From NCBI GenBank assembly GCA_038882955.1, contig JAVZNC010000001.1, forward strand, positions 192,001-256,000: a stretch of 64,000 nt of DNA, given 5' to 3'. Shown here piece after piece: positions 1 through 64,000 of the stretch. Within the stretch, counting starts at the first letter, position 1, and each line of letters begins with the position of its first letter. Both the position numbers and the translations under genes were made by a program. The DNA comes from Candidatus Bathyarchaeia archaeon (lineage in GTDB: Archaea; Thermoproteota; Bathyarchaeia; Bathyarchaeales; Bathycorpusculaceae). The notes beneath the pieces were generated by a model that made no database searches, had not been told where the DNA came from, and saw nothing but the letters and a program-made list of their open reading frames with translations.

Positions 1-1
1 G

Positions 2-1672
2 CCTGAAGGAATTCCGACGCACATCGATTATCCTGAAATTCCGCTTTTCGAATTTTTGAGGAAAAGCGCTGAGAAGTATCCAAACAACGTTGCAATTGTT
101 TACTTTGACAACAAGATAACATATAAGGAGTTGGATTTGCTCACGGACAAGTTTGCAACCGCCTTAGCCGATTTAGGAGTTAAAAAGGGCGATAAGGTGG
201 CTGTTTTTCTTCCAAACATTCCACAGTTTGTAATTGCGTATTATGGGGCGATAAAAACTGGAGCGGTTGTAACTGCCATAAGTCCGCTGTATAAGGAACG
301 CGAAGTGGAGCATCAGCTAAATGATTCGGAAGCTGAAACAATTGTTGTTCTTGATTTGCTATATCCAGTTGTTGAAAAGGTTTGGGCGAAAACAAAGCTG
401 AAACACGTAATTGTGGCTGGACTTAAGGATTACATGCCCCCAGCCAAAGCTTTTCTTGGCTCGCTGCTTGGAAAAATTCCTTCCTACAAGGTTGAACGTA
501 AACCAAACGTTTACTTCTTCAAGGAACTTTTAGACAAGTACGAAGCGAAACCGCCAAGTGTAGAAATTAATCCAAAAGAAGATTTGGTGGCGCTTCAGTA
601 CACGGGCGGAACAACTGGAACCTCTAAAGGCGCTATGTTAACGCACATGAACCTAGTCTCAAATGCCATAATGTGCAAAACTTGGTTTAAAGACGCCCAA
701 GAGGGAAACGAAGTTTTCTTGGCTGTTTTGCCGCTCTTCCACATTTACGGAATGACAACTGGCATGAACGCGCCCATATACCTTGCTGGAAAAATTGTTC
801 TGCTTCCACGCTTCGACCCACCAAGCACATTTGAAGCCATACAAAAATATAGGGTTACAGTCTTCTGTGGAGCACCAACAATGTATTCGATGCTTCTTGC
901 ACATCCAGACCTTGGCAAATACGACTGCAAATCAGTGCGCTTCTGCATATCGGGTTCTGCGCCGCTGCCGCCAGAAGTGCAAAAGAAGTTTATGGAGGTT
1001 ACTGGCGGCGTACTCGTTGAGGGATACGGGCTTACGGAGGCTTCTCCAGTAACGCATTGTAACCCGCTGGATAAAACATTGAAAACAGTCAAGATAGGCT
1101 CGATTGGCATACCTTGGCCGGACACAGACGCGAAGATTGTGGATGTGGAAACCGGCGAAAAAGAGCTTGCGCCGGGCGAGATTGGAGAACTCGTTGTTAA
1201 AGGGCCACAAGTCATGAAGGGCTATTGGAAGATGCCAGAGGAAACAGCGGATGTTCTGCGGAACGATTGGCTTTACACTGGTGATATTGGGAAGATGGAT
1301 GAAGATGGCTACTTTTACATTACAGACCGCAAGAAAGACCTAATCAAGTATAAGGGTTACAGCGTCTACCCTAGAGAGCTTGAAGACGTGCTTTACGAAC
1401 ATCCAGCCGTTAAACTCTGCGCGGTTGTGGGTAAACCAGACCCCGTTGCTGGCGAGATTCCAAAAGCCTTTGTTGTGCTGAAGGAGGGCGTGACGGCGAC
1501 GGAGAAGGAACTTATGGATTTTGTGAACGAGAAGGTGGCGCCGTACAAAGCCATAAGGGAATTGGAGTTCAGAAAGGAACTGCCAATGACGCTGGTTGGC
1601 AAAGTACTGCGTAGAGTACTGCAGGAAGAAGAACGCACAAAAGCAGCAGCCGCGACAGAAAAAACACAATGA
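2..1672 (+). CDS. fadD: Long-chain fatty acid--CoA ligase (5' partial; frame is open to the window edge)
   Basis: AMP-binding motifs YTGGTTGTSKG, GYGLTE, YTGD, C-terminal GKV. Confidence 0.9.
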   Translation, partial: PEGIPTHIDYPEIPLFEFLRKSAEKYPNNVAIVYFDNKITYKELDLLTDKFATALADLGVKKGDKVAVFLPNIPQFVIAYYGAIKTGAVVTAISPLYKEREVEHQLNDSEAETIVVLDLLYPVVEKVWAKTKLKHVIVAGLKDYMPPAKAFLGSLLGKIPSYKVERKPNVYFFKELLDKYEAKPPSVEINPKEDLVALQYTGGTTGTSKGAMLTHMNLVSNAIMCKTWFKDAQEGNEVFLAVLPLFHIYGMTTGMNAPIYLAGKIVLLPRFDPPSTFEAIQKYRVTVFCGAPTMYSMLLAHPDLGKYDCKSVRFCISGSAPLPPEVQKKFMEVTGGVLVEGYGLTEASPVTHCNPLDKTLKTVKIGSIGIPWPDTDAKIVDVETGEKELAPGEIGELVVKGPQVMKGYWKMPEETADVLRNDWLYTGDIGKMDEDGYFYITDRKKDLIKYKGYSVYPRELEDVLYEHPAVKLCAVVGKPDPVAGEIPKAFVVLKEGVTATEKELMDFVNEKVAPYKAIRELEFRKELPMTLVGKVLRRVLQEEERTKAAAATEKTQ

Positions 1673-1681
1673 CTAATCAAT

Positions 1682-1882
1682 TTACTTTGTTTGCTCAAAA
1701 CCGCTGCTTTTCGAAACCTTTAGCAGTTTCCATCTACCCAATAAATCCTTCTGATAAAAGTGGAATAAGCCGCAAACTTGGCACCGCATAATCTTTGTCC
1801 CTCTTTTAACATCCAACTCAACAAGCTCCGTGATACCTCCACAATCGAAGCACTTACCAAGGTGTCTCTTTTCCTCAGCCAT
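1682..1882 (-). CDS. Small Zn-ribbon protein
   Basis: CFDC...CQVC, 66 aa. Confidence 0.6.
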   Translation of the reverse strand: MAEEKRHLGKCFDCGGITELVELDVKRGTKIMRCQVCGLFHFYQKDLLGRWKLLKVSKSSGFEQTK

Positions 1883-1991
1883 TCCAAACCAGCGCTCTGC
1901 ATATTCATCGCCGATTTCGACATTAAAACTTTTCCAGAAACATCAAAATGTATATTGAGTGGAGTTTTCCTTTAATAAAAGCTGATTTGAA

Positions 1992-4274
1992 GTGCGTGTC
2001 AAAATTAACGTGACGGGCATCGTTCAAGGCGTTGGCTTCCGCCCCTTCATTTACCGTATAGCTGTAAAGAACAGTTTGAAGGGGTATGTTAGGAACCGTG
2101 GCGACGCTGGAGTGGAGATACTCCTAGAAGGTTCAGAAAAGAATATAGAGGCTTTCCTGCGGGATTTAAGGGAGAAGAAGCCTCCGTTGGCACGAATCCA
2201 CGAAGTTGTGGTTAAAAGGCTGGAGGGCGCAGATGCTTATGAAACTTTCACGATTTACAAGAGTTCTGAAGAGGCGGAGTTTTCTGGTTCAGTTATTCCG
2301 CCAGACATAGCAATATGCGACGAATGCCTAAAAGAACTGCGAAACCCAGCAGACCCGCGACACAATTACTTTTTTATTACATGCACGGACTGCGGTCCAA
2401 GATACACAATTATTGAGAAGTTGCCCTACGACCGCGAAAACACGACCATGCGCGATTTCCACATGTGCAGCTTCTGCCAAAAAGAATACAAAGACCCGTT
2501 AAACAGGCGCTTCCACGCCCAAACAGTAGCTTGCCCAAAATGCGGACCAAAAGTTTACCTAACAACGGCAAGCGGCGAACCAATCGAAACAAAAGACCCA
2601 ATAAGGGAGACTGGAAAACTCATTTCAGAAGGCTTCATAGTCGCAGTTAAAGGTTACGGGGGCTTTCACGTTGCAACCTCAACAGTTAAGGAAGAACCCC
2701 TAACAAGGCTCAGAAAAGTTAAGCACAGAAACCAAAAACCGTTCGCGATTATGGCTAGAAGCCTAGAGGCAACAAAAACCTTCGCGGAAGTAAGCGAAAA
2801 AGAGGCTGAAATTTTAACCTCATACACTCGCCCAATAGTCGTGCTAAAGAAAAAAAACACATATTACCTCTCAGACCTTGTAGCTCCAGGACTGCACAAT
2901 GTTGGAGTTATGCTTCCATACACGGGCTTGCATTACATGCTCTTTGACAAAGTGGATGACGCGGCGTTTGTTATGACAAGCGCAAATCCGCCGAACCAGC
3001 CCATAATAAAGGATAACGATGAAGCTTTGCAGAAGTTAAGCGGAACTGTTGACTACTTTCTATTTCACAATCGCCAGATAGCCCACAGATGCGACGACTC
3101 CGTTATCCGCTTGCACGACGAAAACCTCGTTTTTATAAGGCGTTCACGCGGTTATGCACCAGCGCCGATAATGCTTAAAGAAAAAGCGGAAAAATGCGTC
3201 TTAGGATTGGGCGGAGAACTAAACAACACCGCGTGCATCCTGTTAGGCGATAAGGCTTTTGTTTCCCAGCACATCGGCGACGTTGAAAACATTGAAACAA
3301 GAGCCTTTCTGGAAAACGCCGCAAAACACTTGATTCACTTAACAAACAGCAAAGTGGACACTGTCGTGTGCGATTTACATCCAAAGTTTACAACAACACG
3401 TCTCGCCAAAGACTTGGCAGAACAAAACGGTTGGCAGCTAATCCAAGTCCAACATCATTACGCACATGTTGCAGCGCTTATGGCTGAGCACAACGTAAAC
3501 AAAATTGTGGGAATATGCTGCGACGGTTACGGCTACGGCGAAGACGGCGAAGCATGGGGAGGCGAAATAATACTTGGCAGCAGAGAAAGCGCAGGATTCA
3601 AGCGGTTGGCGCACTTTGAAAAGCAACCTCTAATCGGCGGAGACTTGGCAACAAAATACCCACTTCGAATGGCAGCAGCCATACTACACAAAAAAGCGAG
3701 CATAGAAAGTTGGCTTTTGGAAAATGCCTCCCACTTCCCGTACGGTGAAAATGAAATCCAAATAATCCTAAACCAGCTGGAAAAAGACAAGAATAGTCTA
3801 ACGCAAACCACTAGTTGTGGGAGAGTTTTGGACGCGGTTGCAGCGGTTCTGGGCGTCTGCTATGAACGTACATACGAGGGCGAACCAGCAATGAAGCTTG
3901 AAGCAGTAGCCATGAACGGCAAGAACGCGCTGAAACTCGAACCAATATTTGATGGAAACACTTTGAAAACTACGGATATGCTCATCGAAATCTTCGAAAA
4001 CAGAAGGAAAAAATCTATAAAAGATTTGGCTTACTCTGCACACGTGTATCTAGCCGAGGGGTTGGCGCAGTTAGCAATAGAGAAAGCACATGAAAGCGGC
4101 ATAAACGCTGTTGGCTTTTCTGGCGGAGTTGCGTGCAATGATATATTGACAAGGATTATGCGGGAAACTGTTGAAGCTGCTGGTTTACGTTTCCTTGTTC
4201 ACGATGCAGTTCCACCTGGAGATGGGGGCTTGTCATTTGGTCAAGCGGTTGTGGGTGGATTCTTCACTGTTTAA
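1992..4274 (+). CDS. hypF: Hydrogenase maturation carbamoyltransferase HypF
   Basis: GIVQGVGFRPF acylphosphatase domain, two CxxC-x18-CxxC fingers, QHHYAH, GDGGLSFGQ. Confidence 0.97.
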   Translation: MRVKINVTGIVQGVGFRPFIYRIAVKNSLKGYVRNRGDAGVEILLEGSEKNIEAFLRDLREKKPPLARIHEVVVKRLEGADAYETFTIYKSSEEAEFSGSVIPPDIAICDECLKELRNPADPRHNYFFITCTDCGPRYTIIEKLPYDRENTTMRDFHMCSFCQKEYKDPLNRRFHAQTVACPKCGPKVYLTTASGEPIETKDPIRETGKLISEGFIVAVKGYGGFHVATSTVKEEPLTRLRKVKHRNQKPFAIMARSLEATKTFAEVSEKEAEILTSYTRPIVVLKKKNTYYLSDLVAPGLHNVGVMLPYTGLHYMLFDKVDDAAFVMTSANPPNQPIIKDNDEALQKLSGTVDYFLFHNRQIAHRCDDSVIRLHDENLVFIRRSRGYAPAPIMLKEKAEKCVLGLGGELNNTACILLGDKAFVSQHIGDVENIETRAFLENAAKHLIHLTNSKVDTVVCDLHPKFTTTRLAKDLAEQNGWQLIQVQHHYAHVAALMAEHNVNKIVGICCDGYGYGEDGEAWGGEIILGSRESAGFKRLAHFEKQPLIGGDLATKYPLRMAAAILHKKASIESWLLENASHFPYGENEIQIILNQLEKDKNSLTQTTSCGRVLDAVAAVLGVCYERTYEGEPAMKLEAVAMNGKNALKLEPIFDGNTLKTTDMLIEIFENRRKKSIKDLAYSAHVYLAEGLAQLAIEKAHESGINAVGFSGGVACNDILTRIMRETVEAAGLRFLVHDAVPPGDGGLSFGQAVVGGFFTV

Positions 4275-4322
4275 ACCATAAATGATAAATGGTTCTCGCA
4301 TTTTGGTTTATGTTGATAAGTA

Positions 4323-4559
4323 ATGTGTTTGGCAATCCCAGCGAAAGTCATAAGCGTAGAAGGCGAAAAGGCAAAAGTTGACTTTGGAGAAGGCGTTTTA
4401 AGAGAGATAAACATAACGCTTGTAAACGCCAAAGTTGGCGACTACGTTTTGGTCCACGCTGGATACGCAATCCAAGTCCTAGAAGAAAAGGAAGCCTTAG
4501 AAACAATACGCTTATGGAACGAAATTCTCCAAGCAGAACTAGAAGCTGAAAGGAAATGA
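4323..4559 (+). CDS. hypC: Hydrogenase assembly chaperone HypC
   Basis: MCLAIPA N-terminus, VGDYVLVHAG. Confidence 0.97.
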   Translation: MCLAIPAKVISVEGEKAKVDFGEGVLREINITLVNAKVGDYVLVHAGYAIQVLEEKEALETIRLWNEILQAELEAERK

Positions 4560-5644
4560 GCGAAAAATTGCATTTTAGGGACCCCAAAATTGCAAAAAAA
4601 GTTGCAGAAAAAATAAGGGAAACAGCGCCAAAAAACGAAACAGTCAAAATTTGCCACGTCTGCGGCACACACGAGTGGACGATAACGCACTTTGGCATAC
4701 GAAGTCTGTTACCACAAAACGTCGAAGTCATCGCTGGTCCAGGATGCCCAGTATGCATAGTCCCAGCATCCGAAATTGATGAGGCAGTGCAGCTAGCCCT
4801 AAAAGGCATAACAATAACGTGTTTTGGCGACGTTTTGCGTGTTCCAGGCTCGAAAACTTCGCTTTTGGGCGCTAAGGCTGAAGGCGCAGATGTCCGTATT
4901 GTCTACAGCGTTAGCGACGCTGTTAAAATGGCTGAAATGGAGCCGAACAAGGATTTTGTATTTTCCGCTGTGGGATTTGAAACAACAGCTCCATCAACAG
5001 CCGTTGAAATTCTAAAAACGCCACCAAAAAATTTGGCGTTCTTAGTTTCTCACCGTGTGATTCCACCTGCAATGGAGCTTTTAGCTGGAATGGAAGACCT
5101 AAACCTAGACGGCTTCATAGCGCCTGGACACGTAAGCACGATTATTGGGCTTAAAGCCTACGAGATTTTTCCGATAAAGTACGGCATGCCAACAGTTGTG
5201 GCTGGATTCGAGCCATTAGACGTGTTGTTTGGCGTTTACATGATTTTGAAACAGCTAAAAAATGGAAAACCGCGTTTGGAAAACGAGTATGTTCGCGCTG
5301 TAACTTGGGACGGCAACGTGAAAGCTCAAGAAGTGATACACAAAACCTTTGATGTTAATGATGGAAGATGGCGCGGACTCGGCACAATAGCCTCTTCAAA
5401 ATTTACGTTAAAAGAAGAATATGCACAATTTGATGCACACTTCAAATATGACGTGAAAGTCGAGCATGGCGTTGACATCCAACATGGCTGTAAATGCCAC
5501 TTAGTCATAATTGGCAAGATAAAACCGACAGAATGCCCATTATTTATGAAGATATGTACGCCACAAAAGCCGGTGGGCGCATGCATGGTAAGCGTAGAAG
5601 GAACATGCCGAATATGGGCTAAAGCAAAAATCCAAAACGGCTAA
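4556..5644 (+). CDS. hypD: Hydrogenase maturation protein HypD
   Basis: CGTHE, GPGCPVC, GFETT, PGHVS, C-terminal FeS cysteines. Confidence 0.97.
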   Translation: MSEKLHFRDPKIAKKVAEKIRETAPKNETVKICHVCGTHEWTITHFGIRSLLPQNVEVIAGPGCPVCIVPASEIDEAVQLALKGITITCFGDVLRVPGSKTSLLGAKAEGADVRIVYSVSDAVKMAEMEPNKDFVFSAVGFETTAPSTAVEILKTPPKNLAFLVSHRVIPPAMELLAGMEDLNLDGFIAPGHVSTIIGLKAYEIFPIKYGMPTVVAGFEPLDVLFGVYMILKQLKNGKPRLENEYVRAVTWDGNVKAQEVIHKTFDVNDGRWRGLGTIASSKFTLKEEYAQFDAHFKYDVKVEHGVDIQHGCKCHLVIIGKIKPTECPLFMKICTPQKPVGACMVSVEGTCRIWAKAKIQNG

Positions 5645-5667
5645 CAAAGAAAAAGTGGAACTAAGCG

Positions 5668-6255
5668 CTAAGCGTATTTCTTACATTTGTAGCAGTACCA
5701 ACGCTGATACTGCGGAACATAAGTCAAAGGACCGCCACACGTCGGACAAACCTCAGCGCCAGGCGGCGGTGGAGGCGGCGGCGTGGCTAGAGTAAACTTG
5801 ATTTTGAGGAATGTTGGAAGCGGTATGACTTTTTCTTCCATGATTGCTGCGCAGTAAGCTCCAAGCGGGTAAAAGATTACTGCAAAAAGAAGCGATAAAG
5901 CCCACTGACCCATGCTAGTGCCGAGGTCTCCAGAGTAGATTGCTGTGCCAAATATTGACATAAACAGTGTAATGAACAAATGTATTATTATTGTCAGAAT
6001 GCCCACTGCTATGGCATCTGTCCTTTTGTCATCGGTTTTGTGCAAACGAAAGTTAAGATAACCCGCAACAAATCCGCCGGTGAGGTACCCAAATAATCCA
6101 GCAATAAATGTTTGTGCAGCAATACGTCCCCAGTCAACCCTAATCAAGCCGACATTGACGAAACCAGCGCCGCTGGCAATGGCTAGTCCGACGGCAAACC
6201 CTATGATTCCAGCGGCGATGTAGTCGTGTAAATAGCCTTCTTCTTTTATGCTCAT
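5668..6255 (-). CDS. 4-TM membrane protein with polyproline linker and C-terminal Zn ribbon
   Basis: Four hydrophobic segments, PPPPPPP, CPTC...RWYCYKC. Confidence 0.8.
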   Translation of the reverse strand: MSIKEEGYLHDYIAAGIIGFAVGLAIASGAGFVNVGLIRVDWGRIAAQTFIAGLFGYLTGGFVAGYLNFRLHKTDDKRTDAIAVGILTIIIHLFITLFMSIFGTAIYSGDLGTSMGQWALSLLFAVIFYPLGAYCAAIMEEKVIPLPTFLKIKFTLATPPPPPPPGAEVCPTCGGPLTYVPQYQRWYCYKCKKYA

Positions 6256-6433
6256 TTTGTTCCCTCATAATAGTCCGTTAGAGTAACAGTGTTTCATTTT
6301 GATATTTAACATTTGTTTAGGGTGTTAAAAGCCAAAATTAAGCCTAGATTCTGATGGGGAATTTGGGATAAAGGTAAATGGGGAAATTATTTAAGTTAAC
6401 GTAGATATACAATTATGCAAAGAGAGGTTTGTT

Positions 6434-6760
6434 ATGTCTAAACATGAAAAGGGTGTCACAAAGGACACGCTTATCGGAATGCAAGTCATAGATGCTGAAG
6501 GGCACCTAGTAGGAACCGTTAAGGACGTTTCGTTTATCGTTGGAAAAACTGGTGTGTCGCTTTACGTGGAAAGCAAGAAAGGCGAAGGCAGAAACATACC
6601 ATGGGAACAAGTACAAGCAGTGGGAGACTTCGTGCTTCTAAAGCCAGAGCAACTTCAAACTCCACAAGTCCCGCAAGCATGCCCAACATGCAACGGACCG
6701 CTCACGTATATTCCACAATACCAACGCTGGTACTGCTACAAATGCAAAAAATACGCATGA
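6434..6760 (+). CDS. PRC-barrel domain protein with C-terminal Zn ribbon
   Basis: LIGMQVIDAEGHLVGTVKDV...IPWEQVQAVGDFVLL is a PRC-barrel pattern; CPTC...RWYCYKC tail. Confidence 0.85.
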   Translation: MSKHEKGVTKDTLIGMQVIDAEGHLVGTVKDVSFIVGKTGVSLYVESKKGEGRNIPWEQVQAVGDFVLLKPEQLQTPQVPQACPTCNGPLTYIPQYQRWYCYKCKKYA

Positions 6761-6767
6761 AAGAAGC

Positions 6768-7835
6768 CTAGCATATCCTCGGAACAGGGTCGCCGACGGG
6801 TCTAGGAATAATTCTTTTTCCGCCGACAACCGTCTGCATAGCCACCCCATCAAAGTCCGCTGTTGCTTCGCCTATGATTTCCGCGTCCTTCCCCTCTTCA
6901 GTTGCCCTCAGAAAATCTAAAACCTCATTTGCCTTCTCCTTCACCACGCCTAGGATTATTTTTCCTTCGTTTCCAATCTCGAGTGGGTCTAAACCCAACA
7001 TTTCACATGCTGCTTTAACATCGCCCCTTACTGGAATACGCTCTTCATAAGCAAGTATGCCAACATGGGATTTTTCGCTAAACTCGTTTAGGGCGTCCGC
7101 CAAGCCGCCCCTTGTAGGGTCTTTCATTGCTACTATGCCGCCAACTCCGCCTAGCAAACGTTGGATTAGTCGATTTAATGGCTTAACATCAGACTTTATG
7201 CCGCTTCCAAAGTTTAATCCCTCTTGCGCTGACAAAACAGCCAAACCATGGTCGCCTATCGTTCCAGAAAGGATTACTTTATCTCCAACAGCAAGGTTTG
7301 AATCCAAAATCCAGCGTGCGTTAAAGCCCTTTCTAAAGCGCTTGACAACTTCAATATTGTGGTCCAAAGCTGCGGTTCTCTTGCCAATTCCAGAAACATT
7401 TATTATACATCCGCCGAGACTCCCTTTCTCTACAACCTTCGTGTCTCCCGTAACTATGCTTACGCTAGCCTCCAAGCAAGTCTGCTTCATACTAGCCAAA
7501 ATTCTTTCGAAATCAGACAAGACCAAACCTTCCTCCAAAACAAAACCACAAGCCAAAGCATAAGGTTCGGCGCCCAGAACAGCGATATCATTAACTGTTC
7601 CAGAAACAGCTAAACGCCCAATATCGCCGCCTGGAAAGAAAATTGGCTTAACAGCGTGGGAATCGCTTTTCAAAACAATGTCGCCTACAACCGCAGCGTC
7701 ATCCAAAGCCTCGAGAGACACCTCAAAATTTGATGCGCCACCAAAATATTTTACAACAAAGTTCTTAACCAAATCGTGCATCACTGTTCCGCCAGCGCCA
7801 TGCAACATGGTAATACGCTCATCTTTAATTGTCAC
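6768..7835 (-). CDS. hypE: Hydrogenase maturation protein HypE
   Basis: HGAGG, GDIGRLAVSGTVNDIA, DPTRGG, C-terminal PRIC. Confidence 0.97.
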   Translation of the reverse strand: MTIKDERITMLHGAGGTVMHDLVKNFVVKYFGGASNFEVSLEALDDAAVVGDIVLKSDSHAVKPIFFPGGDIGRLAVSGTVNDIAVLGAEPYALACGFVLEEGLVLSDFERILASMKQTCLEASVSIVTGDTKVVEKGSLGGCIINVSGIGKRTAALDHNIEVVKRFRKGFNARWILDSNLAVGDKVILSGTIGDHGLAVLSAQEGLNFGSGIKSDVKPLNRLIQRLLGGVGGIVAMKDPTRGGLADALNEFSEKSHVGILAYEERIPVRGDVKAACEMLGLDPLEIGNEGKIILGVVKEKANEVLDFLRATEEGKDAEIIGEATADFDGVAMQTVVGGKRIIPRPVGDPVPRIC

Positions 7836-7956
7836 GCCTTTTCACACTCGCCTTCAAATATGAATACCCTACTTCACCGTTGAACATAAATAAATCGCAA
7901 AACTAAGCGGAAATTAACCCATCAATTTTTAAGTTTAGAAACGTTTTTGACTGACT

Positions 7957-8841
7957 ATGGAAAGGGCTAAGGGATACTTGCTAATCGCAGCAGCGTCGGT
8001 GATTTGGGGAACGATGGGCATATTCGGAAAAATGGCATTTGCGTATGGCGTACATCCAGTTACACTAACGGCGCTAAGAATAGCAATTTCATCCATCATA
8101 ATGTTGTTTTTGATAGCCTTCTTTAATAGGAAACTGCTAAAAATTAGGAGACAACACGTACCACAACTGATAGTGTTCGGCGTGTTTGCGGTTGCATTCC
8201 AAAGAGTAGCCTACTTTTACACCGTGAACTTGACGACCGCGACAATAGCAGCCATAATGTTTTACACTTACCCAATATTTGTCACAGCCTACACTGCAAC
8301 ATTTCTTAAAGAGAGGATAACCTCGCTAACGATAACTGCAATAACATTGGCGCTCTTCGGTGTTGCACTTGTCGTGAAAGCCTATGAAACAGCATGGCTT
8401 AACGCTAACATACTCGGACTAGCTTTTGGAACATTAACAAGCGTTCTTTTCGCGCTTTACTTTTTAATGGCGAAAAATCTGAGAGAACATTACACTAACT
8501 GGACTCTGCTTCTTTACGGCGACGGAATAGGCGCAATAGCCCTGGCACCAACACTCCTCTTTGTCTACCCCGAAATTACGAGTTACACGCCTGAACTATG
8601 GCTTTTAATATGCGTGATAGCGTTATTTCCTTCATTAACGGCTTACCTGTTATTCTCCTACGCCCTAAAATATGTTGAATCCACAAAAGGAAGCATACTG
8701 TCCCTAATAGAACCACTATCCGCAGCGGCATTCTCAACAACAATTCTAGGCGAAACTTTCGAACCGCTGCAAATTCTAGGTGTAGCACTTGCCTTGGTGG
8801 GAATACTGCTCCTATTTTACAAGCCGAAAACTAAAAGATAA
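7957..8841 (+). CDS. EamA/DMT family transporter
   Basis: About 10 TM segments in two repeats; IWG, YTYPIF, EPL motifs. Confidence 0.9.
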   Translation: MERAKGYLLIAAASVIWGTMGIFGKMAFAYGVHPVTLTALRIAISSIIMLFLIAFFNRKLLKIRRQHVPQLIVFGVFAVAFQRVAYFYTVNLTTATIAAIMFYTYPIFVTAYTATFLKERITSLTITAITLALFGVALVVKAYETAWLNANILGLAFGTLTSVLFALYFLMAKNLREHYTNWTLLLYGDGIGAIALAPTLLFVYPEITSYTPELWLLICVIALFPSLTAYLLFSYALKYVESTKGSILSLIEPLSAAAFSTTILGETFEPLQILGVALALVGILLLFYKPKTKR

Positions 8842-9008
8842 CTTCATATTACCCGCGTCTCGCCCGCTTCAAGTTCAGCCAGAACCGCTTCTAAAGCAAA
8901 ATGGAAGGTCTATAAAAAGCCTACTTCTTCTGAAAAATGTTTACGCTAAAGGAAAACCATATAAATCGCATCGACGCTGTTCAATTGCACAGTTGGAGTG
9001 CGCATAAA

Positions 9009-9494
9009 GTGCCAAAATGGGGATACTCAATAGCAGAAGAGGAATTAGACCCAGAAAAAACCGTAAAGGCAAGTGGACGAGAGATTAGAGTATCCCATAA
9101 ATCCGCTCATGAAATATGTAAAACAATCAAAGGGATGACGCTTACCCAAGCAAAGCAATTTCTAAAAGAAGTTATAGCCAAGAAAAAGGCAGTTCCGTTC
9201 AAACGTTTTAAGAAGAAGGCTGGACACCGTCATGGAATTGAAAAGGCATACGCGGGCAGATACCCAGTAAAAGCTGCAAAGTACATACTGAAAATTCTTG
9301 AAGGCGCCGAAGCCAACGCGGAATATAAGGGCTTGGACACTGAAAGACTGAAGATAATCCACGCATGCGCCTATCCTGGAATGAAGGTTAAGCGTTTCAT
9401 GCCGAGGGCTCATGGAAGAGCAACTCCAGACTTTGAGACGCTAACGCACGTTGAATTAGCCCTAGAAGAGCAAGCAGAGTCAGGTGAAACTTGA
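9009..9494 (+). CDS. rpl22: 50S ribosomal protein L22 (GTG start inferred)
   Basis: GRYPVKAA, PRAHGRA; first gene of cluster. Confidence 0.95.
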   Translation: MPKWGYSIAEEELDPEKTVKASGREIRVSHKSAHEICKTIKGMTLTQAKQFLKEVIAKKKAVPFKRFKKKAGHRHGIEKAYAGRYPVKAAKYILKILEGAEANAEYKGLDTERLKIIHACAYPGMKVKRFMPRAHGRATPDFETLTHVELALEEQAESGET

Positions 9495-10174
9495 TGGCAG
9501 CCGTCAAACATTTCATATCAGAGTCCATGAAAAAGACGGAAATCGACGAATTCTTGCAGAAAAAACTTGAAAGGGCAGGTTATGGCGGAGTAACAATCTC
9601 CAGAACACCCCTTGGAACACACATAGTCATTTATGCCATGCGCCCAGGCTTGGTTATTGGGCGCGGCGGAGAAACAATAAAGGAACTTGCAACAATTTTG
9701 GAGGAGAAGTTTAAAGTTCCAAACCCGCAGATTTCTGTTTCTGAAATCGAAATTCCAGAGTTAAACCCCTACGTTGTTGCTTCCCGCATTGCATCAGCCC
9801 TTGAAAGGGGAGTTCACTTTAGAAGGGCTGGATTTTGGGCTTTAAATCAGGTTATGGAAGCTGGAGCATTAGGCGTTGAAATAATTATAAGTGGAAAGTT
9901 GAGAACGGAAAGGGCGAGATACGAAAAGTTTAGGGCTGGATACCTGCCGCGGTGTGGAGACCCTCCGCTGAAGTATATGCGAAAGGCAGAAGTTCACGTG
10001 CAACTGAAACCAGGAATATTCGGAGTAAAAGTCAGGATAATGCCGCCAGACGCTGTTTTTCCAGACAAAATCCAAATAGCTGAAGCCCCACAGCCAGAAG
10101 AAGCCCCAGTCGAGGAAGAAGCGAAAACCGAAGAGACAAGCGAGGAAGAGGCAGAAGAGGAGGAAAAGGAATAG
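9491..10174 (+). CDS. rps3: 30S ribosomal protein S3
   Basis: KH motif RPGLVIGRGG, SGKLRTERAR. Confidence 0.97.
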   Translation: MMAAVKHFISESMKKTEIDEFLQKKLERAGYGGVTISRTPLGTHIVIYAMRPGLVIGRGGETIKELATILEEKFKVPNPQISVSEIEIPELNPYVVASRIASALERGVHFRRAGFWALNQVMEAGALGVEIIISGKLRTERARYEKFRAGYLPRCGDPPLKYMRKAEVHVQLKPGIFGVKVRIMPPDAVFPDKIQIAEAPQPEEAPVEEEAKTEETSEEEAEEEEKE

Positions 10175-10175
10175 G

Positions 10176-10415
10176 ATGCCAATACTGCGGGTTAAGGAAA
10201 TACGAGAGATGTCTTCTGAAGAAAGAATGGAGAAATTCAAAGAGCTAAAGACAGAACTTGTCAGACTCAAAACGATGATTAAGGCTGGAGGCACTGTGGA
10301 AAATCCATCGATGATAAGAGAACTACGCAAGACGATTGCCAGAATATTAACCATAGAGAAGGAAGAGAAAGCGAAGATGGCAAAGGCTGAAAAAGAGGGG
10401 GCGAAGAAGAAATGA
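10176..10415 (+). CDS. rpl29: 50S ribosomal protein L29
   Basis: NPSMIRELRKTIARILT. Confidence 0.95.
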   Translation: MPILRVKEIREMSSEERMEKFKELKTELVRLKTMIKAGGTVENPSMIRELRKTIARILTIEKEEKAKMAKAEKEGAKKK

Positions 10416-10699
10416 AGGTTACACCAGACATAATTCGTTACGAATTTATTGGAACGAAGGCGAAAGTCGCAAAAAGCAGCAATCCGCGTTGTGTTGGATT
10501 ATCTGGCAAGGTAATAGATGAGACGCGAAACACTTTCACACTTTTACATGAGCGTGAAGGAAAAAAGAAGACCATTATAAAAGATTCAGCGGTTTTCCAC
10601 TTCAGCTTTCCAGATGGAACAGTTGTCGAAGTTGATGGCAAACTTTTGGTTGGTAGACCCGAAGACCGCTTGAAAAGACGTCTAAGGAGGCTATGGTGA
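10412..10699 (+). CDS. rnp1: RNase P protein component 1 (Rpp29)
   Basis: EFIG, GKVIDETRNT, GRPEDRLK; canonical position. Confidence 0.93.
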   Translation: MKVTPDIIRYEFIGTKAKVAKSSNPRCVGLSGKVIDETRNTFTLLHEREGKKKTIIKDSAVFHFSFPDGTVVEVDGKLLVGRPEDRLKRRLRRLW

Positions 10700-11016
10700 T
10701 GTCACTCACGTTTAAAAAGCCTAAAAAAACATGTAGTGACAGAAACTGCCCATTTCACGGCGACTTACCAGTAAGAGGACGAGTTTTAGAAGGCTATGTT
10801 GTAAGCGCAAAGATGGATAAGACTGTTATCGTGAAACGCGATTATTTGCATTATGTTCCAAAGTTCATGAGGTATGAGCGAAGGCACAGCCGCATTCCCT
10901 CACATAACCCGCCATGCATAGACGCGAAAGAGGGAGACCGCGTAATAATAGCCGAGTGCAGACCAGTAAGCAAGACGGTCTCTTTCGTTGTTGTTGAAAA
11001 GTTGGAGGGAAAGTAG
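10693..11016 (+). CDS. rps17: 30S ribosomal protein S17
   Basis: CPFHG, AECRPVSKT. Confidence 0.96.
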   Translation: MVMSLTFKKPKKTCSDRNCPFHGDLPVRGRVLEGYVVSAKMDKTVIVKRDYLHYVPKFMRYERRHSRIPSHNPPCIDAKEGDRVIIAECRPVSKTVSFVVVEKLEGK

Positions 11017-11017
11017 G

Positions 11018-11458
11018 ATGGCGGCGAAGGCAAAACAACGCGCACTTGTCGCAAAGGGGATGCTTGGACACGGACCGAAAATATCACGTGGATTGCCAAT
11101 GGGTTCGATACTGCGATGTGCGGACAATACTGGTGCAAGAGAATTACGCCTAGTCCAAGTAATGGGCTACAAGGGAAGGTTGCGCCGCTATCCATCAGCA
11201 GCAGTGGGCGACAGAATAACTGTTTCCGTTAGGCATGGAACACCAGACATGAGAAAGAAAATCTTCCAAGCAGTCGTTGTTAGACAAAGAAAACCGTTCA
11301 GAAGAGCAGAAGGCGTCTGGGTTCAATTTGAAGACAATGCCGCAGTGATAATAACTCCAGACGGAGAAATGAAAGGTTCCGAAATCCGCGGTCCAGTGGC
11401 AAGAGAAGCTGCAGAAAGGTGGCCGAGGATTGCAAGCGCCGCGACAATAATAGTGTAG
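11018..11458 (+). CDS. rpl14: 50S ribosomal protein L14
   Basis: CADNTGA, FEDNAAV, GPVAREAAERWPRI. Confidence 0.97.
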   Translation: MAAKAKQRALVAKGMLGHGPKISRGLPMGSILRCADNTGARELRLVQVMGYKGRLRRYPSAAVGDRITVSVRHGTPDMRKKIFQAVVVRQRKPFRRAEGVWVQFEDNAAVIITPDGEMKGSEIRGPVAREAAERWPRIASAATIIV

Positions 11459-11465
11459 GTGAAAA

Positions 11466-12098
11466 ATGATGCAAACAACAAAAACTATGCCGAGCAAACC
11501 CTCAAAACAGCGAAAAATGATTTTTAAAGCGCCAGACCACATACGCCAGAAACTCTTCGCAGCCCCACTCTCACCAGAACTAAGGACAACCCACAAAGTT
11601 AAAAATCTACCAGTTAGAAGCGGAGACACGATCCGCATAATGAGAGGAGACCATAAAGGATTTGAAGGAAAAGTAACACGCATTGACAGAAACAAGTACA
11701 GGATTTATGTGGAAGGCTTGACACGCGAGAAAGTTGATGGAACAACAATCTTTGTTCCAATACATCCATCAAAAGTTATGATAACAAAACTAAACCTAGA
11801 CGACAAATGGCGCAAACAAATCTTGGAAAGAAGAAAGGGCGTATCGGCAAAGGTTGAAGAAATCGTGGAAAAGCCTCCTGAAAAAATTGTGGAAGAAATT
11901 GTAGAGCCAGAAAAAGAGGCTGTTGCAGAAAAACTGCTTGAAAAACCTAAACCAAAGCGCAGAAAAAGAGTTTCAAAGAAAACACCAGCGAAAAAAGCCG
12001 AAAAAGAAGCAGCAAAAGAAGAGGCGCCAAAAGAGAAAAAGCCAAGGAAAACTAGAACAAAGCGCAAATCTGCAAAGAAAACTGAAGGAGAAACGTGA
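11466..12098 (+). CDS. rpl24: 50S ribosomal protein L24 with long Lys/Glu-rich C-terminal extension
   Basis: KOW motif GDTIRIMRGDHKG, PIHPSKV. Confidence 0.95.
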   Translation: MMQTTKTMPSKPSKQRKMIFKAPDHIRQKLFAAPLSPELRTTHKVKNLPVRSGDTIRIMRGDHKGFEGKVTRIDRNKYRIYVEGLTREKVDGTTIFVPIHPSKVMITKLNLDDKWRKQILERRKGVSAKVEEIVEKPPEKIVEEIVEPEKEAVAEKLLEKPKPKRRKRVSKKTPAKKAEKEAAKEEAPKEKKPRKTRTKRKSAKKTEGET

Positions 12099-12100
12099 AC

Positions 12101-12868
12101 ATGGGAAGAAAAGGCGAGTCAAAAGGACTAAAACGCAAACCAGCTCCAAGATTTTGGCCTATTCACAGAAAAGAAAGCGTTTGGGTTGTGAAACCTTCTC
12201 CAGGACCGCATGCAACCGACAAAAGCTTGCCCTTAACCATAATCTTGCGTGACATGCTGGGGTTTGCCGAGACCAGAAAAGAGGCAAAAACAATAGTTGC
12301 CGATGGAAAAGTTTACGTTGACGGAAAAATCAGACGCGCAGACGATTTCCCAGTAGGCCCAATGGATGTTATATCAATACCAGAAGTCAACCAGCACTTC
12401 AGAATTTTGCCAGCGGAAAAAGGTTTAATTTTACACCCTATAAGCAAGGAGGAAACGACCTTCAAGCTCTGCAGAATCGAAAACAAAACCATCCTTAAAG
12501 GAGGACACGTGCAACTTCACCTTCATGACGGCTCAAACATTCAAATTAAAGTTGCAGATCCAAAAAATCCGCAAGAAGACGTTTACAAAACCTTCGACAC
12601 TCTAAAGATAAGTTTGCCAGACAAACAGATTCTCGAACACATAAAAATGAAGGAAGGAAGCTACGCCATAATTGCTGGCGGAAAAAACGTTGGAAAACAC
12701 GGCAAAATCGCTGAAATTGAAAAGGTTGAGAACAAGAAACGCAGAAACGCCCTAGTAACTATAGAAGCTGAAAATGGCGCAAAATACCAGACAATTCTAA
12801 ACTTCACCTTCGCACTGGGAGAAAACAAACCAATAATAACTCTTCCGGAGGTCACAGCGGTTGTCTGA
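12101..12868 (+). CDS. rps4e: 30S ribosomal protein S4e
   Basis: PSPGPH, FPVGPMDVI, CRIENKT. Confidence 0.96.
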   Translation: MGRKGESKGLKRKPAPRFWPIHRKESVWVVKPSPGPHATDKSLPLTIILRDMLGFAETRKEAKTIVADGKVYVDGKIRRADDFPVGPMDVISIPEVNQHFRILPAEKGLILHPISKEETTFKLCRIENKTILKGGHVQLHLHDGSNIQIKVADPKNPQEDVYKTFDTLKISLPDKQILEHIKMKEGSYAIIAGGKNVGKHGKIAEIEKVENKKRRNALVTIEAENGAKYQTILNFTFALGENKPIITLPEVTAVV

Positions 12869-13400
12869 AGATGAAATCCGCAAAATGTGGGAAACTCAAC
12901 CAATGCTTAAACCGAGAATAGATAAAGTTGCTGTAAATATCAGCGTTGGAAAATCCGGGGAACCCCTGGAAAAGGCAATGAAAGTTTTGAGAGAATTAAC
13001 TGGACAAACGCCATGCAAGAGGAAAGCAAAGAAAACCATAAGGGACTTCGGAATAAGAAGGGGCGAACCCATGGCATGCATGGTAACTCTAAGAAAACAG
13101 CGGGCAATAGAATTTTTGAAGAAGGTCTTGCCAGTGGTCGACAACAAAATTTCAAGGGAAAGTTTCGATACGCATGGCAACTTCACATTTGGCATAAAAG
13201 AACACATAGAAATTCCAGGAGTAAAATATGACCCAGAAATAGGAATATTCGGCATGGACATATGTGTCTCAATAGGACGCCCAGGATACCGAGTAAAAGA
13301 GCGTAGAATAGGAAAGGCGAAAGTGGGCTCAAAACACATCGTGCCGCCAGAGGAGGCCATGGTTTTCGTTAAAGATGCTCTTGGAGTTGAAATAGTATAA
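12861..13400 (+). CDS. rpl5: 50S ribosomal protein L5
   Basis: FGIKEHI, YDPEIGIFGMD. Confidence 0.97.
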   Translation: MSEDEIRKMWETQPMLKPRIDKVAVNISVGKSGEPLEKAMKVLRELTGQTPCKRKAKKTIRDFGIRRGEPMACMVTLRKQRAIEFLKKVLPVVDNKISRESFDTHGNFTFGIKEHIEIPGVKYDPEIGIFGMDICVSIGRPGYRVKERRIGKAKVGSKHIVPPEEAMVFVKDALGVEIV

Positions 13401-13415
13401 GTGAGGGGCGCTTAA

Positions 13416-13580
13416 ATGGGTAAAATAAAAACTAAAAAGGAAAGAAAATATGGCAAAGGGGCAAGGCCATGCAGCAGATGCGGGTCGTACGGACCTGTTA
13501 TTCGACGCTACAATTTATATTTGTGTAGGCACTGTTTTAGAGAAGTTGCAAAAAAACTTGGATTTAAAAAGTATGAGTGA
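13416..13580 (+). CDS. rps14: 30S ribosomal protein S14 (54 aa, not in ORF track)
   Basis: Manual translation [23 protein letters not shown]...[19 protein letters not shown]. Confidence 0.95.
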
Positions 13581-13594
13581 AAGAGGATATCGCA

Positions 13595-13978
13595 ATGGAC
13601 ACTGTGTCAAATGGCTTAACAGCAATATTGAATAATGAAGAACGCAATAAAAGGGAATGCGTCATTAGCCCAGCCTCTAAACTTTTGGGCAGAGTCCTGC
13701 GGATAATGCAGTTAAACGGGTATATTGGCGAGTTTGAATTTATAGATGATGGACGTTCTGGAAAGTTTAAGGTTCAGCTTTTAGGCAGAATAAACAAGTG
13801 TGGCGCCATAAGACCACGTTTTCCTGTTGGAATTGACGAGATAGAGGAGTGGGAGAAAAAGTTTCTTCCATCAAGAGATGTTGGAATACTTGTAATTTCA
13901 ACACCAAAGGGTGTCTTGTCCCACAAAGAGGCAAAGGAAAAACACATTGGAGGCAAACTGATAGCATTCGTCTATTAG
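13595..13978 (+). CDS. rps8: 30S ribosomal protein S8
   Basis: GYIGEFEFIDDGRSG, STPKGV. Confidence 0.96.
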   Translation: MDTVSNGLTAILNNEERNKRECVISPASKLLGRVLRIMQLNGYIGEFEFIDDGRSGKFKVQLLGRINKCGAIRPRFPVGIDEIEEWEKKFLPSRDVGILVISTPKGVLSHKEAKEKHIGGKLIAFVY

Positions 13979-13989
13979 GAGGCAGCTAA

Positions 13990-14538
13990 ATGCGGACAAT
14001 AGAAGTTTCTAGGACGATTCGCGTGCCAGAAGACGTTGAAGTTACATTGGAAGGAAAGAAGGTAACAGTTAAAGGTGCCAAGGGGACATTGACGCGAGAC
14101 TTTTCATACGCGCCAATATCAATTGAACTTAAAAATAGGGAAATTAACATTTGGGCTGAATGGCCAAGCAAAAAGGAGGCAGCCCTTGTAGGCACGATTT
14201 GCGCCCACATTCAAAACATGATTAAAGGCGTGCAAAAGGGTTTCACCTATAAACTCAAAATAGTTTTCTCCCACTTCCCAATATCAGTTAAAGTTAAGGA
14301 CAATCATGTTTTAATAGAAAACTTTACTGGTGAAAGAAACCCGAGAAGGGCAAAAATAATTGGAAACCCAAAAATCAAAATTCTAAGCGAAGACATCCTC
14401 ATTCAAGGTATAAATTTGGAAGATGTCAGCCAAACAGCAGCAAACATTGAACAAGCAACAAAAGTGAAAAAGAAGGACCCACGAGTCTTCCTAGATGGCA
14501 TATACGTTTACGAAAGAACCGAGGGAATGGAAGAGTGA
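13990..14538 (+). CDS. rpl6: 50S ribosomal protein L6
   Basis: SHFPI, KDPRVFLDGIYV. Confidence 0.97.
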   Translation: MRTIEVSRTIRVPEDVEVTLEGKKVTVKGAKGTLTRDFSYAPISIELKNREINIWAEWPSKKEAALVGTICAHIQNMIKGVQKGFTYKLKIVFSHFPISVKVKDNHVLIENFTGERNPRRAKIIGNPKIKILSEDILIQGINLEDVSQTAANIEQATKVKKKDPRVFLDGIYVYERTEGMEE

Positions 14539-15080
14539 AAAAACCAAAAGCACCTGCTGCCGAAAAAGCATTAGAGATTAGAAGACGAATAAAAGCCAAA
14601 AAACCAGAGTTCGTTAGGCAAGAAAGTTGGCGATACAAACGCTTGAAAGAAAACTGGCGAAGACCGAAGGGCATAGACAACAAAATGCGAAGAAAAATAA
14701 AGGGATGGCCGCAGACCGTGAACACTGGATATAGGGGACCGAAAGCAGCAAGGGGGCTCCACCCGTCTGGTTACCAGGAAATTCTCGTTTACAATGTTGA
14801 AGACCTTAGGAAGGTTGACCCTAAAACGCAAGCCATAAGAATTGCGCATAATGTTGGAAAGAAAAAGCGTGCCCAAATTCTCACTGAAGCAAGGAAAAAG
14901 CGGATAGTCATCTTGAACGTTAAGGAAGTTAAAGAAGCAAAAGAAGTTGCTGAGGAAGAGGAGGAAAAGGTAGAGGAAAAACTTGAAGAAAAAGAAGAGG
15001 AAGTAAAGGAAAAAGCGAGAAAGCGAAAACCAAGAAAAAGGAAGGTTGAAGGAGAACAGAAGGACAATGACGCAGCTTAA
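14535..15080 (+). CDS. rpl32e: 50S ribosomal protein L32e with charged C-terminal extension
   Basis: WRRPKGIDNKMR, RGLHPSG. Confidence 0.95.
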   Translation: MKKPKAPAAEKALEIRRRIKAKKPEFVRQESWRYKRLKENWRRPKGIDNKMRRKIKGWPQTVNTGYRGPKAARGLHPSGYQEILVYNVEDLRKVDPKTQAIRIAHNVGKKKRAQILTEARKKRIVILNVKEVKEAKEVAEEEEEKVEEKLEEKEEEVKEKARKRKPRKRKVEGEQKDNDAA

Positions 15081-15522
15081 AAGTCAAAGGCGACTAGCAG
15101 CAAAGATACTTAAGGTTGGCGAGAGCAGAGTCTGGATAAACCCAGAAAGAACTGATGACGTAGAAGCTGCAATAACAAGGGAAGAAATTAAGAAACTTAT
15201 CCACGAAGGCGTAATAAAGCCAATACCAGAAAAGGGGGTAAGCCGCGCAAGAGCACGAACCTTACATGAAAAAAAGAGACGAGGAAGGCGACGCGGCACA
15301 GGAAGCAGAAGCGGTGCAGCACACGCGAAAATTTCGAAGAAAGAGGCTTGGATGACTAAGATTAGGGCTTTAAGAAAGAGGCTCCGCGAGTTAAAGGCTA
15401 AGAAAATTATCACTGAAAGCGCTTATAGAAAGCTCTACACGATGGCAAGCAGCGGAAGATTCAGCTCCGTCTCTGACATGGAACGCTATCTGGAAGCTCA
15501 TGAACTGTGGAGGAAACGTTGA
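15067..15522 (+). CDS. rpl19e: 50S ribosomal protein L19e
   Basis: QRRLAAKILKVGESRVWINP. Confidence 0.96.
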   Translation: MTQLKSQRRLAAKILKVGESRVWINPERTDDVEAAITREEIKKLIHEGVIKPIPEKGVSRARARTLHEKKRRGRRRGTGSRSGAAHAKISKKEAWMTKIRALRKRLRELKAKKIITESAYRKLYTMASSGRFSSVSDMERYLEAHELWRKR

Positions 15523-16127
15523 TGGCGAAGGGCTCAAACTATTGCGTGCCATTCCGCCGCAGAAGAGAGGGAAAGACGGACTATAGGAAAAGGAAAGCCT
15601 TAATAATTTCTGGTAAGCCGCGCCTTGTGGTTCGCCCATCCCTAAAAAATGTGACCGTACAAGTTATTGTGGCTGAACCAGAAGGCGACAAAGTTTTAGT
15701 TTCAGCACACAGCAAAGAATTGGAAGACTTCGGGTGGAAGGCCCCTAAGGGAAACATTCCCGCAGCCTACTTGACTGGTCTTCTCTGCGGGTTAAGGGCG
15801 AAATCAGAGAATGTGGATGAGGCAAATTTGGACATAGGGCTACATTCACCCTCAAAGGGTGCAAGGGTTTTCGCTGCCCTTAAGGGATTTTTAGACGCTA
15901 AAGTTGAGGCCCCGCACAGCGAGGAAAAACTGCCAGACGAGAAAAGAATAAGCGGCGAGCACATCGCTGAATACGCGAAAATTTTAGCCTCAAACCCAGA
16001 AAATTATCAGTCAAGATTCTCGCACTATTTAAGAAATGAGGTTCAACCCGAAAACATCGTGAAACATTTTGCCCAAGTTAAGGCAAGCATTTTAGCAGCA
16101 TTTAAGGGCGGAGGCAAAAAGAAATGA
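15522..16127 (+). CDS. rpl18: 50S ribosomal protein L18
   Basis: FRRRREGKTDY, AAYLTGLL. Confidence 0.96.
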   Translation: MAKGSNYCVPFRRRREGKTDYRKRKALIISGKPRLVVRPSLKNVTVQVIVAEPEGDKVLVSAHSKELEDFGWKAPKGNIPAAYLTGLLCGLRAKSENVDEANLDIGLHSPSKGARVFAALKGFLDAKVEAPHSEEKLPDEKRISGEHIAEYAKILASNPENYQSRFSHYLRNEVQPENIVKHFAQVKASILAAFKGGGKKK

Positions 16128-16774
16128 TGGCTAGAAAAGAGGAAAGAGGAAGATCTGAAGCACTGGAACAGTGGGTTCCCAAAACCCGCCTTGGAAAAAT
16201 GATTCAAGAGGGAAGAATAACATCAATCGAAGAGGTTTTTGCGGGTGGTTACCAGATACGCGAGCCCCAAATTGTTGATGTTCTACTTCCAGAGTTGGAG
16301 GAGGAAGTCATAAACATAAACCTTGTTCAGAAACAAACGGACGCTGGCGAAAAGTCAAGGTTTAAAGCCATAGTCGCTGTTGGAAATAGGGACGGTTACA
16401 TAGGTTTAGGAGCGGGGAAGGCAAGTCAAGTGCGAACAGCCATTGAAAAGGCTGCGGCTGAAGCCCGCTTAAACATAACACCAGTAAGAAGGGGTTGCGG
16501 AAGCTGGGAGTGCGGCTGCGGAAAACCACATTCAGTGCCATTCCAAGTTGACGGAAAATGCGGCGGCGTAAAAATTGTAATCGTTCCAGGTCCAAGGGGA
16601 TTGGGTCTTGTTGCAAGCGAAGTTTCAAAGGTAATTTTGGGTTTAGCGGGAATAAAGGATTGTTGGACTAGAAGTTACGGTTCAACGAGAACCGTTCCCT
16701 CTTTTGCTTATGCCGTTTTTGACGCTTTGAAGAGAACGTACGGTATGATAACACCGATGGATTGGGTGAAATAG
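16124..16774 (+). CDS. rps5: 30S ribosomal protein S5
   Basis: WVPKTRLG, RRGCGSWEC. Confidence 0.97.
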   Translation: MMARKEERGRSEALEQWVPKTRLGKMIQEGRITSIEEVFAGGYQIREPQIVDVLLPELEEEVININLVQKQTDAGEKSRFKAIVAVGNRDGYIGLGAGKASQVRTAIEKAAAEARLNITPVRRGCGSWECGCGKPHSVPFQVDGKCGGVKIVIVPGPRGLGLVASEVSKVILGLAGIKDCWTRSYGSTRTVPSFAYAVFDALKRTYGMITPMDWVK

Positions 16775-17263
16775 GTGGCTGAAAAAGCAGAAGAGCACAA
16801 ATGCATAATCGCAGTGAGGGTGCGCGGAACAATCAGCGCCCCGCTGGAAGTACGGGAGACCCTAAAAATGCTCCGCTTGACAAGAAATAACTATGCTGTA
16901 TTAATTGATAATCGCCCCTCATTTGTTGGCATGCTGAAAACGGCGCAGAACTTTATAACATGGGGAGAAGCCTCCAAAGAGACGATAACAGCGCTGATAA
17001 AGAAGCGTGGAAAGCTTGTCGGCAGCAAGAAGTTGACTGACGAGTATGCACAGAATTTGGGCTATAAGTCGCTTGAAGAGCTTGCAGAAGTCGTCTTAAA
17101 TTGCAAGGTTGAATATTGGAAGCTGCCGAAAATTCAGCCTGTTTTTAGGCTTCACCCGCCCACAAAGGGTTTCAAGGGAAAAATAAAGAAAGGTTATAGT
17201 GTTGGCGGTGAGCTTGGATATCGTGGGGAAAAAATCAACGAGTTAATCAAGCGAATGATATAG
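16775..17263 (+). CDS. rpl30: 50S ribosomal protein L30
   Basis: FRLHPP, GELGYRG. Confidence 0.96.
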   Translation: MAEKAEEHKCIIAVRVRGTISAPLEVRETLKMLRLTRNNYAVLIDNRPSFVGMLKTAQNFITWGEASKETITALIKKRGKLVGSKKLTDEYAQNLGYKSLEELAEVVLNCKVEYWKLPKIQPVFRLHPPTKGFKGKIKKGYSVGGELGYRGEKINELIKRMI

Positions 17264-17345
17264 TCCATATTCGTTTTAACATTTTCTTTTGCGATACATT
17301 TTATAGTAACTTCTGGAATGCCATTGTATCCTAGAGGAGAAAACG

Positions 17346-17810
17346 TTGAGCGCGAAGTGGCGGAGAAACAAGAAAAATTCGAAGTGGCTAAAATCCTTTA
17401 GGGAAGATAAAGATTTTACTGACATTAAAAGGCACATGAATGTGAGGAAGATTAAAACGCACAAGAAAACACACGCCTATAAAATCTCAATAAACTTGCA
17501 CAAAGCGAAAACGTGGAGAGAGCCGAAGCCCTTGGTCGATGTTTTTGAAGAAGAAGATGAAATAGTGGTTGTGGCGGGGCTTGCGGGTTTCTCCAGAGAA
17601 AATCTAAAGGTCACGGTGAAAGAGCAGCAGCTGATTGTTTCAGCAGAAGCTTTTGATAGGCGTTACCATAAAAGTTTAAATCTTCCTTCGCAAGTGATTC
17701 CAAACACTTTGCGCACAAAATATAAGAATGGTGTGCTTGAGGTACGCTTAAAGAAGGCTGCCGAAAAGAAGGTAATGGACAAAATAGCTGGTTTAGAGAA
17801 TGCCACATAA
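17346..17810 (+). CDS. Hsp20/alpha-crystallin family protein
   Basis: EPKPLVDVFEEEDEIVVVA, YKNGVLEVRL. Confidence 0.8.
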   Translation: MSAKWRRNKKNSKWLKSFREDKDFTDIKRHMNVRKIKTHKKTHAYKISINLHKAKTWREPKPLVDVFEEEDEIVVVAGLAGFSRENLKVTVKEQQLIVSAEAFDRRYHKSLNLPSQVIPNTLRTKYKNGVLEVRLKKAAEKKVMDKIAGLENAT

Positions 17811-18240
17811 GCTTAGGAAAACCAGAAAGAAACGCGGTTCAAGAACATGTGGCTACGGAAGAGTAGGACAGCATAGAAAAACTGGCTCTAAGGGATATCG
17901 CAAGGCTGGGAGACACAAGCACGGATGGAGCTACGTTATAAAATACGAGCCGGAATACTTTGGTAAAAAGGGGTTCACCTCGCCAAAAAGCCTCAGAAAA
18001 AAGGAGAAAGTCATAAACGTTGGAGAACTCGATGAAATAGCCGAAAAAATGGCGCAATCAAAGGATGAAGAAAAAATATTCATAGACTTAGAGAGTTTGG
18101 GTTACACTAAACTTTTGGGCTCTGGCAGGGTGACGAAACCACTTAAAGTGAAAATTGCAGCTTGTTCAAGCTCCGCGGCTGAAAAGATAAAAGAGGCTGG
18201 CGGAGAAATTATAACAGCAAGCGAAGAACAAGTGGAATAG
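17800..18240 (+). CDS. rpl15: 50S ribosomal protein L15
   Basis: RGSRTCGYG, FGKKGF, KLLGSG. Confidence 0.96.
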   Translation: MPHKLRKTRKKRGSRTCGYGRVGQHRKTGSKGYRKAGRHKHGWSYVIKYEPEYFGKKGFTSPKSLRKKEKVINVGELDEIAEKMAQSKDEEKIFIDLESLGYTKLLGSGRVTKPLKVKIAACSSSAAEKIKEAGGEIITASEEQVE

Positions 18241-18252
18241 GGCTGTTAAACA

Positions 18253-19686
18253 ATGGCTGGAAGATTCCTAAACGCATTCAAGCCAATTGCAAGAATTATA
18301 CCAGAAATTAAGGTTCCAGAAAGAAGAGTACGCTTCAACGAAAAGCTGTTCTGGACAGCGCTCGCGGCAATAATATACCTAGTAATGGCTGAAGTCCCAC
18401 TCTTCGGCGTCCAAAGTACAGCCCTAGGAGAACTTGCAGCATTAAGAATAATCTTCGCATCAAACCGCGGCACACTAGCAGAGTTAGGCATAGGTCCAAT
18501 AGTTACCGGCGGGCTAATACTGCAACTTTTGGCCGGCTCAGCAATGATAGAATGCGACATGTCAAAACCAGAGGACAGACAAATGTTTACAATCGCAAGC
18601 AAAGTGTTCGCAATAGTATTAACTGGCGTCCAAGCATCAGCCTACATAATTGGCGGGATGTACGGCACATTACAACCATCAATGGCTATAATAGTGTTCC
18701 TACAACTTTTAGCGGCTGGAATCATAATCTTACTCCTAGATGAACTCATACAAAAGGGCTGGGGCTTCGGCAGCGGAATAAGCCTATTCATATTGGCAGG
18801 CGTTGCACAACGCATATTCTGGGACTGCTTCGCTGTAACAGCGCCGGTAGATGAATTTGGAAGCACAGGCTTTTTTGTAGCTTTATTCCAAACAATATCA
18901 AGCGGACAGCCCATAACTGGACTCTTGGTAAGGGGGCAGTACCCTTCAATGCTAGGTTTCATAGCAACAATCGCCGCCTTCCTAATTATAATCTACGCTG
19001 AAGGAGTAAGAGTGGAACTGCCACTTTCCTATGCGGGTTATAAGGGGTTCCGCAGCCGCTACCCAATAAAACTCCTTTATGTGTCAAACCTGCCAGTGAT
19101 ATTTGCTTCAGCGCTATTCGCAAACATATACTTCTTCTCACAACTTTTCTGGAGCTTCTACAACAGAAACAACGAAATATTCTGGTTCAACCTACTAGGC
19201 ACATTTTCACCAGTATATAACAGTGAAGGCACCCTAACTGGTTATAGACCTTCAGGCGGCTTAGTGTACTATGTAACTTCGCCTGGAAATTTTGCCACGG
19301 CTATGGAAGACCCAATAAGGACAATTGGTTATATAGCAATTCTGGTGGCTTTCTGTGTAGTTTTTTCGCTTACATGGCTTGAGGTTGGTGGGCTTGGCCC
19401 ATCCACTGTCGCCAAGCAGCTTGTTGACGCTGGCATGCAGATTCCAGGTTATAGGCGTTCTGAAAAGGCTGTGGAGTCAATCTTGAAACGCTACATTCCA
19501 ACAGTCACTGTTCTAGGCGGAATAATCGTTGGGTTGATTGCTGGAGCTTCAGACATATTCGGCGTTTTCGGTTCTGGAATAGGCATACTGCTTTCTGTTG
19601 GCATAATCTACCAGTACTACGAGATTTTGACACGTGAAAGAGTCTCGGAAATGTATCCAGCGTTTAGAAGAATATTCGGCGAATAA
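18253..19686 (+). CDS. secY: Preprotein translocase SecY
   Basis: LGIGPIVT, GSGISLFI, YPIKLLYVSN; about 10 TM. Confidence 0.98.
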   Translation: MAGRFLNAFKPIARIIPEIKVPERRVRFNEKLFWTALAAIIYLVMAEVPLFGVQSTALGELAALRIIFASNRGTLAELGIGPIVTGGLILQLLAGSAMIECDMSKPEDRQMFTIASKVFAIVLTGVQASAYIIGGMYGTLQPSMAIIVFLQLLAAGIIILLLDELIQKGWGFGSGISLFILAGVAQRIFWDCFAVTAPVDEFGSTGFFVALFQTISSGQPITGLLVRGQYPSMLGFIATIAAFLIIIYAEGVRVELPLSYAGYKGFRSRYPIKLLYVSNLPVIFASALFANIYFFSQLFWSFYNRNNEIFWFNLLGTFSPVYNSEGTLTGYRPSGGLVYYVTSPGNFATAMEDPIRTIGYIAILVAFCVVFSLTWLEVGGLGPSTVAKQLVDAGMQIPGYRRSEKAVESILKRYIPTVTVLGGIIVGLIAGASDIFGVFGSGIGILLSVGIIYQYYEILTRERVSEMYPAFRRIFGE

Positions 19687-19774
19687 CCATTTCGGCACGT
19701 TTTAAATTCGCAGTGTGCCAGCAATAATAGTTATTAGGCTGAAAGTAAAACAAAAAAGAAAAGGATGCTGCAAA

Positions 19775-20230
19775 ATGTCAGAAGCCCTAATTCCACAAGC
19801 CACACTCATTGTAATGCTAATATGCATGGCAATATCATTTACAAGCTCATCCATCAACCGCCTACTTATAGGCAGATTTGTCGGTTGGGAACAATATAGA
19901 CGAATGCAAAAAGAGATTGCAGAATACCGTTCCCAAACATCCATGGCGATACGCACCAAAGACAAGAAACTCCTTGAAAAATTGAAGAAAAAAGAACCCC
20001 AAATCTTGAGTATGCAAGCAAAAATGGCTAAACCACAGATGATTCTATTTGGATTCTCTTTCAGCTATATCTTCATTTGGTGGTTTGTGCTAATACCATT
20101 ATATGGAACGGAAACCTTAGCGTATATTCCAGGAATCATGCCAATTTCCGTAGTTTGGTGGTACTTCATCTGTTCATTCTTCTTCGGCACAATTTTTAAC
20201 AGGTTGTTGGGCATAATGCCAATAGAATAA
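19775..20230 (+). CDS. EMC3/TMCO1 (DUF106) membrane insertase family protein
   Basis: TM-coiled coil-TM-TM layout, WYFICS, position after secY. Confidence 0.85.
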   Translation: MSEALIPQATLIVMLICMAISFTSSSINRLLIGRFVGWEQYRRMQKEIAEYRSQTSMAIRTKDKKLLEKLKKKEPQILSMQAKMAKPQMILFGFSFSYIFIWWFVLIPLYGTETLAYIPGIMPISVVWWYFICSFFFGTIFNRLLGIMPIE

Positions 20231-20246
20231 GGAGGGCAGCGTCAAA

Positions 20247-20516
20247 ATGCCTCAACCTCACCTGCGAACAAGAAGCGAAAAACGATTAACAGTAGCACTG
20301 CCAGGCGGCAGAAACAAAACACATTACAAAAATGAGTTGACAACAACACCAACATGCGTCTTATGCAAAAAACCATTGGCAGGAATCCCACATCTAACAA
20401 CAGTTAAAATACGCAAACTCAACAGGACAAAAAGAAGAATATGGCGCCTACACGGCGGAAAAATATGCCACAACTGCCTAAAAAACGCCTTAAAACAAGC
20501 AGCAAGAGCAATTTAA
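20247..20516 (+). CDS. rpl34e: 50S ribosomal protein L34e
   Basis: PGG, CxxC...GGxxCxxC, position. Confidence 0.85.
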   Translation: MPQPHLRTRSEKRLTVALPGGRNKTHYKNELTTTPTCVLCKKPLAGIPHLTTVKIRKLNRTKRRIWRLHGGKICHNCLKNALKQAARAI

Positions 20517-20537
20517 GCGGCTTCGAGGCTAAAAAGG

Positions 20538-21149
20538 ATGAGGAAAGGCAGAAAAGCAAAAAATGAGGAAACTATAATTATCTGTGTTTGCGGATTAGCT
20601 GGAAGCGGAAAAAGCACACTTGCAAAAAAAATAGCTGAAAAATACGGTTTAACATATTACTCAGGCGGAGACGCGCTGAAAGCCTTAGCCATAGAAGAGG
20701 GCTACAAGCCATCTACACGTGGATGGTGGGAAAAAACAGAGGGAATGCGTTTCCTAGAAAGACGAGGAAAAGACCCGAAATTTGATAAAATGGTTGACGC
20801 GAAACTTTTGGAACTTGCGAAGAAAGGAAACGTAGTCCTAGACAGTTGGACGATGCCGTGGCTACTCGAAAAGGGGTTCAAAATATGGCTTGAAGCTTCG
20901 CCACGTAAAAGGGCCGAAAGAATTGCAAAAAGGGATGGAATAAGCATTGAAGAAGCCCTAGAAGCTTTAGAAAATAAAGAAAAGCAAACAAAGGAAATAT
21001 ATAAGCGACTTTATGGCTTTAGCCTTGGAGAAGATTTTGCGCCATTTCACCTAATTTTAGATACTGAAAATCTCGGGGCTGAGGAGGTTTTCCAAACCCT
21101 CTGCAGCGTAATAGATAACATGGTTCTTCGAAAAAGAGGAAAAGAATAG
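20538..21149 (+). CDS. cmk: Cytidylate kinase
   Basis: GLAGSGKST, RAERIAKRD, position after L34e. Confidence 0.9.
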   Translation: MRKGRKAKNEETIIICVCGLAGSGKSTLAKKIAEKYGLTYYSGGDALKALAIEEGYKPSTRGWWEKTEGMRFLERRGKDPKFDKMVDAKLLELAKKGNVVLDSWTMPWLLEKGFKIWLEASPRKRAERIAKRDGISIEEALEALENKEKQTKEIYKRLYGFSLGEDFAPFHLILDTENLGAEEVFQTLCSVIDNMVLRKRGKE

Positions 21150-21255
21150 CACCGTTTAGTACATTCATGAAGAATTGCGCAAATTTTAAAAACTTGAATA
21201 ATTTTCTAGTTTTGTCTTCTAGAATTAAATTCTAAAAATTACGGGGGAGGGAACA

Positions 21256-21630
21256 ATAATCAAGTGCAAAAAGGCGATAGCAGTCGCAGCTTCAGTGATA
21301 GGAAGCGCTTTATCCCTGTTTCTATCAGCAACTTTCATAAACACGGAATCAGCGATTATGCTTGCCGTTTTTAACGCACTCTTTGTTACTTTAACATTTT
21401 ACTTAGAAGGCTCTGGAACACGTAAAGCCTCTCTCATACTTTTAGGTAACGCCTGCGGTTTCTGTTGGAATTACCTTTTCTTTCTCTTCTCCTACTTTGG
21501 AGCGTATTATATGGGAGAACCTTTCAAAATTTTATACGCACTTACCAACCCATTCCTAAATATAATGTGGACCGTTTTCTTTTGGTCAATAAGCCTAACA
21601 GCACTATCAAGAAAGGGCGAAGTCGCTTGA
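21256..21630 (+). CDS. Small multi-TM membrane protein (start uncertain: ATA 21256 after SD, or GTG 21295)
   Basis: About 4 hydrophobic segments; coupled to the downstream GT2. Confidence 0.65.
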   Translation: MIKCKKAIAVAASVIGSALSLFLSATFINTESAIMLAVFNALFVTLTFYLEGSGTRKASLILLGNACGFCWNYLFFLFSYFGAYYMGEPFKILYALTNPFLNIMWTVFFWSISLTALSRKGEVA

Positions 21631-22925
21631 TGACTGAAATTTTAGAAGCTTTGTTCATTGTTTTCGCAATTTTAATGACAGCCTATCTTGTAAGACACTA
21701 TATTTTCACATTAACCGTTTTGAAAAATGCGAGCAAACACCAAAGAGCCACTAACAACAGTGAGATGAACCATCCCAAAGTTTCGATATTGATTCCAGCA
21801 CGCAACGAAGAAAATGTCATCAGAAGAATACTTCAAAGAATGACAGAGCTAACTTACCCAAAGAATAAAATGGAAGTAATAATTATCAACGATGCATCAA
21901 CAGACAAAACTGGCGCAATAGCAAAACAGTACACAGCAACGTACAGCTACATCAAGGTTATACACAGAAGCGAAAAAGAGGGCGGAAAGGGAAAAGCATC
22001 AGCATTAAACGCTGGCTTAGCGCAATCAAGCGGCGAATTCATCTTCTGTTTCGACGCGGACTACTACCCGCAACATGACATAATTGAAAAACTTGTAAAG
22101 GAATTTGCAGATCCAACCGTTGGAATAGTGCAAGGAAGAATCACGGTTCTAAACGAACCACAAAACGTTGTAACAAGACTCGTCTCGCTAGAAAGGATAG
22201 GCGGATACAGAATCGACCAAGAAGCAAGAAATGATTTGGGGCTTATCCCACAATTCGGAGGAACCGTAGGCGGAATAAGACGCGATTTGCTTGAGTTTTT
22301 GGGCGGATGGGACGAAAACATGCTCGCAGAAGACACGGACTTAACTTTTCGCGCCTACCTTGCAGGCTATAAGGTGCGTTATGTAAATGAGGCAGAATGT
22401 TATGAAGAGGCTGTTGAAAGCTGGCAAACCTATTGGAAGCAACGGTACAGATGGGCCAAGGGACACATGCAATGCGCCTTCAAACACACGCTGAACATTT
22501 TAAAAAGCAAAAATTTGAATTTAAAAGAAAAAATTGACGGTTTCCTCCTTCTAAACGTGTATTTCATGCCGATAATTGTACTATTCTCACTCATCATAGG
22601 AGCTACGCTGTTCATACTTAAACAACAACCACCACCCATACTCTGGTCGACAATTCCCATCTCAATCTACAGTTTTGTAGGAAACTTCGCCCCATTTTTC
22701 GAAGTTGGAATAGGAACGTACCTTGACGGGAGAACAAGAGCACATTGGCTTCTCCCACTCCTAGTTTTCGCCTTCATATATAACATACCCATATGCACGA
22801 AGGCGCTGGTAGACCTGTGTATTGAAAAGTTGCTCAAAAAAAATGGAAATAATTGGGCGAAAACATTTCATTCTGGTAATGGAAACAGTTATATTTTGAA
22901 TCATGGCATACCATCAAAAAGATGA
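21630..22925 (+). CDS. Processive GT2 glycosyltransferase (cellulose/PNAG synthase-like)
   Basis: PARNE, DAD, AED, QRYRW (QxxRW), flanking TMs. Confidence 0.9.
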   Translation: MTEILEALFIVFAILMTAYLVRHYIFTLTVLKNASKHQRATNNSEMNHPKVSILIPARNEENVIRRILQRMTELTYPKNKMEVIIINDASTDKTGAIAKQYTATYSYIKVIHRSEKEGGKGKASALNAGLAQSSGEFIFCFDADYYPQHDIIEKLVKEFADPTVGIVQGRITVLNEPQNVVTRLVSLERIGGYRIDQEARNDLGLIPQFGGTVGGIRRDLLEFLGGWDENMLAEDTDLTFRAYLAGYKVRYVNEAECYEEAVESWQTYWKQRYRWAKGHMQCAFKHTLNILKSKNLNLKEKIDGFLLLNVYFMPIIVLFSLIIGATLFILKQQPPPILWSTIPISIYSFVGNFAPFFEVGIGTYLDGRTRAHWLLPLLVFAFIYNIPICTKALVDLCIEKLLKKNGNNWAKTFHSGNGNSYILNHGIPSKR

Positions 22926-23185
22926 CCGTTCCGAATCTGAACTCAACAGAATTTTCAGCGCTAATCATAGGAATTGCAACCTTCGTTTTCATAATGCTCC
23001 TACCAGCACTTATCGAAATTAAAAAACCCAAGGACGCTGGACCAAGAATAATAGAAAATTCTAACATAACCCCGCAAGCGAAGGAAAAACAACTTTTCAA
23101 CATGGAAGAAGAGCATCATTTTGACCAACAATTAACAAGGAAAGTTGCAGGAATACTCAGCTTTTTGTACAATTTGGAAACCTAA
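22922..23185 (+). CDS. Small single-TM protein
   Basis: N-terminal TM, overlaps the GT2 stop. Confidence 0.6.
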   Translation: MTVPNLNSTEFSALIIGIATFVFIMLLPALIEIKKPKDAGPRIIENSNITPQAKEKQLFNMEEEHHFDQQLTRKVAGILSFLYNLET

Positions 23186-24225
23186 TCTCTCTTCAAAAAA
23201 AGTTTTGCGCTCCGCCACCTATCTCTAGCTATCTGCATGTTGCCAACGACGCTTCCATGAATAGAATAGAAAATATAACAAAGATAGGTACAATCACGGC
23301 ACTTGCTGTAGGTTTCCCTCAAGTAATCAAACTTTTTGCTGCTCCAAACCTTCGGTAACTCAAAAATTGAGGCAACAGGCTTGTGAAGGTGACAACCAGA
23401 AACCTCGCCTAGATGGTTTACCACAAAAAAACTCCGCAAAGCGCGGCATCTCCATGTTCTTTTACCAGTCGCATAAAGGGATTTAATCGCCTCCAAAACC
23501 TTAGTTGTCATTAGAATCTTGCCGTTTTTATGCTTCAAATCTGCTAGAGAATCGCATAATTCAACCATAGCCTTATTATCCTCTATAATAAACTCGTCGT
23601 TAGCTTTACCTATGCCAAAAAGCGAACTCGCTTGGTCTGAAAGGTCAAAAGAGTATAGGCAATACCATAATGGAATATCCTTTTCCAAGAAGTATTTAGT
23701 GAGATCCATGATTTCATAAAGGTTAAACTGCGAAATTGTTGGCGAAACACTTACGTTAATTCCTTCGCTACGCAGTTTTTCAACAGCTTCCACAGCTTTT
23801 TTCCATGAACCCTTAACACCTTTAATAACATCGTTCTTCTCTGGGTCTAGACTGTCTAGTGAAATTGCAACAAAATCCGCGTTACGCAAGGCGTCAATTC
23901 TTTCCGCCGCCATACTCCCATTATCATAAACCGTCGTTATGAAAAAGCGAGACGCATACTCAATGATTTCGTCAATGTCCGATCTCAAAAGCGGATTGCC
24001 ACCGGATATCACGATTTCTAAAACGCCAAGTTTTCGGAGAATATCTAAGCCACGTTTAATTTCTTCCGTAGATAACTCCTTTGTGTCTCGTTCTCTCCAA
24101 ACGTTGCACCCCGCGCATTGATAGTTGCATCTTCTTGTAACCATCCATTGCACGTGGTATGGTCTGTTCGGAGTTAATGCTCTGGACATTACGCTTAACG
24201 CTTTTCTAGGGGACATCGACGGCAA
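23182..24225 (-). CDS. Radical SAM protein with Twitch/SPASM-type C-terminus
   Basis: CNYQCAGC, SGGNP, C-terminal C...GC...CxxC. Confidence 0.88.
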   Translation of the reverse strand: MPSMSPRKALSVMSRALTPNRPYHVQWMVTRRCNYQCAGCNVWRERDTKELSTEEIKRGLDILRKLGVLEIVISGGNPLLRSDIDEIIEYASRFFITTVYDNGSMAAERIDALRNADFVAISLDSLDPEKNDVIKGVKGSWKKAVEAVEKLRSEGINVSVSPTISQFNLYEIMDLTKYFLEKDIPLWYCLYSFDLSDQASSLFGIGKANDEFIIEDNKAMVELCDSLADLKHKNGKILMTTKVLEAIKSLYATGKRTWRCRALRSFFVVNHLGEVSGCHLHKPVASIFELPKVWSSKKFDYLRETYSKCRDCTYLCYIFYSIHGSVVGNMQIARDRWRSAKLFLKRD

Positions 24226-24365
24226 TTTTTACACCGCACTTTTGTCTAATTAATCGTAAAATGCTTGATTTAAATATAAACTGTTAGCAACTTGCAGCCA
24301 ATTCCACTTATCGAACAATAAAAGGTTTTAAACAGCCACAGTTCTAGATTTGTGCGTGTTAACCG

Positions 24366-25064
24366 TTGGAAACAGAAACTCTTAGGAAATTCGGCGAAGA
24401 ATACTTCGCCCACCTAAAATATCCAAAAAGGGAGAAGGCAATTAAAAGCCACGTATTGGAATTGCTCAGATGGGGATCCAAAAATTTGGGGTTAAATTTA
24501 CTTGATGGAAGCGGAAAATCTGCTTTGGATGTGGGTTGCGCTTTTGGATATGGTGTGAGCCTTCTTGCGTCGCTTGGTTATGAGGCTGTAGGTGTGGATG
24601 TGTCAAAGTTTGGCGTGAGGCAAGCCAAAAAAAGGAATAGGGCAAATGATTTTGCCATTTGCGATGTGCAGTGGAATCTCCCATTCAAAAGGAAATTTGA
24701 TTTGGTGATATGCCTTGAAGTTTTGGAGCACCTCCAAAATCCCCTTCTAGCACTGCAAAACATGTATGACGTTTGTGATGACATAATCCTTTGTACAACA
24801 CCAAACAAAACAGTCGAACGGATTGTAAAGAAAATTTTAAAGGATTTTGACAAGACGCACGTGAACGTGAAGACTCCGAGCGAGTGGGAAAGGCAAATCA
24901 AAAATGCTTTAGGGGACAGCCTTGTCAAAGTTGAATGCTTTGTGGACTTTACTTTTAGCGTAGCTGACAGATTGTTTTTTAAGTCCTTTAGGCTACCATT
25001 CGGGATGGATACGCGGATACTGATTAAAAAAAAAGGTGTATCCGATGAACAACGAGTCCATTGA
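24366..25064 (+). CDS. Class I SAM-dependent methyltransferase
   Basis: LDVGCAFG, GVDVS, FDLVICLEVLEH. Confidence 0.9.
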   Translation: METETLRKFGEEYFAHLKYPKREKAIKSHVLELLRWGSKNLGLNLLDGSGKSALDVGCAFGYGVSLLASLGYEAVGVDVSKFGVRQAKKRNRANDFAICDVQWNLPFKRKFDLVICLEVLEHLQNPLLALQNMYDVCDDIILCTTPNKTVERIVKKILKDFDKTHVNVKTPSEWERQIKNALGDSLVKVECFVDFTFSVADRLFFKSFRLPFGMDTRILIKKKGVSDEQRVH

Positions 25065-25803
25065 CGTTGTTATGCTTACAAAAAACAGCGAGAGGATGCT
25101 GGAAAAATGCTTGGATTCTGTTTACAGAAATGTACCAGTTAACCGTTTGATAATTGTTGATGGCTACTCAACGGACTCAACTCTAGAAATAACAAAAAAA
25201 TTTCATGAAAAATATGGAAATGTTGTTTTAATTATGGATAATGGTACACGTGGCAGTGCGAGAATGAAGGGAATAAAGGAGGTCAAAACAGACTGGTTCA
25301 TCTTTGTTGATAGTGACGTAACCCTATGTGACGGATGGTATGAAAAAGCAAAACAGCTTATGAGCAAAGATGTTGGCGCAATCTGGGGTATAGAAATTTG
25401 GGAAGGAATACAAAACCCAAAAACACTAAAACTTTTCCTGAAAATAACGCGGAAAATTTTCGAGTTAAGAGGGGGAACACATGATTTGCTTGTGCGTTAC
25501 GACGCAATAAAGGACATAGAAATTCCGAGAGACCTACATGTGTTTGAAGACATGTTTATTAAGGAATGGATAGAGCATAAGGGTTATAGACTGGTGGCAA
25601 CTTACGACCCGTATTGCATACATTATAGACCACCAGAAACTTGGACAATAAAGGGGAGCATAAAGATACTTGCTGACAATCTTCGCTTCGGGTCTTTTCA
25701 AAAACTACCAAAACTGTTTGTTGCCTATGCTTTTTACACGGTTTATGTTCTTTACAGAAGTTTATCCCAGAAAATTGACCGCAAAACAGCGGGTAACAAA
25801 TGA
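25045..25803 (+). CDS. GT2 glycosyltransferase
   Basis: IIVDGYSTDST, FVDSD. Confidence 0.9.
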   Translation: MNNESIDVVMLTKNSERMLEKCLDSVYRNVPVNRLIIVDGYSTDSTLEITKKFHEKYGNVVLIMDNGTRGSARMKGIKEVKTDWFIFVDSDVTLCDGWYEKAKQLMSKDVGAIWGIEIWEGIQNPKTLKLFLKITRKIFELRGGTHDLLVRYDAIKDIEIPRDLHVFEDMFIKEWIEHKGYRLVATYDPYCIHYRPPETWTIKGSIKILADNLRFGSFQKLPKLFVAYAFYTVYVLYRSLSQKIDRKTAGNK

Positions 25804-26591
25804 GTACCAAAAAGCAAGTTTCAGTTGTAATTCGAACAAGGGATAAGGAAAGATTTCTAGAAAACCTTTTAGAAAGGCTGGCTATGCAGACGCTGTCACC
25901 ATCAGAAATAATAATTGTAAACAATTATTCTTCAGAAGAGGAAAGAAGGTTTCTCGAGAACCAAGTGTCAGAGTGTTTTTGGAACTTTTTCCGAGAAAGA
26001 AAGAATGCCCTTAAAATTATCGCCTTATCAGATGCAGAGTTTTCACATGCATATTCCACAAACCTAGGCGTACATGCCGCAGAAAACGAACTAGTCTGCA
26101 TAACAAACGCGCATTCTCTCCCAACGTCGTACCATTGGCTCCAAGATGGCGCAAGACACTTCATAAATCCAAGCGTCGCAGGAGTAAGCGGCTTCTTTTT
26201 GCCACACAGCGAAGGCAAGGTTTTTGGAAATTTGGATAAACTGTTGTACTATTTTTCGCAAAAATTTGTTTTGCATCAAGACTGGTGTTCCACGATTAAC
26301 TGCATAATTAGGAAATCATTATGGCAAGTTTACCCCTTCGACGAAAACCTACCGAAAATTATACCGCAAACTCGAAGGTATGGATTGGAGGATTATGATT
26401 GGAGTAAAGAAATGATTTTCAGAGGATACAAAATAATTGTTGACCCCTCATTCAGCGTTTTTCATTCCCATGGAAAAGGCGTTGATGAAATAATAAGAAA
26501 TGTTAGGGGCTACTTTGTTTATCGGCGGTTACAGCAAAAAATAAACCAGTTAAAAAGACCTAGAAAATCCTTCAGCAAGCTCCTAGCCTAA
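25800..26591 (+). CDS. GT2 glycosyltransferase
   Basis: VSVVIRTRD, EIIIVNNYS, FDE...ED. Confidence 0.85.
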   Translation: MSTKKQVSVVIRTRDKERFLENLLERLAMQTLSPSEIIIVNNYSSEEERRFLENQVSECFWNFFRERKNALKIIALSDAEFSHAYSTNLGVHAAENELVCITNAHSLPTSYHWLQDGARHFINPSVAGVSGFFLPHSEGKVFGNLDKLLYYFSQKFVLHQDWCSTINCIIRKSLWQVYPFDENLPKIIPQTRRYGLEDYDWSKEMIFRGYKIIVDPSFSVFHSHGKGVDEIIRNVRGYFVYRRLQQKINQLKRPRKSFSKLLA

Positions 26592-27596
26592 CTTCTCCAA
26601 TACTAGCCATAAATGGTCGCATTCTGGTCTAACCAGCTCTTTTTCGCTTCCGTCCCTGCATTTGATTAGGCGCTCACCCGTATTTGGCGAAAATTCGCCG
26701 ATAATATTTGCAGGTATTCTATTTTTCTTCAAATTCTGCAAAACAATATTAGCCGAATCTCGTTCAGCAGCAATTAAAATGCTTCCAGAGGCAATCAAGC
26801 AAAGCGGGTCAATATCAAAGAAACGGCAAATTTGAAGGGTTTCTTTGGCGACTGGAATTTTCTCTTCATAAATTTTAAAGCCAAGTTTTGAAGCATCCGC
26901 CATTTCATGTATGCCGCCGGCTACGCCGCCTTCTGTGGGGTCATGCATGGCGTGAACTGCACTTGTTTTGAAGGCAGTTAGTGCATCTTTGACAACGCTG
27001 ATTTTTTCAAAGAAATTCTTGGCGTTAGCTAACGTTTCTTCGTCAACAGCCCTTTTTAATTCTTTTTCCATGTCTGAAGCGAGGATTGCAGTTCCTTCAA
27101 TTCCAGCGCTTTTCGTCAAAATTATTTTATCTCCAGCCTTAGCGTTTCCAGCAGTCACATAATTTCCTTTTTCCGTAACCCCCATCGCACAGCCGACAAC
27201 TATTGGATGAGTCAGCTCAGGTGTTACTTCGCAGTGTCCGCCAGCAATCGCTACCCCCAAATTTTTCGCCGCAGCATCCATTTGCGTGCATATAGTCTCA
27301 AGCATTTTTCTATCAGCCCTTTCTGGAAGTAGTATGCAAGAGAAAAAGAATGCTGGTTCAACGCCAAAAGTAGCAATATCATTCGCGTTAATGTTTAAAG
27401 CCAACCAGCCTATGCGCTCTAAAGCTCCAGTAATAGGGTCCATAGAAACAATCAAGGATTTATTGCCAACATCTATAACCGTGCCATCAAATCCTATTGA
27501 AGGCCCTAAAACGACTTCTTCACGTTCAAAACCTAGGTTTTTAAAAACAACATCTTGGAGAAATTCTATAGGAATTTTCCCAAGCGGCAACTTCAT
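26583..27596 (-). CDS. PurM/ThiL/HypE (AIR synthase) superfamily protein, function unknown
   Basis: DPIT, NANDIA, GGHCE, MHDPTEGG; lacks the HypE C-terminal Cys. Confidence 0.85.
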   Translation of the reverse strand: MKLPLGKIPIEFLQDVVFKNLGFEREEVVLGPSIGFDGTVIDVGNKSLIVSMDPITGALERIGWLALNINANDIATFGVEPAFFFSCILLPERADRKMLETICTQMDAAAKNLGVAIAGGHCEVTPELTHPIVVGCAMGVTEKGNYVTAGNAKAGDKIILTKSAGIEGTAILASDMEKELKRAVDEETLANAKNFFEKISVVKDALTAFKTSAVHAMHDPTEGGVAGGIHEMADASKLGFKIYEEKIPVAKETLQICRFFDIDPLCLIASGSILIAAERDSANIVLQNLKKNRIPANIIGEFSPNTGERLIKCRDGSEKELVRPECDHLWLVLEKLG

Positions 27597-27626
27597 TTTT
27601 GATCCTCTGAAATATAATTTCTTGTT

Positions 27627-28373
27627 TTAGCTTTTAAGCTGTGGGAGGCTGCGAAGAATAATTTTCAAAATTGGTATTGCGACAATTAATCCAATAAGCA
27701 TTTGCCCTATATTTATTGGAATTTCCACGATGGCTGCTGGCTTACTTAATACGAACTGCTCGTAAAGAAAATATCCGCAGACCATCTCTAAACCGCCAAT
27801 GATTATTGCAAAAATGGAACGCCCAAGTTCTGGTTCAATTCTAAAACCCATAAAGACTATTAGCAGAACTGAGGCACCGCCTAGAGAATACCAAAGCTCT
27901 GGAGGAACAAAAACGCTAAATGTAGGATTTTGAGGTTGAGGGAAACCAATGTACAAGTCTACTTTTCCAACGTAATACATGGAGCCAGCCATTGCAAGTA
28001 AAACACCTACAACAATTCCTAGTATCGACGTAAAAATTTTCCATTTAAACCTCGAAGTCCGCACAAGAAATCTCTTATTTAAGAAACCCACTATTGCTCC
28101 CTCAAAACTTTTTATTATAAAAGTTCCTGGAGCAAATTGTGGTGCTACCAACATATCTGCTATGGAGGCACCAACTCCACCGGCGAAGGCGCCTACATAA
28201 GGTCCAAAAAGCAATGCAGCTACATAAATCACTGTTTCACCTATGTTAAAGTACCCTGTTGTTGCTGGAACGTTTACTATGAAGGCTATCGTTGCAATGC
28301 ATACTAATGCAGCAAAAACTGCGGATATAGTAAACTGAAAGGTTGTTTTCGCAGAGTTAACCTTCGGTCTCAT
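27627..28373 (-). CDS. ECF transporter S component (vitamin/precursor uptake)
   Basis: FAALVCIAT...GYFNIGETVIYVAALLFGP..GAFAGGVGASIAD...APGTFIIK. Confidence 0.88.
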   Translation of the reverse strand: MRPKVNSAKTTFQFTISAVFAALVCIATIAFIVNVPATTGYFNIGETVIYVAALLFGPYVGAFAGGVGASIADMLVAPQFAPGTFIIKSFEGAIVGFLNKRFLVRTSRFKWKIFTSILGIVVGVLLAMAGSMYYVGKVDLYIGFPQPQNPTFSVFVPPELWYSLGGASVLLIVFMGFRIEPELGRSIFAIIIGGLEMVCGYFLYEQFVLSKPAAIVEIPINIGQMLIGLIVAIPILKIILRSLPQLKS

Positions 28374-28384
28374 TGCGAAACCTG

Positions 28385-28408
28385 ATAGTGTAGTTACAAC
28401 TATACTAT
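28385..28408. promoter_or_regulatory. 24-bp inverted repeat, candidate operator of the ECF S gene
   Basis: ATAGTGTAGTT-AC-AACTATACTAT, arms match 10/11, 11 bp from the start codon. Confidence 0.6.
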
Positions 28409-28422
28409 ATTAGTTTTTCTAC

Positions 28423-29814
28423 TTACAAAAGAAGCTTTAAATCGTCAATTGCTTGTAAAACCTTTTTGCCGCGTTCTGTTATCTTGAAAAATTTTCTTCT
28501 ATCTTTTTTGTAACTTGCTATTAATCCTTTTCCATAAAGTTCTGTGAGGTGCTGGTATATTGCGCCTCTGGTCATTGTTTTTCCAAGTTTTTCCCACAAA
28601 TCGTAGCCGTAAGCATCCCTTTCTTTGAGAATCCTTAAGATTTTCTCTTTAGTGCTTATTTCTAAGCCTAAAACTGCCGTTTTCTGCTTTTTCGTTAACG
28701 CTTGCAGTATATCTGTGGCTTTAAGCCCGCTTCCAGTTATTGGACATACAACGCTTTCGTTTTTGGTGATGTGTCCTTCCTTAACAAGCTTTTTCAAAGC
28801 GGCAATTTCAGCTGAACTTGATGGTTCTGCAAATATGCCTTCATGTTTGGCTATGGTGAGTTCTGCCGTGAAAATTTCGCTGTCAGAAACTGTTAGGGCT
28901 AAGCCTCCTGACTCTTTTATCGCTTTTATTGCAAGTTCGCTTTGTATTGGCTCCTTAACAAGTAGGGCAAGGGCCTTTGTTGAAGGCTTTGCTGATATAC
29001 GCCTTTTCTTAAGTAGCATTTTAATTATTGCTGAGCTTCCCTCGGGTTGGACGCCGACCATTTTTGGAAGCTTTTTCGCTAAGCCTAACCGTTCAAGTGC
29101 TTTGAAACCTTTCCAAAGTGAATATATTGTTCCGCCGCTGCCCATAGAAACAATCATCCAGTCTGGAACTCCAAACTGTTCAAAAATTTCGTATGAAATT
29201 GTTTTCTGCGCCTCAATTACAAGCGGATTCAACTCCGCAGTTGCCTGATACCAGTTTAGTTCTTTTGCTAATGCCTCGGCTCTACGTATTGCGTCGTCAA
29301 TGAACTCTCCAAATTCTTCAATAGCAGCATCATAAACTAGCATTTGCGCCAGTTTACCAACATCAACAAGCTTAGGTACTATAACGTGGCAGTTCAGTCC
29401 CGCCTTTGCACAATAAGCAGCTATAGAGGCGCCGAGGTTTCCCATGCTTGCGCATACAAGCGTGTCATGTTTAAGGTCTAAAGCATTTGATGTTAGTAGG
29501 GCGGCAGCGCGGTCTCTATACGAGTTTGTCGGGTGTCTAGTTTCATCTTTTAGGTAAAGCTCTTTCAAACCTAAAAGTTTGGCAAGCCTATCAGCCCTAT
29601 GTAGGGGAGTTCCGCCCTCGCCCAAAGTTATCATGTGTCTAACTGGCGGAAGAAGATGCCTATACCTCCAAAAGCCAGCATAACCAGAAACGCCTAGTTT
29701 GCATGCAGATGAAATAGGCACATTATAGTCTAGTAAGCCTCCACATTTTTCGCACAAGCCACGTGGAGGAAACAATGGAAACTTGGCGCCGCATTTAAGG
29801 CACTCTAAAGCCAT
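28423..29814 (-). CDS. Threonine synthase-like domain (Schiff-base Lys replaced by Arg) fused to a PadR-type wHTH
   Basis: TLGEGGTPL, HPTNSYRDR, SMGSGG, EPSS, TGSGLK; C-terminal AYGYDL...GAIYQHL...RKFFKITERG. Confidence 0.85.
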   Translation of the reverse strand: MALECLKCGAKFPLFPPRGLCEKCGGLLDYNVPISSACKLGVSGYAGFWRYRHLLPPVRHMITLGEGGTPLHRADRLAKLLGLKELYLKDETRHPTNSYRDRAAALLTSNALDLKHDTLVCASMGNLGASIAAYCAKAGLNCHVIVPKLVDVGKLAQMLVYDAAIEEFGEFIDDAIRRAEALAKELNWYQATAELNPLVIEAQKTISYEIFEQFGVPDWMIVSMGSGGTIYSLWKGFKALERLGLAKKLPKMVGVQPEGSSAIIKMLLKKRRISAKPSTKALALLVKEPIQSELAIKAIKESGGLALTVSDSEIFTAELTIAKHEGIFAEPSSSAEIAALKKLVKEGHITKNESVVCPITGSGLKATDILQALTKKQKTAVLGLEISTKEKILRILKERDAYGYDLWEKLGKTMTRGAIYQHLTELYGKGLIASYKKDRRKFFKITERGKKVLQAIDDLKLLL

Positions 29815-29934
29815 GATTCCAATCCACAAATTACACTATAATTATTTGCACCTTAAAGTTCTTTTAAGCATTTACAAGCACTAATAAAATGGGAAAACTC
29901 TAAATGTGAGTATTATGCTGATAGATAGCAAGCC

Positions 29935-30333
29935 ATGAGCGGATCAGACATGAATGGAGAAAAAGTAGAGGAAGACCCCGTAAAACTGCACAAGGACGCA
30001 AACACGCTCTTTGAAACTGGCAAGTACAAGGAAGCCCTAGAGAAATTTCTAAGGGCGTCAGAGCTTTACCTAAAGAAAAACAACTTTTTCGATGCTACGT
30101 CGATGCTTTACAAAGCTGGAGAATGTGCTTACATGCTTAAGGACTATGAAACCGCCGTTGAACATTTCATGAAGTCCGCAGAACTGTCCTTCAACAAGGG
30201 ATTCGACAGATACGGCGTCAGCGCATTAGAATACGCCAGGGACTGCTATGAAGCCTTAAAGAATAAAGAAAAGGTAGAAGAGTTGAAGAAGAAGATAAAG
30301 GAGATAAAGGAAAAGCTGGAAGCTTCGTTCTAA
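29935..30333 (+). CDS. TPR/SNAP-like helical repeat protein
   Basis: Repeated A...F.+A.EL helical pattern. Confidence 0.7.
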   Translation: MSGSDMNGEKVEEDPVKLHKDANTLFETGKYKEALEKFLRASELYLKKNNFFDATSMLYKAGECAYMLKDYETAVEHFMKSAELSFNKGFDRYGVSALEYARDCYEALKNKEKVEELKKKIKEIKEKLEASF

Positions 30334-30425
30334 ATTTCGAACACCCTCTTCCTCTTTTAATTTGAACAAACACGTTTTTATCTTCAAACAGCCTAGCAAA
30401 ATTTAGCCCGCATTAAGGTAAGGTT

Positions 30426-32123
30426 ATGCCAACACCATTTAAGGCGTTAGCAGAATTATGCGAAAAACTTGAAGCTACAACAAAAAGGCTCGTTATGGTA
30501 AACGCTGTAGCAGATTTTATGAAGAATCTTGAGCCAAACGAGGTTGATCCAGCAGTCGCCATGATTCTTGGAAGACCATTCCCAAAATGGAGCCAAAAGG
30601 CGCTTGAGGTAAGCTGGGCAACATTGAGTGGCATAATAATGCGAATAACCGAAGTTGACTGGAGTACATTCATGAAGGTTTTCAGCGAAACTGGCGACGT
30701 AGGCTCAGCCACGAAAACAATATTCGAAACGGGCAAAATCAAAAAGCAAACAACGCTTTTGGAAAGAGCCTTAACAATAGCCGAAGTTAGGCGAAGCTTC
30801 GAGGAAATAGCCGAAGCCGTTGGACAAGGCTCAAGAGAAAGGAAAGAGCGCCTAATAGAAGCCTTGTTAAGCCTAGCTTCGCCCGTGGAAGCAAAATACC
30901 TAGTTAAAATTTTCATAGGCGAAATGCGAACGGGCTTCCATGAAGGATTAATGGAACAAGCAATCTCTGAGGCCTTCAAAATTCCATTGGAAACTGTTCA
31001 AAAAGCCATCATGACAATAGGCGACATAGGCGAAGTTGCAGCCATAGCCAAAAAAGAAGGGGCAGATGGCCTATTAAAAGCTGGGTTTAAGGTTTTTAGA
31101 CCAGTCAAACTGATGCTGGCACAGATGGCAAATGACGTTGTTGAAGCCTTAAAAGAGCATGGTGGAAAAACAGCCTTCGAATATAAATTAGACGGAGCAA
31201 GGGTTCAAATTCACAAGCTTGGCGACGATGTTCGAATATTCAGCCGTAGATTAACAGATGTCACTGAAAGCCTACCAGAAATAGTTGAGGAAGTAAGGAA
31301 AAATTTCAAAGCTCAAGAAGCCATAATTGAAGGCGAAGTTATAGCCGTTGACAAAACTGGAAATCCAATACCATTCCAACACTTAATGCGACGATTTAAA
31401 AGATTGCGCGAAATTGAGAACATAGCCGAAAAGATTCCAGTAAAACTCTACTTGTTTGATGTTTTGTATCTAAATGAAGAAAGCCTAATCTCGCTTCCGT
31501 ACACGCAAAGGAGACAGAAACTGGCAGAAAATGCTGGAGAAATCTCCTTAACAAGACAGATAATAACAGGCAACATCAGAGAAGCTGAACAGTTCCTAAA
31601 AGAGGCATTAGACAGTGGACATGAAGGCTTGATGGCTAAAAAGCTAGACAGCCCCTACGTGCCTGGAACACGCGGCAAGCACTGGTACAAAATAAAGCCA
31701 GTTCTTGAACCCTTGGATTTAGTTGTTGTTGCGGCGGAATACGGTTACGGGAGAAGGCATGAGTGGCTTTCAGATTATTACTTGGCTGCGCGTGACACTG
31801 AAACTGGCGAATATCTAGTTGTTGGCAAGACGTTTAAGGGCTTGACAGACGCTGAAATCGTTGAAATGACAAAACGCCTAAGAGAAATAACCATAAAAGA
31901 AGAGCCTAGAAGAGTTTTTGTCGCTCCGAAAATAGTTGTTGAAGTAACATATAATGAAATTCAGAGAAGCCCAAAATACAAGTGTGGCATGGCTCTACGT
32001 TTTGCAAGAATAAGCCGCATAAGGGAGGATAAATCTCCAGAAGAAGCGGACACCATACAGAGGGTTAAAGAGATATATGAAAGGCAGTTTTTGAAAAAAG
32101 GTAGATATAGCGTAGCTGACTAA
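30426..32123 (+). CDS. lig: ATP-dependent DNA ligase
   Basis: EYKLDGAR, EGE, EGLMAK, ALRFAR. Confidence 0.97.
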   Translation: MPTPFKALAELCEKLEATTKRLVMVNAVADFMKNLEPNEVDPAVAMILGRPFPKWSQKALEVSWATLSGIIMRITEVDWSTFMKVFSETGDVGSATKTIFETGKIKKQTTLLERALTIAEVRRSFEEIAEAVGQGSRERKERLIEALLSLASPVEAKYLVKIFIGEMRTGFHEGLMEQAISEAFKIPLETVQKAIMTIGDIGEVAAIAKKEGADGLLKAGFKVFRPVKLMLAQMANDVVEALKEHGGKTAFEYKLDGARVQIHKLGDDVRIFSRRLTDVTESLPEIVEEVRKNFKAQEAIIEGEVIAVDKTGNPIPFQHLMRRFKRLREIENIAEKIPVKLYLFDVLYLNEESLISLPYTQRRQKLAENAGEISLTRQIITGNIREAEQFLKEALDSGHEGLMAKKLDSPYVPGTRGKHWYKIKPVLEPLDLVVVAAEYGYGRRHEWLSDYYLAARDTETGEYLVVGKTFKGLTDAEIVEMTKRLREITIKEEPRRVFVAPKIVVEVTYNEIQRSPKYKCGMALRFARISRIREDKSPEEADTIQRVKEIYERQFLKKGRYSVAD

Positions 32124-32145
32124 ATACTGGAAGTGGCGAACGTTC

Positions 32146-33183
32146 ATGCCTAAAAAACTAAACAAATCATTTTACGACGAATTTTACAGCCGCCAAATAG
32201 TGATGCGCGAACTTGGCAGAAAAGGACAAAGAAAGCTTACAAACTCAAAAGTTGCGGTTGTTGGACTTGGCGGATTGGGAACAGCATCATCCCTATACTT
32301 GGCTTTAGCGGGAGTTGGACACTTACGTCTCATAGATCAAGACACGGTTGAGCTGCACAACTTGCACAGACAAGTCTTGTACAGCAAAGATGACCTGCGT
32401 TATCCAAAAGCAGAAGTCTCAGCAAAAAGACTAAAGAAAGTCAACCCTTTGGTGGAAGTTGAACCCATCTCCGAAAACTTGAATGCAGAAAACGCTGAAA
32501 AGCTAATCTCTGGAGTTGACTGCGTTGTTGACGGTTTGGACAACATAAGAACACGCTATCTTGTCAACCGCGCATGCACAAAACTTAAAATTCCATATGT
32601 TTTCGGAGCGGCAATAGGAATAGAAGGAAACCTCTCGGTTTTCGCCCCGCCAGAAACTCCATGCTTGGAATGCGTGTTCCCAGACATAGATGACAGAAAC
32701 ATTTTAACATGCGACGTACGCGGGGTCCTTGGAGCAACACCTGGAATAATTGGAACAATGCAGGCAATGGAAACCATAAAAGTTTTGACTGGAATCGGCT
32801 ACACGTTGAAAGGCAAACTCATGATCTGCGATTTCAGCGACATGTACTTCACAGTAATAGACATATTCAAAAGAGAAAACTGCCCAACATGTCAAGGCAC
32901 GGCGGCCCAGCTAAAACAAGAAAAACTCGTGTGGCTGTGTGGAAGAAACACGGTGAACATAAACCCAGAAAAGCCATTAAAACAAGACCTAAACCAAATC
33001 TACGAAAAAATCAAGCGGCATTTTAAAGTGCGCATAAAATCCCAACTCGCAATAATGTTCAACCACAAAAACTACGAAATAAGCCTATTCAAAGGCGGAC
33101 GCATGCTAATAAAAAACGTCGAAAACGAAGAAAAAGCCCTAAAAATCTACAAAGAAATAACCAAAAAACTCACAGCCAACTAG
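32146..33183 (+). CDS. ThiF/MoeB/UbaA E1-like adenylyltransferase
   Basis: GLGGLG, DQDTVELHNLHRQ, CLEC, CPTC. Confidence 0.93.
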   Translation: MPKKLNKSFYDEFYSRQIVMRELGRKGQRKLTNSKVAVVGLGGLGTASSLYLALAGVGHLRLIDQDTVELHNLHRQVLYSKDDLRYPKAEVSAKRLKKVNPLVEVEPISENLNAENAEKLISGVDCVVDGLDNIRTRYLVNRACTKLKIPYVFGAAIGIEGNLSVFAPPETPCLECVFPDIDDRNILTCDVRGVLGATPGIIGTMQAMETIKVLTGIGYTLKGKLMICDFSDMYFTVIDIFKRENCPTCQGTAAQLKQEKLVWLCGRNTVNINPEKPLKQDLNQIYEKIKRHFKVRIKSQLAIMFNHKNYEISLFKGGRMLIKNVENEEKALKIYKEITKKLTAN

Positions 33184-33216
33184 CCTAAATACATTTATCC
33201 AAGTTCAAAATACCTT

Positions 33217-33528
33217 TTAAATTGCCGGGGTGGCCGAACGGTTCAGGCGGCTGCCTGCAGAGCAGCTATATGTGGGTTCAACTCCCACCCCCGGCTTATC
33301 AACCATGAATGGCGCATTTACGTCTTTTCTGTTCCCAGTTACTGTTCCCATTGTTCCCTTCTCTGTTCCCTCTCCTAGCGTTTGTGCGTTTGTGTTGAGT
33401 TTTTCAGTTACCGTATGCTTCATGAACACTCGTTTTCCATTCTGCCACGTGTAATGCACCACTCTTTGACTTTTGCCTCTAACTTCAAGAACACCTATCT
33501 GACCGCAAACTGGACACGTTACCTTCAT
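33217..33528 (-). CDS. Integrase N-terminal fragment int(N), with putative Zn finger
   Basis: Reads through att as PGVGVEPTYSCS, the same frame as int(C); CPVC...H...H. Confidence 0.85.
   Translation of the reverse strand: MKVTCPVCGQIGVLEVRGKSQRVVHYTWQNGKRVFMKHTVTEKLNTNAQTLGEGTEKGTMGTVTGNRKDVNAPFMVDKPGVGVEPTYSCSAGSRLNRSATPAI
33224..33296 (+). tRNA. trnC: tRNA-Cys(GCA)
   Basis: Acceptor stem GCCGGGG/CCCCGGC, anticodon stem GCTGC/GCAGC with GCA at 33257-33259, T-loop TTCAACT. Confidence 0.95.
33260..33296 (+). repeat. attL, 37 bp
   Basis: GAGCAGCTATATGTGGGTTCAACTCCCACCCCCGGCT, identical to 39537-39573. Confidence 0.96.
33329..33370 (+). repeat. Four copies of (C/T)TGTTCCC near attL
   Basis: At 33329, 33342, 33351 and 33363. 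Confidence 0.7.
33369..33399 (+). repeat. 31-bp direct repeat, copy 1
   Basis: CCTCTCCTAGCGTTTGTGCGTTTGTGTTGAG, identical to 36111-36141. Confidence 0.9.
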
Positions 33529-34238
33529 GAATTAATCACCCCCTCAAGGCGTTGTACGTTAGTGTTGAGCTTTTCGCTTTTCTTTTTCTCTAATTCCGTC
33601 AGCACCTTTAACATTAACGGCTTGAAAAACGTTCTTCTCCACGTTTCATATTCTGGCTTCTTGTTTGCACATTCACTGCTCACTTCATACCAGAAACGCA
33701 GTCCTCTACCACGTCTTCTTCCCTCAACCGTATGCATGTCAAAAGCCTCATTCGGTATCTCCTCAAGATTCACCATGATATTTCTCAACTCCATGTTCTC
33801 TGGATATTTCCGCGCTGTATCAATCAGCTCTAAGAACTCATCTGCACGCCTATCCTTCGGCGCTTCCGCCAAGATTAATGCTGCCAGACAAATGCAACGT
33901 TTACAGTCCCAACTCAGTTCTTTCTCGCCTCGACCTTTAAATTCCAAGAATTTTCTGTAAAGCGTCTCAACAGCGTTAATCGCCCACGGCTGACCGACAT
34001 CTTCATCGGCTATTACTCTTAATCTTCTCCATGCCATGTACCAGTTCTGTTCCGCCAGCTTTAACGCGTAATACATCGCCTTCGCCGACAACCCTTTTCT
34101 TATGCTTTTTTGCAACGCACTTTTCAACAATGATTGCTCTTCGGTTTCTTTCTGGCTTTTCAGCTTCTCTATCTCTTGACCGAACAAGTCGACTTGTTTT
34201 CCTTTAGCGTTTCCACTAACCTCTTTTTCTTTTATCAT
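33525..34238 (-). CDS. Stand-alone RarA/MgsA C-terminal-domain-like protein
   Basis: SALQKSIRKG...AMYYA...WRRLRVIADEDVG; no Walker A. Confidence 0.75.
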   Translation of the reverse strand: MIKEKEVSGNAKGKQVDLFGQEIEKLKSQKETEEQSLLKSALQKSIRKGLSAKAMYYALKLAEQNWYMAWRRLRVIADEDVGQPWAINAVETLYRKFLEFKGRGEKELSWDCKRCICLAALILAEAPKDRRADEFLELIDTARKYPENMELRNIMVNLEEIPNEAFDMHTVEGRRRGRGLRFWYEVSSECANKKPEYETWRRTFFKPLMLKVLTELEKKKSEKLNTNVQRLEGVINS

Positions 34239-34381
34239 AACTTAACCCCCTTTCTTGTTTTTTACGATATGAGATATGCTTCTGTTCTTTTATAAGACTT
34301 TCGACCTATTTCTGAGTCCCATTTCACTTTTCCGCCGAGAAAAAAGGAGGAACTGAAGCGTTCTCTTCTGCTCTCTCTTTC

Positions 34382-34852
34382 TCACGGCTCATAGACGTTG
34401 AACACCAACGTAAAGCTGTACGGCGTTCCACATGTCGCACCGTTCTCTGTTAGCGTAATGTTCACTGGTACTTGATTGTTTGAACTCACATATAGACCGT
34501 ACGCTGTTTCATCCCACTTTTCCCACTGATTGCCGACGTACCGCCAAATCTCAAGAATCCAGACGCCTGGAAAGTCTTCAGTCGTCCATTTCACGTAGCC
34601 ATTCATCGTTCCCGTATACACAAGAAGCGCCTCTAACGTTTTGTTCTGCCCTCTTGAAACGTATTCGCCCCAATCGTAGCTCAAAATCCTAGTGCTATTT
34701 TCTCTGAAGCGTAGCTCAATCTGATAACTCGCCTTTAACGTCATCTGGTTCGGTATCTTCTCTTGATACATCAAATTGCCAACCGCGTAAACAACTCCAA
34801 CCACCAAGACGAGCAGAAGCGCAGCCGTTTTCAAACTAATCGTTTTCGCCAT
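34382..34852 (-). CDS. Signal-peptide/anchor-bearing beta-rich protein
   Basis: N-terminal hydrophobic stretch ending VYA; own TATA, GGAGG SD and oligo-T terminator. Confidence 0.75.
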   Translation of the reverse strand: MAKTISLKTAALLLVLVVGVVYAVGNLMYQEKIPNQMTLKASYQIELRFRENSTRILSYDWGEYVSRGQNKTLEALLVYTGTMNGYVKWTTEDFPGVWILEIWRYVGNQWEKWDETAYGLYVSSNNQVPVNITLTENGATCGTPYSFTLVFNVYEP

Positions 34853-35390
34853 CTTCCTCCTTCCTTTTTGTTAGAAGTTGAATTTTCTCTTTGCCTTTTA
34901 TATGTCTTCTTTTCGGCTTCTTTCGGCAAACTCTCCTCTAAAAACGCTCTATTCTACCTTACACCGCCAAGAAAGGCTCAACTGAGCTTTTCTCCTCTGC
35001 CTCGTACAGCTCGAAACAGTTAACTGCAAACCGCCTCGACATAAAACGGTATAAATCCCCTATCGGCTCTCTGTCTCGTGTAATCTGGTTGCTCCCATGA
35101 ACAAACATCGCTTATCCCAGCTTTTCTGTTCCCATCTGGACTGCAGATTCTATGTCTCCAGCCGTTCCCATCTTTAAACGTCAACACCTCTCTTTAAACA
35201 CTTCATTTCATGATGTTCAACGCCAAAGCAACTGCACCAATCTCTGTACTGCTGAAGTGGTTTCACCGTGTGTTTTTCGTGTTCGTAGGCGTTTAAAACG
35301 GGCTTTTTTTCTGTATTTTTTCTCCATGAACCGCGCTTTTCTTAACCCTCAAAAACCGCATTTTCATACATAAAATTTATCGGCTCATAT

Positions 35391-35702
35391 TTACTCTGCT
35401 GGAATCCACTCATCACTGCGATATTCTGTGTCTGTGAGCAGTTTCCTCATGAATCGTTCGGCTAATAGTTTTCCTTTATCGGCGGACTCACGTTTTAACT
35501 GTTCTTCACGTTTCCTCATCTCTTCCTTCTTCGCTTCTTCACCAAGATGTTTTTTCAGCAACCACTCAATTAGCCTCGACAAATTAGTTCCCTCCTTCTT
35601 CGCCTGCTCTTTCGCTTCTTCATGAAGCAAAGCGTCTAACGTAATCGACACCAGCTTTCTCCTTCTCTGTTCTTCTAAACTGACGGTGCCTTCTGGACAC
35701 AT
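35391..35702 (-). CDS. Ribbon-helix-helix DNA-binding protein
   Basis: LVSITLD..L...AK..A...GTNLSRLIE. Confidence 0.75.
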   Translation of the reverse strand: MCPEGTVSLEEQRRRKLVSITLDALLHEEAKEQAKKEGTNLSRLIEWLLKKHLGEEAKKEEMRKREEQLKRESADKGKLLAERFMRKLLTDTEYRSDEWIPAE

Positions 35703-36103
35703 CGTTCTCCAACCTCATACAAAACTTCCAAGAACTGCTCCATAAACCTTTCTTTAGCCCGCTCAATTTCCCGCTGCCTATCTACGCTGCCCACTACTAT
35801 TGTTTTTACGCCATGCCATCTTAACATAGCTTCGCTCATTGCATCCCAACAGTCTTTTGTAACAACCAAGATTTTCATCGGACAGTTTGAACTAAATCTT
35901 TCTATCACGTTTTCATGCAGCCATTTTGCGCTTACAAACTTTGTTCTTCTTAATCGCTTGGCTTCTAGCTCGAAAAGTCCATCAAAGAAATCTATTCTAC
36001 CGCAAGTGTCCCATGTTAAATCTTTTACTCCAAACTCTTTAAGCCACTCAAGAATCAACAGCTCCAGTTTTAGCCCGACTTTCCGCCAAATCCACTTCTT
36101 CAT
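35675..36103 (-). CDS. Putative PD-(D/E)XK nuclease
   Basis: LE...RIDFF...ELEAK. Confidence 0.55.
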   Translation of the reverse strand: MKKWIWRKVGLKLELLILEWLKEFGVKDLTWDTCGRIDFFDGLFELEAKRLRRTKFVSAKWLHENVIERFSSNCPMKILVVTKDCWDAMSEAMLRWHGVKTIVVGSVDRQREIERAKERFMEQFLEVLYEVGERCVQKAPSV

Positions 36104-36897
36104 TCTTCATCCTCTCCTAGCGTTTGTGCGTTTGTGTTGAGGTGTTGCAGTTTTTTCCACAGCCATCGGTAATATCGTACCAGCTCTGGGTTGCACTTTA
36201 ACTCCGTTGCGATTTCACTGTTGCTGCATCCTTTCGAGAAAAGTTCAAAGGCTTTTTGGCGCTTACTGTCTTTATCAATCGCTTTTCCTCTCCGCCCCAT
36301 CTCTTCACCTTTCACACCATCAAGAACAAATTTATCAACGTCAAGATGTGCCGCATTTGTCCAGTTAAACCATGCAGTCGCTCTTCTCTCCTCTAGGGCT
36401 CTGTAAAAGTATTCACCTTCCTTTTTCGTCAGTTCAAACGTCAAACTTGTCGGCAGCGCTTGTGGTTTCTGCGAAACAATCACGGCTAACGTATCGTTAG
36501 CTCTTCCGTAACTGCTAACCAGACATTCCATTGCATTCTTGCTCTTTGTCGACAACCAAGAAGGGGCATCTTCAATTACGACAATACTGTGCTTCAGCTT
36601 CTCCAAATGAGGCGGTATCAAATTGGACGTTCTAACATGAAAGTTTCCAGCGCCTAACTGTTTTTCGTAAATCTGAAGCGTGTCTTCAAGCTTGAACTGT
36701 CTAATCCAGATGTAGACTGGTCTCTTTTCAATCTGCAGCAACTCTTTAACCATAATCGCCGTAAACGTTGACTTTCCACTACCCATAACACCACGGACAG
36801 AAATCGTTAATCTACACGGCTCAAACGCAACATTTTTAAGCAAAAAACAACTCAACTTTAACACGGGCGTCCTTTCCGACATCTTAATCAACTCCAA
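36100..36897 (-). CDS. HerA/FtsK/A32-like P-loop ATPase with C-terminal HTH
   Basis: GVMGSGKST, IVVIED, YGR, VIVSQ; GCSNSEIATELKCNPELVRYY. Confidence 0.75.
   Translation of the reverse strand: MELIKMSERTPVLKLSCFLLKNVAFEPCRLTISVRGVMGSGKSTFTAIMVKELLQIEKRPVYIWIRQFKLEDTLQIYEKQLGAGNFHVRTSNLIPPHLEKLKHSIVVIEDAPSWLSTKSKNAMECLVSSYGRANDTLAVIVSQKPQALPTSLTFELTKKEGEYFYRALEERRATAWFNWTNAAHLDVDKFVLDGVKGEEMGRRGKAIDKDSKRQKAFELFSKGCSNSEIATELKCNPELVRYYRWLWKKLQHLNTNAQTLGEDEE
36111..36141 (+). repeat. 31-bp direct repeat, copy 2
   Basis: Identical to 33369-33399. Confidence 0.9.
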
Positions 36898-36927
36898 TCC
36901 CGCCTTCTTCCATACGCCCCAACCCCC

Positions 36928-37125
36928 TTAGTTTGTTTTTAGCTCTCGTACGCACTGTAAAATTTCATCTTTGCTAAGTGTTTTTAGCTTCTCCAGCCCA
37001 AATCGGAAAATTAAATCTGTAAACTTCATCCAGCCTATTTCTCGGTAAAATTTTTCATGAAAAATACGCCTAGCCTCATAATACGCCGATAGGCAAACCT
37101 TTACTGATTTACTTGCGAACATCAC
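36928..37125 (-). CDS. Hypothetical protein (element)
   Basis: Overlapping operon arrangement. Confidence 0.55.
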   Translation of the reverse strand: MMFASKSVKVCLSAYYEARRIFHEKFYREIGWMKFTDLIFRFGLEKLKTLSKDEILQCVRELKTN

Positions 37126-37561
37126 GCATCGCCTCTTCCTTAAGCCACTTAACCAGATACCTGCTTTTTTCAGCGTATGGCACGCGCGGGTCTCCCATGA
37201 TTACAGTCCAAAACGGCTTTTGCGCTTCCTTCTTCCTTTGAGGTTTCAGTTTCTTGGGCGGATACTTACCCGTACGCGCAGCTTCAAGCGCTGGCTCTAA
37301 AAACTTCACTTCTTCCTTAGCGCATTCGTCGAGATAATTCAAAAACTTAATCAGTTCTCGCCATTCATCGTCTGTTTTATCAATCTGCTCCATCGTGACA
37401 AAAGGCTGCTTCTTAGGTCTATTAGGCTTAACAGACTCACGCTTCTCTAAAGACTTAGGTTTTTCGATTTTTGCCAGCTCCCACACGCCCGTCAACGGAT
37501 TGCGACATAAATGAACTTCTCCGTTTTCCGTCTGAACTTTAACAATAAGCGCCTCCTTCAT
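37109..37561 (-). CDS. Hypothetical protein (element)
   Basis: 150 aa, coupled start/stop. Confidence 0.65.
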   Translation of the reverse strand: MKEALIVKVQTENGEVHLCRNPLTGVWELAKIEKPKSLEKRESVKPNRPKKQPFVTMEQIDKTDDEWRELIKFLNYLDECAKEEVKFLEPALEAARTGKYPPKKLKPQRKKEAQKPFWTVIMGDPRVPYAEKSRYLVKWLKEEAMRDVRK

Positions 37562-38013
37562 CTACACGCCTCCAGCAGTTTTTTCGGTTTCCAATCTCCG
37601 CAGCGCACTCCTCTTTCAAAATCACGCATATTGCCGAAAAACCCATGAATCTCACAATAGGGCTGAAGTCCGTAATTCACAATCGCTCCGCTTGGCATCT
37701 TATAACTGTGCTCTTTCTCTGAAAAGCGTTTGCATCCTTCACATGAAAAAACTCCATCGCACACAATTGCCAGAACTCTTTTAACGTGACTCACTGCATC
37801 CGAATCTGAAACCAACCTTATCAGTCCTTGACTTTCAAGAATTTTTGCCAGCGGAAGCTCCTGCTCCTTAACGTAATACCCGTAAGGATTACCTTTCACA
37901 GCTTTCAAGAAGCAAACAGCTTCACCAAAAGTCGGTTTATAGGATTCGGCTTGCTCCACAACTTCCGCTTTTTCACTCTTTCTTCGCAGAAACTTGAACA
38001 ACCTCAACATCAC
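37558..38013 (-). CDS. Hypothetical protein with Cys/His-rich C-terminus (element)
   Basis: CEGC...CEIH...C. Confidence 0.65.
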   Translation of the reverse strand: MMLRLFKFLRRKSEKAEVVEQAESYKPTFGEAVCFLKAVKGNPYGYYVKEQELPLAKILESQGLIRLVSDSDAVSHVKRVLAIVCDGVFSCEGCKRFSEKEHSYKMPSGAIVNYGLQPYCEIHGFFGNMRDFERGVRCGDWKPKKLLEACR

Positions 38014-38179
38014 CTCTTAAAGCAGCCTCCATGAACGCCATCATAAACTCGACAGCGAACTCGACAAATCGGCTTTTATTCGCGAATCCATACTTTTTAC
38101 AGAATTCATCCAGCCTTACTTGAACGCCCTCGTCAATCGTGAAAGTTGAAAGTTTCCTAACTCTAAACGGCGGCGTCAC
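37973..38179 (-). CDS. CopG-like ribbon-helix-helix protein
   Basis: TFTIDE....RLDEFC...G..NKSRFVE.AV. Confidence 0.75.
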   Translation of the reverse strand: MTPPFRVRKLSTFTIDEGVQVRLDEFCKKYGFANKSRFVEFAVEFMMAFMEAALRGDVEVVQVSAKKE

Positions 38180-38427
38180 CGAGACCTCCCTCGCCTAGTT
38201 ATTAGAAAAACTGCACCGTACAATTCTTGACCTTTAACCTTACCCGCTAAAACTTCCTTGATGAGTTTGTCTGATTGGTCTAAACCTTTCGTTTGAATCC
38301 GCCGTAAAACCGTCTTGAAGTCATCTCCAACATCGCAAATAACCTCGTTTGATACCTTCGGCTGCTCGGCTTTAGGAACATTGCTAACCATTCGCCGTAC
38401 ACGTTTATAATCTTCGCCGTATGTCAT
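38176..38427 (-). CDS. Hypothetical protein (first gene of the element operon)
   Basis: ATG after an AT-rich promoter-like region. Confidence 0.6.
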   Translation of the reverse strand: MTYGEDYKRVRRMVSNVPKAEQPKVSNEVICDVGDDFKTVLRRIQTKGLDQSDKLIKEVLAGKVKGQELYGAVFLITRRGRSR

Positions 38428-38518
38428 TTTTTCACCATATTATTTAAATACATTTGTCTTTAATAAAGTTTTCGTTTCGCTTCGTTCTTAGCTATGGTCT
38501 TTTGATGATACCTCGTAT

Positions 38519-39565
38519 TTACTCGAAAATGCGTAACCACCTCTCCTCATAAGGTTTTAGAACTTCCAAGATTTTGCTGAACCATTTCTTTAGGTCTGCC
38601 GAGAAATAGTGTTTGCCGAAAATGCTGCTCGGTGCTCTTCCTTGCGTTAAGTCAACTATTTCACTCGGTATTCCTTTTTCCGCCAAGATTGTCCCGTGCA
38701 TTTTTCTCAGTCGATAAGTCCAGCACGGCAACCCTTTGCATCTTAACCGTGAACGAATCAAATCCCAGCTTATGCGCTCCTTTCGCCTATGCCACTCATC
38801 GAGAAACTGCAGCATCCTCTCTGAAACAGGTGTCACATAACATTTTTTCGTCATCCTCATGAAATGCTTATCCGTCGCATGAACCAAACAGCCTAAATCT
38901 GGGCTATAATATCCTTCTAAACCTTCTCGGCTAATTTTATTCAACGCGTAAATCCACTCACCCGTTCTCAAACCACTCAAGAAACCAAACGCCAAACCGT
39001 TCCAAACGTTCCAACCAAGATTTGCGCTCTTACATCGCTCCATCCACGCTTCCGTCTCCGCCACTAAACTCGAACGATTCAACAGCCAACCGAAAACGTC
39101 ACATCCGTTCCAATGATTCCACTTAACACCAGCCTCTTCCAACCAACGCTTCATCTCACTGTAACAACCAAGAAACTTGCTCAGCAGAATTAGCAGCGCC
39201 TTCCCGTTATTACCCTTCACCGCCACATCCAAGAAACGCCCAGTCTGAAGCAGCGCCCAATCATTACGCAAACGCTTCAACATCTCACGCCGATAACTCT
39301 CCGCATAACCCCTCTGCTCAAGCCACCAAGAAAAACGCAGCACAAACGCATCGTCAATATGCTCACGGTATGCCTCAATATGCCTATTTTCCCGCCCCGA
39401 CCAAAAACCGCACTGAAAAGACGGCAAAACTGAAGCGGAAACAGCTAAAGACGACACAACAGAAACGGAATCACAGTTATATAAACGATAACTGCTTTGT
39501 TCATGAAGGGAAGGAACGGAAACCGTAGGTGTCTGTGAGCAGCTATATGTGGGTTCAACTCCCAC
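38519..39565 (-). CDS. int: Tyrosine integrase C-terminal fragment int(C), SSV1-type
   Basis: SGLRTGE, TKK, LRKMH, QGR, KHY; begins inside att. Confidence 0.92.
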   Translation of the reverse strand: MGVEPTYSCSQTPTVSVPSLHEQSSYRLYNCDSVSVVSSLAVSASVLPSFQCGFWSGRENRHIEAYREHIDDAFVLRFSWWLEQRGYAESYRREMLKRLRNDWALLQTGRFLDVAVKGNNGKALLILLSKFLGCYSEMKRWLEEAGVKWNHWNGCDVFGWLLNRSSLVAETEAWMERCKSANLGWNVWNGLAFGFLSGLRTGEWIYALNKISREGLEGYYSPDLGCLVHATDKHFMRMTKKCYVTPVSERMLQFLDEWHRRKERISWDLIRSRLRCKGLPCWTYRLRKMHGTILAEKGIPSEIVDLTQGRAPSSIFGKHYFSADLKKWFSKILEVLKPYEERWLRIFE

Positions 39566-39573
39566 CCCCGGCT
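39537..39573 (+). repeat. attR, 37 bp (duplicated 3' half of tRNA-Cys)
   Basis: Exact copy of 33260-33296. Confidence 0.96.
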
Positions 39574-39732
39574 CTACCTTCTATTCACAGAAATCTTGGT
39601 TCTGAGTATGACATTGAAAAAGGAAAAGAGCGTCTACATTTCTAAGTGAATGCAAATTTTGGATATGAATCTTGGATTCATAACCCTAATTACTTGTTCA
39701 ATCTTTTAAGTATTCGAAGTGAGTGTGAGAAT

Positions 39733-40044
39733 TTGCCTTTATGGCATGAAATTGAGGATTTGCAGAAGAAAAAGGCTGAGTTGGAGTTTCAGCTTCATTC
39801 GATTGAAGAGAAAGAGAAAACCCTCGAAGAGAGAGCGAGGCTACTGGAGGAGAAATTTGCGATTCAGCAGTTGGAAGAGAAACTTAAAATTAAGATGGAA
39901 ACTGTGGAGAAGCTTGAGGCTCGGATAAGCGAGTTGGAGCAGAAACTTAAACGCGAAACAGAAACCGCTGTAACGATGAGAATTGAGCCGCAGGCGCAGC
40001 AAAACACGAATGAATCTCCGCTGCGAAGACTCTTTGAAGAATAA
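39733..40044 (+). CDS. Coiled-coil protein (start uncertain)
   Basis: Heptad L/I with E/K-rich composition. Confidence 0.65.
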   Translation: MPLWHEIEDLQKKKAELEFQLHSIEEKEKTLEERARLLEEKFAIQQLEEKLKIKMETVEKLEARISELEQKLKRETETAVTMRIEPQAQQNTNESPLRRLFEE

Positions 40045-40106
40045 CAAAAAGCTCTAAGTCTCATAGCGCTAGTTGCCTTCACGAGAGATAGGGTGATTAT
40101 TGCACT

Positions 40107-40140
40107 TTATAGAACAAATCTCTATAATAATGTTCTATAA
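40107..40140. terminator. Inverted repeat between convergent genes
   Basis: TTATAGAACA-N14-TGTTCTATAA. Confidence 0.35.
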
Positions 40141-40707
40141 TTAAACAAGTGACCCAAAAATTTCTTGTGCCGCCTTTTTATAAATTTCAAAATCCTGCTT
40201 CGAAAACAGAACGAGTACAACCTCTTCGAGTTTATCCTCCCTTTCGACAAACTCCTTTATAGTCGCCAACGCTACTTTACACGCCTTCTCTATAGGATAT
40301 CCGTATGCACCCGTGCTTATTGATGGAAAGGCTATTGTCTTCAATCCTTTTGAAACAGCTAACATTAGCGAGTTGCGGTAGGCTTCAGCCAAAAGTTCTG
40401 GTTCGCCGTGGGTTCCACCGCGCCAAATAGGGCCAACGGTGTGGATGATGTATTTAGCTTTTAGGTTTCCTCCAGAGGTTATAACCGCCTTTCCCGTCGG
40501 AAGTCCGTTTGGCCATTCTGTTGCCCTTATGCGTTTGCATTCTTCTAGGATTTTTGGTCCGCCTTTGCGGTGTATTGCGCCGTCGACGCCTCCGCCCCCC
40601 ATGAGTGTCGTGTTTGCCGCGTTTACTATTGCATCTGTGTCCATCTCTGTTATGTCGCCTTGAACAAGGCAGATTTTTGTCTTACCAATTTTGAAAGATA
40701 CAGACAT
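40141..40707 (-). CDS. Macro domain O-acetyl-ADP-ribose deacetylase (YmdB-like)
   Basis: GDIT, VNAAN, GGGGVDGAIH, PSISTGAYGYP. Confidence 0.93.
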   Translation of the reverse strand: MSVSFKIGKTKICLVQGDITEMDTDAIVNAANTTLMGGGGVDGAIHRKGGPKILEECKRIRATEWPNGLPTGKAVITSGGNLKAKYIIHTVGPIWRGGTHGEPELLAEAYRNSLMLAVSKGLKTIAFPSISTGAYGYPIEKACKVALATIKEFVEREDKLEEVVLVLFSKQDFEIYKKAAQEIFGSLV

Positions 40708-40858
40708 TGTTATCCACAATATCTTTTCATCAAAAATTTGCTTAAAATTTTAATCCTAAACCCAGAGAATAAAGGACTGTCATAAGACTCATAAGACTTT
40801 GGTTTTTAAGTTTAAATATGCCTTTTACTGAAAACTACATAGGAGTGGTTATAGAATC

Positions 40859-41059
40859 TTGAAACGCGATCTGCTGAAAAGTTACTTCTGGGGATTTGTT
40901 ACAGGTTCAGGAATTACAAGTTTAATTCTTCTTATATACTTAAGAGCTGTATTCCAAATCCAAATAATTGGACCCGCCCACTCCGATTACGGTTGGGTAA
41001 CTTTTATTCTTGGAATAGAGCATCCTAATGGTTACTGGTATAACAGTATGGTTGGATAA
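40859..41059 (+). CDS. Small membrane protein (possibly frameshifted)
   Basis: TM segment; SD GGAG upstream. Confidence 0.45.
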   Translation: MKRDLLKSYFWGFVTGSGITSLILLIYLRAVFQIQIIGPAHSDYGWVTFILGIEHPNGYWYNSMVG

Positions 41060-41219
41060 TACAACTACCTTTATAGTTTTAGCAGTCTTTGTGATTTTCT
41101 TTAGCATACTCCTCAGCATAATAACATTTAAAGAGAGTAAGCCGCGGGAAATTAATTAAAAAAGTTGAGTAAACATCTATTCTGTGGTGGTTTTTAAAGA
41201 TTGTTTGGGTTAAAAATTT

Positions 41220-41984
41220 TTAGTATGTATATTTGTCTCCTCCAGCGAGTATGCGCTCCAAAGCCATGTTAAAGTTTATCATTCCATCATTTGTTTTGGC
41301 GGAAATTGGAATTAAGAGGAATTTTAGGCCAAGTTGGTGTATTGCACGCATCATGTTTCTGCTCAACAGACGCTTCGTACCCTCAAGTTTTTGTTCAATT
41401 GCGTCTTCCAGCGCAGCAGGATTGGCGGACCAGTCGACAATTTTGTCAACTTCGTCCTTTGGAAGTATGTCGCATTTTGAGAGTAAATGGACTTGTGGTA
41501 AGAGAAAACGGTTGTAAACGGCTGCTGAAAGGAAAAGATTGGACACGTAGTTGAGTGGGGTAGCGCAGAAGGCGGCATCAAAAAGGTATACTATGGCTTT
41601 TGGCTGTTCCCGTAATAACTCATTGGCAATGAAAGGCCCGCTTGCCCTAAAAGCGAAAAGCTCCATTTGCCCAGGCGTGTCAACAACGACGACGTCGGAT
41701 TTCAAGTCTTCAATTTCGCTTGAAATCTTTTCAATTTCATCCGCGATTAGGTCTGCGGCCATTATCAAGGCTCCATTTGGGCCTAACTCGTATTGTTCCA
41801 TGAGGCTTTCTATGCTTATGTAGTCGCGTACGTCAACATCAGGCGTGTATGGAAGCGTCAACGCTCCTGGGTCAAGGTTTACTATTGCAACGTCTTGTTT
41901 TGCCATTCTTAGCCATTCGCTGAATGATGCGGTAAGCATGGATTTTCCAGAGCCGGCTGTTCCAATAATGAAAACTGTAAACAT
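41220..41984 (-). CDS. GPN-loop GTPase
   Basis: GTAGSGKS, NLDPG, LGPNGAL, DTPGQMELF. Confidence 0.95.
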   Translation of the reverse strand: MFTVFIIGTAGSGKSMLTASFSEWLRMAKQDVAIVNLDPGALTLPYTPDVDVRDYISIESLMEQYELGPNGALIMAADLIADEIEKISSEIEDLKSDVVVVDTPGQMELFAFRASGPFIANELLREQPKAIVYLFDAAFCATPLNYVSNLFLSAAVYNRFLLPQVHLLSKCDILPKDEVDKIVDWSANPAALEDAIEQKLEGTKRLLSRNMMRAIHQLGLKFLLIPISAKTNDGMINFNMALERILAGGDKYTY

Positions 41985-42056
41985 GCTGCTGTGCCTCTTT
42001 TTAGCGTGTGTCTTGTTGATTTAGCATTATCAGATTTACTTTGGACTGTAAAAGTT

Positions 42057-43193
42057 TTATGTTGGAACTTCTGGTGGCGGCGGTGGTATTGGCTCTTGAG
42101 GTGCGGGCGTTGTTCGCCGTGATATCAAGAAAATCGCACAGCCGACCACCGTTAATGTTATTGTGAAAGCCAGCAGTACAAAGAAGAATGGCGACAGAAC
42201 TGTGATGGCTATCGTTGGGCTGTCTGCTCCGCCATAATCATTGTCTCCAAACCAGCTTGCGCGGACAAAACATACACCCGTCGTGTTCGCGGTCCAAACG
42301 TATGAAAATTCACCGTTGGCGTTTGTTGTAGCCGTTCCCAAAACAAGCCATTGTAAGCCGCCAACCCGCAAGTAAATCGTTACTGTTTCGCCCGAAAGGC
42401 TTGGAGATAATCTTCCAGAAATTGTAACAGTGCTTCCTTCTATAGCGAATGGTGATGAGACTGCCAGTGAAAGGGCTGACGATTCTAACGGCTTGTAACT
42501 TGCTGAAACTTGCCCAAACTTTGTTTGGTCACAGTTCTCAAGTGTGATAACTTTTGTCGTGTTTAACGTTGGAATTAGGTCTGGAGGGCATTCGCCGACA
42601 CGCCAGCTATCGAATAAGGAGCCTCCTGTGCATTCTGCTATGTAATATCTTTTATCGTTTAATGTAACGTAGCAAACTGTGCCTCTGGCGTCACGTGGCA
42701 CATGAGAGAGGCTTACGCCCACGTTCATGTGAAATTGATTTTCATAGTAGAGCAGGACGACGTCTAATCCGCCAGCCATCATGATTGACGCTGCCATATA
42801 AGAGAAGACGTCGCAGTCTCCAATGTTTTCAACAATTGTTTCTACTGGGTATTTTGCGCCGCTTTCGTTATATGGTATTTGATGCACAATCATAAGCACG
42901 CCGTTAGCGAAATCTTCATCGTCACCGTAAATGTCCCAGAGGCGTTCGGCAATTGGTGCCACTGGGTATGGTGTTACAAATTTTGGAAAATCGCTTATCG
43001 AAGTTAGTTGGTGGCTCTGCGACTTGTAAAAATCATAGAGGGACTGCTGGACAGTGACCGTTAAAAGGTAATGCGTGGAACCGTTTGGGTGATTTAAGAT
43101 TTGATATGTTCTAGCTGTTTGGGAGAAGGAATAAGGTGTTAAATAGGAAATTACGATTAAAACTGTGAGCGCGATTATGGCAAGTTTTTTCAT
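42057..43193 (-). CDS. Surface protein: transglutaminase-like domain, Ig-like domain, C-terminal TM and polyproline tail
   Basis: YPVET...GDCD, H, signal peptide. Confidence 0.75.
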   Translation of the reverse strand: MKKLAIIALTVLIVISYLTPYSFSQTARTYQILNHPNGSTHYLLTVTVQQSLYDFYKSQSHQLTSISDFPKFVTPYPVAPIAERLWDIYGDDEDFANGVLMIVHQIPYNESGAKYPVETIVENIGDCDVFSYMAASIMMAGGLDVVLLYYENQFHMNVGVSLSHVPRDARGTVCYVTLNDKRYYIAECTGGSLFDSWRVGECPPDLIPTLNTTKVITLENCDQTKFGQVSASYKPLESSALSLAVSSPFAIEGSTVTISGRLSPSLSGETVTIYLRVGGLQWLVLGTATTNANGEFSYVWTANTTGVCFVRASWFGDNDYGGADSPTIAITVLSPFFFVLLAFTITLTVVGCAIFLISRRTTPAPQEPIPPPPPEVPT

Positions 43194-43250
43194 AGGAGAT
43201 TTTGTTGCAAAACAGATTTAAGGGATTTATGAACTGCCAATCAACAATTA

Positions 43251-44036
43251 TTAAATCTCTACTAATGTTTTCTGTCTCTTACTGAAAATGCATGCATAAG
43301 CGTAACCAGTTCTTTTTGCAAGAACTAGCGCCTCTTTGAAATTTCTACCTAAATCTTCTGGGTTGTGCGCGTCCGAACCGAAAACTATTGGCACATCATA
43401 AGCGTGAAGTATTTTCAGTAATTCCTCGCTTGGATAGATTTCTGCGCATGGTCTCCTTAATCCAGCAGTGTTAATCTCCACACACATTTTTGATTTTGCG
43501 ATTGCCTCCGATGTTTCAATTAAAATATCAGAGAAATCGCAGTTCGGCTTAAATCCGAAAATTTTAATGAGGTCTAAATGTGCCACAACATCAAAGAGGC
43601 GGGAACCACACATTTCTTTAATTAGGCTAAAGTACGCTCTATAGGTTTGCAGAATATCTCTTTTCAAGTATTCATGTTTTTGATGTGGGTTGTCAATTCC
43701 CCAACTGCCAATAAAGTGAACTGCGCCGATAACATAGTCAAAAGGGTATTTCTGGATAAACTCTTTGATTCTGTCTTTGTCTTCTGGGAAAAAATCAATT
43801 TCAACGCCCAGTTTTATTGATGTTTCGTCCCTTTGTTTTAGCGCTAGAAAATTTTCGATGTAAGCTGGCATTTGCTGCTGACGCATACGTGAATAATTGC
43901 CTATTTCATGTAGCGATATGTGGTCTGAAAAGCCTATTTCGTCTATTCCCTTTTCCACTGCTTTCTTAACATAATCCTTAATTGTGCCCACCGCATCTGG
44001 CGAAGCTTCTGTGTGCACATGATAATCCATAATCAT
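43251..44036 (-). CDS. PHP-family histidinol-phosphatase (HisJ/HisK-like)
   Basis: DYHVHT, SDH, GSDAH. Confidence 0.88.
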   Translation of the reverse strand: MIMDYHVHTEASPDAVGTIKDYVKKAVEKGIDEIGFSDHISLHEIGNYSRMRQQQMPAYIENFLALKQRDETSIKLGVEIDFFPEDKDRIKEFIQKYPFDYVIGAVHFIGSWGIDNPHQKHEYLKRDILQTYRAYFSLIKEMCGSRLFDVVAHLDLIKIFGFKPNCDFSDILIETSEAIAKSKMCVEINTAGLRRPCAEIYPSEELLKILHAYDVPIVFGSDAHNPEDLGRNFKEALVLAKRTGYAYACIFSKRQKTLVEI

Positions 44037-44863
44037 TGTTTTGCCAGCTTTTGCGTTAAAACCACTTTTCCGCCTTCTTTCTTCACGAGTTCGGACAGCT
44101 GAATTAATGCTTTTCCAACACGGTCTTTGGCTGTTTTGGAATCCTTCGCTGTTGTTGAGAAGTGAAGTTCAATTTGCGGTTTTTTCTCCTCGCCCTTCGG
44201 ATGAGACTTGATGTAGACGTGGGGATTATCATGCATGGTTCTGTCAATTAAAGGTGCCAAAGCTGACTCCATAATACCACTCACATAAATGCTCGCCTCG
44301 TAAAAAGTAACTTCTCCAGCCTTCTTCCTCAGCAATGGCATAACAGAATCTTCAAAAATAGCCTCCATCTCCGAGGGAACCCCCGGCAAGGCTATAAGGA
44401 CCGTCTCATTAACCTCCAAAATTACGCCAGGGGCTGTTCCAACGGGATTCGGCAGCGGCTGCGACTTTTCTGGGAGCCTAGCCATTTTAACCCTTGCTGG
44501 TGTGAGCTCCACTTTTTCGATTTTTCCAGTTTTCATGTACGCCTCATACTTTTCCCTAACCATTTCCAAGGCTTTCTCGTTAATTTCCAACTTTAGATTT
44601 AGCGCTTCAGCTATTCCTTCGAGAGTTTTGTCGTCAAATGTTGGTCCTAAACCACCAGTCGTTATTATGAATATTGGTTTGCGTTGTAAGGCTTCACGTA
44701 TGACGCCTGCAATGGCTGCCACGTCATCTTCAACAACTGTTATGCGTTTAACTGTGAATCCAGCTGTAGTTGCGCGCTTGGCAAGCCATTGAGCGTTTGT
44801 GTTTAACGTTTTACCGATAAGCAACTCATTGCCTACGCAGATTATCTCCATCTCATTGCCCAT
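44033..44863 (-). CDS. CinA-like (MoCF-domain) protein
   Basis: GNELLIG..LNTNA, GGLGPTFDDKT, LPGVPSEM. Confidence 0.88.
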   Translation of the reverse strand: MGNEMEIICVGNELLIGKTLNTNAQWLAKRATTAGFTVKRITVVEDDVAAIAGVIREALQRKPIFIITTGGLGPTFDDKTLEGIAEALNLKLEINEKALEMVREKYEAYMKTGKIEKVELTPARVKMARLPEKSQPLPNPVGTAPGVILEVNETVLIALPGVPSEMEAIFEDSVMPLLRKKAGEVTFYEASIYVSGIMESALAPLIDRTMHDNPHVYIKSHPKGEEKKPQIELHFSTTAKDSKTAKDRVGKALIQLSELVKKEGGKVVLTQKLAKQ

Positions 44864-44959
44864 CTTCTCACTTTCTAGAAACTAAAAGTTGCTGAAAAAT
44901 AAAACTTGCTCGCCATATTAACGGCTAACTTATCACTCCTAAAAGCCGCGGTTTTAGGG

Positions 44960-45169
44960 CTACTTTTTCTTGCTACTAAGCCACCACTTCAAATATTCCT
45001 TTCTGCGCTTTTCCTGCTCCTCTTCCTTGCTTTCAAAGGATGGTCTCAGCTTGTCTCTAAGCTCTATAAGCTCTTGTTGTGTTACCGAAAGCCCGCAGCT
45101 TTTGCAAACGTAATGTTTTGTGGCTATTATGTATTGCATTTCGCCACCGCATTCTGGGCAGTATGGCAT
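44960..45169 (-). CDS. Small Zn-ribbon protein
   Basis: CPECG...CKSCG, YLKWW. Confidence 0.75.
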   Translation of the reverse strand: MPYCPECGGEMQYIIATKHYVCKSCGLSVTQQELIELRDKLRPSFESKEEEQEKRRKEYLKWWLSSKKK

Positions 45170-45507
45170 TTCAACACCATTTTAACACATATCTTAAGAA
45201 TGGAATGCGCGTTGCTGGATAAAAGGGTTTTTAAACCAAAAAGAAAACCTAACCTAAAATCATGTTAAGATTTCTATTAGCTTGCATGCAGTATGAATGC
45301 AGTTGGCGCAATACCATTTGTCAAGTTGCAGTATGTAAATGGCGTATGCTTCATTTCTACAGATGTCACATTTATGCCAACTAACAATCGCTTTTGTTCT
45401 ATGAGTCGTTTTAAGCGTTCTGTATCCCTCATCAAAGGCTGCGGAGAGTGGAATGCAAAGGGCATCTATAAAATATACCTTTCGTAAAATTCTACTTACA
45501 AAATGTT

Positions 45508-46611
45508 TTATGTAATAAAGTTTACAAGTTTTGCTTTATTGGCAAAATGCAACGCCTTATCCATCTCTTCCCTCGTGAGTCGTCTGCACAGTTCTGGAAT
45601 TTCATAAGCCCGCCATTCTGGTCTATACTGAAACATTAGATTCACTCGGGTTTCAACGCCAAGGTTTTCAGCTATCCAGTTTATGATGGGCTTTGCGCAA
45701 CATTCAAGATGCCCTGGTAAGACGAGTATGCGAATTATGAGTTCGCCATACTTTTTCGCTTCTAAATGGTTAGATGTGCAGACTTGCCAATAATTCGGGG
45801 CATCTGAAATTCTTTTAGCACATTCGCCTGGTCCATACTTGAAATCCAGTAGGTAAACGTCTGTAAAGCCAACCAGCAACTGTGCTGTTTCTGGACTGTA
45901 GTATGTGTTTGAGTTCCAAACAACTGGTATGTTAGCGTTTACATGTTTGAATGTTTCAAGCCACTGTTCAAGCCATGGTGTTGGTTCTCCGCCCACAAGG
46001 TTTGCGTTTCTGCATCCGCTGTTTCGGAGCTGTTCAACTTCTTCTGCCAGTTCTTGTGGCGTGTAAACTTCGCCATTTTCAATCCATTGAGAAATTGTCC
46101 AGTTTTGACAGTGTTTGCAACGCATTGTACAGCCCATTGTAAAGATTGTTCCAGATGGCACAAGCTCTGGTTCTTCTCCAACATGCTCAAAAATGCTTGA
46201 AACGGTTATTTCTTTGCCGCACCTACAATAGCCAAGCTCGCCCTCTGCCCTGTTGACTCCACATCTGCGAGTGCAAAAGTGGCATTCAAAAAGGATTTTC
46301 TTTGCAATTTCGATTTTCAAGTCCAAATAAGATTTTTCAGGAGTCGGCATTTTCTGCAAAGAGATACGCCCAGCGTCAATTTTCCTTTCCAACTCATAGA
46401 ACTCTCTTGTAAGCTTCTCGTGTTCTTGCCAAAGCGCCTCTAAAGAATCATTACTAAAATCTGCTGGGACTCTTTTCGCGATGAGGAACCTTGCTGGCTT
46501 CTCATTTTGCATGACGGCAATGTATCTGCCTAGGCTTTTCCTAACGGCTTCTTCACCGAGCACAAATGTGGCGTCTGGACGCAGAATTCTCCACATTTCA
46601 TCTTCAACCAT
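45508..46611 (-). CDS. PflX-like radical SAM protein
   Basis: CHFCTRRCGVNR, GCTMRCKHCQN, DFKYG. Confidence 0.88.
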   Translation of the reverse strand: MVEDEMWRILRPDATFVLGEEAVRKSLGRYIAVMQNEKPARFLIAKRVPADFSNDSLEALWQEHEKLTREFYELERKIDAGRISLQKMPTPEKSYLDLKIEIAKKILFECHFCTRRCGVNRAEGELGYCRCGKEITVSSIFEHVGEEPELVPSGTIFTMGCTMRCKHCQNWTISQWIENGEVYTPQELAEEVEQLRNSGCRNANLVGGEPTPWLEQWLETFKHVNANIPVVWNSNTYYSPETAQLLVGFTDVYLLDFKYGPGECAKRISDAPNYWQVCTSNHLEAKKYGELIIRILVLPGHLECCAKPIINWIAENLGVETRVNLMFQYRPEWRAYEIPELCRRLTREEMDKALHFANKAKLVNFIT

Positions 46612-46613
46612 GA

Positions 46614-47669
46614 TTAAAACAAAGCGTATGGATAAGCGTACCCGCTTGCATGCAACTTACCCTTAATTGGAATTTCTTTACCACAAACTGGACAGCGCAT
46701 GTCCTTCGTAAGGTTCCACTTTGTAATCTCAAAGCTGAACCGTTTTATTAGAAGCTCATTACAGTTTGGACAGTAAGTGTTCTCGCTGGGATGCCCCGGC
46801 ACATTTCCAATGTAAACGTAGTTTAGTCCAGCATCCTTGGCGGTTATGTAGGCTTTCTCCAAAGTTTCAATAGGCGTTGAAGGAATATTCGTAAGCTGGT
46901 AATCTGGATGGAAACGTAAAAGATGCAGTGGCGTGTCCCTCCCAAGATTCTCCCTAATCCATGCAGCGAGTTCCTTAATTCTTTCAAGCGAATCACCAAT
47001 CTTCGGAACAACCAAATTCGTTATTTCAATATGTATTCCGTTTCGCCGCATCTCCTTCAAAGACTCAAAAATAGGCTCGACGGACGGCACAGACGAGAAG
47101 GATTTATAAAACGCTGGGTCTCCGCCACCCTTAAAATCCACAGTTGCAGCATCCAAGTAGGGCGCTATTGTTTTTACGGCTTCTGGCGTCATATAACCAT
47201 TCGTGACAAAAGTGTTGAAAAAACCGACTTGGTGGGCAAGTTTCGCAGTATCATATGCATATTCGAAGAAAATTGTTGGTTCAGTGTAGGTGTAACTTAT
47301 GCCTTGGCATCCATTGTCCCTTGTTGCTTTAACAACTTCTTCTGGCGGAAAATGTTTACCTTCAATGTTCTCTTCTTGACTTATCATCCAATTGTCGCAG
47401 AACTGGCACCTAAAATTGCAGCCCACCGTGGCAATTGACATAACTGAAGCACCAGGATTAAAGTGAGAGAGGGGTTTCTTCCCTATAGGGTCCACGCATG
47501 CAGATATAGCCTTTGCATAAACAAGCGAATAAAGCGTTCCGCCCTCATTTTTTCTTACAAGGCAGAATCCAATTTTGCCATCGTTTATGAGGCATCTTCT
47601 CCCGCAAAGATTGCATCTAACCTTTTTGTCTCCGATTTTCTCGTAGAGCATTGCCTCATGAAGCGACAT
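46614..47669 (-). CDS. AmmeMemoRadiSam-type radical SAM enzyme
   Basis: DPIGKKPL, GCNFRCQFCDN, TYTEP, FHPDY. Confidence 0.88.
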   Translation of the reverse strand: MSLHEAMLYEKIGDKKVRCNLCGRRCLINDGKIGFCLVRKNEGGTLYSLVYAKAISACVDPIGKKPLSHFNPGASVMSIATVGCNFRCQFCDNWMISQEENIEGKHFPPEEVVKATRDNGCQGISYTYTEPTIFFEYAYDTAKLAHQVGFFNTFVTNGYMTPEAVKTIAPYLDAATVDFKGGGDPAFYKSFSSVPSVEPIFESLKEMRRNGIHIEITNLVVPKIGDSLERIKELAAWIRENLGRDTPLHLLRFHPDYQLTNIPSTPIETLEKAYITAKDAGLNYVYIGNVPGHPSENTYCPNCNELLIKRFSFEITKWNLTKDMRCPVCGKEIPIKGKLHASGYAYPYALF

Positions 47670-47733
47670 CTAATTCTCCTTAAACATTGAAGGCGAAACC
47701 ACACTTGTAAACTTTTTTCCTTCGCGAAGCAAT

Positions 47734-48330
47734 TCACTTATCCTTTTTGGAAGCGGCTTTTTCCATGAGTTCAAAGACAAGTGGCGGCGTCAAGGTTTTA
47801 ACATCCAACTTCACGCCTAAAAGTCCCTCGAGGAAGCCAGCCCAGATTTCTGGTTCTGTTATGAAGGGCGTTTTGATGAGGATATACTTATCCTTTAAAA
47901 AGAAGTCGCCGAACCCTTGAACCCTTAAACGTTTAAAAATTTCAGTCCATTTTTCGCTGTTTGAGGCTTGTATGCCGAGCGTCGCCTCCATGGAAACTTT
48001 TGTTGCTTCGCCCATTTTTCTGCCTATTTCTCGCCACCTTTCCCTCGGAATTTCGCTTATGAGGATGTTGAGTAATTCAACGTTTATGAAGGCTATTCGG
48101 CTTATGCCACAATAATATTCACCTGGAAAACGCCAATCATAAATCATCATGCTCCTATAAACATCAAGCATCTTAGAAATAAGCGGCTTTATGCCAGGCT
48201 CCTTTCCCTCGCGAATGAGCGAATCAATAAACTCCCGCTCTTCCTTTTCAAGGATAATCGTTGTTCTTTTAGCTGCCTCCTCGTTTTTCCTCATAATTTC
48301 TTCAAGTTTTTTCTCTTTTTCGTTTTGCAT
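47734..48330 (-). CDS. Putative regulator (RHH-like N-terminus, V4R-like C-terminus)
   Basis: RTTIIL strand then helices; G.KMG...GFG pattern. Confidence 0.5.
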   Translation of the reverse strand: MQNEKEKKLEEIMRKNEEAAKRTTIILEKEEREFIDSLIREGKEPGIKPLISKMLDVYRSMMIYDWRFPGEYYCGISRIAFINVELLNILISEIPRERWREIGRKMGEATKVSMEATLGIQASNSEKWTEIFKRLRVQGFGDFFLKDKYILIKTPFITEPEIWAGFLEGLLGVKLDVKTLTPPLVFELMEKAASKKDK

Positions 48331-48333
48331 AAC

Positions 48334-48363
48334 TGCTATATCTTATAGCATATCTTATATGCT
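48334..48363. promoter_or_regulatory. Two overlapping 17-bp palindromes
   Basis: TGCTATA-TCT-TATAGCA and AGCATAT-CTT-ATATGCT. Confidence 0.55.
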
Positions 48364-48423
48364 TTGCTAACCCCACATCAACAAACCGAACAATTTTTAA
48401 CAAAGCATAAAAATTTAATATTC

Positions 48424-48478
48424 GCCGATGAAGAGCTTACCTGTCTGAAGCGGTGATGCACCCTGGGGTATCTGAGGC
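48424..48478 (+). ncRNA. Candidate C/D-box guide sRNA
   Basis: GCC-G-ATGAAGA(C)-10 nt-CTGA(D')-GTGATGC(C')-12 nt-CTGA(D)-GGC; intergenic. Confidence 0.7.
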
Positions 48479-48490
48479 AAAAAGCAGATT

Positions 48491-48739
48491 TCAAGAGACA
48501 AACTTGTTCTTAATCAGGTACCAAAACAAAGCCAAACCAGCAATGAACAAAACAAAGCCGCATGCCACTGAAATAGCAAAGCCTATGTCAAGAAGCCTCT
48601 GAAGCACATAAACCACATATGTTGGACCAGCAAATGTTAGGAAAGCAGCCAAAACGACAAGAAAGGTTCTCCAGAGTTTCGAGTTTAAACCGCCAATTCT
48701 CGCTGAAGACCTTTTTACCTTCTGTTCCTCTTCGGTCAT
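48491..48739 (-). CDS. Small 2-TM membrane protein
   Basis: Two hydrophobic helices. Confidence 0.65.
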   Translation of the reverse strand: MTEEEQKVKRSSARIGGLNSKLWRTFLVVLAAFLTFAGPTYVVYVLQRLLDIGFAISVACGFVLFIAGLALFWYLIKNKFVS

Positions 48740-48798
48740 GCACGTTCACCGTCCATTAAACACTTTTCATGCTATGCGTTAGTTTTTGGCGTTTCCTC

Positions 48799-49443
48799 TT
48801 ATAACCCTTCCTTTACCTCGTTTCCAAAAGCTTTCATAAGAAACTTGAAGACCGCGAAGGCTGCGCCGCGATCCGCCCTAAAACCAGTGGTTGCACCTAA
48901 TAGGCATACGCCGTCTATATTGCGTTCCTTTGCAAGCGCAAGCGTCAAACCGGCAGCACCGACAATTCTTCCCTTACTATAGATTACAGCGCCCTTCTCC
49001 ATAAATTCCGCCGCTAGCCTAGGCGAAGTTGCAGCCACGTAAACTTGCGTCTTCTCCTCTGTGAGAGGCACACCGCCTATGGTGACAACAAAACTGCATC
49101 CGAGTTTCTCTACAAAATCCAATATTTCACTGCATATCTCATAATGCGCCACAACATCCTCGAAGGAAGGTTGCGTGTCCCCAGTCATTATGACAAAATC
49201 AGTCTTTTCCATGGGCGCAGCATAAAACTCGTACCTGGGCAGGCGGCAAATCCCCTTCGTGCTAACAGACACATAATCGGGAAAAGAAGGCGAATAAAAC
49301 TCTGCAAAGGGTTTAGCGCCACAAAACTTTATCAACAAATCAGCTGCAATCTTCCCAACATTACCCAAACCAGGAAGACCTTGAACAAAAACAGGCTTAT
49401 CCAGAGATGGAGCAAATAAGCAGTTGAAGTAGGGCTTATCCAT
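48799..49443 (-). CDS. PAC2 family proteasome assembly chaperone
   Basis: GLPGLGNVGKIAA, GDTQP, IVGAAG. Confidence 0.88.
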   Translation of the reverse strand: MDKPYFNCLFAPSLDKPVFVQGLPGLGNVGKIAADLLIKFCGAKPFAEFYSPSFPDYVSVSTKGICRLPRYEFYAAPMEKTDFVIMTGDTQPSFEDVVAHYEICSEILDFVEKLGCSFVVTIGGVPLTEEKTQVYVAATSPRLAAEFMEKGAVIYSKGRIVGAAGLTLALAKERNIDGVCLLGATTGFRADRGAAFAVFKFLMKAFGNEVKEGL

Positions 49444-49545
49444 GCACGCTTCACGCCAAACCCAATAAACAACAAGCAAACTAAAAAATATTTTCAAAAG
49501 CGTTTCCCAAAAAGATTTAAGAAACCACACGTTCAGCATACAAAT

Positions 49546-49624
49546 AGCGGGGTGGGGTAGCCAGGATTAACCCGCTGGGCTCATAACCCAGAGATCGGTC
49601 GTTCAAATCGACCCCCCGCTACCA
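49546..49624 (+). tRNA. trnM: Initiator tRNA-Met(CAT), CCA encoded
   Basis: A1-U72 pair, GGG/CCC in the anticodon stem, CAT anticodon, TTCAAAT. Confidence 0.95.
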
Positions 49625-49678
49625 AAAATTGTTTAATTTAATTTGGTTTGTCAAGAAAGAAGGGAGGTTACGTGTGCT

Positions 49679-49903
49679 TTAAAACTCGTTTAGGGTAAAT
49701 CCCTTTAAGTCCATGCTTTTCCATTGGATTGTTTCGCCGTTTATCGTTATGCTTTCCGCATTTACAAAGGATTGCCAAAGTTTTGCCTCAACGACTCTTT
49801 GTCGAAGGTTTTGTTTAATTTCTCTCATCAACTTAATTTTTTCTGCGTCTGAAACTTCTAGTAGGTTAATTTTCTTTTGGTTTTTCTTGTTTTTTGTGCC
49901 CAT
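49679..49903 (-). CDS. Hypothetical protein
   Basis: AGGAGG SD before ATG. Confidence 0.55.
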   Translation of the reverse strand: MGTKNKKNQKKINLLEVSDAEKIKLMREIKQNLRQRVVEAKLWQSFVNAESITINGETIQWKSMDLKGFTLNEF

Positions 49904-49969
49904 GTTTGCTGTCCTCCTTTAACTTGACTTGTCGCATCTCTTAATAAATCAGTTCTTTCAGCGCTCGAC

Positions 49970-49990
49970 ATGTATCATTTACCGATACAT
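49970..49990. promoter_or_regulatory. Palindrome in a divergent promoter region
   Basis: ATGTATC-N7-GATACAT; extra GATACAT at 50033. Confidence 0.4.
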
Positions 49991-50055
49991 ACACGTATGC
50001 GCTTGGGAAAAATTATAAAGAGCTGCAGCTTGGATACATAGTTTAGTGGTTAAAA

Positions 50056-51573
50056 ATGCAGCTTGACCCCGTAGAAAACGCACTATTTTCGGCGACGATA
50101 AATCCGTTGCTTAGGGGTTTGATTAGCCGATTTGATAGAGAATGCCCAGAAGATGGTAGTCTCCTTCTAAACTCTTTGAAGGATTTTATTGGCGAAAACG
50201 TTTCCCTATGCCCCACATGCAGCCACATAAGCCGTACAATCGCAAAGCCCGTTTATGAGCTTGGAAGCCGTTTTCTGCGCGTGGACAAGGAGTTCATGAG
50301 AAAACAGTTCTTGGACAGCCAGTATGGCGAAGCTTGGTTCAGGGGCTTCGGGTTAATGATGAAGGGCATAGAAAAGTATGGTGTACGCGTACCATTCACT
50401 CCAGCCGGACCGTTTGAGATCGTCTGGAATTTCACGAGTATATGTAATTTAAGGTGTAAGCACTGTTATGAGGATGCAGGTAAAAAACGCGCCGAACTGA
50501 CAACGGAAGAGGCAAAAGAGGTTTTGGATATCCTCTCAAGGATTGCGGGGATAGGATTACCAGCGCTTTCCTTCAGCGGAGGCGAACCCCTCGCAAGAAA
50601 GGACTTCTTTGAACTTGCAGCTTACGCGAAGAAACGCGTGGGCTACGTAAGCATAGCCTCAAATGGAACATTGATCACAAAGGATGCTGCCAAAAAGATT
50701 AAGGATGCGGGAGTGGACTATGTGGAAATAAGCATAGACGGTGCAACCCCACAAGTGCATGACGACTTTAGAGGAATACCTGGAGCCTTTGAAAGAGCCA
50801 TAGAAGGCGTAAAGAACGCCATTGATGAAGGAATAGACACGTGCATAGCAACAGTTCTGCACAGAGATAACATCAAAGAACTTGACAAGCTCATAAACCT
50901 GGCAAAAGAATTAGATGTGCGCTTTATGCATTTCAATTACATACCAACTGGAAGGGCAAAAGCTTATGCCGAATTGGATTTAACGCCAGACGAGCGTCTC
51001 CACGTTTTAGAGGCAATCGGAAAGGAGATAATCAACCTATACTTGCAAGCAAAAGAAGAAGAACTAACGCATGGAAAGTCAAATGTGAAAGTTGACCGTT
51101 TCTTCAGCACATGCCCACAATACGCAAGCGTAACAAAGGAACTATCGCAAAAGGCTGGCGAAAAATTCGTTGTTGAGGCACATTATGCAGCGAAAAAGGG
51201 CGTGGAAAACGTTGCAAACTTTTTGGGCGGTTGCGGGGCTGGACGATTATATTGTTGTTTGGAGCCTAACGGCGACATTAAACCGTGCGTTTTCTTTCCA
51301 ACAAACAAAGAAACCATTTTGGGTAACATATTGAGGGATGACTTCGAAGAAATCTGGGATAAACATCCGCTTTTATGGGACTTACGCGTGAGAGAAAAAC
51401 TCGAAGACTACATAGTGGATGGAAAAAGGGTTGGATGTGGAAACTGCCCAGACAAATACATTTGTGGAGGGTGCCGTGCAAGAGCCCACAGCTACTTCAA
51501 TGGAAACGTGAAAGCTCCAGACATAGGATGCATTCACAATAAGCCCTTATGGGAAAAAATGGTTAGGAGATAA
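50056..51573 (+). CDS. Radical SAM/SPASM domain protein
   Basis: CNLRCKHC, SGGEP, GCGAGR, PCVF, CGNC...CGGCRARA. Confidence 0.92.
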   Translation: MQLDPVENALFSATINPLLRGLISRFDRECPEDGSLLLNSLKDFIGENVSLCPTCSHISRTIAKPVYELGSRFLRVDKEFMRKQFLDSQYGEAWFRGFGLMMKGIEKYGVRVPFTPAGPFEIVWNFTSICNLRCKHCYEDAGKKRAELTTEEAKEVLDILSRIAGIGLPALSFSGGEPLARKDFFELAAYAKKRVGYVSIASNGTLITKDAAKKIKDAGVDYVEISIDGATPQVHDDFRGIPGAFERAIEGVKNAIDEGIDTCIATVLHRDNIKELDKLINLAKELDVRFMHFNYIPTGRAKAYAELDLTPDERLHVLEAIGKEIINLYLQAKEEELTHGKSNVKVDRFFSTCPQYASVTKELSQKAGEKFVVEAHYAAKKGVENVANFLGGCGAGRLYCCLEPNGDIKPCVFFPTNKETILGNILRDDFEEIWDKHPLLWDLRVREKLEDYIVDGKRVGCGNCPDKYICGGCRARAHSYFNGNVKAPDIGCIHNKPLWEKMVRR

Positions 51574-51583
51574 ATGAGCGTGC

Positions 51584-51787
51584 CTATGCTTTTCCTTTTT
51601 CTTCCTTTCCAAAGTATACTGTCCACTTGAGCTTTCGCGCGTCCCTTTTAAGTTTTAAAGAACTCTTTCTACATTTGCTTGAGCAGAACCAGAATATTGT
51701 CCCGTCATTTTTAACGTACATTAACCCAGTGCCAGCTGGAAACTCACTTCCACAGAAAGAACATTTCCTCGGTCTAGGCAACGTCAA
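51584..51787 (-). CDS. rpl24e: 50S ribosomal protein L24e
   Basis: CSFCG...GTG...FCSSKC, LKWT. Confidence 0.95.
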   Translation of the reverse strand: MTLPRPRKCSFCGSEFPAGTGLMYVKNDGTIFWFCSSKCRKSSLKLKRDARKLKWTVYFGKEEKGKA

Positions 51788-51814
51788 CCGCTCCCTTCAA
51801 TTCTAGCCCTTTTT

Positions 51815-52045
51815 CTACCTTGTTATCTTCTTCGCCTCTCTTTCAGTTTCCCTGAGCATCAGTATGTCTTGAACTCTCACTGGACCCTTAACGTTGCGCG
51901 TTATGATTCGCCCCTTATCCTTTCCCTCTAATATGCGGACTCTCACCTGTGTGATTTCGCCAGTAACGCCCGTACGCCCAATAACTTGAATTACCTCTGC
52001 AGGGGTAAGTTCTTCCTCAACAGCCTTCTTCTCTTCCTTGCTCAT
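51815..52045 (-). CDS. rps28e: 30S ribosomal protein S28e
   Basis: [19 protein letters not shown]. Confidence 0.96.
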
Positions 52046-52050
52046 TGCGT

Positions 52051-52425
52051 TTATCCTCTCTTAAGCTGCTCCACTTTGGCGACTATCTCTTTGACAAGAC
52101 CAGCAGCGTCTCCTTCCTTTACAATGCAAGCGGAGGCGGCGGGAACATCAATGCCGATGGCGTTGCCCAGTTTCTCTTTGCTTGGAACGTAAACGTATGG
52201 AATTTTTCTTTCCTCGCATAGTAGGGGCAAATGCGCCACAACCTCTGGCGGGTCAACATCCTCGGCGATCACTACAAGTTTGGCTTGAGCCCTTTCTATT
52301 GCTTTTGTAGTTTCGTTTGTGCCCTTCCTAACAGCCCCTGTTTTCGCGGCTATTTGTAGGGCTTCATAGGCTGCATCTGCGAGTTCCTTTGGAACTTCGA
52401 ACTTGACATAAAACGGTTTTGACAT
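52051..52425 (-). CDS. rpl7ae: Ribosomal protein L7Ae
   Basis: [17 protein letters not shown]. Confidence 0.97.
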
Positions 52426-52727
52426 GAGCCTCACCCAAATGCACAGTCTTATCAACAATTCTCATTTATTTAAGTTTCGTCTGGTAAGGAGAAAACATAT
52501 GTTCGCCAAAGTGAAATGTGACCATAAGAGGCGTTTACAAAAGAACGGTTTTAACACAATTATATAAAAGACGGAAAAAAGTTGAAAGGCGCAATCGTTT
52601 AAACTTGCTTATAAACCAGTTTCCACAAAAATTGCGTTTTGAGAAATCATTCACAAAATAATGTAGAAATGTTTAAATAAAATGATTCGTTGAAACCTTT
52701 TACTTTTCGTGAGGGGAAAATGAAAGC

Positions 52728-52985
52728 TTGCAGAGATTAGGCAGAGTCCTCCACATAACTCCAAACCACAACATCGTTGTGAAGGTTGAAAATACTCCGA
52801 AGGTTGGAGAAAAGGTCGTTGATGAAAACATGAAACCAGTAGGAAAAGTTTTCGACATAATAGGGCCTGTACACGCGCCCTATGCAATAATAAAACCAAA
52901 TATTAAAGAGGAAAAAAGCCTTACAGACAAAACGTTGTACACGCTTCCCCTCGAGAGGAGAAAGGAGAAGATGATAAATGAGTGA
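52728..52985 (+). CDS. gar1: H/ACA RNP component Gar1
   Basis: [12 protein letters not shown]; position upstream of tfb. Confidence 0.85.
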
Positions 52986-53952
52986 CGATCTGGAAGGATC
53001 CGAGGGGGCAGATTCTTCATCACCGACACCCACGCTTGAACATGCAAAGATTCAACGCTGCCCAGAATGCGGCAGCACCAGGCTCATGCGAGATTACGAA
53101 TGCGCCGAAATAGTTTGTATGGACTGCGGCGTGGTTATAGCCGCAAAAATAGCAGATAGGGGCCCAGAGTGGAGGGCATTTGATGACGAGCAAAGAAGCA
53201 AAAGAACGAGGGTTGGCGCACCATTAACCTACACGATTCATGATAAGGGCCTTTCAACAATGATTGACTGGCATGACAGAGACATTTACGGAAAAAGCCT
53301 ATCCCCTGGGCAGAAAGCGCAAGTTTATCGACTCAGAAAGTGGCAGCGCCGCATAAGAGTTTCAGACGCGACGGAGCGAAACCTCGCTTTCGCTTTGTCA
53401 GAAATAACGAAAATTGCTACTAACTTAAGCTTGCCAAAAAATATCCTTGAAACAGCCTCTGTCATTTATAGAAAAGCCGTGAAGGAAAGGCTAATCCGTG
53501 GAAGGTCAATTCAAGGCGTAACAGCCGCAGCAATTTATTTGGCTTGCAGACAATGCGGATTGGCAAGGACACTGGAGGAAATAGCTCAAGCTTCAAGCGT
53601 CAACAAAAAAGAGGTTGGACGCAGCTACCGCTTCTTAATAAAGGAACTGGAATATTCCATACCACCCTTGAAACCAAGCCAATACATTACGAAATTTTCA
53701 AACCAGCTAACAATGCAAGGAAAAGTTGAGGAAATCGCCCACAAAATATTAGCAGCAGCAAAAGAGCTAAAACTAACATCTGGACGCGGCCCAACCGGAA
53801 TAGCGGCTGCAGCAAGCTACATAGCTTCCGTCTTGACTGGTGAGAGGAAGACTCAGAGGGAAATTGCCGAGATTGCGCAGGTCACGGAGGTTACTATTCG
53901 AAATAGGTATAAGGAACTCGTTGAAAGGTTGATGTTTCAAATAAGCATCTGA
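52978..53952 (+). CDS. tfb: Transcription initiation factor IIB
   Basis: Zn ribbon, [20 protein letters not shown]. Confidence 0.98.
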
Positions 53953-53995
53953 CGCGAAGCATCACTTTCCCATTTATTTTTTTGTTCTGAAATTT

Positions 53996-54283
53996 CTATA
54001 GTAGTTCTTCTTCCTCATTGCAGCTTTGGCACTCTTCTTGTTTTTCCTCTTCCTCTTCTTCGCTGAGGAGAGTTGACGCCACTTCACGAAGTTCTTGAAG
54101 AAACTCTCTTGGAATTTTACCCTTTAAGGTTTTAACTTCCTCCCTCAACTTGTCAACTTCACTTTCTAAACTCTTCGCTTTTTCGCTTAGCTCTACAACC
54201 TCTTTAAGCTGTTTAACCTCCTCCAGAAGCATCGCCTTCTCCTTCTCCAACATCCTAATTTTATCTTCAAGCTTGCTCTTCAT
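53996..54283 (-). CDS. Coiled-coil protein with acidic tail
   Basis: Heptads, LESEVDKLREEV, EEEEEKQEECQSCNEEEELL. Confidence 0.75.
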   Translation of the reverse strand: MKSKLEDKIRMLEKEKAMLLEEVKQLKEVVELSEKAKSLESEVDKLREEVKTLKGKIPREFLQELREVASTLLSEEEEEEKQEECQSCNEEEELL

Positions 54284-54423
54284 CTCACCGACTTGCATAA
54301 ATTTCGCACATCCCAAACATTCTATATTTTGGCTCTCGAAATTAATAATTTACCACACACTGTTGTTTCAAAACACATTTTAGACAAAAGTTAAATAATT
54401 ATCTATGAGGGGGGGAGAGTTGC

Positions 54424-54855
54424 TTGGTTAAATGCCCAAAGTGCGGAGCAGAAGTACTGCATCCCGTTAAAACTTGGCCTATTCCTTCTCGAAGAGCAGC
54501 AGAGAAAGCAGGAGAATCAAAACTTTCTGTAGGGATATTTGATTGTCCAAAGTGTGGAGCTAGGTTTAGAGCGGCTTTAGAAGTTGAAACCAAGCTTGAA
54601 GAGACAGTAAGTATTAAAAACATGGTGGAAAGAATTAAAGGGATAAGGGAAGAGCTTATGCAGACGCTGAAGAACCTGCGTGAAAAAATTAAGACTTTAG
54701 AAACTGAAAGAGCAAACTTGATGATTGAAATTGAAAAGTTGAGGAAAGCCGCTGAATCGAAAGCAAGCGCGTTGGAAAGCGAAGTAAACATGCTGCGAGA
54801 AGAAGTGCGATCTTTAAGGGAACTTCTGGGGTACACGGAAGAAAAAGAGAAATAA
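54424..54855 (+). CDS. Cren7-like Zn ribbon fused to a coiled coil
   Basis: CPKCG..V..PVKTW.I...VGIFDCPKCGARFR, then about 85 aa of heptads. Confidence 0.65.
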   Translation: MVKCPKCGAEVLHPVKTWPIPSRRAAEKAGESKLSVGIFDCPKCGARFRAALEVETKLEETVSIKNMVERIKGIREELMQTLKNLREKIKTLETERANLMIEIEKLRKAAESKASALESEVNMLREEVRSLRELLGYTEEKEK

Positions 54856-54863
54856 TGAATTGA

Positions 54864-55256
54864 CTATTCCTTCAAAAATTTCTTATAATATTCTTGAGCC
54901 AATGCTACCGCTTTTTCTGGATTCTTTAGTATTGGATAAGAAACTCCTGAAATCTTTTGACATTCGCTGAAATATTCAACAACCTTTTTTACATTGCCTT
55001 CATATATTGCTAAGCCACCAGCAATTCTATACCATAAATTCGCCTTAACAAGGTCTTTTTCTTTCTCGGCTTTCTTCGCGTTTTCAGCAGCCTCCTTCAT
55101 TGTAACCCCGAGTTTTTTGGGGTTAAGATACATCGTGTTCAGCAAGGCTTCGTATGTTTCTTTGTCATCCCCGCAAAGTTGTTCAAGCTCCGTTAACTGC
55201 CTCGGTTTCTCATCACTTTTTTTCTCCTTTCTTCTAAATCTGCCAAGCAAACCCAA
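54864..55256 (-). CDS. Hypothetical helical protein
   Basis: 130-aa ORF with GGAGG SD. Confidence 0.6.
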   Translation of the reverse strand: MGLLGRFRRKEKKSDEKPRQLTELEQLCGDDKETYEALLNTMYLNPKKLGVTMKEAAENAKKAEKEKDLVKANLWYRIAGGLAIYEGNVKKVVEYFSECQKISGVSYPILKNPEKAVALAQEYYKKFLKE

Positions 55257-55339
55257 AGTTAAGCCTCCTCAAACAGCCTCGATTTGGATTAAAATAAAAC
55301 ATAGTTAACTTTAAAAGTTTGTCCTTCTTTTCATTGGTT

Positions 55340-55954
55340 ATGCCATATAAGTTCACGTTTGACCTTTCGAGTATTCCACGCTTGTTTTTCAATGAAATAG
55401 CTAAGGTTAGTTACCGGAAGAGTTTACATAAAAAAGTTGGGAAGACGATGCTTGGAATAATAGAGAAGTTTAAACTTCAAGAGATAACTGGTCTTAACTT
55501 GTCTGATATTGTTGTTCTCTTGCAGGATCTTGTCGAGATTCAAGCGAAAAATCTTTCGGAAAGGGAGAAGTTTGTGCAAACGCAGAGGAGAGCCCTATTC
55601 TTGCCGCATTGCTCAAGAAAATACATGGATAGTAGGTGTAAGGCAACTTTTAATCCGGACTTGCCAACTTATGTTTGTGCGCATTGTTCTCCAGACTGCC
55701 TGATTAATAAAACTGTGACCTTCGCTGAAAAGAAAGGTTATGACGTTTACATATTGCCTGGCGGTTCATGTGTCGCTAAAATTTTGAGTTCTAAACATTA
55801 CGATGGTGTTGTTGGGGTTGCCTGCGGTGAGGAAATCAAAATTAGTAGTGAAGCATTGAAGAATTTGGATGTTGCTGGTCAAGCTGTGCCTTTAATTAAG
55901 AATGGATGTGCAAACACGGTTTTTAACGTTGAAGCTTTGTTTAAAACTCTTTAG
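55340..55954 (+). CDS. DUF116 family protein
   Basis: LPHC, CAHC..DC, PGGS, GVAC. Confidence 0.8.
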   Translation: MPYKFTFDLSSIPRLFFNEIAKVSYRKSLHKKVGKTMLGIIEKFKLQEITGLNLSDIVVLLQDLVEIQAKNLSEREKFVQTQRRALFLPHCSRKYMDSRCKATFNPDLPTYVCAHCSPDCLINKTVTFAEKKGYDVYILPGGSCVAKILSSKHYDGVVGVACGEEIKISSEALKNLDVAGQAVPLIKNGCANTVFNVEALFKTL

Positions 55955-55965
55955 AACGCCGTAAT

Positions 55966-56127
55966 CTACTTTATTATTTCTCTTTTCTTCCAACGTAGGT
56001 TCCTGCTCCGGCAACGCCTACACTTGACAGCGCTTTCCGCGTTTCTGGCACCGCATTCTCTGCATATTTTCATGTAGAGCCTATGTTTTTGGGCAAGCGT
56101 CTTTTTGAGCGGATCCATTATCGGCAT
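55966..56127 (-). CDS. rpl40e: 50S ribosomal protein L40e (53 aa, not in ORF track)
   Basis: Manual translation MPIMDP...KICRECGARNAESAVKCRRCRSRNLRWKKRE. Confidence 0.93.
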   Translation of the reverse strand: MPIMDPLKKTLAQKHRLYMKICRECGARNAESAVKCRRCRSRNLRWKKREIIK

Positions 56128-56190
56128 TTTCTTAACCTCTCACGTGGCTAAGACTCAAATGCTTAACAGTTAGATATACTTTACGCGCAG

Positions 56191-57054
56191 TTATTGGCTG
56201 ATAAGTTTGGTTACGTCGTTTGGTTTTTCGGCAACTTTTATTCCTGCCCTCTTAAGTGCTTCAATTTTAGTTTCTGCTGTTCCAGCTTTACCCATTATTA
56301 TCGCGCCAGCATGTCCCATGCGTTTTCCGGGTGGAGCGGAACGTCCGGCTATGTATGCCACTATGGGTTTTGGATAGCTTGTCTTTGCCACGTATTCAGC
56401 CGCTAATTCTTCGAGGTTTCCACCTATTTCACCTATTAAAACAACAGCCTTTGTCTGCTCGTCTTTCTCGAACATCTTTAGAACATCAATGAAGTTTAAA
56501 CCTGTTATTGGGTCTCCGCCAACACCTAGGCATGTGGATTGCCCAAGATTTTTTGCGGTTAAGCCAGCGGCTATTTCATACGTAAGTGTTCCGCTTCTTG
56601 AAACAATCCCGACGTTTCCAGGCTTAAAAATGTGTGACGGCATTATTCCAAGCTTGCTTTCCCTAGGGGTTATTATACCAGGCGTGTTTGGTCCAATTAT
56701 TGTGGCGTTTAACTGTTTTGCGCGTGCCACCATGTTGATTGCGTCTTTTATTGGGATGTGCTCGGTTATTACTACAACTGTTTTTATTCCGTTTTCTAGG
56801 GCTTCCAGAACCGCGTCCGCCGCGAATGGCGCGGGCACAAAGATTATGGCTGCGTTTGCATTATGCTTTTCTTGGGCTTCTTCTCCGCTGTCGTACACTG
56901 GGACTCCATGAATTGTTGTTCCACCTTTTCCTGGAGTAACCCCAGCAAAGATTTTTGTTCCATATTCCAGCATTAGTTTTGTATGAAAGCTTCCTTGCGT
57001 GCCGGTTATTCCCCAAACAACCGCTTTTGTGTCTTTTCCAATTAGTATTCCCAT
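56191..57054 (-). CDS. sucD: Succinyl-CoA synthetase alpha subunit
   Basis: GVTPGKGG, SRSGTLTYE, RMGHAGA. Confidence 0.95.
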   Translation of the reverse strand: MGILIGKDTKAVVWGITGTQGSFHTKLMLEYGTKIFAGVTPGKGGTTIHGVPVYDSGEEAQEKHNANAAIIFVPAPFAADAVLEALENGIKTVVVITEHIPIKDAINMVARAKQLNATIIGPNTPGIITPRESKLGIMPSHIFKPGNVGIVSRSGTLTYEIAAGLTAKNLGQSTCLGVGGDPITGLNFIDVLKMFEKDEQTKAVVLIGEIGGNLEELAAEYVAKTSYPKPIVAYIAGRSAPPGKRMGHAGAIIMGKAGTAETKIEALKRAGIKVAEKPNDVTKLISQ

Positions 57055-57055
57055 G

Positions 57056-58204
57056 CTATTTGCCTCCGCTTTTGGCGATTTCAACTACCCTTTGTGCGGC
57101 TTTTTCCATGCTTTCGAGCACGTCTATTCCTGCTTCTGTGAGGATTTTTTTGCCTTCTTCCTCGTTTGTGCCAACAAGCCTAATGACCATGGGTTTTGTG
57201 ACGCTGACCTTTTCTTTTGCTTCTAGGATTCCCTTTGCAACGTCGTCGCAGCGTGTGATTCCGCCGAGTATGTTTATGAAAAGTGCTTTGATGTTTTTGT
57301 CTGATAAGACTATTTGTAGAGCTGCGGCGATTTTTTCTGGTGGTGCTCCGCCGCCAACATCTAGAAAGTTTGCCGGTTTTCCACCATAAACTTGTATTGT
57401 GTCCAATGTTGCCATTACTAAGCCAGCTCCGTTTCCTATTACGCCTATGTCCCCGTCCAATTTGACGTATGCCAAATCGTTTTTCATAGCCTCAATTTCC
57501 TGTGGTGTTAGCTCACCTTCGCCTTCCATGAGCCTCCTTTTGTATTCTGGGTGGCGGAACAACGCATTATCATCAATTATGATTCTTGCGTCTGCTGCAA
57601 CAAATTTTCCGTCAACAGTTTCTATAAGCGGGTTCATCTCGATTAATTCCGCATCGTAATCCATTCCTACGCGATAAAGTTTTTCGAAGAGCCTGCCAAG
57701 CCCTGAAAGTGCACTGCCGCTGTAGCCTATTCTTTTCGCGATTTGGCGGGCTTGAAAGGGATGAAAGCCACGTATTGGGTCTATTGGAAATTTTATGACT
57801 TTTTCGGGTGATTTTTGGGCAACCTCTTCTATTTCCATTCCGCCGACGGCAGACGCAATTGCAACATAGCTTCGAGCGAAACGGTCTATCGTTATGCCAA
57901 AGTAAAGTTCCTTTTTCGTTTGGATTTTTTCCTCAATCCAAACGCTTTTGACTGGTATGCCCTTTATCTGCATACTTAAAAGTTTATCCGTTGCCCGTTC
58001 CGCCTCGTCTACAGAATCGGCGAATAATATTCCGCCGGCTTTTCCTCTTCCAGCAACAAGAACTTGCGCTTTAACAGCGAGTGGTGGTTTTAGTTTGGAT
58101 GCTACTTCGTGGGCTTGGTTCACGCTTGTTGCCAATCCGCCTTGCGGCGTGGGTATTCCAAATTTTGCAAGTATAGCTTTTGCTTCGTACTCGAACAGTT
58201 TCAT
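57056..58204 (-). CDS. sucC: Succinyl-CoA synthetase beta subunit
   Basis: KAQV..GRGKAGG, GNGAGL, PANFLD, RLVGTN. Confidence 0.95.
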   Translation of the reverse strand: MKLFEYEAKAILAKFGIPTPQGGLATSVNQAHEVASKLKPPLAVKAQVLVAGRGKAGGILFADSVDEAERATDKLLSMQIKGIPVKSVWIEEKIQTKKELYFGITIDRFARSYVAIASAVGGMEIEEVAQKSPEKVIKFPIDPIRGFHPFQARQIAKRIGYSGSALSGLGRLFEKLYRVGMDYDAELIEMNPLIETVDGKFVAADARIIIDDNALFRHPEYKRRLMEGEGELTPQEIEAMKNDLAYVKLDGDIGVIGNGAGLVMATLDTIQVYGGKPANFLDVGGGAPPEKIAAALQIVLSDKNIKALFINILGGITRCDDVAKGILEAKEKVSVTKPMVIRLVGTNEEEGKKILTEAGIDVLESMEKAAQRVVEIAKSGGK

Positions 58205-58217
58205 TGCGTTGAACCCC

Positions 58218-58676
58218 TCACTTTATTGTTTCTATTGTAACGTACGATTTTGTATCTTGTATCCCATCAATGGCAGATAATTTTTTCAGCACTTCGTCGA
58301 GTTTTTCACCATCAACCATTAAGAGGGCGTCGACATCGCCAGCTATTCTAAAGGCTCTCTGAACAGCTAACTCCTTAACTTTCTCGTAAGCGAGCGTTCT
58401 TTTGTGCGGCAGCACTTTGAGAAGCACGAAGGCTGGGTTAACGGATAAGCCAAGTGCATTTAGTCCCTTCTCTGTTATGTCTATGAAACCTCTCCCAGTG
58501 CGAATATAGTTTAGGTCTCTTAGCTTTCTTAAATGTACGTTTAATGCTTGTCTGCTTATGCCCATCTGTTTCGCTAATGCTTCTTGTTTTACGGAAAGCG
58601 TGTAAGTGCTTGTGGCTTTACCCTTTTCATAAATCATCTTCAACAATTGCAATGAGCGTCTTGTAAGAGCTTCCAT
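58218..58676 (-). CDS. HTH regulator with Lrp/AsnC-type ligand domain
   Basis: QEALAKQMGISRQALNVHL; IAGDVD...IDGI. Confidence 0.8.
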   Translation of the reverse strand: MEALTRRSLQLLKMIYEKGKATSTYTLSVKQEALAKQMGISRQALNVHLRKLRDLNYIRTGRGFIDITEKGLNALGLSVNPAFVLLKVLPHKRTLAYEKVKELAVQRAFRIAGDVDALLMVDGEKLDEVLKKLSAIDGIQDTKSYVTIETIK

Positions 58677-58884
58677 CTTCTTGCCTCTTACCTTTGTTAA
58701 ATAGAACTTTTACAATAGTTATCAATTATTTAAGAATTTAGCAATGATGAGGGCCGATAAAACGTCTACTTTTAAACATCGATTCTGTTTCAAGTAGAAG
58801 ATAGTACCGCAATGTATTTATTTAACGATAAAAATGGTTATGAAGCCATAGAAAAAGTGAAAACTAGGAGTGAGGCGGTACAAA

Positions 58885-59163
58885 ATGTCAGAGAGCAACT
58901 CAGTGCTCATCGGGAATAAGCCAGTAATGAACTATGTACTGGCTTGCATAACCCTCTTTCACGGCGGAGCGAAAGAAGTAAACGTGAAGGCTAGAGGGCG
59001 ATCAATAAGCCGTGCAGTAGACGTCGTTGAAGTCGTGAGGCGCAGGTTCCTTCCAGACGTTAAAGTCAAGAAAGTTGGCATCGGAACTCAGTCAATGGCC
59101 CCCAGAGAAGAGGGTGGCACGCCAACAAACGTCAGCACAATCGAGATAACTCTTGAGCGATAG
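58885..59163 (+). CDS. albA: Chromatin protein Alba
   Basis: [23 protein letters not shown]. Confidence 0.96.
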
Positions 59164-59234
59164 AACAGCGTATTTCGGTACGCTTTCAATGCTCCGCCGC
59201 CCCTCCTTTATTTGTGTGGAGGGCGCTTTTCAAG

Positions 59235-59747
59235 GTGAAAACAGCGTTATGTAGTTTCTGTCTTAAGAGTGGGATACTGTGTCCAAAGTGTTCAGCTAGG
59301 GTTAAGTCTGGCGAAGTAACTGAGCTTGATTTGAAAATTGCCCGTTTGCTGTTGCCCCTAGAAGAAAAGTATCCTTCACTTCAGAATGTGCATTTTCACG
59401 GGGCAGTTGAGGCTGACAACACCTTAGCAATTATTGTTGGACCTGGCGACGTTGCGCGTATTTTGGGTTATGGCGGCAAAATTATTAAAGCCTTAAGTGA
59501 GGAAACTGGCAAGAATATCCGCGTCTTGGAGCATGGTGTTGATAACAGAAAGTTTTTGGAGGATTTGTTCGCTCCGTTAAGCATCGTCACCATCAACACT
59601 ATTTGGCTGCCTGATGGCACAACTGAAACACGTGTTATTCTACGAAAGCGAAGGCGCGATTCTCGTTTGCCTTTCAATGTAAAGGCTTTAAAGGAAATTG
59701 CGCGTAAAGTTCGCAGTATGACGTTGCGCGTGGAGTTTGCAGATTAA
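59235..59747 (+). CDS. NusA-like KH domain protein with N-terminal Zn motif
   Basis: CSFC..SGILCPKC, LGYGGKII, INTIWLPDG. Confidence 0.75.
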   Translation: MKTALCSFCLKSGILCPKCSARVKSGEVTELDLKIARLLLPLEEKYPSLQNVHFHGAVEADNTLAIIVGPGDVARILGYGGKIIKALSEETGKNIRVLEHGVDNRKFLEDLFAPLSIVTINTIWLPDGTTETRVILRKRRRDSRLPFNVKALKEIARKVRSMTLRVEFAD

Positions 59748-59766
59748 AGGCGGATGGTGAACAGCC

Positions 59767-61086
59767 GTGAAGTTAGATTCTATTGGCGATTGGCGTAGAA
59801 CGCATTATTCCGTGGACGTTAAACCTGAACTGCACGGTTTAGACGTTATTCTTTTTGGGTGGGTTCAGGAGATTAGGGATTTAGGTGGAATTCGTTTTAT
59901 AATATTGCAGGACAGAGAAGGCACCATTCAAATTACGGTTCCAAAGAAAAAGGTTAGCGGCGAAGTGCTGTCGAAGTCTCAAATGCTTCAGAAACGCTAC
60001 AGCATAGGCGTTTTAGGAACAGTGCAGAAAACAGAAATTACGCCCCGCGGCGTCGAAGTAATACCGAAGGAAATTAGGATTTTCAGCACAGCAGCGCCGC
60101 AACTGCCACTGGACATTACGGGTAAAACGCCAGCGAAGCTTGATGTGAGGCTCGACGCTAGAGCGTTGGACTTGTGCAGCGAAGAAAACGTGGCGGTTTT
60201 TAAAATTCAACATGCAGCCGTAGAGGCAATACGGGATTTCCTTTTTGAGAGAGGCTTCATAGAAGTTCACACTCCACGGATTATTGCTTCAGCCACGGAA
60301 GGCGGTGCGGCGCTCTTTTCGGTTGATTATTTTGGCAGGAGAGCCTTCCTAGCCCAAAGCCCACAGTTGTATAAGGAACAGCTTGTCATGAGCCTAGAGA
60401 AGGTTTTTGAAGTGGGTCCATTTTTTAGGGCTGAGGAATCGCATACGCGAATGCACACAAGCGAGTTCGTTTCAATAGACATTGAGCAGGCGTTCGCTGA
60501 CGCTGAGGATGTTATGCAGTTGTTGGAGCAGTTGATTCAGCATGTCTGTAAAGTTGTAAACGAAAAATGTCAGCGCGAATTGGCGACGTTGAAACACAAG
60601 GTTCATGTTCCAGAAGTTCCATTCAAAAGGCTAACCTACAACGACGTTCTTGAAGACTTGAAAAGCGAAGGCGTAGAAATTCCTTGGGGAGAAGACATAC
60701 CAACGCCAGCGCTGCGAACGCTCGGCAAGATTCACCCAACATTCTATTTCATAACAGATTGGCCTACGCATTCAAAGGCTTTCTACATAAAGCCACGTGA
60801 CGAAAAACCAGAGATATGTGATGGTTTCGACTTGATGTGGCGATGGTTGGAACTTGTTTCTGGCGGAACAAGAATTGCAGATAAGGAATTGCTTATAAAG
60901 CGCTTGAAGGAGAAGGGGCTAAACCCAGAATCTTTCAAGCATCACTTGCAAGCTTTTGATTATGGTATGCCGCCACATGCTGGTTGGGCAATCGGTTTGG
61001 AACGCTTAACAATGATGCTGACTGGAAAAAGAAACATTAGGGAAGTTACGCTTTATCCAAGAGACAAGTTTAGGGTAACCCCATAA
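59767..61086 (+). CDS. aspS: Aspartyl-tRNA synthetase, archaeal type
   Basis: ATEGGA, AQSPQLYK, FRAEES, GMPPHAG. Confidence 0.95.
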   Translation: MKLDSIGDWRRTHYSVDVKPELHGLDVILFGWVQEIRDLGGIRFIILQDREGTIQITVPKKKVSGEVLSKSQMLQKRYSIGVLGTVQKTEITPRGVEVIPKEIRIFSTAAPQLPLDITGKTPAKLDVRLDARALDLCSEENVAVFKIQHAAVEAIRDFLFERGFIEVHTPRIIASATEGGAALFSVDYFGRRAFLAQSPQLYKEQLVMSLEKVFEVGPFFRAEESHTRMHTSEFVSIDIEQAFADAEDVMQLLEQLIQHVCKVVNEKCQRELATLKHKVHVPEVPFKRLTYNDVLEDLKSEGVEIPWGEDIPTPALRTLGKIHPTFYFITDWPTHSKAFYIKPRDEKPEICDGFDLMWRWLELVSGGTRIADKELLIKRLKEKGLNPESFKHHLQAFDYGMPPHAGWAIGLERLTMMLTGKRNIREVTLYPRDKFRVTP

Positions 61087-61225
61087 AATTTTCATAATTT
61101 TGGAGCTTTTCCACTGCAATGGTGACTCCCCCTCTAGGATTTTTCTGGTTTTATGTTATAGAGGGATATTACAGAATGGATAAAGAGGAGTCTGCGAATT
61201 ATTATTGTGGAGGAAGGAGAGCAGC

Positions 61226-61660
61226 ATGAAAAGATATTATGTTCTATCTATTGCTATAGCCATTTCACTTCTCACAATTAGCTTTTCAACCATACACTCG
61301 GAAGAAACACGATGGCTCTGTTTTGCATGCGAAGACGGCGGCGTTATTGACAAAACACCATGCGAAGCCTTCACTGTGCAGATAACTTTCAAAAACACTG
61401 GGAAATGCGAGGGCGCATGGTCTGTGAACATAGCCTTTGAAGGGGAAACTTGGAGTTGGAGCGGAGCACCGCAAACATTAACCCTCAAGCCACACAAAAC
61501 AAAAACTTTAACATGGAACGGCTCGGTTCCATGCGATGCGCCGATAAACTCCATAGCACGCCTAATAGTCTATTACAACGACTCTTTCACGCCTTTGAAC
61601 TGGTGGATTTACGTGGTTTCAGGCGCAGAGCTAACAGTAACATCAAGTCAAGTACGTTAA
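61226..61660 (+). CDS. Secreted Ig/CARDB-like protein
   Basis: Signal peptide, ITFKNTG, beta-rich. Confidence 0.6.
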   Translation: MKRYYVLSIAIAISLLTISFSTIHSEETRWLCFACEDGGVIDKTPCEAFTVQITFKNTGKCEGAWSVNIAFEGETWSWSGAPQTLTLKPHKTKTLTWNGSVPCDAPINSIARLIVYYNDSFTPLNWWIYVVSGAELTVTSSQVR

Positions 61661-61769
61661 GGCTTTTGCCTACGCTTTCTAAATTTAACATGATTTTTAG
61701 TTAAAAATGTAATAAAAACTCATAAGCAACCAGTTTCTACTTTGCGCCCGTAAAGGGGAGGAACCAAAA

Positions 61770-63257
61770 ATAGGGTGCGGAGTGTTCGGGGCTGTAAACT
61801 TCGAAAAACAGCCCATATTCCCATACATTTACTGGGGCATGCGCGCCCAAAACCATAGAGGACATCAGTCACACGGTTTCCTCACATACTATAACGGAAA
61901 ATTCCACACTCACAGAAGCCTAGACCTTATACCAAAAATAAAGACAAGCGCCATACAAGAATGGTTTGGAAGACTGCCCGGACACGTGGGCATAGCAAAT
62001 GTTAGGTACACAACCTCTGGAAAGTCCGATGAAAAATCGCTGATAAAGGGCACACAGCCAGTTACAGCATCAAAAAATGGGTTGAAGTTGGCTATCTCTT
62101 TTAACGGCAACGTGGTGAACACGCTTCACTTGAAAAGGGAAATATGTGAAACATTCCCGAAATTTTCCTACGAATGCGACGCCGACCTAATTTGCCACAA
62201 GCTGCTAATTGAACTAATGAAAGGTAAAGAGTTGGAGTCAGCCGTCGAAAACTGCATGCATGAAGTTGAAGGCGCATTTTCAGTTGCTGGAATAACGAAA
62301 GATGGCAGGTTCTTCGCATTTAAAGACCCGTATGGGATAAGACCACTATGCGCAGGTCACAGCCAAGACAAAAAAACATACGCTTTCTCGTCTGAAACCG
62401 TTGGGTTGGACATAAACGGCTTCGAAAAAGACTTCGAAATTGAACCAGGAGAACTTGTAACCGTTTCGGAAAGCGGCTTTAACCGACAAAAGCTCGTGGA
62501 TGGAAAATGTAGGGCGCTATGCGCCTTTGAGTTTGCATATTTTGCGAGACCAGATTCATCCTTTGATGAAAAATACGTTTACGAAGTGCGCGAAGAGTTT
62601 GGAAGAAACCTTGTTAGGGAAAACCCGGATATAGTTAAGGATGCGGACATAATCATTTCAATGCCAGAAACAGGCGACGACGCAGCAATGGGAGTTCACG
62701 AAGCCTCTGGGTTAAGATGGGAAAGAGCCTCGCGCAGACACAGATACGTGACGGAAAGAGCATTCATACTGCTTAACAAGGAGCGCTATGAAACAATAGA
62801 CAAGAAAATCAACATTTTAGCATCAAAAGTTAGGGGAAAACGCATCATAATAACCGAAGACAGCATCGTAAGAGGCGACACAACAAGAGTTGTCATCGAA
62901 AAGCTTCGCAGAATGGGCGCCAAAAAAGTCTACTTGTTCGTGACTTTCCCACGAATAATTGGACCATGCTTTTACGGAATCGACATGGCAACATACGGAC
63001 AACTGATAGGCTCAAAACACACGGCTGAAGAAATCGCGAAAATTATAGGCGCGGACGCCGTGCGCTATCAGTCGATGGAAAATTTTGTAAAAGCCACAGG
63101 CTTTTCAAGAGACCAGTTATGTTTAGGATGCGTGACTGGAAAATATCCAACGCCACTAGCGCAGAAGATAGCTGATGAGATGAGGAAGAGGTTCTTGGAG
63201 GGCTACGAGGAGACTGGAAGGCTCTACGAGATAATTGAAGCCCTAGAAGGAACGTAA
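61770..63257 (+). CDS. purF: Amidophosphoribosyltransferase (start uncertain)
   Basis: CGVFG (TGC at 61776), NHRG, VRYTT, CAFE..YFARPDS, EDSIVRG. Confidence 0.92.
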   Translation: MGCGVFGAVNFEKQPIFPYIYWGMRAQNHRGHQSHGFLTYYNGKFHTHRSLDLIPKIKTSAIQEWFGRLPGHVGIANVRYTTSGKSDEKSLIKGTQPVTASKNGLKLAISFNGNVVNTLHLKREICETFPKFSYECDADLICHKLLIELMKGKELESAVENCMHEVEGAFSVAGITKDGRFFAFKDPYGIRPLCAGHSQDKKTYAFSSETVGLDINGFEKDFEIEPGELVTVSESGFNRQKLVDGKCRALCAFEFAYFARPDSSFDEKYVYEVREEFGRNLVRENPDIVKDADIIISMPETGDDAAMGVHEASGLRWERASRRHRYVTERAFILLNKERYETIDKKINILASKVRGKRIIITEDSIVRGDTTRVVIEKLRRMGAKKVYLFVTFPRIIGPCFYGIDMATYGQLIGSKHTAEEIAKIIGADAVRYQSMENFVKATGFSRDQLCLGCVTGKYPTPLAQKIADEMRKRFLEGYEETGRLYEIIEALEGT

Positions 63258-63309
63258 CAACAAAATATGATTTTAAGCCAAATCTTATACATTAAGTGAA
63301 GGGAACATT

Positions 63310-64000
63310 ATGGAAAAGGTTGGCGTGCTCGCTGTCTCCTACGGCGCGAGAGAGACATCCATAATCGACGCCTTTGCGCGCAGCCTAAAATACAAAGTGG
63401 AAATTTATGTGGCTGACAAACAGAAAAACCCCTTTAACATTGAAAGGGCGAAAGAACACGTTGTCATACCAGACTTGAACGTGGAGGAAATCTGCAAATT
63501 TGCAGAGAAAAACAAAGACAAGATAGACTTTGGAATTGTGGGTCCGGAAAAGCCAATAATAGATGGTGTCCGCGACATGGTTGAGAAGCGAACTGGCATA
63601 CCGATGATTTGTCCAACAAAGGAATGCGCAATTGAAGCAAGCAAAGTTAAACAGCGCCTACTATTCGACGAAATTGCGCCAGAGGTGAACCCACGCTTCA
63701 AAATTTTCAACCCAAAAGATTATGGGAGCCAAGAAGAAGCCAAAAAAGAACTTTACAAGTGGCTTGACGAGCTTGATAATATGGCAGTTGTGAAGCCAGA
63801 TTTGCCAGCTGCTGGAAAAGGCGTAGGCGTGTGGGGCGACCACTTCACAAGCCGCGAGCAGCTCCTAGAACACTTTTTTGCGAACTTTCAGCATGGCGCA
63901 GTAATAGTTGAAGAAAAAATTGATGGCGAAGAATCAAGCTTTCAGGCTTTCTGTGACGGAAAACATCTCGTGCCCCTGCCAGACACTAGGGATTACAAAC
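63310..64000 (+). CDS. purD: Phosphoribosylamine--glycine ligase (3' partial)
   Basis: Manual translation GARE...VGPE...IEASK...VVKP...AGKGV...EEKIDGEE. Confidence 0.88.
   Translation, partial: MEKVGVLAVSYGARETSIIDAFARSLKYKVEIYVADKQKNPFNIERAKEHVVIPDLNVEEICKFAEKNKDKIDFGIVGPEKPIIDGVRDMVEKRTGIPMICPTKECAIEASKVKQRLLFDEIAPEVNPRFKIFNPKDYGSQEEAKKELYKWLDELDNMAVVKPDLPAAGKGVGVWGDHFTSREQLLEHFFANFQHGAVIVEEKIDGEESSFQAFCDGKHLVPLPDTRDYK

Follow-up and report, generated by a model that had tools for sequence, protein, structure and literature searches.

ThiR and RbkR are archaeal vitamin regulators in which an enzyme domain of a vitamin pathway is joined to a DNA-binding domain, and which control the biosynthesis or uptake genes of that vitamin. 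In bacteria, regulators of the PdxR/MocR type combine a GntR winged helix-turn-helix (wHTH) with a fold-type I aminotransferase-like PLP domain and act as dimers on repeated DNA boxes. MocR regulators are not known to have lost their Lys. One source gives pdxST, pdxK and pdxU as the content of bacterial PdxR regulons, and records MocR regulators as absent from Archaea (PMC5320631). The locus described here lies in a 64,000-nucleotide stretch of Candidatus Bathyarchaeia DNA (the window), and its regulator is best read as a putative analogue of PdxR, without homology. As in PdxR/MocR proteins, a PLP-enzyme fold is joined to a wHTH, and binding of a dimer to repeated DNA is proposed. The predicted regulon, which comprises pdxST, a transporter of the PdxU type and an enzyme of salvage, matches that of PdxR in content (PMC5320631). 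In contrast to PdxR/MocR, the protein has a fold-type II sensor related to threonine synthase (ThrC) and a C-terminal PadR-type HTH, hardly any family member has the Schiff-base Lys, and the host taxon is archaeal. The design principle is common to ThiR and RbkR, whereas enzyme fold, HTH and vitamin differ. No paper describing this system of fusion regulator, S-component and PurM-like enzyme was found in the literature.

Three genes follow one another on the minus strand in the order ThrC-PadR fusion, ECF S-component, PurM-fold protein (table 1). The preliminary description of the locus had proposed this arrangement, and open reading frames and domain matches bear it out.

Table 1. Features of the locus, numbered from the first nucleotide of the window.
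Feature	Position	Strand	Basis or remark
ThrC-fold/PadR-wHTH fusion gene	28423..29814	minus	ORF: 463 aa from ATG; 468 aa from upstream TTG
ThrC-like fold-type II PLP-enzyme sensor domain (predicted)	28732..29631	minus	PF00291, residues 67-366 of 468-aa reading
AGA codon, Arg replacing Schiff-base Lys	29515..29517	minus	sequence and alignment
N-terminal four-Cys motif, zinc-ribbon-like	29743..29802	minus	C5, C8, C21, C24 conserved
C-terminal PadR-type wHTH	28453..28641	minus	PF03551, residues 397-459 of 468-aa reading
Predicted operator, 22-bp near-palindrome	28386..28407	unstranded (minus strand reads TAGTATAGTTGTAACTACACTA)	13 to 34 nt upstream of S-component ATG
Candidate BRE/TATA of S-component promoter, A/T-rich, directly upstream of palindrome	28408..28420	minus	sequence, inference only
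ECF S-component gene, 248 aa, PdxU/PdxU2(HmpT) family, predicted B6-vitamer transporter	27627..28373	minus	PF07155
PurM-superfamily ATP-utilising enzyme gene, 337 aa, distinct paralogue	26583..27596	minus	AIRS + AIRS_C

Judged by its sequence, the fusion protein is a predicted ligand-sensing transcription regulator and no threonine synthase. Pfam finds a PALP domain (2.1e-75) and a PadR domain (5.2e-12; 46 bits, cut-off 27), so that the C-terminal wHTH noticed at the outset stands, as do the motifs SMGSGG and TGSGLK. With ThrC (TIGR00260, NF004170/PRK05638) the protein shares the fold, the Cys motif at the N-terminus and almost every conserved residue. The four Cys are conserved in fused and unfused groups alike, and may form a zinc ribbon. 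Unlike ThrC, the protein carries a PadR domain, is encoded beside a transporter and has no catalytic Lys. In threonine synthases this Lys forms the Schiff base with PLP. Here the minus strand reads CAC CCG ACA AAC TCG TAT AGA GAC CGC, or HPTNSYRDR, and the Arg encoded by AGA (29517-29515) aligns opposite the Lys of PTGSFKDR in the threonine synthases 2zsj and 6cgq. All 120 of the 120 closest homologues (69-100% identity) have Arg at this position; the change is thus neither a sequencing error nor a one-off. That the protein is nevertheless an active, unusual threonine synthase, with the HTH as an accessory or autoregulatory appendage, is scarcely credible. Its TIGR00260 score (201 bits) exceeds the cut-off of 167.1 and the database name is 'threonine synthase', but the full-length match to NF004170 (399.7 bits) falls under the cut-off of 421, and sister clades have L, I, V, M, T or F in place of the Lys. 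The genome also encodes a bona fide ThrC elsewhere (NPTGSFKDRG, 330.8 bits) and a further Lys-bearing ThrC paralogue.

The loss of the Lys extends across the fused family. A survey comprised 151 sequences, namely the query and 150 representatives clustered at 50% identity. In 82 rows a C-terminal extension of 50 residues or more covers the place of the HTH. The residues of these rows at the Lys position are R (17), L (19), I (16), V (6), T (5), M (4), F (3) and others. Lys is kept by only two true fusions, and in 66 of the 69 rows that have no such extension. Conservation was also compared between 77 full-length fused representatives and 64 unfused ThrCs, the latter selected to have the Lys, at the positions at least 85% conserved in the unfused set. 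The Lys is the sole ThrC-conserved position essentially lost (kept 0.03, 2/77). Retention is partial at a few other positions (0.38-0.66), and the retained residues include the Asn of GN, the Gly loop and the Thr of TGxGLK. This pattern, together with the separate ThrC, supports the earlier suggestion of a pseudo-enzyme. A homodimer model of the fusion protein has an ipSAE of 0.83 (best control 0.00). Of 30 proteins with a solved paired structure, 20 attain this mark, as does 1 of 23 with a single-chain structure. Because the modelled interface lies in the ThrC domain, this pass may reflect memory of solved ThrC dimers. Three runs share at least 67% of contacts, with a pLDDT of 86.

Regulator and transporter genes are linked. 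In 34 of 48 fused loci a homologue of the S-component is encoded no more than 300 bp away, against none of 32 unfused ThrC loci, and one additional fused locus has it 2.9 kb off. The fused loci span Bathyarchaeia, Asgard lineages, Nitrososphaeria and Desulfurococcales, with variable gene orientation. EcfT and two ABC ATPases are encoded in the genome.

The predicted operator is the 22-bp palindrome in front of the S-component gene. It scores 33.6 bits, and no other site in the 1.54-Mb genome exceeds 12 bits. All 20 close-clade loci in which both genes occur have a palindrome of this type, TAGTATAGTTaTAACTATACTA, upstream of the S-component, including four (L006, L014, L111, L112) left out when the operator matrix was built. 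It is missing from all seven S-component/PurM-like loci of same-family genomes that lack the regulator, which means that a query with the regulator C-terminus found nothing there. Other clades have palindromes of their own at the equivalent place, also where the regulator gene is elsewhere in the genome (L120-L122, L130-L134). In L017 the palindrome stands by the S-component gene, 2.9 kb from the regulator. The preliminary description had proposed control of the downstream genes; a site that is unique in the genome, co-occurs with the regulator and follows the S-component, not the regulator, in position argues for it. Alternatively, the regulator might sense O-phosphohomoserine, threonine or their PLP aldimine, and the S-component/PurM-like unit might serve amino-acid-related metabolism: the fused family keeps nearly all ThrC-conserved residues, beyond those expected for PLP, and in four loci (L014, L017-L019) the regulator is preceded by a thrC paralogue. 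However, no operator-like site occurs at these paralogues or elsewhere in the four loci, and linkage is to pdxST and to a PdxU2-like S-component. We consider an amino-acid sensor improbable, and the phospho-amino-acid ligand first named alongside a B6 vitamer keeps that low standing.

The S-component is a predicted B6-vitamer transporter. The protein matches PF07155 at 1.9e-29. Among all PDB chains its sole match is 4hzu_S, at 1.5e-9 with the single sequence and 1.3e-23 with a profile. 4HZU is HmpT, a reported pyridoxamine binder (PMC4860826); its substrate was assigned in a single study by mass spectrometry and simulation, whereas the original prediction had been a hydroxymethylpyrimidine carrier. 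PdxU and PdxU2 are also PF07155 proteins (PMC9997740), and HmpT/PdxU2 and PdxU (COG4720) thus share a Pfam family with the S-component of the window, although similarity is low. By our own mapping, four of six reported HmpT pocket residues are identical in the S-component family, whereas His84 is replaced by an invariant Lys and Gln87 by an invariant Glu. Many members, that of the window included, differ further by an inserted stretch of about 70 residues, which brings additional hydrophobic segments.

Gene context also points to vitamin B6. In G082, G022 and G085, and in the Nitrososphaerales locus L078, pdxS-pdxT is divergent from the fused regulator, here a distant member of the family. The intergenic motif of the first three, which are Bathyarchaeia genomes, is identical in type to that before the S-component genes of their clade, and L078 has a similar motif between regulator and pdxST. 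This adjacency was seen in four loci only, three of one Bathyarchaeia family and one of Nitrososphaerales. They fall in the L/I/M clade, whereas the window belongs to the Arg clade, so clades may differ in their ligand. PdxS, PdxT, PdxJ and PdxK/Y were not found in the genome of the window, which is 95.6% complete. Among 151 Bathyarchaeia genomes, PdxS occurs in 22 and PdxK/Y in none. The regulator is present in 6 of the 22 PdxS-positive genomes; its presence does not track PdxS absence. A ThiDN protein (PF08543) is encoded in the genome, and might be a source of pyridoxal kinase activity. The pdxST neighbours with their shared operator type, the HmpT/PdxU2 match and the de novo B6 genes not found here lend support to the initial suggestion that the system concerns a B6 vitamer and its uptake.

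The PurM-like protein carries AIRS and AIRS_C domains, as first described. It shares this two-domain fold and conserved Asp-containing motifs with HypE, ThiL and SelD, but scores below the cut-off of every NCBIfam equivalog. Assignment as SelD, PurM or PurL was rejected. HypE proteins are its closest relatives by sequence (130.7 bits; PDB 3vti, 9.7e-26). Identity with HypE was nonetheless dismissed: the true HypE, at 6768-7835 (365 bits), ends in PRIC, and the PurM-like protein lacks both this C-terminal Cys motif and the internal insertion of HypE. The second-best NCBIfam match is ThiL (90.8 bits, far under the cut-off of 184), and this identity too was rejected, as a true ThiL scoring above the cut-off (262.7 bits) is encoded elsewhere. 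A true PurL and one further PurM-fold paralogue are also encoded elsewhere. On a rival reading, the downstream pair would salvage thiamine precursors: hydroxymethylpyrimidine or a thiamine derivative would enter through the S-component, the enzyme would be a ThiL-like kinase, and the regulator would sense a thiamine-related compound. The ThiL match and the original prediction for HmpT agree with this; the genome's own ThiL and ThiDN proteins, the PLP fold of the sensor and the pdxST neighbours of family members, with the PurM-like gene of G007 lying on one strand with pdxS and pdxT as part of a pdxST operon, make it very unlikely.

A B6-vitamer kinase or another B6-salvage enzyme is a plausible identity for the PurM-like protein. 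Its gene adjoins the S-component gene or pdxST, accompanies that of the S-component in all seven relatives without the regulator, and occurs in 138 of 151 Bathyarchaeia genomes, PdxS-positive ones included. The PurM superfamily includes the phosphoryl-transferring enzymes ThiL and SelD. HypE proteins are dehydratases, not kinases. It is therefore conceivable, if rather doubtful, that the fusion protein is a local transporter regulator and that the enzyme, no kinase of free B6 vitamers, performs other ATP-dependent chemistry on an imported B6-related compound or a protein-bound group, much as HypE or PurM do. Phosphorylation of B6 would then fall to ThiDN, or be needless if PLP is imported directly; by our mapping, the invariant Lys in place of HmpT His84 could be suited to pyridoxal or to a phosphorylated vitamer. 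The pdxST-bearing family f20 fits such a role as well: there the enzyme has another partner, a 4-TM protein that belongs to no known family. Against it stand the wide occurrence of the PurM-like gene where PdxK/Y is not found, the phosphoryl transfer known from the superfamily, and the fact that a transporter and a kinase make a minimal salvage set.

On balance, the fusion protein is probably a repressor that responds to PLP and controls B6 uptake and salvage. In the model that we infer for ligand, direction of control, transporter substrate and enzyme reaction, the following steps are proposed. (i) The sensor domain would retain a PLP pocket but be unable to form an internal aldimine, and would therefore bind PLP, a related B6 phosphate or an adduct reversibly, reporting the cofactor pool. 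(ii) A dimer of the fusion protein would bind the palindrome between the candidate TATA region and the S-component start. (iii) The bound dimer would block transcription of the two-gene unit of PdxU2/HmpT-like S-component and PurM-fold enzyme. That the ligand brings about repression is an assumption drawn from where the operator lies. (iv) The operon would be repressed when B6 is replete, and uptake and salvage would be switched on when it is scarce. (v) The missing B6-vitamer kinase is best sought in the PurM-fold enzyme, whose action would at the same time trap the vitamer after import. As PdxS, PdxT, PdxJ and PdxK/Y were not found in its genome, the organism would depend on the S-component/PurM-like unit.

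Three consecutive genes on the minus strand of the window make up the locus. The first encodes a two-domain protein, the presumed regulator, in which a PALP domain (PF00291, 2.1e-75) is followed by a PadR-type winged helix-turn-helix (HTH) domain (PF03551, 5.2e-12; 46 bits against a cut-off of 27, profile positions 1–74 of 75). The second encodes an ECF S-component (PF07155, 1.9e-29; 103.3 bits, cut-off 26.7), and the third a PurM-like protein with both domains of the AIR-synthase superfamily (PF00586, 59 bits; PF02769, 94.6 bits). The preliminary description had read the sequence as a dead ThrC–PadR fusion, an S-component and a PurM-fold protein in a row; the open reading frames, the Pfam domains and the AGA codon confirm this. 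Close homologues bear names that assign the organism to the Bathyarchaeia. The DNA of the window is present in hot-spring metagenome runs; all runs listed for it are of DNA and none is of RNA. Run X1, the probable source metagenome, contains a second contig that is about 88% identical over 28594–29913 (153 differences in 1320 bases), so that a related strain co-occurs with the window organism.

Coordinates of the locus, of its predicted operator and of other features named in the text (positions without a prefix are those of the window)
Feature	Position	Strand	Remarks
Regulator gene	28423-29814	-	463 aa from ATG at 29814
Arg codon AGA, inside HPTNSYRDR	29517-29515	-	
Near-palindrome TAGTATAGTTGTAACTACACTA, predicted operator	28407-28386	-	22 bp, 13-34 nt before S-component ATG
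ECF S-component gene	27627-28373	-	248 aa
PurM-like gene	26583-27596	-	337 aa
HypD gene	4556-5644	+	475.6 bits
ORF between HypD and HypE	5668-6255	-	195 aa
True HypE gene	6768-7835	-	365.2 bits
Third ThrC-like paralogue	G000:C1:348101-349042 (L003:1480-2658)	-	392 aa, window's genome
ThrC paralogue upstream of regulator	L014:155-1432	-	
ThrC paralogue upstream of regulator	L017:3876-5135	-	
ThrC paralogue upstream of regulator	L018:4058-5314	-	
ThrC paralogue upstream of regulator	L019:144-1406	-	
Region of fused gene and gatD-gatE overlap	L028:4073-7395		Arg type
Region of fused gene and gatD-gatE overlap	L031:4085-7389		Arg type
172-177-aa protein after PurM-like	L126:1923-2447	-	
172-177-aa protein after PurM-like	L127:1620-2138	-	
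172-177-aa protein after PurM-like	L128:4361-4894	+	

The N-terminal domain of the regulator is a threonine synthase (ThrC) fold that has lost its catalytic lysine. In fold-type II PLP enzymes the Schiff-base lysine lies near the N-terminus and the phosphate-binding loop near the C-terminus, with Ser, Thr or Cys at the pyridine nitrogen (PMC6411801, in excerpt). The regulator matches the threonine synthase structure 2zsj (1.3e-63), and in alignments the Lys of PTGSFKDR in solved threonine synthases stands opposite its Arg. Conservation of this exchange and of the HTH fusion had been proposed as a check; the closest homologues (69–100% identity) keep both in 120 of 120 cases. Contigs of four metagenome runs differ nowhere at 29515–29517 among the rows listed, but it is the homologue count that bears on the reality of the codon. 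A wider survey of the residue covered 150 representatives of 50%-identity clusters and the query. In 82 rows the protein extends C-terminally by 50 residues or more at the HTH position, and here the Lys is replaced by Leu (19), Arg (17), Ile (16), Val (6), Thr (5), Met (4), Phe (3) or single others; two true fusions only keep it. Three more of these rows with Lys (P0245, P0255 and P0262) are ThrC-like proteins of about 620 residues with a different, longer C-terminus (about 210 residues), another ThrC fusion architecture. Lys is present in 66 of the 69 rows without extension, and two of the other three are fragments.

The lysine is singled out when 77 full-length fused proteins are compared with 64 unfused ThrCs. 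Of the positions whose conservation reaches 85% in the unfused set, Lys alone is essentially lost in the fused one (kept 0.03); a few other ThrC-conserved positions are partly relaxed (kept 0.38–0.66). Retained are (i) the D-R after the Lys, (ii) the G-N motif, (iii) the Gly loop, (iv) T-G-x-G-L-K and (v) the four N-terminal Cys. These motifs would fit an intact cofactor pocket, with the role of each residue presumed from sequence, and the pattern supports the earlier claim of a pseudo-enzyme. A FastTree phylogeny of the ThrC domain, quick, unrooted and computed after the Lys column had been masked, shows three groups. The window protein and the two fusions that keep Lys belong to a fused clade of 25 rows rich in Arg. 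A second fused clade, of 53 rows, has hydrophobic residues at the position, and a branch sets off 59 unfused ThrCs.

That the regulator acts as a threonine synthase is very unlikely, given the loss of Lys across the family and the true ThrC (NPTGSFKDRG, 330.8 bits) encoded elsewhere in the window's genome, which is 95.6% complete. Public records nevertheless call these proteins 'threonine synthase'. The regulator scores above the cut-off of TIGR00260 (201 bits, cut-off 167.1) and below those of NF004170 (399.7, cut-off 421) and NF006050 (241.6, cut-off 303). NF004170, an NCBIfam equivalog named threonine synthase, covers the entire fused architecture, and its cut-off is reached by none of 14 well-known control genomes. 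A third ThrC-like paralogue in the window's genome keeps Lys, adjoins a thermosome-like gene and scores 128 bits against TIGR00260, under the cut-off. Four Bathyarchaeia loci (L014, L017–L019) carry a ThrC paralogue of about 420 residues divergently upstream of the regulator; it may be left over from the duplication by which the regulator arose.

The fused gene is tied to a transporter gene. A neighbourhood scan with one genome per species yielded 80 loci, 48 fused and 32 unfused. In 34 of the 48 an S-component homologue is found no more than 300 bp from the fused gene, and in one more the distance is 2.9 kb; none of the 32 loci with unfused ThrC has one. Conservation of the neighbourhood across archaea had also been proposed as a check, and for the S-component these loci show it. 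In five of the 13 fused loci without an S-component, a contig end cuts off the sequence next to the gene. The linked loci span Bathyarchaeia, Asgard lineages (Promethearchaeia, Hermod- and Thorarchaeota), Nitrososphaeria and Desulfurococcales. Regulator and S-component may be co-directional, convergent or divergent, which argues for a functional rather than an inherited linkage. The PurM-like gene follows the S-component in 15 of the linked loci. Where fused genes have no adjacent target, the neighbours are housekeeping genes that give no lead: GatDE, FttA with the proteasome, an Mrp/NUBPL-like P-loop ATPase (PF10609, named ParA) and PEPCK. In several such genomes an S-component gene elsewhere has a palindrome upstream. 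In two Bathyarchaeia loci (L028 and L031) an Arg-type fused gene overlaps the end of gatD-gatE, the gene pair of the archaeal Glu-tRNA amidotransferase, with which it is apparently co-transcribed; the S-component of both genomes lies elsewhere and has its own inverted repeat upstream.

A predicted operator accompanies this linkage. The 49-bp spacer between the regulator stop codon and the S-component ATG contains the near-palindrome TAGTATAGTTGTAACTACACTA, immediately preceded by an A/T-rich stretch. In orthologous loci this place is taken by TAGTATAGTTaTAACTATACTA, in some of them as tandem copies. A position matrix was built from 17 orthologous sites and run on the window's genome and on the fetched loci. 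In the 1.54-Mb genome one site exceeds 12 bits, the palindrome of the window itself (33.6 bits). Of 20 close-clade loci with both genes, 20 have the site ahead of the S-component, and the four sites that took no part in building the matrix score 36.1 (L006), 24.6 (L014), 27.0 (L111) and 28.6 bits (L112). Seven S-component/PurM-like loci come from same-family genomes in which a query with the regulator's C-terminal part gave no match; sites scoring above 14 bits are absent from all seven. The palindrome thus occurs together with the regulator. In L017, with the S-component on the opposite strand at a distance of 2.9 kb, the site (32.7 bits) is found beside the S-component, away from the regulator. 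The scan gave no site upstream of the regulator gene, nor of the thrC paralogues in four loci. The palindrome thus belongs to the S-component promoter.

Other lineages have palindromes of their own. Asgard loci carry ATATAAGTTTAAACTTATAT, often doubled, at the same position, and loci of the fused clade with Leu, Ile or Met carry TATATAGGCT..AGCTTATATA. In Thermococci, Methanobacteriota and two Bathyarchaeia genomes the regulator lies apart from any target, and palindromes precede the S-component genes. Thermococci MAGs (L037, L038) have regulator family members of the Arg type. Two overlapping or tandem operator copies occur in L007, L008, L011, L112 and the Asgard loci L029–L035, so that in certain lineages a pair of dimers may bind cooperatively. 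Very probably the fusion protein is a local regulator whose target is the S-component promoter. Lying after a candidate TATA region and ahead of the gene start, the predicted operator would mediate repression. The preliminary description had proposed that the fusion controls the downstream uptake gene, and a palindrome that is conserved, unique in the genome and found together with the regulator speaks for that proposal.

A dimer would fit a palindromic operator, and modelling is compatible with one. The homodimer model with PLP included reaches an ipSAE of 0.83 (best control 0.00), a mark attained by 20 of 30 proteins whose solved structures are pairs and by one of 23 whose structures are single chains. 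Three runs share at least 67% of contacts, pLDDT is 86, and the confident interface is located in the ThrC domain. Solved threonine synthase dimers exist, which the model may simply reproduce, so that it speaks for likeness rather than for binding.

The S-component resembles a reported importer of vitamin B6. Searched against the whole PDB at E up to 10, the S-component family profile has 4hzu_S as its sole match (1.3e-23, both halves); the window sequence alone matches it at 1.5e-9. 4HZU is the ECF transporter HmpT of Lactobacillus brevis, whose substrate was given as pyridoxamine in one study, by mass spectrometry and simulations (PMC4860826, in excerpt). PdxU and PdxU2/HmpT are classed as PF07155 (a section of PMC9997740), the family of the window protein. 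The preliminary description had asked about a likeness to PdxU/HmpT, and HmpT/PdxU2 is the nearest relative that has been characterized. The HmpT pocket has six conserved residues, E41, H84, Q87, Y120, N140 and Q143 (part of PMC4860826). By alignment mapping, four of the six are kept in the S-component family (E/D, Y201, N221, Q224), whereas H84 corresponds to an invariant K88 and Q87 to an invariant E91; the transported vitamer may accordingly differ from that of HmpT. Transport of a B6 vitamer is predicted from this sequence likeness. Database names ('uncharacterized membrane protein') are uninformative. The genome also encodes an ECF energizing module, in which EcfT (PF02361, 120 bits) adjoins two ABC ATPase genes on contig C2. 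The family occurs in a short form of about 180 residues and in a long form of about 248 residues, that of the window, with an insertion of about 70 residues containing extra hydrophobic stretches.

Gene context points the same way. In three genomes of one Bathyarchaeia family (G082, G022, G085) a fused gene with Leu or Met at the Lys position is divergent from pdxS-pdxT. The same arrangement is found in a Nitrososphaerales locus (L078), with a similar motif just upstream of the regulator. The intergenic motif of the three genomes is the motif that stands before the S-component genes of that clade, and it also precedes the S-component in G002, G034 and G010, whose regulator is elsewhere. A pattern scan of five of these genomes gave one perfect match each, at pdxS or the S-component; as the pattern was derived from those sites, the absence of extra perfect matches is its sole informative part. 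These adjacencies to pdxST number four, all in the hydrophobic-residue clade and none in the window's Arg clade. In G007 the PurM-like gene, pdxS and pdxT run head to tail on one strand. Searches of the window's genome (95.6% complete) gave no PdxS, PdxT or PdxJ, and PdxS was found in 22 of the 151 Bathyarchaeia genomes with a completeness of at least 80%. The regulator was expected in PdxS-less genomes only, yet six of the 22 PdxS-positive ones carry it. The S-component/PurM-like unit probably has a B6 function. The B6-vitamer reading put forward earlier gains from the pdxST neighbours, the shared operators, the HmpT-like S-component and the B6 genes not found.

The bacterial counterpart is PdxR, a MocR-type regulator. 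Its regulons comprise pdxST, pdxK and pdxU, and Archaea are said to lack MocR regulators (both from a section of PMC5320631). Gene context and shared operators give a parallel content here: pdxST, a predicted B6 transporter and a putative salvage enzyme. MocR/PdxR proteins join an N-terminal GntR-type winged HTH to an aminotransferase-like domain of fold-type I, whereas the present regulator joins a fold-type II PALP domain to a C-terminal PadR domain. Membership in MocR/PdxR is rejected on these domains, and the likeness to PdxR is one of function. The chances that PLP is the ligand of the regulator are about even. An amino acid or phospho-amino acid, which the preliminary description had also considered, would also suit a protein that retains nearly the whole ThrC active site and, in four loci, lies next to a thrC paralogue; the pdxST neighbours and shared operators argue for a B6 vitamer such as PLP.

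The PurM-like enzyme is a candidate for the salvage step. It falls under every NCBIfam cut-off tested. Rejected identities are (i) HypE (130.7 bits, TIGR02124 cut-off 251.6), (ii) ThiL (90.8 bits, TIGR01379 cut-off 184.15; a true ThiL with 262.7 bits lies on contig C11) and (iii) SelD (79.1 bits, TIGR00476 cut-off 125). PdxK/PdxY have a ribokinase fold, which differs, so that a kinase role would be an analogy and not a membership. PurL and one further PurM-fold paralogue are also encoded in the genome. The window itself contains HypD and a true HypE. Between them lies an ORF without Pfam family and with a marginal match (E 0.009) to the S-component profile.

PurM-like homologues occur in 138 of 151 Bathyarchaeia genomes. 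In the seven related regulator-less genomes the gene adjoins the S-component in seven of seven cases, with varied orientation. In the pdxST-bearing Bathyarchaeia family it is followed, at the usual place of the S-component, by a conserved protein of 172–177 residues that matches no Pfam family and has roughly four hydrophobic segments. The PdxK/PdxY model TIGR00687 matches in none of the 151 genomes. Constant membrane-protein company, the lack of PdxK/PdxY matches and one pdxST operon make the PurM-like protein the best candidate for a non-orthologous B6-vitamer kinase, a tentative assignment that is somewhat less likely to be right than wrong. It may instead perform HypE-like chemistry on some other substrate. 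Database names ('AIR synthase family protein', 'hydrogenase maturation factor') are uninformative, and an ESM Atlas search returned generic 'AIR synthase' and 'hydrogenase expression' clusters only. By alignment, the true HypE that adjoins HypD has a PRIC end and an internal insertion, whereas the PurM-like family is without both, has invariant motifs of its own and, in the window protein, ends in LEKLG. B6 kinase activity could also be supplied by ThiDN, a ThiD-ThiN fusion and the only protein of the window's genome that TIGR00687 touches (55 bits).

Full-text literature, supplements aside, yielded no ThrC-HTH regulator, archaeal B6 regulation or PurM-fold pyridoxal kinase. The design principle, an enzyme domain joined to a DNA-binding domain, is known from bacterial MocR/PdxR and is also met in other enzyme-derived archaeal vitamin regulators; the parts used here are different and, as far as could be found, apparently undescribed. 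Linkage, operator and B6 gene context lend comparative support to the interpretation first proposed for the locus. Its most far-reaching form holds that archaea independently made a PLP sensor from a dead threonine synthase and a PadR HTH, a counterpart of PdxR whose regulon exposes a PdxU2-like importer and a PurM-fold B6-vitamer kinase; taken as a whole, this is rather unlikely. If it were true, the transporter and the enzyme would form an uptake-and-trapping module, the enzyme would be a new non-orthologous class of B6 kinase filling the absence of PdxK/Y from the 151 Bathyarchaeia genomes, and a widespread family now annotated 'threonine synthase' would be the archaeal counterpart of PdxR. 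The names in public records, and an equivalog model (NF004170) that spans the fused architecture, point to a systematic misannotation.

B6 transporters are largely unidentified and an uncharacterized B6 kinase may exist, according to part of a survey of the pathway (PMC9997740). For this gap in archaeal B6 knowledge the locus supplies a testable regulator, operator, transporter and enzyme. The family would offer a clean case of a pseudo-enzyme turned sensor, in which one residue is lost and the remaining active site is kept. With PdxS found in so few of the Bathyarchaeia genomes searched, the system is relevant to the dependence of sediment and hot-spring communities on vitamins.
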